A DNA stretch of 12,750 nucleotides from a virus, in UHGV virus genome UHGV-1339304, one strand, 5' to 3'. How positions within the stretch are numbered: position 1 is the stretch's first letter; each line of letters opens with the position of its first letter. The notes below the pieces were generated by a model. That model searched no databases, had not been told where the DNA came from, and saw nothing but the letters and a program-made list of their open reading frames with translations. Shown piece by piece: positions 1 to 12,750 of this stretch. The translations under genes and the position numbers were made by a program.

Positions 1-526
1 ATACAACCTTCGCATATTGTCCGTGATATTTGTTGATAGCCTCACTGGCAACCAAACAAGCAAGTTCAAGATCTTCATAGAGCCCAAAATACAACCGGCC
101 AAAATCTGTGCGCACTTGAACGGCCCATTTATTTTTTTGCTTGTTCCATAAAACATTTTTTATTCCAGAACGGCTATTGTACTTAGTTTTCTGATTTCGG
201 CTGTTTGCTATCCGGCTTGCCTCCCTAAGATTTTTTGGGGAATTGTCCAGCCTGTTTCCGTTAATATGGTCAATATTTTTCAATGGCATTCTTTTATTGT
301 GCAGCGCAAAAACAACTACGTGAACAAACATCTGAATGCCTGCAAAACACACCTGTCTATACCCAGATCCATTTATCGATGTTTTAATTTCATCTCCTGC
401 CCGGTGGCTGTGGTTGGGGTGTTTTAGCGAGTCCTTTTTGTATCTGACTGTATCTCCGTCTAAATACAGATAATCCTCAATAAGCCGATACCTATCTGAC
501 GCTGGCGTATTTGATTTGATAGTCAT
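1..526 (-). CDS. HNH homing-type endonuclease with AP2-like DNA-binding domain (partial; 3' end runs off the window start)
   Basis: Absent from the ORF track because it is open to the window edge. Reverse-strand translation from ATG 526..524 gives MTIKSNTPASDRYRLIEDYLYLDGDTVRYKKDS...KNIDHINGNRLDNSPKNLREASRIANSRN...GIKNVLWNKQKNKWAVQVRTDFGRLYFGLYEDLELACLVASEAINKYHG. The H-N-H block (DHINGNRLDN..NLR) and the AP2-type block are recognisable. The start overlaps the ninB stop (ATGA). Confidence 0.65.
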   Translation of the reverse strand, partial: MTIKSNTPASDRYRLIEDYLYLDGDTVRYKKDSLKHPNHSHRAGDEIKTSINGSGYRQVCFAGIQMFVHVVVFALHNKRMPLKNIDHINGNRLDNSPKNLREASRIANSRNQKTKYNSRSGIKNVLWNKQKNKWAVQVRTDFGRLYFGLYEDLELACLVASEAINKYHGQYAKVV

Positions 527-969
527 GCAGCCTTCCCTTTTCGTTGTGACCATTCATACTCTCGCCGGGAGTCATCACTCCACCGCACCTTGCGCTCTGA
601 GCCGAACCAGAACATGATTTCGATAAGCTCAGTCATGCTGGCCTTTCGCATTTTGCTGGTACGAACGCCAAGCATAACAACGCCACCGTCGATACCAGGC
701 GCACTTCTTTGCTCCATTTTTTTGGTCTTAAGCCACAAGGCAGTGAACAGGTCTTTCCAGTCTTCCGGCGCCAGCCGTTGACCATGCCATAGCACCTGAC
801 GCGAAACATCGTTCAGCATCGGCCACATACGGTCATTCTGCGCTTTGCTGCGTTTGGGTTCTCTAACGTGGACTTCATGAGGTGACTTGTCGTCGATGGG
901 AAGTGAGAGTATTGCGTCTATGGCGTTATTTCTGATTGCTTCGTTGCGAAGCATGTATATTTGCTTCAT
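523..969 (-). CDS. ninB: NinB (Orf-family recombination mediator)
   Basis: 148 aa ORF. The core AQNDRMWPMLNDVSRQVLWHG...WSDDSRREYEW matches my recollection of lambda NinB (QNRKLWACLGDVSRQVEWHG...KWSDEARLALEW). GAGG Shine-Dalgarno 5 nt upstream of ATG 969. Confidence 0.8.
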   Translation of the reverse strand: MKQIYMLRNEAIRNNAIDAILSLPIDDKSPHEVHVREPKRSKAQNDRMWPMLNDVSRQVLWHGQRLAPEDWKDLFTALWLKTKKMEQRSAPGIDGGVVMLGVRTSKMRKASMTELIEIMFWFGSERKVRWSDDSRREYEWSQRKGKAA

Positions 970-976
970 CGTTACC

Positions 977-1183
977 TCAACTCACAAAACGCCACGCCAC
1001 TTTTGCTACGACAACAGGCATAACACCGATAATCACCCACAGGAAAATGCTACCGAAAAGCACACCCACCGGGTCTTTACCTTCGCCTACCAACCGGACA
1101 AAACTGCTGGCAACAACAATGAACGTCGCCACCATCCACATGGCACCGAGAATCCTCAATGCAGAGAAAATTAACTCAGCCAC
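977..1183 (-). CDS. small hydrophobic (2-TM) membrane protein, function unknown
   Basis: 68 aa ORF dominated by hydrophobic stretches. Putative GTG start at 1183 preceded by GGGGGAGAG. Sits between the helicase and ninB in the same operon. Confidence 0.4.
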   Translation of the reverse strand: MAELIFSALRILGAMWMVATFIVVASSFVRLVGEGKDPVGVLFGSIFLWVIIGVMPVVVAKVAWRFVS

Positions 1184-1198
1184 GATTTACTCTCCCCC

Positions 1199-1230
1199 AA
1201 ATAAAAAGGCCTGCGATTACCAGCAGGCCT
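1199..1230 (-). terminator. intrinsic terminator between replication genes and the nin region (tR2-like position)
   Basis: On the minus strand AGGCCTGC-TGGTAATC-GCAGGCCT (8 bp stem) is followed by UUUUUAUUU. Lies directly after the helicase stop (1259..1261). Confidence 0.5.
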
Positions 1231-1258
1231 GTTATTAGCTCAGTGATGTAGATGGTCA

Positions 1259-2695
1259 TCAGAATCCTCCTTTCTTCTTGGATTGCGGTTCCTCGCGTTC
1301 ACGGCGGCGCATTTCAGCAGACTGTTGGTCTGTGTCATAAATAGCGCCATTTGCCTGAATGCAATACACCGTGCCGGTATTGCCATGACGATTGAGGCGA
1401 AGGATTAGTTCGGTTTCACCAGGAGGAACGCTGTCATCAAAAGCACCTTCACGATGGATCCCCACCCAATAATCGCAATCCTGTTCAATCTGCCCTGTAT
1501 CTCGTGAGTCACTTGGTAATGGGCGTTTATTGGTTCGGCTTTCCAGTGCGCGGTTAAGCTGTGTCAGAAGCACAACAACGCAATCAAGCTCTTTGGCAAG
1601 GTTCTTCAGTCCTTTGGTGATCATGCCGTAAGCAAGGTCGTTGCGATCGGCCTTTTCAGCGGTCATTAGTGTCAGGTAATCGACCAGAATCATGCCAACA
1701 CATCCTTTTTCTCGCTTGATTCGACGGCTTTCGCTGACGATTTGAGACAGAGATAATCCCGGCGTGTCGTCGATGTAAAGCATGTCGATTTCACTCAAGC
1801 GATTAGCTGTTTCGATCGCCCTGTTGAAGTCACCATCGTAATCACCCTGATAGCCGTCATCAGCGTCATTTGTCGCCGGAAGGTAAAAAATACTCGGGTT
1901 AACACCTGACTTCTGTCCTACCAGTTTTTCCAGTATCTGGTCACCGGGCATTTCAAGGCTGAACATCAGAGCGGGCTTTTTCTCATGCACTGCGCAGTTG
2001 ATTGCCATCTGGCTGTATAGCGTCGTTTTCCCCATCTTAGGGCGAGCGCCAATGACAAACAGAGAGCCTTTCACCAGACCTTTCGGTGACAGCATCCTGT
2101 CCAGCGATGGGATCCCTGTGCTCATTCCTCGTTGTTCGCCTGACGGGTCAAATCGCTTCTCAAGGTCGCTAACCCAGTCTTCCATGACCTCACCAAATGA
2201 GCGAAGGCCGCGACGCGATCCGGTTTTTGCATGGTCTGTCAGTTGCGTGAAAATCGACTGAATAGCTTCGTACTTCTGTGTTGCAGTCATTCCGTTGCGG
2301 GAATAGAGCAATTCCGTCGCTTCAGTCATGCGGTTGATGGCGTAGCGTTCCATTGCGGTTTCACGAACCTGCATTGCATAGGCAACAATGTTTGCTGCGC
2401 TTGGCGTGTTCTTTGCGATCTCAGCGATATAAGCAAAACCGCCAACAGACACCGTTAACGATTTGCGCTCCAGTTCATCGAAAAGCGTCAGGCCATCTAC
2501 TGGCTTTTGCTCCCGGTGCATTCTGGTTATTTCTTCGAAAAGGATTTTGTGTGGTCGGCTGTAAAATGAATCGGGCTTCAGCATCGCCAGAACTTTCCGG
2601 ACGCGCTCACTGCTGTCATCATCCAGAAGCAATCCACCAATCACCGCCTGCTCTGCCTCGATGCTATGGGGCGGCGCATAAAAATTATCGGTCAT
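1259..2695 (-). CDS. DnaB-family replicative DNA helicase (phage-encoded; takes the place of lambda P)
   Basis: 478 aa from ATG 2695 (GAGG SD upstream). The ORF-track start at 2710 is an upstream in-frame GTG. N-terminal PHSIEAEQAVIGGLLLD is the DnaB signature; Walker A GARPKMGKTT; overall DnaB layout. Confidence 0.9.
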   Translation of the reverse strand: MTDNFYAPPHSIEAEQAVIGGLLLDDDSSERVRKVLAMLKPDSFYSRPHKILFEEITRMHREQKPVDGLTLFDELERKSLTVSVGGFAYIAEIAKNTPSAANIVAYAMQVRETAMERYAINRMTEATELLYSRNGMTATQKYEAIQSIFTQLTDHAKTGSRRGLRSFGEVMEDWVSDLEKRFDPSGEQRGMSTGIPSLDRMLSPKGLVKGSLFVIGARPKMGKTTLYSQMAINCAVHEKKPALMFSLEMPGDQILEKLVGQKSGVNPSIFYLPATNDADDGYQGDYDGDFNRAIETANRLSEIDMLYIDDTPGLSLSQIVSESRRIKREKGCVGMILVDYLTLMTAEKADRNDLAYGMITKGLKNLAKELDCVVVLLTQLNRALESRTNKRPLPSDSRDTGQIEQDCDYWVGIHREGAFDDSVPPGETELILRLNRHGNTGTVYCIQANGAIYDTDQQSAEMRRREREEPQSKKKGGF

Positions 2696-3575
2696 CGTGT
2701 TCACCCTCACGAACTTTCAGGTAGGTATTATCGTTAAGCAGGAAATCAAATCCCTTTTTGTGCCAGACGGTTCCGCGTTGATGGTTTGGGCGCTCTTCGA
2801 ACATCCATCGGCAATTTTCGCCAACGTAGCTCAAATAATTTCTCCAGTCCTGCATCGTGAACCCATGCCCGTCAAGCTGGCGGGTTATCACTCCGGCTTT
2901 GCGCCAGAACGTTCGGATCTGGTTTTTACGCTTGTCATTCAGTGCGCGGATTCTTGGCGCTTCAGGAAGGATTTCGTGGTAAGCATCGACAACATCCTGA
3001 CAGCTAACGGAAGGTTTTTTCTTGTCAGACTTTTTGTCTGCTGTGGCACTCTCTAATACGTCAGTATTAGAGATATTATTTATATTATTGTTTATGGACA
3101 ACCGTTGGACAACCGTTGGACAATCTCCGCTGAGAGCCGCGCCATTACTGATGTTTGCGTTGGACAACCGTTGGACAACCGTTGGACAATTTTTTGCCTG
3201 AAAATCGTCATATTTAACGATTGTAAACAGGCTAAATTTCTTCCCCATCGCGCAAATATTAAGCATCCCTTTCGACTCAAAAGTCCGTAATAAGCTCCGA
3301 ACTTTGTTGTCGGGGATGAATGTTTCTCTGACCAGAGACGGGCGTCCAGTTATCATCTGACCGCGATCAACAGTTATCGGCCCGATATCCGTATTGACGA
3401 CAGTAGATTCGTGATTAGCCTTGAGGATTAAGTGAAGCCAAAGATGTACTGCCTGAGAGTCCTTATAGAGCCTGCTGTCCATAAACTGGCGGTGTATAGA
3501 GACATACCCCATACTGGATGCCTCCTGATGTTGTACAGGGTTATGCCTGTAATCAGCTAACTTAACGACGCCCAT
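2685..3575 (-). CDS. replication initiator protein (lambda O-like) carrying the origin inside its coding sequence
   Basis: 296 aa. N-terminal GYVSIHRQFMDS aligns with the GYARLSNMLLEA region of lambda O. The iteron repeats are translated as the repeated peptide CPTVVQRLS. AGGAG SD 6 nt upstream of ATG 3575. 11 nt overlap with the helicase start. Confidence 0.8.
   Translation of the reverse strand: MGVVKLADYRHNPVQHQEASSMGYVSIHRQFMDSRLYKDSQAVHLWLHLILKANHESTVVNTDIGPITVDRGQMITGRPSLVRETFIPDNKVRSLLRTFESKGMLNICAMGKKFSLFTIVKYDDFQAKNCPTVVQRLSNANISNGAALSGDCPTVVQRLSINNNINNISNTDVLESATADKKSDKKKPSVSCQDVVDAYHEILPEAPRIRALNDKRKNQIRTFWRKAGVITRQLDGHGFTMQDWRNYLSYVGENCRWMFEERPNHQRGTVWHKKGFDFLLNDNTYLKVREGEHDDR
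3061..3095. promoter_or_regulatory. AT-rich DNA-unwinding region of the replication origin
   Basis: tcagtattagagatattatttatattattgtttat immediately adjoins the iterons on the downstream side in the direction of O transcription, the same arrangement as ori-lambda. Confidence 0.65.
3096..3190. repeat. origin iterons: two 29-bp blocks (GGACAACCGTTGGACAACCGTTGGACAAT) at 3096..3124 and 3162..3190, each made of 11-bp GGACAACCGTT units
   Basis: Exact direct repeats read from the sequence, 66 bp apart, inside the O-like gene about 385-480 nt from its start. Confidence 0.8.
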
Positions 3576-3723
3576 GTTTCACTCCTGCTTTGGCTAGTCT
3601 GTAAACACCAACAAGGCGCTCTGCGAACGCCCTGTTATTTGCTGCGGCTACCACTAATCCCTCAGGTGAATCAGGGTGTCGAATCTCTTCTTTTTCCTGG
3701 TATTTCTTACGACGTTTTGTCAT
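3562..3723 (-). CDS. small basic ORF (53 aa) at the position of the lambda O start; possible relic or upstream ORF
   Basis: Below the ORF-track length cutoff. ATG 3723..3721 with AGGAG SD 5 nt upstream; translates to MTKRRKKYQEKEEIRHPDSPEGLVVAAANNRAFAERLVGVYRLAKAGVKHGRR. Ends 14 nt inside the O-like ORF in another frame. Confidence 0.3.
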   Translation of the reverse strand: MTKRRKKYQEKEEIRHPDSPEGLVVAAANNRAFAERLVGVYRLAKAGVKHGRR

Positions 3724-3745
3724 AATTACTCCTGTGGATTGATAC
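3717..3745 (+). promoter_or_regulatory. pO-like promoter for the oop antisense RNA
   Basis: TTGTCA (3717..3722) with a poor candidate -10 TGATAC about 17 nt downstream. The segment TTGTCATAATTACTCCTGTGGATTGATACAG closely resembles the lambda pO/oop start region as I recall it. Confidence 0.4.
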
Positions 3746-3747
3746 AG

Positions 3748-3800
3748 TCTTTCTACAATCAGGCCTCAAAACTGTTGCCGCAGTCTTGAGGCTTTTCTTT
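3748..3800 (+). ncRNA. oop: oop-like antisense RNA overlapping the cII 3' end
   Basis: Short transcript predicted from the pO-like promoter to the intrinsic terminator at 3761..3800, antisense to the last codons of cII. Same arrangement as lambda oop. Confidence 0.5.
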
Positions 3801-4037
3801 TGTCAGCACCATGGCTACTTTCTTTGCCAGCTCCGCTAATTCCTCGTCTTCAACACCCCACTCCAGCACAGCCAGAAGCATGGCCATCTTTGGGATAAAG
3901 CTGTCTTTCCATCGCGAAATTTGCGATTCATTGATCCCTAATGCATCAGCAACCTTTCGCTGACCACGTACAGCAATTCGATTTAGGATGTTGCTTGTAA
4001 TTGCATTCGCTTTCTTGCGAGTACTTGTAAGTTGCAT
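3759..4037 (-). CDS. cII: CII transcriptional activator
   Basis: 92 aa. INESQISRWKDSFIPKMAMLLAVLEWGVEDEELAELAKKVA matches lambda CII (VDKSQISRWKRDWIPKFSMLLAVLEWGVVDDDMARLARQVA). Sits between cro/nutR and the O-like gene. Confidence 0.85.
   Translation of the reverse strand: MQLTSTRKKANAITSNILNRIAVRGQRKVADALGINESQISRWKDSFIPKMAMLLAVLEWGVEDEELAELAKKVAMVLTKEKPQDCGNSFEA
3761..3800 (+). terminator. intrinsic terminator of the oop-like RNA
   Basis: GCCTCAA (3763..3769) pairs with TTGAGGC (3786..3792), with an inner ACTG/CAGT stem in the loop, followed by TTTTCTTT. Confidence 0.65.
3991..4004 (+). promoter_or_regulatory. pRE-type CII-binding motif TTGC-N6-TTGC
   Basis: TTGCttgtaaTTGC on the strand antisense to cII, inside the cII 5' coding region and oriented toward cro/cI. 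The downstream segment ATATGTAAGTATTTCCTTAACTAAT resembles lambda pRE. Confidence 0.55.
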
Positions 4038-4070
4038 ATGTAAGTATTTCCTTAACTAATAAGAAGTTAT

Positions 4071-4088
4071 GCGCATCAACTTATGCGC
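4071..4088 (-). terminator. tR1-position hairpin (weak, probably rho-dependent context)
   Basis: GCGCAT-caactt-ATGCGC (6 bp stem) between nutR and cII. No strong U-tract follows. Confidence 0.3.
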
Positions 4089-4095
4089 GTTGTAT

Positions 4096-4139
4096 TCCCG
4101 CATTTCGGCGGGAATGAGGACCATGACTGTTAAAGAGCG
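4096..4139 (-). promoter_or_regulatory. nutR (boxA CGCTCTTTAACA, boxB TCCCGCCGAAATGCGGGA)
   Basis: Minus strand: boxA is the reverse complement of 4128..4139 and boxB of 4096..4113. Immediately downstream of the cro stop. The boxB is identical to the nutL boxB. Confidence 0.6.
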
Positions 4140-4145
4140 GTGTTA

Positions 4146-4340
4146 CTATTTGTTTTTCTTGTTGCTTGGGAAAGGACGAACTTCCTCTCCAATCACACTG
4201 CCATCAGGCTTTACCGTAACCATGATGTTACGGCCTGCCAGAATGGCCTTGCTGATAGCGCACTGGATTACACCAAAGTCACTGGCTGCTTTAGCCTGTC
4301 CATGGATTTTGGCGTAATCGGCAAGTGTCATTCGAATCAT
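4146..4340 (-). CDS. cro: Cro repressor
   Basis: 64 aa from ATG 4340 (GGAG SD). [62 protein letters not shown] is closely similar to lambda Cro ([63 protein letters not shown]). Confidence 0.9.
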
Positions 4341-4369
4341 ATGCACTCTCCGTTATTAACCATGAACAA

Positions 4370-4398
4370 AGAATACTACAGGTATTCAAAGCAATCAA
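4370..4398 (-). promoter_or_regulatory. pR promoter (-35 TTGATT, 17 nt spacer, -10 TATTCT, read on the minus strand)
   Basis: Reverse complements of 4393..4398 and 4370..4375. Overlaps the operator sites and lies about 25 nt upstream of the cro ATG. Confidence 0.55.
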
Positions 4399-4436
4399 TA
4401 CTCAGGGTATTTTTAGTTTAAGTACCTTAGCTATTA
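4372..4436. promoter_or_regulatory. OR operators: AATACTACAGGTATT (4372..4386), AATACTCAGGGTATT (4397..4411), and a degenerate third site AGTACCTTAGCTATT (4421..4435)
   Basis: 15-bp dyads with AATAC/GTATT half-sites at 24-25 bp spacing between divergent cro and cI. The third site overlaps the putative pRM -10. Confidence 0.6.
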
Positions 4437-4446
4437 GAATTAAGCT
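4412..4446 (+). promoter_or_regulatory. pRM candidate giving a leaderless cI mRNA
   Basis: -10-like TAGAAT (4435..4440) lies 6 nt before the cI ATG with no SD; candidate -35 TTTAGT. Lambda pRM is also leaderless. Confidence 0.35.
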
Positions 4447-5163
4447 ATGGAAAATAAAAAATCACTGACGACAGAACAGCTGGAAGACGCTAAGCGGCTT
4501 AAGGCTTTGTATGAGTCAAAAGAGAAAGAATTGGGGATAACCCAATACTCAATCGCTGATGAACTGGGTATCACCCAAGGAGCGGTAGGGCATTATCTTA
4601 ATGGCAGAAACGCGCTAAACGTTGAGGTTGCATCTGGTTTTGCACGACTGTTGCAAGTCTCAATTGCTGATTTTAGCCAGTCAATTGCTGCCAAGGTTGC
4701 AGAACAGGCAGAAAGCCTTAAGAGCGATGCCAACGTAAGGTATGCAGGGGAATACAGAGCAGGAAAGAGGTATCCGGTGTTAAGCAGTATCCAGGCTGGC
4801 TCGTGGTGTGAAGCATGCGAACCATACACCATTAAAGACATAGATGTTTGGCTTGAGTCTGACGCGCATATTCAAGGTAATGCGTTCTGGCTTAAAGTGG
4901 AAGGTGATTCAATGACGGCACCGGTTGGGTTAAGCATTCCAGAGGGAACATTCGTTCTTTTCGATACCGGAAGGGAGGCGATCAACGGCAGCTTGGTCAT
5001 AGCAAAACTTTCTGACTCTAACGAAGCAACATTCAAGAAGCTGATAATCGACGGCGGAAATAAATACCTCAAGGGACTTAATCCTGCATGGCCTCTCGTG
5101 CCAATCAATGGAAACTGCAAGATTATAGGCGTTGCAATTGAGACAAAACTAAGGCTGGTTTGA
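4447..5163 (+). CDS. cI: CI repressor (HTH N-terminal domain plus LexA/S24-type autocleavage C-terminal domain)
   Basis: 238 aa. LTTEQLEDAKRLKALYESKEKELG and FWLKVEGDSMTAPVG...EATFKKLIIDGGNKYLKGLNPAWP align with lambda CI ([24 protein letters not shown]...FWLEVEGNSMTAP...[23 protein letters not shown]). Confidence 0.9.
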   Translation: MENKKSLTTEQLEDAKRLKALYESKEKELGITQYSIADELGITQGAVGHYLNGRNALNVEVASGFARLLQVSIADFSQSIAAKVAEQAESLKSDANVRYAGEYRAGKRYPVLSSIQAGSWCEACEPYTIKDIDVWLESDAHIQGNAFWLKVEGDSMTAPVGLSIPEGTFVLFDTGREAINGSLVIAKLSDSNEATFKKLIIDGGNKYLKGLNPAWPLVPINGNCKIIGVAIETKLRLV

Positions 5164-5180
5164 TCACGCAAGGGGCGATT

Positions 5181-5549
5181 ATGGTTGGAACCGCTATAGC
5201 AAGCTTTTTTGGGATGTTGGCAATCTCGACAATTTACGGCTTAGCGCATGCTTTTATTGCGAAATCTCTATCAGAAAAAATAAGCCAGGCTTGGGCGCAT
5301 AGATCAGCTCGTTTCATGATTCTAGTGATCATAGCAATACAAGGGATATCTGCATTTATCCTCTATGGTTCAAGCTTATACCTGTTGTATCAAGGCGCGA
5401 CATTTACGCCTTACACCAGTGATTACGGAACTCTATACGATGGTAGTGAAGACATCTCTATGGCTTGGATTGTCTTTGGTTTATCTATGGCCGTGTCTGT
5501 TGTAGCAGATATCATTAAGGTAATTCTCGTCTTAACCTTCGCTGACTAA
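5181..5549 (+). CDS. small multi-pass membrane protein translationally coupled to cI (rexAB-slot moron)
   Basis: 122 aa from ATG 5181 with AAGGGG SD, 18 nt after the cI stop (the ORF-track start at 5160 is a TTG). Three long hydrophobic segments. Visibly more AT-rich than the flanking genes. Confidence 0.6.
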   Translation: MVGTAIASFFGMLAISTIYGLAHAFIAKSLSEKISQAWAHRSARFMILVIIAIQGISAFILYGSSLYLLYQGATFTPYTSDYGTLYDGSEDISMAWIVFGLSMAVSVVADIIKVILVLTFAD

Positions 5550-5635
5550 CCTATAATCCCGGCAGCAATAGCTATCGGGATCCACTTCACATATCCCGCA
5601 TAAAAAGCACTGAACAAGCAGACACCGAAAAAATA

Positions 5636-5720
5636 AATATCCTTTGTATTCATTTGCTTATCATTATTTCATCAAAAATAAATACCTTGGGTATTTACAC
5701 AATAAAATACCTACAGTATT
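5636..5720. promoter_or_regulatory. OL operators: AATATCCTTTGTATT (5636..5650), AATACCTTGGGTATT (5681..5695), AATACCTACAGTATT (5706..5720)
   Basis: Same AATAC-N5-GTATT dyad as OR. The last two sites are 25 bp apart, as at OR. Confidence 0.55.
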
Positions 5721-5722
5721 CT
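5694..5722 (+). promoter_or_regulatory. pL promoter (-35 TTTACA, 17 nt spacer, -10 TATTCT)
   Basis: Hexamers read directly; overlaps the OL sites; same -10 as pR; points toward nutL and N. Confidence 0.5.
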
Positions 5723-5768
5723 TTAGCCATCAGCAGGACGCTGGTAGCCAAACGGAACATATTGGCAG

Positions 5769-5809
5769 GCTCTTTAACATTGATGGGATTGTCCCGCCGA
5801 AATGCGGGA
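5769..5809 (+). promoter_or_regulatory. nutL (boxA GCTCTTTAACA, boxB TCCCGCCGAAATGCGGGA)
   Basis: boxA-like 5769..5779 and boxB hairpin 5792..5809 downstream of pL and upstream of N. The boxB is identical to the nutR boxB. Confidence 0.6.
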
Positions 5810-5916
5810 ACCAAAGAGTAGTTGGCTTTGGGGTGACGTGAAGTGCAGCTGCACGACGGCAACCGGAAGATAAGCACCCGGCGCGTCACCGCCAAAGTCA
5901 ATCATCGGAGGTCAAC

Positions 5917-6189
5917 ATGACAGTAGTCATTACATATCTGGCTGACGATAACGCCAGAAATCGCCGCAGAGCACGCAGACAGGCTCAACGTGAACAGGCA
6001 ATGCAAGAGCAGCGACTGGCGCGAAAAATTGCGCTAAAGCTCTCTGGTTGCGTCAGAGCAGACAAAGCAGCATCGCTAGGAAGCCTTCTCAGCAAGAAGG
6101 CAGATGAATGCAGTGGAAGTATTTGCCTGCCAAACGTAGCTATTTACGCAGCAGGCTACCGGAAATCAAAACAACTGACAGCCAGGTAA
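5917..6189 (+). CDS. N: N-type transcription antiterminator
   Basis: 90 aa with an N-terminal arginine-rich motif NARNRRRARRQAQREQ. GGAGG SD 5 nt upstream. Directly downstream of pL/nutL. Confidence 0.7.
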   Translation: MTVVITYLADDNARNRRRARRQAQREQAMQEQRLARKIALKLSGCVRADKAASLGSLLSKKADECSGSICLPNVAIYAAGYRKSKQLTAR

Positions 6190-6192
6190 GTG

Positions 6193-6421
6193 ATGAATCA
6201 GACATACATTCCATCATNNNNNNNNNNNNNNNNNNNNNAAGCAGAAAGCAAAGCCCCGCAAGCAAGCCATAAAGGACGCTAAGGCAGAGGTTATTGATCA
6301 AGCAATACAATTGCTCAGGGAGGAGTTAAGAAGTGGCAAGCTCGAAGGAATGATGATGCCCTATCAGCGCGGATATCTATCGGCGATTAGTAAGTTGGAA
6401 GTATTGAAGAGTGAATTATGA
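6193..6421 (+). CDS. hypothetical protein interrupted by an N-run (frame across the gap unverifiable)
   Basis: ATG 6193 opens MNQTYIPS before the gap. After the gap only one frame is open (from 6239), reading KQKAKPRKQAIKDAKAEVIDQAIQLLREELRSGKLEGMMMPYQRGYLSAISKLEVLKSEL and stopping at 6419..6421. With 21 Ns as written the two frames do not match. Confidence 0.3.
6218..6238. other. run of 21 N (masked or unresolved bases)
   Basis: Literal n characters in the sequence. Confidence 1.
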
Positions 6422-6483
6422 ACTATCTGGAATTTCCGGATGGTTCATTGTTTTGGCAGCAAACCACTTATTTGAGGTGATAT

Positions 6484-6735
6484 ATGGAGTTTCATGAAAG
6501 TGCGATTTGTGATTTTCGCGCTAACGCAAATTCAGTAAAACCACAGCCAATTGCAGTTCTTTTTAAAACAATGGGTGCGTGGGCTGTTTTATGCTTCGCC
6601 TCTGATGACACTGACGCAAGAATGGCAATAGGCCAAGAGATGGAGATGGACCCGACAAACGATGAATTCATAATTTATGGCGCTCCATCTAATTACTTAC
6701 TTGATACCTGCAACATTTACAACAAGGCTGCCTGA
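6484..6735 (+). CDS. hypothetical small acidic protein
   Basis: 83 aa ORF with a strong GAGGTGA SD 5 nt upstream of the ATG. Confidence 0.55.
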   Translation: MEFHESAICDFRANANSVKPQPIAVLFKTMGAWAVLCFASDDTDARMAIGQEMEMDPTNDEFIIYGAPSNYLLDTCNIYNKAA

Positions 6736-6871
6736 TGGTGGCCTTTATTTTTGGCATAAACAACAGAATAAACATTGCACTGTGTATTCATTCCAACGAG
6801 TGAATACACGGAGCAATGTCGCTCGTAACTAAACAGGAGCCGACTTGTTCTGATTATTGGAAATCTTCTTT

Positions 6872-6897
6872 GCCCTCCAGTGTGAGGGCTTTTTTTT
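6872..6897 (+). terminator. strong intrinsic terminator within the pL operon (tL-like)
   Basis: GCCCTC-CAGTGT-GAGGGC followed by eight T. Confidence 0.7.
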
Positions 6898-6910
6898 AAC
6901 GGAGTAAACG

Positions 6911-7159
6911 ATGATAAAAACTGATTATCCTGCAGAACTTAAACAAAAAGTAATAACAGCAATTAAATGCTCTTTTATCTCATGTCGTACAGATGAAGAA
7001 CGACATGTCGTTGAGTGTGCAATTGTCGAGTTTCTCACAGCGATGGAATTTACCGCAGCAGAATCAATAGACGTATTAAAGCAATCAGACGGAAATGATA
7101 TTGAAACAGATGATGTTATTGACCGGCTAATAAAATCATTCGAAGAAGAAATAGAGTAG
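6911..7159 (+). CDS. hypothetical small acidic protein (Ral-slot)
   Basis: 82 aa with GGAG SD 6 nt upstream. D/E-rich C-terminal half. The antisense ORF 6925..7200 is Ser-rich and was rejected. Confidence 0.6.
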   Translation: MIKTDYPAELKQKVITAIKCSFISCRTDEERHVVECAIVEFLTAMEFTAAESIDVLKQSDGNDIETDDVIDRLIKSFEEEIE

Positions 7160-7190
7160 CCGCCTGAGCGCGGCTTTACCGCATACCAAT

Positions 7191-7216
7191 AACGCTTCAC
7201 TCGAGGCGTTTTCGTT
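7191..7216 (+). terminator. candidate intrinsic terminator
   Basis: AACGCTTC-actc-GAGGCGTT (8 bp with one G-U pair) running into TTTTCGTT. A weaker GCCGC-ctgagc-GCGGC hairpin lies at 7159..7174. Confidence 0.4.
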
Positions 7217-7242
7217 ATGCAATCAAATATAAGGAGTTACCC

Positions 7243-7377
7243 ATGATGCACTTTCAGCTCGCGGGTAGCGGCGTCATGTCCGCTTTCTACCCGCACGAAT
7301 CTGAATTATCACGCCGAGTTAAACAATTAATCAGAGCAGCAAAGAAACAACTGGAGGCGTTATGCGCAATGAAATAG
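7243..7377 (+). CDS. cIII: CIII-like (FtsH/HflB inhibitor)
   Basis: 44 aa with AAGGAG SD. HFQLAGSGVMSAFYPHESELSRRVKQLIRAAKKQL follows the lambda CIII pattern (QYAIAGWPVAGCPSESLLERITRKLRDGWKRL). Overlaps the next gene as cIII overlaps kil in lambda. Confidence 0.6.
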   Translation: MMHFQLAGSGVMSAFYPHESELSRRVKQLIRAAKKQLEALCAMK

Positions 7378-7514
7378 CCATCAATCACCAGATGCTTCGT
7401 GCTGCACAGAACAAAGCAGTAATAGCCAGATTTATTGGTGATTCCAAAATGTGGCTTGAAGCAAATAAAGCGATGAAATCAGCTATCAACCTTCCGTGGT
7501 ATCGCAGGAAATGA
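7362..7514 (+). CDS. Kil-like small protein (candidate host cell-division inhibitor)
   Basis: 50 aa (MRNEIAINHQMLRAAQNKAVIARFIGDSKMWLEANKAM...). The call rests mainly on position directly after cIII with overlap, as for lambda kil. Confidence 0.4.
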   Translation: MRNEIAINHQMLRAAQNKAVIARFIGDSKMWLEANKAMKSAINLPWYRRK

Positions 7515-7669
7515 GTTTTACAGATAACTGGTCAGACGAAGAATTCATTCGTCAGATGAAAGAATTAATCGGTAACGAAGGAGATATTCATGTCACTTGC
7601 AACCACAGTGAAGGAGAGCAAGTTACAGAGACGCATGTACACGCAGAAAGCTCTCTGGTATCGCCATAA
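7511..7669 (+). CDS. hypothetical 52 aa protein
   Basis: ATG overlaps the previous stop (ATGA). Weak SD. Overlaps the next candidate ORF out of frame. Confidence 0.3.
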   Translation: MSFTDNWSDEEFIRQMKELIGNEGDIHVTCNHSEGEQVTETHVHAESSLVSP

Positions 7670-7760
7670 TGGCGACCGCGAAGGAATGCGGGTATGCCTT
7701 AATTTGTCCCGAGTAGAAGTATTAAATCAGCGTTATTTCCTTGGGCCATGTCCATTCTGA
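7590..7760 (+). CDS. hypothetical 56 aa protein
   Basis: AAGGAG SD 5 nt upstream of ATG 7590. Overlaps 7511..7669 by 80 nt in another frame. Confidence 0.35.
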   Translation: MSLATTVKESKLQRRMYTQKALWYRHNGDREGMRVCLNLSRVEVLNQRYFLGPCPF

Positions 7761-7770
7761 GAACAATAAT

Positions 7771-8376
7771 ATGAGCAAAGAATTTTACGCAAGGCTGGCA
7801 GCTATTCAGGAGAATCTGAACGCGCCAAAGAATCAATACAACTCATTCGGCAAATATAAATACAGAAGCTGCGAAGACATTCTTGAGGGTGTTAAGCCGT
7901 TACTGAATGGCCTGTTTTTATCAATCAGCGATGAAGTTGTGTTGATTGGTGATCGGTATTACGTGAAAGCAACGGCAACTATTACTGATGGCGAAAACAG
8001 TCATACAGCAACCGCTCTTGCACGAGAGGAAGAAAGCAAGAAAGGAATGGATTCTGCACAAGTTACGGGAGCTACAAGCTCTTATGCACGCAAGTATTGC
8101 CTCAATGGTTTGTTCGGCATTGATGATGCGAAAGATGCAGATACCGACGAGCATAAACATCAGCAGAACGCAGCAGCAAAGCAGTCAAAACCATCACCTA
8201 CACCTGAACAGGTTCTAAAAGCATTCACTGACGCAGCAATGCAGAAAAACACCGTAGAAGAGCTTAAACAGGCGTTCGCCAAAGCATGGAAGATGCTCGA
8301 AGGCACACCGGAGCAGCACAAAGCGCAGGACGTTTACAACATCAGACGAGACGAATTAGAAGGAGCGGCTGCTTAA
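7771..8376 (+). CDS. erf: Erf-family single-strand annealing recombinase
   Basis: 201 aa from ATG 7771 (the ORF-track start at 7741 is an upstream TTG). The N-terminus MSKEFYARLAAIQENLNAPKNQYNSFGKYKYRSCEDILEGVKPLL and the ATSSYARKYCLNGLFGIDD block match what I recall of the ERF family (P22 Erf type). Confidence 0.7.
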   Translation: MSKEFYARLAAIQENLNAPKNQYNSFGKYKYRSCEDILEGVKPLLNGLFLSISDEVVLIGDRYYVKATATITDGENSHTATALAREEESKKGMDSAQVTGATSSYARKYCLNGLFGIDDAKDADTDEHKHQQNAAAKQSKPSPTPEQVLKAFTDAAMQKNTVEELKQAFAKAWKMLEGTPEQHKAQDVYNIRRDELEGAAA

Positions 8377-8759
8377 TGGCACATTCGATTACTGTAAGAC
8401 TAAACAAGCCCGCAAGAGAGTTTCAGGCCGGGGAAAATATCGGATTCAACATCCGTGCTGGCGTTCAGTATTACGATCGCCAGACAAAAAAGAAAGAATG
8501 GACAAACTACAGCGCCGTTGTATTTGCCAAGCCGGGAGCGCAAGCGGATTACTACCGTAGCGTTCTTGTTGAAGGTGGCATTGTAGAAATTACCGGAGAA
8601 AACATCAGGGTTGATGTTTATCAGGGGCAAAATGGTCAATCAATCACTCTTGAATTACTGAATGCAAAGATTGGATTTGCAACTTCAGGAAACAGCCAAC
8701 AGCAGCAAAGTAGCAATCATCAAAATCATCCTGAATACGACGATTCAATTCCCTTCTAA
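8376..8759 (+). CDS. ssb: single-stranded DNA-binding protein (SSB-like, OB fold with acidic tail)
   Basis: 127 aa from ATG 8376 (AAGGAG SD; overlaps the erf stop). The C-terminal ...PEYDDSIPF is the SSB-type D-D-x-I-P-F tail. The longer ORF-track version from 8286 overlaps erf. Confidence 0.65.
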   Translation: MAHSITVRLNKPAREFQAGENIGFNIRAGVQYYDRQTKKKEWTNYSAVVFAKPGAQADYYRSVLVEGGIVEITGENIRVDVYQGQNGQSITLELLNAKIGFATSGNSQQQQSSNHQNHPEYDDSIPF

Positions 8760-8782
8760 AGTAGCAACATAAGGATTCCATT

Positions 8783-9079
8783 ATGCCAGCGCCTCTGTAT
8801 GGTGCGGATGACCCGCGCCGCTGTTCCGGCAATTCCGTATCGGAGGTGCTGGATAAATTCAGGAAAAACTACGATCGAATAATGTCGCTACCGCAGGAAA
8901 CGAAAGAGGAAAAGGAATTTCGCCATTGTATATGGCTTGCAGAGAAAGAAGAACGAGAGCGAATTTACCAGACATCAATCCGACCATTCCGCAAAGCCAC
9001 ATATACCCACTTCCCTGAATATATCGACCCGCGCCTGCGTAATTACCGCTCACGCTATGGCGCTATCAGTAATGACTGA
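8783..9079 (+). CDS. hypothetical protein (ea-region accessory gene)
   Basis: 98 aa ORF with AAGGA SD. Confidence 0.5.
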   Translation: MPAPLYGADDPRRCSGNSVSEVLDKFRKNYDRIMSLPQETKEEKEFRHCIWLAEKEERERIYQTSIRPFRKATYTHFPEYIDPRLRNYRSRYGAISND

Positions 9080-9089
9080 GGAATTAACA

Positions 9090-9293
9090 ATGAAAACAAT
9101 GAAGCTAAACATCGACCTCGGAAAATACGTTATTACCGGAACCAAACACGACCTGATTCTTAGTGAAAGAGGAATTATCAAAGAAGGTGAGAATGCAGGT
9201 AAAGAAACACTAAGCCGTATCGGTTATTACAGCAAGTTTGAGCATCTGGTTAAAGAATTATGCAACCGTGAAATCCTGTTATCTCAGGCGTAG
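9090..9293 (+). CDS. hypothetical 67 aa protein
   Basis: ATG 9090 with GAGG SD. The ORF-track version from 8937 is an in-frame upstream extension overlapping the previous gene. Confidence 0.5.
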   Translation: MKTMKLNIDLGKYVITGTKHDLILSERGIIKEGENAGKETLSRIGYYSKFEHLVKELCNREILLSQA

Positions 9294-9376
9294 ACGCTAC
9301 AGGATATTCAGCAACATATCGAGACTTTAGGTGTGTCACTTAGCATGGCTATTGACCAGTTCGTGGAGAGTAAATC

Positions 9377-9541
9377 ATGAGAGGACTTGCATACAATCCA
9401 GGCATTCTTCCGGCAGAAATGATTATTCGCCAACGCGTAAAGCCAATGCCATCGAGAGAGGAATTACTTAAGAGAAATAGTTTCGGTTCTGTTAATGACA
9501 ACAAATATCTGAATGCTATGTGGCGGAGTGGGAAGAAATGA
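9377..9541 (+). CDS. hypothetical 54 aa protein
   Basis: ATG 9377. Its stop overlaps the next start (ATGA at 9538..9541). Confidence 0.4.
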
Positions 9542-9963
9542 AACTAATGTCACTAATTGAGATGGATGGTTTTCTGAAAGGTAAATGCTTACCACGAGAT
9601 TTAAAGGTTAACGAAACAAACGCTGAATATCTGGTGCGTAAATTTTCTGAAGCGGAGGCTAAGTGTGCGGCGCTGGCGGCGGAGAATGCGGCGCTGAAGT
9701 CTGGCGCTATGGGCGAAATCGAGGTTATCAACCGTGGAGGGCAGGCATATTGCGTAAAAGATGGAGTGCAAGTTAATCCCATGTATGCAAGAGGGTGGAA
9801 TGACTATCGCGCAAAGTCTCTGCAATCAGACACCCCAGCCACCGATGCTTTCCTGGATGAAGTACGTGCGCAGGGCGTGGATATGGCTCGTAACGCGATG
9901 ATTGATTTTGTCGATGNNNNNNNNNNNNNNNNNNNNNNCCAAACAAGAACGTTCCGGGGCTGA
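9538..9963 (+). CDS. hypothetical protein interrupted by an N-run
   Basis: ATG 9538 with GGAG SD (the ORF-track start at 9520 is a GTG). Alanine-rich, coiled-coil-like middle ([20 protein letters not shown]). Continuity across the 22-N gap to the stop at 9961..9963 is assumed, not shown. Confidence 0.4.
9917..9938. other. run of 22 N (masked or unresolved bases)
   Basis: Literal n characters in the sequence. Confidence 1.
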
Positions 9964-10021
9964 TTAGAGGCGCAGAGATATGCGTAAGTATTGCTGAACA
10001 GCTTCGCAAAGGAGGCAACCA

Positions 10022-10325
10022 GTGACTGTATGTCTTATTGATAAACGTCGACGTGGACAACAAATACCATCTGTTGAAATGCCGAATCACACATGGTTTT
10101 GCGTACTTGATATCGATGGTATGGATAAGTTTGTTGACACTCGTCATTACTNNNNNNNNNNNNNNNNNNNNNNNNNNNNNNNNNNNNNNNNNNNNNNNNN
10201 NNNNNNNNNNNNNNNNNNCTCCACCTGATGGTTGGTGCAATGGGAATGATCGAGATTGGCACGAAAAAATGAAGGGCTATATCTGCGATTTTTTACGTAA
10301 ATGCAACGGCTTCAGGGTGATGTGA
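10022..10325 (+). CDS. hypothetical protein interrupted by a 67-N run
   Basis: GTG 10022 preceded by AAGGAGG at a 6 nt spacing. A 43-codon open frame reaches the gap. After the gap an open frame ends at 10323..10325 (…PPDGWCNGNDRDWHEKMKGYICDFLRKCNGFRVM). Whether these are one protein cannot be decided. Confidence 0.3.
10152..10218. other. run of 67 N (masked or unresolved bases)
   Basis: Literal n characters in the sequence. Confidence 1.
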
Positions 10326-10326
10326 C

Positions 10327-10995
10327 ATGAGCAAGATTGACTATCAGGCACTGCGTGAAAAGGCAGAGAAAGCAACGTGTGGTGTGTGGTCGCTCGAATA
10401 TGGAGAGGGCCGATTTGATGGTGATGATGCACTAATTCATCGCGAGGCTGCTGGGTATATTCCCATTTGCAGAATTGAAGGAGCGCATCCAGAAAGCGGT
10501 TTCGATGAAGATTTCCAAATGGAACAGCAGGCCAATGCTGAATTCATCGCCGCAGCCAGTCCAGCTACCGTGCTGGCGCTGCTGGATGAACGGGAAAGAA
10601 ACCAGCAATACATCAAATGCCGCGACCAGGAGAACGAGGATATTGCGCTAACGGTAGGGAAGCTGCGCGTTGAGCTGGAAGGCAAAGACAAGCTGATTGC
10701 AGAGCTTAGAAAACAATGCGCTGAATGGGAGCGAAAAGCATTAAGCAACTTTGAAGAGTGTGCTGCGATGGCTGAACGTATCGAAAAGATGAGTAAGCAA
10801 AGTTGCGAAGCCCGGGAGCGTGATTTGTTTGAATCATGGGTAATGCATTCAATTTGTATCTCCAAATCGACGCTTGAAGGATTGCGCACCGAAACTGGAT
10901 ACCGTAACGCAACCTTATCAGGAACAGACTTCAACCGCATGTGGGAACAATGGAAATCTATCCGCGCCGCTGGCATTCGCATCAAAGGAGAGTGA
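10327..10995 (+). CDS. Ea22-like accessory protein with central coiled coil
   Basis: 222 aa. The N-terminus MSKIDYQALREKAEKATCGVW resembles the Ead/Ea22-like prophage proteins as I recall them. Heptad-like ALTVGKLRVELEGKDKLIAELRKQCAEWERKAL segment. Confidence 0.5.
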   Translation: MSKIDYQALREKAEKATCGVWSLEYGEGRFDGDDALIHREAAGYIPICRIEGAHPESGFDEDFQMEQQANAEFIAAASPATVLALLDERERNQQYIKCRDQENEDIALTVGKLRVELEGKDKLIAELRKQCAEWERKALSNFEECAAMAERIEKMSKQSCEARERDLFESWVMHSICISKSTLEGLRTETGYRNATLSGTDFNRMWEQWKSIRAAGIRIKGE

Positions 10996-10996
10996 T

Positions 10997-11611
10997 ATGA
11001 GCGCTATAACCAAAGAACGTATCGAATTATTCATTAAAAATCCGCTTGATAACGGACTTACCCGTGGCGAACAAATGGAACTGGCACTAATTGCACTGGC
11101 ATCACTGGAACGCGAACAGATTCGCCACGAGCATGCCAAATGGTCTGACTCCACATTTGGCTGCGTTGGCTCCATTGGCCCACTGAAACACCTCTCAAAA
11201 GAGGCACTGGAAGCCGCAGCCGAACCAGACGATCTTAGCGAGTGGGTTGATATGCAGTTTCTGTTGTGGGATGCACAGCGCCGTGCTGGCATCAGCGATG
11301 CTGAAATTACCGCTGCTATGGAAGATAAATTGAAGATCAACATGGAGCGCCAGTGGCCTGAGCCAAAAGATGGTGAGCCTCGCTTGCACATTAAAGAACC
11401 CGGCAACTATCCGGTAACTCCGGATGGTTGGATAAGCTGTAGTGAGCGAATGCCGAACGACGCGCAGTGGTGCGTAGTGAACACAAAATACGGGTATTAC
11501 GTGCAATGCTGGTCTGAAGGTCAAGGGTGGCTTGGTGATGATATCAGCATCCCTGAATGCGATGTAATCAATTGGATGCCGCTACCGGAACCGCCGCAGG
11601 AGGTGAAGTGA
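10997..11611 (+). CDS. two-domain DUF550/DUF551-type prophage protein (N-terminal MazG-like nucleotide pyrophosphohydrolase-type domain, C-terminal DUF551-like domain)
   Basis: 204 aa from ATG 10997 (AAAGGAGAG SD; the ORF-track start at 10874 overlaps the previous gene). The C-terminus ...VINWMPLPEPP and PDGWISCSERMP match the DUF551 signature as I recall it. The N-terminal helical region resembles DUF550. Domain names are from memory, not a search. Confidence 0.55.
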   Translation: MSAITKERIELFIKNPLDNGLTRGEQMELALIALASLEREQIRHEHAKWSDSTFGCVGSIGPLKHLSKEALEAAAEPDDLSEWVDMQFLLWDAQRRAGISDAEITAAMEDKLKINMERQWPEPKDGEPRLHIKEPGNYPVTPDGWISCSERMPNDAQWCVVNTKYGYYVQCWSEGQGWLGDDISIPECDVINWMPLPEPPQEVK

Positions 11612-11889
11612 TGGACGCCTTCGCGAAATATACGATTATTGACTGGATAGCCTTCCTTCAGGTTTTGCTCATCTGGTTTTATATGGCTTACAGGAGTGGA
11701 CAGTGGATTGTCAGTGTAGCCTGTAGCAAGGGATGGCGTTGGTGGAACCGAAAGAATAAAAAAGCGCTGGCCTTGGATTCGTTTTACGAAGCATTCAATC
11801 TTAACAGTCTTCAGCCTGGTTCTGTCATTGTAGTCACCACTCAAAGCGGCATGACCATTCAGATTCATAAACCAAAAGAGGAAAAATGA
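11611..11889 (+). CDS. hypothetical small membrane protein (ea8.5 position)
   Basis: 92 aa from ATG 11611 (GGAGGTG SD; overlaps the previous stop). N-terminal hydrophobic segment IIDWIAFLQVLLIWFYMAY. Confidence 0.5.
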   Translation: MDAFAKYTIIDWIAFLQVLLIWFYMAYRSGQWIVSVACSKGWRWWNRKNKKALALDSFYEAFNLNSLQPGSVIVVTTQSGMTIQIHKPKEEK

Positions 11890-11975
11890 TGTGGCCTATA
11901 TGTGTTAATTGCGGACGGATGTGCCTATCTGGATGGTGCCGAAAGTGCGACAAATGCACGAAGAAAAGACAATAA
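11886..11975 (+). CDS. 29 aa Cys-rich mini-ORF (possible zinc-ribbon peptide)
   Basis: MMWPICVNCGRMCLSGWCRKCDKCTKKRQ with AGAGGA SD. Overlaps the previous stop. Below the ORF-track cutoff. Confidence 0.3.
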   Translation: MMWPICVNCGRMCLSGWCRKCDKCTKKRQ

Positions 11976-12047
11976 CAATCCTCGCACTCGCGGGGATTTC
12001 TTTTATCTGAACTCGCTACGGCGGGTTTTGTTTTATGGAGATGATAA

Positions 12048-12215
12048 ATGCACTTCCGAGTCACAGGTGAATGGAATGGAGAGCCATTCGACAGGGTTAT
12101 CGAAGCAGAGAACATCAACGACTGCTATGACCACTGGATGATATGGGCGCAGATAGCGCATGCAGACGTAACCAATATTCGAATTGAAGAACTGAAAGAA
12201 CACCAAGCCGCCTGA
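12048..12215 (+). CDS. 55 aa hypothetical protein in the position of the lambda 55-codon ORF upstream of xis
   Basis: ATG 12048 with GGAG SD, giving MHFRVTGEWNGEPFDRVIEAENINDCYDHWMIWAQIAHADVTNIRIEELKEHQAA. As far as I recall, the 168 nt length and the 39 nt spacing to xis are the same as in lambda. Confidence 0.5.
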   Translation: MHFRVTGEWNGEPFDRVIEAENINDCYDHWMIWAQIAHADVTNIRIEELKEHQAA

Positions 12216-12230
12216 TGGCGGTTTTTTCTT
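12207..12230 (+). terminator. intrinsic terminator-like hairpin just upstream of pI and xis
   Basis: CCGCC-TGAT-GGCGG followed by TTTTTTCTT. The stop codon of the 55-aa ORF lies in the loop. Confidence 0.45.
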
Positions 12231-12242
12231 GCGTGTAATTGC
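12229..12242 (+). promoter_or_regulatory. pI-type CII-binding motif TTGC-N6-TTGC upstream of and overlapping the xis start region
   Basis: TTGCgtgtaaTTGC at 12229..12242, with the xis ATG at 12255. This matches the lambda pI arrangement, where the CII-dependent transcript starts inside xis. Confidence 0.55.
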
Positions 12243-12254
12243 GGAGACTTTGCG

Positions 12255-12473
12255 ATGTACTTGACACTTCAGGAGTGGAACGCACGCCAGCGACGCCCAA
12301 GAAGCCTTGAAACAGTTCGTCGATGGGTACGCGAGTGCAGGATATTCCCTCCTCCGGTTAAGGATGGAAGAGAGTATCTGTTCCACGAATCAGCGGTAAA
12401 GGTTGACTTAAATCGACCAGTAACAGGTAGCCTTTTGAAGAGGATCAGAAATGGGAAGAAGGCGAAGTCATGA
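12255..12473 (+). CDS. xis: excisionase Xis
   Basis: 72 aa, MYLTLQEWNARQRRPRSLETVRRWVRECRIFPPPVKDGREYLFHESAVKVDLNRPVTG.LLKRIRNGKKAKS. Essentially identical to lambda Xis as I recall it. Overlaps int. Confidence 0.9.
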   Translation: MYLTLQEWNARQRRPRSLETVRRWVRECRIFPPPVKDGREYLFHESAVKVDLNRPVTGSLLKRIRNGKKAKS

Positions 12474-12750
12474 GCGCCGGGATTTACCCCCTAACCTTTA
12501 TATAAGAAACAATGGATATTACTGCTACAGGGACCCAAGGACGGGTAAAGAGTTTGGATTAGGCCGAGACAGGAGGATAGCAATCACTGAAGCTATACAG
12601 GCCAACATTGAGTTATTTTCAGGACACAAACACAAGCCTCTGACAGCAAGAATCAACAGTGATAATTCTGTTACGTTACATTCATGGCTTGATCGCTACG
12701 AAAAAATCCTCGCCAGCAGAGGAATCAAGCAGAAGACACTCATAAATTAC
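12451..12750 (+). CDS. int: integrase Int, tyrosine recombinase (N-terminal 100 codons; continues beyond the window)
   Basis: Below the ORF track because it is open to the window end. ATG 12451 gives MGRRRSHERRDLPPNLYIRNNGYYCYRDPRTGKEFGLGRDRRIAITEAIQANIELFSGHKHKPLTARINSDNSVTLHSWLDRYEKILASRGIKQKTLINY, matching the lambda Int N-terminus. Confidence 0.9.
   Translation, partial: MGRRRSHERRDLPPNLYIRNNGYYCYRDPRTGKEFGLGRDRRIAITEAIQANIELFSGHKHKPLTARINSDNSVTLHSWLDRYEKILASRGIKQKTLINY

What the first reader, a model, noticed from the sequence alone, without database searches (positions are those of the whole stretch)
5160..5549. Lysogen-expressed multi-pass membrane protein in the cI-pL moron slot: candidate superinfection-exclusion or abortive-infection function
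A 122-codon ORF starts 18 nt after the cI stop with its own SD, so it should be co-transcribed with cI from pRM and made in the lysogen. It has three long hydrophobic segments and a short polar loop. Its base composition is visibly more AT-rich than cI and N on either side, as expected for an acquired moron. It occupies the position where lambda carries rexA-rexB, a known exclusion system. I do not recognise the protein and it does not resemble RexB, so it may be an uncharacterised exclusion determinant.
Basis: partly seen in the sequence, partly recalled or inferred. Interest (0 to 1): 0.65.

Follow-up and report, generated by a model that had tools for sequence, protein, structure and literature searches.

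The report
HkaS: small membrane protein behind cI
The ORF is a real, conserved gene (hkaS of phage HK620, function never determined) for a three-pass inner-membrane protein that always sits right behind one type of prophage repressor; a role in excluding other phages is plausible but untested.

Summary
ATG 5181 to TAA 5549 encodes a 122-aa protein. It starts 17 nt after the cI stop, behind an AAGGGG Shine-Dalgarno, and has three hydrophobic helices (AF2 pLDDT 92). It is not unknown as an ORF: it is hkaS of phage HK620, annotated 'unknown' (PHROG 6534, unknown function). It has no Pfam, NCBIfam, PADLOC or PDB match and no informative fold match. It shows no similarity to RexB, SieA, HK97 gp15 or 434 Hex.

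The family is small and confined to Enterobacterales: 33 clusters, all 121-122 aa. In all 15 loci examined, and as one cassette in 146 of 5426 complete E. coli genomes, it lies between the same cI type and three OL operators. It is under purifying selection (dN/dS 0.12) and has the same synonymous divergence as cI.

So it is an old, integral part of this immunity cassette, not a recently acquired AT-rich moron. Its lower GC comes from codon position 1, that is, from amino-acid composition.

Function is inferred only. By position (lambda rexAB, 434 hex, 933W kinase) and by type (small inner-membrane protein with no partner gene), heterotypic phage exclusion at the inner membrane is the best guess (about 0.4). 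The rivals are modulation of prophage induction and a host-physiology role. Interest is moderate to low.

The parts
4371..4436 (.). OR1-OR3 operators with the divergent pR/pRM region (context; presumed start of the cI-hkaS transcript)
   Evidence: Mapped from the HK620 record annotation. OR1 and OR2 match AATAC-N5-GTATT exactly.
4447..5163 (+). cI repressor (238 aa; HTH_3 plus Peptidase_S24), first gene of the presumed pRM operon
   Evidence: Pfam HTH_3 at 1.4e-9 and Peptidase_S24 at 5e-24. It is 99% identical to HK620 cI.
5170..5175 (+). Shine-Dalgarno AAGGGG for hkaS, 5 nt before the ATG, inside the 17-nt cI-hkaS spacer
   Evidence: Read directly from the sequence. An AAGG-type SD and a 17-20 nt spacer are conserved in divergent loci.
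5181..5549 (+). hkaS: 122-aa three-pass inner-membrane protein. Predicted topology is N-terminus out, C-terminus in. Basic loop 28-44 faces the cytoplasm and acidic loop 71-93 faces the periplasm.
   Evidence: 97.5% identical to HK620 HkaS. PHROG 6534, E = 2.9e-79. Hydropathy profile. AF2 pLDDT 92.3. dN/dS 0.12. 33 homologous clusters of 121-122 aa.
5556..5581 (+). Stable RNA hairpin just after the hkaS stop, with no U-tract. Candidate 3'-end or termination element of the cI-hkaS transcript.
   Evidence: dG -13.7 kcal/mol, z -3.6. A hairpin occupies the same place in three other lineages although the sequences differ.
5550..5634 (+). C-rich, G-poor 3' untranslated stretch between hkaS and the distal operator
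   Evidence: C:G is 25:13 in the window and 20:13 to 33:11 in six other lineages. Length is 66-98 nt.
5635..5651 (.). Distal operator-like site, the probable true OL3. It bounds the immunity cassette immediately downstream of hkaS.
   Evidence: AATATCCTTTGTATT has one mismatch to AATAC-N5-GTATT. The window has 5 such sites against 0.34 expected. The site is conserved 45 bp upstream of OL2 in 7 lineages.
5680..5729 (+). OL2, OL1 and pL (context; downstream boundary)
   Evidence: HK620 annotation, exact operator matches and the promoter-like site at 5694-5722.
5917..6189 (+). N antiterminator (context). It lies outside the cassette and differs between lineages that share cI-hkaS.
   Evidence: Pfam N_peptide at 3.4e-15. 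N is only 19-37% identical in loci whose cI is 80-95% identical.

Best explanation
hkaS encodes a 122-aa inner-membrane protein with three transmembrane helices. The predicted topology is N-terminus in the periplasm, a basic amphipathic loop in the cytoplasm, an acidic beta-hairpin loop in the periplasm, and the C-terminus in the cytoplasm.

It is the second cistron of the cI transcript, so it should be made in the lysogen in step with the repressor. It is a fixed component of the HK620-type immunity cassette (OR-cI-hkaS-OL).

The most likely function is that of a single-protein accessory factor that protects the lysogen against heteroimmune or unrelated phages at the cytoplasmic membrane. My preferred mechanism is interference with DNA entry, or with a membrane component that incoming phages need. 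This is how P22 SieA, HK97 gp15 and T4 Imm work. I prefer it to a sensor-triggered system because no partner gene is present.

Shown here: gene reality, membrane character, position, conservation and selection. Inferred: co-transcription, topology and the exclusion function.
For: Gene and protein:
- Full-length homologues at 52-83% identity, all 121-122 aa.
- dN/dS 0.12, with dS equal to that of cI.
- Three hydrophobic helices and a confident AF2 model.
- Charge distribution: K28, K33, R41 and R44 in loop 1; D81, D87, E90 and D91 in loop 2. By the positive-inside rule (established knowledge) this gives N-out/C-in.

Operon:
- A 17-20 nt spacer with an SD in every lineage.
- No promoter-like or terminator-like site between cI and hkaS.
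- A hairpin and a C-rich untranslated stretch follow the stop, then three operators at fixed spacing.
- The HK620 annotators also placed the end of the cI transcript after hkaS.

Linkage and retention:
- The order cro<-|cI->hkaS->OL/pL->N holds in all 15 metagenomic or genomic loci examined, from Escherichia, Hafnia, Salmonella, Klebsiella, Citrobacter and Cronobacter.
- Of 5426 complete E. coli genomes, 146 match the 1.6-kb cassette and all 146 cover at least 80% of it, so none lacks hkaS.

Functional prior:
- The genes characterised so far in this slot all give heterotypic exclusion: lambda rexAB, 933W kinase and 434 hex (PMC3564112 introduction; slot equivalence).
- Known single-gene entry blockers are small inner-membrane proteins (P22 SieA, PMC10883804; T4 Imm, PMC11436027; for HK97 gp15 that review only lists the Cumby et al. 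2012 reference, whose title calls it a superinfection exclusion protein, and its membrane location is my own knowledge).
- There is no second gene between cI and OL that could act as a sensor.
Against: - There is no experimental evidence of any kind for expression or phenotype. No paper on hkaS function was found.
- There is no sequence, profile or fold similarity to any known exclusion or defence protein: PADLOC none at E <= 10; Pfam and PHROG none beyond its own family; RexB, SieA, gp15 and Hex hhalign probabilities below 1%; fold searches non-specific.
- The most conserved parts are the cytoplasmic loop and the cytoplasm-proximal C-terminal half of helix 3 (mean column entropy 0.94 and 0.57). 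The distal periplasmic loop is the least conserved (1.59). A pure periplasmic-side block of DNA passage would predict a conserved periplasmic face, unless that loop is a fast-evolving specificity element.
- The cassette rides with many virion types: P22-like podoviruses, lambda- and HK97-like siphoviruses and Stx phages. It is therefore not matched to one injection machinery.
- Strict linkage to cI is expected for any gene lying between OL and OR, so it says nothing about function.
Confidence: 0.4

Rival explanations
1. Abortive infection by a membrane pore. HkaS oligomerises into, or gates, an ion-conducting channel that depolarises the cell when a superinfecting phage perturbs the membrane. 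This would be a RexB-like effector working without a RexA-type sensor.
For: It occupies the same slot as rexAB. Polar or charged residues are invariant inside the helices: Q54 in helix 2, and D110 and K113 in helix 3. Such residues are typical of oligomeric or conducting membrane proteins (inference).
Confidence: 0.15
2. Modulator of the lysis-lysogeny switch. HkaS tunes prophage stability or induction, as 434 Hex does (it blocks RecA-stimulated repressor cleavage) and as proposed for lambda RexA/RexB. It might act through its conserved cytoplasmic face, on cI or on membrane proteases such as FtsH/HflKC.
For: 434 Hex sits in the same slot behind a cI that is 52% identical, and it stabilises the lysogen about 30-fold (PMC3564112). 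RexA/RexB are reported to assist the lysogenic-to-lytic transition (bioRxiv 10.1101/2021.04.19.439022, abstract only). The most conserved HkaS surfaces are predicted to face the cytoplasm. The gene is found only with one cI type.
Against: HkaS is almost entirely membrane-embedded, with only about 17 cytoplasmic loop residues. It is unrelated to Hex. HkaS diverges far faster than cI (52-83% against 86-95% identity), which does not fit a tightly co-evolving partner. Linkage to cI is explained by position alone. A Serratia phage cI of 71% identity has an empty slot.
Confidence: 0.15
3. Lysogenic-conversion or host-physiology factor. HkaS would be a small membrane protein that modulates a host transporter or sensor, or gives immunity to a membrane-damaging toxin such as a pore-forming colicin or a holin. 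It would benefit the lysogen independently of phage attack.
For: Many small inner-membrane proteins act as regulators of transporters or sensor kinases, and E1-type colicin immunity proteins are three-helix proteins of about 110-120 aa (my own knowledge, not tested here). The cassette is retained in 2.7% of complete E. coli genomes from varied sources. In E. coli LF82 an unrelated 'transmembrane protein' two locus tags from the Perceval prophage cI (LF82_152 against cI LF82_154) is the most highly expressed prophage gene listed, at 81-fold over background (PMC9928086; not hkaS).
Against: No Pfam or NCBIfam family, colicin immunity families included, matches at E <= 1-10. The family is found only in lambdoid immunity cassettes and never in chromosomal or plasmid contexts. 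All characterised occupants of the slot act on phages or on the switch.
Confidence: 0.15
4. Not a functional gene: a chance ORF or a decaying remnant carried along with cI.
For: The window contains many spurious long ORFs. A few database variants have a frameshifted N-terminus (P0005, P0007, P0009).
Against: dN/dS is 0.12-0.2, with saturated synonymous change in the deeper comparisons. Length is constant at 121-122 aa over 33 clusters, and 22 residues are invariant. The AF2 model is confident from only 7 sequences. Intact forms far outnumber frameshifted ones (cluster sizes 525, 53 and 45 against 1-2).
Confidence: 0.02

Closest known systems
HK620 hkaS (AAK28867.1) / PHROG 6534
   Same: It is the same gene: 97.5% amino-acid identity, the same position between cI and OL, and a full-length match to the PHROG profile.
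   Different: Nothing of substance differs. Both are annotated 'unknown' or 'hypothetical'. The window's phage differs from HK620 elsewhere, for example in its replication genes.
Lambda RexB (with RexA)
   Same: Same slot between cI and OL on the pRM transcript. Both are small multi-pass inner-membrane proteins made in the lysogen.
   Different: There is no sequence or profile similarity (hhalign probability 0.7%). HkaS has three helices and 122 aa; RexB has 144 aa and four helices (my own knowledge). There is no RexA-like partner gene in the cassette.
Phage 434 Hex
   Same: It is the second cistron behind a related cI (52% identity), in the same slot, co-transcribed from pRM.
   Different: As currently annotated, Hex is a 134-aa protein with an N-terminal signal-like segment and a soluble body. 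It is unrelated to HkaS. Its known activities are exclusion of P22 and inhibition of RecA-stimulated repressor cleavage.
P22 SieA, HK97 gp15 and T4 Imm (single-gene blockers of DNA entry)
   Same: They are small proteins that act alone and are made in the lysogen (in the infected cell for T4). SieA is reported as an inner-membrane protein and Imm as a blocker of DNA injection. The membrane location of gp15 and Imm is my own knowledge. These are the functional analogy I favour.
   Different: No similarity to SieA or gp15, and no Pfam hit to Imm or SieB families. Those genes lie elsewhere in their genomes and have their own promoters. SieA is tied to P22-like virions, whereas hkaS travels with the immunity cassette across virion types.

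Membership tests
HkaS family (PHROG 6534) | Full-length match to the family profile | tested here: met
   phrog_6534, E = 2.9e-79, residues 1-122 of 122. 97.5% identity to HK620 HkaS.
HkaS family (PHROG 6534) | Position immediately downstream of an HK620-type cI and upstream of OL | tested here: met
   Same order in the HK620 record and in 15 other loci. Operators at fixed spacing follow the gene.
Lambda RexB | Sequence or profile similarity to RexB | tested here: not met
   hhalign probability 0.7%. No Pfam hit at E <= 1.
Lambda RexB | Adjacent rexA-like sensor gene | tested here: not met
   hkaS is the only conserved ORF between cI and OL.
Lambda RexB | Location between cI and OL on the pRM transcript | tested here: met
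   Synteny with lambda. Co-transcription itself was not tested.
P22 SieA | Sequence or profile similarity | tested here: not met
   hhalign probability 0.3%.
HK97 gp15 | Sequence or profile similarity | tested here: not met
   hhalign probability 0.2%.
434 Hex | Sequence or profile similarity | tested here: not met
   hhalign probability 0.07%. Hex has a signal-like N-terminus and a soluble body.
Known anti-phage defence proteins (PADLOC-DB v2) | Match to any defence-system HMM | tested here: not met
   0 families at E <= 10.
Moron (autonomously expressed acquired gene) | Own promoter and terminator, and composition foreign to its neighbours | tested here: not met
   No promoter-like site upstream (a weak test). 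GC3 is within the window's range and the deficit lies at codon position 1. dS equals that of cI. The gene is present with this cI type in every lineage examined.
Superinfection exclusion / abortive infection (functional class) | Reduced plating or productive infection of a challenging phage that depends on the gene | not testable with these tools
   This needs deletion and expression experiments. No published data were found.
Integral inner-membrane protein, N-out/C-in | Three transmembrane helices with the positive-inside charge distribution | tested here: met
   Hydropathy and charge map, AF2 helices. Topology is predicted, not measured.

The most novel reading that the evidence does not exclude
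HkaS founds a new family of single-gene, membrane-embedded lysogen-protection factors that is hard-wired into one immunity cassette. Its invariant cytoplasm-facing motifs (QAWxHRxARF and DIxKxIxVLTFAD-COOH) would couple events at the membrane, either phage entry or envelope stress, to the fate of the cell or of the prophage switch. That would be neither a plain entry block nor a two-component Rex-type system.
Probability: 0.1. Interest if true: 0.65.

Novelty: new member of a known kind. Interest (0 to 1): 0.33.

Why it matters
The slot behind cI on the pRM transcript is where lambdoid prophages keep functions that act in the lysogen: rexAB, hex and the 933W kinase. This occupant has been in GenBank since the HK620 genome, yet no function has been reported for it.

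It is carried by about 2.7% of complete E. coli genomes, including Stx2c-converting phages, and by prophages of Salmonella, Klebsiella, Citrobacter, Cronobacter and Hafnia. HK620 and mEpX2 are available as isolated, sequenced phages, and the gene is only 369 bp.

If it excludes phages, it adds a new, very small defence family that current defence finders miss, and it would affect host-range predictions for lysogens. If it tunes induction instead, it bears on the stability of Stx prophages. Either way it is an incremental addition to a known category, not a new principle.

Tried and rejected
- Family libraries. Pfam gave only sub-threshold hydrophobic matches (Cation_ATPase_C at 19 bits against a cut-off of 27; TssN). 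NCBIfam and PADLOC gave nothing.
- PDB sequence search with the family profile: no hit at E <= 10.
- Exhaustive phmmer search of 1.84 billion representatives. Only one other genuine 50% cluster was found. The matches to proteins of 342-2371 aa are repeats or compositional artefacts.
- Profile search. It widened the family to 33 clusters, all with the same architecture and taxonomic order, and found no relative in a different context.
- Direct profile comparisons with RexB, SieA, gp15 and Hex: all negative.
- Literature. 'hkaS' returns only herbarium codes. HK620 plus hkaS returns nothing. The HK620 exclusion, HK620 transcriptome and mEpX2 searches found nothing on this gene. The original HK620 paper is not held.
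- LF82 transcriptome lead. The highly expressed transmembrane protein near the Perceval cI is a different gene.
- The convergent 35-aa hydrophobic ORF (5546-5653), considered as a possible toxin or antisense partner. Rejected as a conserved gene. Its start lies in the distal operator, its body overlaps the 3' hairpin, and it is absent from the Salmonella and L007-type lineages.
- Rfam: no RNA family in the window at gathering threshold.

Full report
**1. What is there**

The window is a lambdoid early region shown with cI on the + strand. On the minus strand lie ninB, a DnaB-type helicase, O, cII and cro. On the plus strand lie cI (4447-5163), the target ORF, N (5917-6189) and recombination genes.

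The ORF listed from TTG 5160 is in frame with ATG 5181. The ATG is the real start. The divergent Salmonella loci have an in-frame stop directly before their ATG, and all lineages keep an AAGG-type Shine-Dalgarno 5-7 nt upstream. The gene is therefore 5181-5549, 122 codons, starting 17 nt after the cI stop.

**2. Identity**

The 600 bp around the ORF are 98-99% identical to 16 phage records: HK620, mEpX2, HK630, HK140, HF4s, HZ41, 611R6, phi296, phi367 and two Stx2c phages. In HK620 the gene is hkaS, with product 'unknown'. It matches PHROG 6534, 'unknown function', over its full length. It has no significant match in Pfam, NCBIfam, PADLOC or PDB sequences. I found no paper that deals with its function.

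**3. The protein**

- Hydropathy shows three hydrophobic segments.
- AlphaFold2 with only seven sequences gives pLDDT 92.3 and pTM 0.79. The model has helices 2-29, 41-73 and 89-121, a short amphipathic helix at 31-38, and a beta-hairpin in the second loop.
- Loop 1 carries K28, K33, R41 and R44. Loop 2 carries D81, D87, E90 and D91. By the positive-inside rule this predicts N-terminus out and C-terminus in.
- Fold searches returned only generic helical bundles.
- Profile comparisons with lambda RexB, P22 SieA, HK97 gp15 and 434 Hex were all negative, with probabilities below 1%.

**4. Family and context**

A single-sequence search found 12 clusters. An exhaustive search of 1.84 billion representatives found only one other genuine 50% cluster. 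A profile search found 33 clusters, all 121-122 aa. Where a source names the organism, they come from Escherichia, Hafnia, Salmonella, Klebsiella aerogenes, Citrobacter and Cronobacter.

In all 15 loci I inspected the order is cro<-|cI->hkaS->operators/pL->N, with a 17-20 nt cI-hkaS spacer. cI is 80-95% identical across these loci, HkaS is 52-83% identical, and N is only 19-37% identical and belongs to different families. The mosaic boundary therefore falls after hkaS.

In complete E. coli genomes, 146 of 5426 match the 1.6-kb cro-cI-hkaS-OL block. All 146 cover at least 80% of it, so none lacks hkaS.

A more distant cI in Serratia phage OS31 (71% identity) has nothing in the slot. Lambda has rexAB there and 434 has hex. 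At deeper divergence the slot is a variable cargo site.

**5. Selection and the 'moron' idea**

Window against the Hafnia-type locus gives dN/dS of 0.12 for hkaS and 0.03 for cI, with nearly equal dS (0.78 and 0.76). The two genes share a history, and hkaS is under purifying selection, though with about four times the non-synonymous rate of cI.

GC is 41.5% against 45.9% for cI. The gap lies at codon position 1 (0.43 against 0.53). GC3 (0.40) is matched by other genes in the window. The AT-richness reflects hydrophobic amino-acid usage, not foreign origin.

**6. Conservation map**

Over 28 sequences the invariant residues are S8, Y19, W38, H40, A43, R44, F45, I47, L48, Q54, Y67, L69, T74, G88, W96, F99, D110, K113, I115, T119 and A121. 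The lowest column entropy is in the C-terminal half of helix 3 plus the C-terminus (0.57) and in the cytoplasmic loop (0.94). The highest is in the distal periplasmic loop (1.59). Two motifs stand out, QAWxHRxARFIIL and DIxKxIxVLTFAD. On the predicted topology both lie at or near the cytoplasmic face.

**7. The 3' end**

Each lineage has a stable hairpin just after the stop. The sequences differ and none has a U-tract. A C-rich, G-poor stretch of 66-98 nt follows, and then three operator-like sites at fixed spacing of 0, +45 and +70.

The distal site (5635-5651) fits the operator consensus. The OL3 annotated in the HK620 record (5658-5674) does not. The pRM transcript runs in the same direction as pL and N, so it must end in this interval. 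How it ends is not established.

**8. Function**

Nothing here measures function. The arguments for phage exclusion are as follows.
- Every characterised occupant of this slot has an exclusion phenotype (PMC3564112).
- Known single-gene entry blockers are small inner-membrane proteins.
- No sensor partner is present.

The arguments against are as follows.
- There is no homology to any defence protein.
- The conserved face is cytoplasmic.
- There is no association with a particular virion type.

I put heterotypic exclusion at the inner membrane at about 0.4, with an entry block favoured over an abortive-infection pore. A Hex/Rex-like role in prophage stability gets about 0.15, and a host-physiology role about 0.15.

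**9. Verdict**

The gene is already catalogued as hkaS, and its function is an open but conventional question. It is best described as a new, sequence-orphan member of the known class of pRM-operon accessory genes. Interest is moderate to low. The hypothesis is cheap to test, because HK620 and mEpX2 are available as isolated phages and the gene is small.

Noticed in passing
window 5635-5651 (compare 5658-5674): A conserved operator-like 17-mer, AAATATCCTTTGTATTC, lies 45 bp upstream of OL2 in all 7 lineages checked. The HK620 record labels this stretch as part of 'tIMM' and places OL3 at a sequence (TTATCATTATTTCATCA) that does not fit the operator consensus. The real OL3 is probably the distal site.
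   Followed up: partly
window 5550-5634: The hkaS 3' untranslated region has a stable hairpin (5556-5581) without a U-tract, followed by C-rich, G-poor sequence. Hairpins of different sequence occupy the same place in other lineages. This may be a Rho-dependent or non-canonical end of the pRM transcript, which must stop before pL and N.
   Followed up: partly
window 5546-5653, minus strand: A convergent 35-aa hydrophobic ORF (MNTKDIYFFGVCLFSAFYAGYVKWIPIAIAAGIIG) has a stop that overlaps the hkaS stop. Its start lies in the distal operator and its body overlaps the hairpin. It is absent from the Salmonella and L007-type lineages, so it is probably not a gene.
   Followed up: yes
proteins P0005, P0007, P0009 (E. 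coli and metagenome variants of hkaS): Rare variants have a doubly frameshifted N-terminus that replaces helix 1 with non-hydrophobic sequence. They could be sequencing errors or occasional inactivation. Intact forms dominate (cluster sizes 525, 53 and 45 against 1-2).
   Followed up: no
L014:2409-2813 (lambda imm434): As re-annotated, 434 Hex starts with a signal-peptide-like segment (MIRIAALLSILLTTSANSEC...). This suggests an exported or lipid-anchored protein, which sits oddly with its reported action on RecA-stimulated repressor cleavage in the cytoplasm.
   Followed up: no
L015:5550-7915 (E. coli LF82 prophage Perceval): Two unrelated hypothetical genes follow the Perceval repressor. The LF82 transcriptome paper lists a 'transmembrane protein' two locus tags from that cI (LF82_152 against LF82_154) as expressed 81-fold above prophage background. 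This may be another example of a highly expressed membrane protein near cI; I did not map LF82_152 onto these genes.
   Followed up: partly
window 6218-6239, about 9915-9940 and about 10150-10220: Runs of N (masked bases) interrupt ORFs downstream of N and in the ea/recombination region, so gene calls there are incomplete.
   Followed up: no
window 4447-5549 compared with loci L003-L024: Within this immunity type, cI is unusually conserved (86-95% amino-acid identity across six genera), while the adjacent HkaS has diverged to 52-61%. The neighbouring cistrons of one operon evolve at very different rates.
   Followed up: partly

Follow-up and report, generated by a model that had tools for sequence, protein, structure and literature searches.

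A homologue of the lambda sRNA PreS, with a conserved hairpin directly upstream of it, in the pL operon of a lambdoid prophage

The closest described relative of the element reported here is LPR1, an sRNA of phage lambda that was described in 2024-2025 and renamed PreS (Silverman et al., bioRxiv 10.1101/2024.10.31.621285; published version Mol Cell 85:4678, 2025). Its 3' end is the terminator tL2a, whose hairpin and U-tail bind Hfq in lambda; PreS is Hfq-enriched and gives two northern bands, of ~88 nt and ~68 nt, solely during the lytic cycle, when pL fires, with none in lysogens (bioRxiv 10.1101/2024.10.31.621285). Its open central seed pairs with host mRNAs: PreS activates translation of dnaN by opening the ribosome-binding site, so that beta-clamp levels and phage DNA replication rise, and it represses alaS; its regulation in lambda is backed by compensatory-mutation evidence (bioRxiv 10.1101/2024.10.31.621285). 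We analysed a 12.75-kb stretch of prophage DNA (hereafter the window) in which the corresponding element, already known as PreS plus tL2a, occupies part of an intergenic gap. It agrees with lambda PreS/LPR1 at 85 of 87 positions and has the same place in the operon, the same terminator (tL2a), the same seed nucleotides and the same predicted pairing with dnaN, whereas its U-tail is U8 (GAU6 in lambda), its flanking genes are phrog_2471 and an anti-restriction ORF (ral and ea10 in lambda), and the lower stem of its putative precursor is perfect (one C/A mismatch in lambda). The hairpin and T-run are those of lambda tL2a (tL2 cluster, ral-bet), which was historically seen as an N-overridden transcription stop only; here, as in lambda, the terminator doubles as the 3' module of an sRNA.

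Two other groups of prophage sRNAs are comparable. DicF, from the dicB operon of the Qin prophage, is likewise an Hfq-dependent sRNA of a prophage early or immunity-proximal operon that derives from a longer transcript and has a terminator-type 3' end, but it has no sequence or covariance-model similarity to PreS and targets ftsZ and others rather than dnaN and alaS. DicF reportedly arises through cleavage by RNase E and RNase III together with termination. An earlier note on this DNA, made from the letters alone, had drawn the analogy with DicF; it holds for the release of an sRNA from a prophage operon transcript, but not for family, since a search with the DicF covariance model of Rfam gave no match here, either at its gathering threshold or with E <= 10. 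Among the sRNAs of EHEC, AgvB/AsxR and the other EcOnc members are also Hfq-bound and carried by lambdoid prophages, but they occupy the pR' moron site, measure 51-60 nt and are unrelated in sequence (Tree et al. 2014). An EcOnc identity was rejected: Tree et al. list nothing for the Sp5 copy of the element; their EcOnc20 is the N leader, whose place is elsewhere, and EcOnc22 belongs to tail genes. Rfam 15 returned no match in the whole window at gathering thresholds, and sub-threshold noise only at E <= 10; the PreS family is therefore not curated there. The best local match, STnc280 (20.5 bits vs a gathering threshold of 80), was discarded, as it resembles the terminator only, and BLAST with the STnc280 consensus found only two short unannotated phage-labelled fragments and a Salmonella chromosome, with no sign of a lambdoid-phage relative.

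The element sits within the N-antiterminated leftward (pL) early operon of a lambdoid prophage, the + strand of the window being the leftward direction. This context, which the earlier note had proposed, is confirmed by the gene order of PHROG matches, by a pL-like promoter and by two boxA/boxB pairs on opposite strands that serve N antitermination in this prophage as nutL and nutR (Table 1). The placement, on the pL strand between N/ral-type genes and ea10/cIII, is syntenic with that in lambda, VT2-Sakai and HK97, and the lambda counterpart of the gap is the ral-ea10 intergenic region. Lying downstream of the 6484-6735 gene, PreS effectively counts as a 3'-UTR or intra-operon sRNA. That gene ends in a block whose homologue is the 3' end of lambda ral (6724-6775, +, covering its last bases and 3' UTR), which runs from ...AAGGCTGCCTGA through a weak hairpin with T5 into the CA-rich stretch AAACAACAGAAUAAACA; since the ORF belongs to a different family (phrog_2471), a mosaic joint must lie in the last ~20 nt of the gene. 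In ral-type relatives the weak hairpin (6724-6752) belongs to this conserved intergenic block; it is absent from the HK97 and mEp043 types. Two further structures were seen in the operon. A hairpin of 14 bp with TGTTTTGG after it (6418-6448, +), in the interval from N to the following ORF, is a candidate tL1-type terminator or processing structure. Just 5' of cIII, a terminator-like hairpin AACGCTTCACTCGAGGCGTT with TTCGTTATGC (7191-7210, +) has the sequence that directly follows PreS in HK97 and Salmonella phage 103203_sal5, and thus probably belongs to a conserved cIII leader.

Table 1. Positions of the element and of its surroundings in the window
Feature	Positions	Strand	Remarks
cII	3759-4037	-	PHROG match
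nutR boxA/boxB	4097-4138	-	identical to nutL boxA GCTCTTTAAC and boxB CCCGCCGAAATGCGGG
cro	4146-4346	-	PHROG match
cI	4447-5163		PHROG match
pL-like promoter	5694-5722		promoter scan
nutL boxA/boxB	5769-5808	+	boxA GCTCTTTAAC, boxB CCCGCCGAAATGCGGG
N	5917-6189		PHROG match
upstream pL-operon gene	6484-6735	+	phrog_2471, E = 2.9e-61; equivalent is VT2-Sakai H0090
weak terminator-like hairpin and T-run	6724-6752	+	overlaps stop codon of upstream ORF; z = -2.3 only
extended precursor helix (putative)	6772-6819	+	~21 bp with A/A mismatch; lower stem is upstream ACAUUGC : PreS nt 3-9
hairpin GTGTATTCATTC-caac-GAGTGAATACAC	6782-6809	+	12 bp, one G-U pair, loop CAAC
PreS (LPR1) sRNA homologue, full-length	6811-6897	+	~87 nt; 85/87 positions as in lambda LPR1
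processed short form LPR1-S (putative)	6830-6897	+	~68 nt; 5' end estimated from published band size alone
PreS seed core (lambda lpr1 seed deletion segment)	6846-6862	+	primers P838/P839, P888/P889, P970/P971
intrinsic terminator, lambda tL2a homologue	6872-6897	+	6-bp GC-rich stem, 6-nt loop, U8; Hfq-binding 3' module of sRNA
downstream pL-operon gene	6911-7159	+	phrog_14587 'anti-restriction protein', E = 9.2e-48; lambda ea10 position
cIII	7243-7377		PHROG match
kil	7362-7514		PHROG match
erf	7741-8376		PHROG match

The gap between the two flanking ORFs measures 175 nt, as the earlier note had it, and the coordinates that it gave for a hairpin with one G-U pair and for a terminator with a 6-bp GC stem and T8 are correct. 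The terminator, GCCCTC-cagtgt-GAGGGC (6872-6889) followed by T8 (6890-6897), was also recovered by a terminator scan of the window. The hairpin is stronger than first described: it grows to 14 bp by the pairs C6780-G6811 and U6781-G6810, and beyond an A/A mismatch a further 7 bp can form between ACAUUGC (6772-6778) and GCAAUGU (6813-6819). The 22-nt arms of this extended hairpin are the longest inverted repeat across the window. Folding, which the earlier note had suggested as a check, gave -28.8 kcal/mol for 6770-6822 against a mean of -8.9 for shuffled sequences (z = -8.2; 0 of 200 shuffles as good), and z = -4.45 for the entire 175-nt gap (200 shuffles).

BLAST of the gap returned 331 phage records, mostly at 95-99% identity, among them lambda, HK97, Stx phages of the 933W/VT2-Sakai type and Salmonella phages. 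We took the limits of PreS from primers P810, P1103, P1104, P968 and P969 of Silverman et al.: the published +1 corresponds to GAGCAATGTCGCTCGTAACT (P810, P1103), the 3' end to ...GAGGGCGATTTTTT (P1104), and the full-deletion arm P969 ends in ...GAGTGAATACACG, directly before GAGCAATG. The lambda +1 so placed (GAGCAATG, window position 6811) derives from cloning, in vitro transcription and deletion primers and may be 1-2 nt off. Between these limits the window is 97.7% identical to lambda LPR1 (85/87, no gaps; lambda coordinates ~complement(33925..34011)), and both differences fall in the U-tail (GCUUUUUUUU in the window vs GCGAUUUUUU in lambda). Silverman et al. count as PreS sequences with at least 92% identity to lambda LPR1 and at most 3 gaps, and the window copy thus ranks as a full-length homologue. 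It also lies where PreS lies, on the pL strand downstream of N and upstream of ea10/cIII, and it ends in a GC-rich 6-bp terminator stem and U8. Judged by sequence, synteny, terminator and seed, the element is a member of the PreS family. The earlier note had read the element as a candidate sRNA or a processing site belonging to the pL operon of a prophage, and the same sequence in lambda indeed yields the Hfq-bound PreS/LPR1. Its estimate of a stable RNA of roughly 115 nt that includes the hairpin, however, has to be shortened to ~87-88 nt, because the published +1 (G6811) is part of the last base pair of the hairpin, at its 3' foot, and the hairpin is thereby excluded.

The predicted fold of PreS consists of a 5' stem-loop, an open seed region and the terminator. 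The segment deleted in the lambda seed mutant is identical between the window and lambda, and the triplets of the mutations M1 (CUG, 6850-6852) and M2 (GAA, 6860-6862) are unchanged. RNAduplex on the whole of PreS vs dnaN gave meaningless full-length pairings, so that only the seed was used; a duplex of -32.3 kcal/mol is then predicted between PreS nt 31-63 and positions -48 to -11 of E. coli MG1655 dnaN, with AAAGAAGAUUU and AAUCAGAACA as perfect blocks. The seed criterion of the family is therefore supported computationally, by intact M1 and M2 triplets and by predicted pairing with the dnaN leader.

The sole ORF that fits wholly inside the gap, as the earlier note had observed, runs from 6816 to 6899 and has 27 codons rather than the 26 counted there (MSLVTKQEPTCSDYWKSSLPSSVRAFF). 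It spans nearly the whole sRNA and the equivalent frame is open in lambda, which would suit a small protein with PreS as its mRNA or as a dual-function RNA. Yet only 2 nt separate GGAG from the AUG, and in the mature RNA the leader would be 5 nt long; the C-terminus varies freely with the tail and terminator variants and is replaced altogether in a chimeric variant (see below), and there is no protein-level signal, the body being invariant. The ORF is probably non-coding, and we give the coding alternative almost no credence.

Conservation was assessed over 140 loci with the PreS core, drawn from IMG/VR and from a set with a single genome for each species. The earlier note had named covariation across related prophages among its checks, and a hairpin unconserved in relatives as part of what would count against its reading. 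The hairpin is present in all 140 loci and ends exactly 1 nt before the PreS +1. The hairpin of the window (type A; 12 bp, loop CAAC, -15.7 kcal/mol) is found in ~130 of them, and eight carry a second form, that of mEp043 (type B; 11 bp with a UACG loop, -14.9 kcal/mol). When 11 representatives are aligned, both partners of 8 of the 12 pairs differ between type A and the mEp043 type and yet stay paired, as compensatory changes; the type B hairpin is essentially one replacement event, and a random 8-bp arm swap rarely stays complementary. All cells of this alignment (100%) are paired, a level reached by 0 of 500 shuffles, and slid controls were 20-57% paired. In the type A arms the count of minor-allele haplotypes is 0.14 per nt, similar to that of the PreS body, with ~16-20 per nt just upstream of the hairpin and 11 in the terminator loop; the terminator stem is kept among relatives while its loop and tail vary. 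Homology blocks in HK97 and in 933W-type phages start at 6777, at the hairpin, and stop at 6898, at the T-run. Co-presence, arm conservation, compensatory changes and mosaic boundaries thus all indicate that hairpin, PreS and terminator form one conserved, exchangeable unit. The linkage of hairpin and PreS in 140 loci, the invariance of the arms and the compensatory type B replacement are newly added here.

The lower stem behaves differently. Only the window-type allele, at 2 of 140 loci, has CAUUGC:GCAAUG fully paired, and this stem was for that reason rejected as a conserved feature; the HK97 and mEp043 types use GC plus (G)CGA:UCG(C) pairings in its place. In predicted folds of all upstream classes, PreS nt 3-4, together with nt 5-9 or nt 9-12, pair with upstream sequence below the hairpin.

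The module of hairpin plus PreS occurs in 2237 of 5426 (41%) complete E. coli genomes, with up to six copies per genome, and also in Stx-converting phages. Among the matches listed, none of 12 RefSeq records has an annotated feature under the module match. One prophage, that of E. coli VL40 (L151, 1500-1570), keeps the hairpin and lower stem (…GGAGCAAT) and has lost the rest of PreS and the terminator, with cIII directly after; the hairpin may therefore have a role independent of PreS, and this role may be, for example, protection of the 3' end of the upstream mRNA.

These data bear on whether the region of this prophage makes a functional trans-acting RNA at all, or is only an operon-internal terminator of the tL2a type with a stabilising hairpin in the 3' UTR of the upstream gene. 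For a long time tL2a was known simply as a stop signal in the early left operon of lambda (bioRxiv 10.1101/2024.10.31.621285), the HK97 and HK75 records annotate a terminator alone at this site, and the PreS-less hairpin of VL40 survives. A terminator and a stabilising hairpin do not, however, account for the 61 nt between them, which are essentially invariant (~140 loci, 2237 E. coli genomes) within mosaic flanks, nor for the fact that the identical lambda sequence is a validated Hfq-bound regulator with compensatory-mutation evidence. We regard this alternative as very improbable. As a whole, the evidence is best explained if 6811-6897 is a copy of PreS, an Hfq-dependent trans-acting sRNA in the N-antiterminated pL operon, and of this we are highly confident.

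Several irregular copies were met among the loci. A variant that looks like a product of modular sRNA evolution (L092, 4639-4740, +; L125, -; L056, -) has the first 55 nt identical to PreS, that is, the 5' stem-loop and the first half of the seed, and continues into ...CAUUCCUUGAUAGUCUUGCCGCUCUAUAUGGGCGGCAUUCUUUU, with a different terminator and without the dnaN-pairing block AAAUCUUCUUU. The Stx2a phage Stx2_131033 (L006, ~1300-1400) probably carries a disrupted PreS, broken inside the seed after UUGUUCUGA by TGAACCGCCCCGGGAATCCTGGAGAC..., which looks like an end of the IS3 family (IS629-like). Exact PreS matches in Pseudoxanthomonas, Shewanella, Bradyrhizobium, Kitasatospora, Neobacillus and others (L127-L147, from the scan of one genome per species) lie in many cases on contigs of about 48.5 kb or on tiny contigs at ~1x coverage. 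We judged them to be contamination of the assemblies by lambda control DNA and rejected them as real distribution of PreS; such contamination could inflate published host ranges of PreS.

How the 5' end of PreS arises is a separate matter. PreS might be a primary transcript from a promoter of its own in the hairpin region, the hairpin then being an element of the DNA or of the promoter. In favour, a G stands at the published +1, as is common for starts, the authors number from '+1', and the accessible portion of the preprint text demonstrates no processing and nowhere mentions a hairpin, stem or RNase in LPR1 biogenesis (bioRxiv 10.1101/2024.10.31.621285). Against this, a scan of the window found no sigma-70-like promoter before 6811, and inspection found no -35/-10 match there, with at most 3/6 in any hexamer tried; the -10 position falls inside the hairpin arm that is replaced wholesale in the mEp043 type with pairing kept; and LPR1 is silent in lysogens, as a pL-dependent RNA would be. 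An own promoter before 6811 was rejected on the negative scan and on the replacement of the relevant bases, and we consider a primary transcript unlikely. The lack of a promoter, the replaced -10 bases in type B and the silence in lysogens argue instead for excision of PreS from the pL transcript at the hairpin foot.

The linkage of the hairpin to PreS and its conservation suggest that it is a processing determinant for PreS; lying just upstream of the mature RNA, it probably helps to cut PreS out of the long early transcript. We propose that PreS, having no promoter of its own, would be released from the long pL transcript by a cut at the hairpin's 3' foot. There G6811, the published +1, pairs with C6780 as the last base pair, 2 nt beyond the 12-bp stem; because G6811 closes the helix and PreS nt 3-9 form the lower stem, the cut site would lie inside double-stranded RNA, and a site so embedded favours RNase III over RNase E. 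RNase III would thus cut at the helix foot, with RNase E as the alternative, and the mRNA upstream of the cut would keep the hairpin as protection of its 3' end. In the released RNA, nt 1-6 of PreS (GAGCAA) could, by prediction, pair anew with UUGUUC (nt 35-40) on the seed's edge, and a second cut near nt 20 would yield the 68-nt form, without the nt 1-6 pairing and with a fully open seed. An RNase III site of the N-leader or sib type would have a helix of about 20 bp or more, a cut inside the double strand and dependence on rnc; the window allele forms ~21 bp with one A/A mismatch and has the published +1 inside the helix, and elsewhere the lower stem is imperfect or different. One point counts against the model: the lower stem that would make a canonical substrate of at least 20 bp is perfect in the window allele alone and weaker or different in other lineages. 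So does the VL40 prophage, which kept the hairpin without PreS. Moreover, N-modified polymerase should read through tL2a, which counts against simple 3'-end formation during antitermination. In the literature that could be searched, nothing relevant turned up on the tL2 cluster or on sites for RNase III within the pL operon. The full proposal, that the hairpin is a dedicated maturation module at which an RNase III cut makes the PreS 5' end, caps the upstream mRNA and switches nt 1-9 from the precursor's lower stem to the mature 5' stem-loop, is accordingly a tentative one that we would sooner doubt than assert. If true, the sRNA would be released, and its seed exposed as the 68-nt species, in step with pL transcript processing and not with transcription initiation.

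That a reader of sequence alone could spot such an sRNA element has been shown here, and the practical value of the finding is modest. Recognising copies of PreS matters for annotation, as they occur in so large a share of E. coli genomes and have no family in Rfam 15. PreS is an sRNA that reprograms host replication and was overlooked even in the best-studied phage, and the hairpin before it, strictly co-conserved and maintained by compensatory change, is the next target for work on PreS biogenesis.
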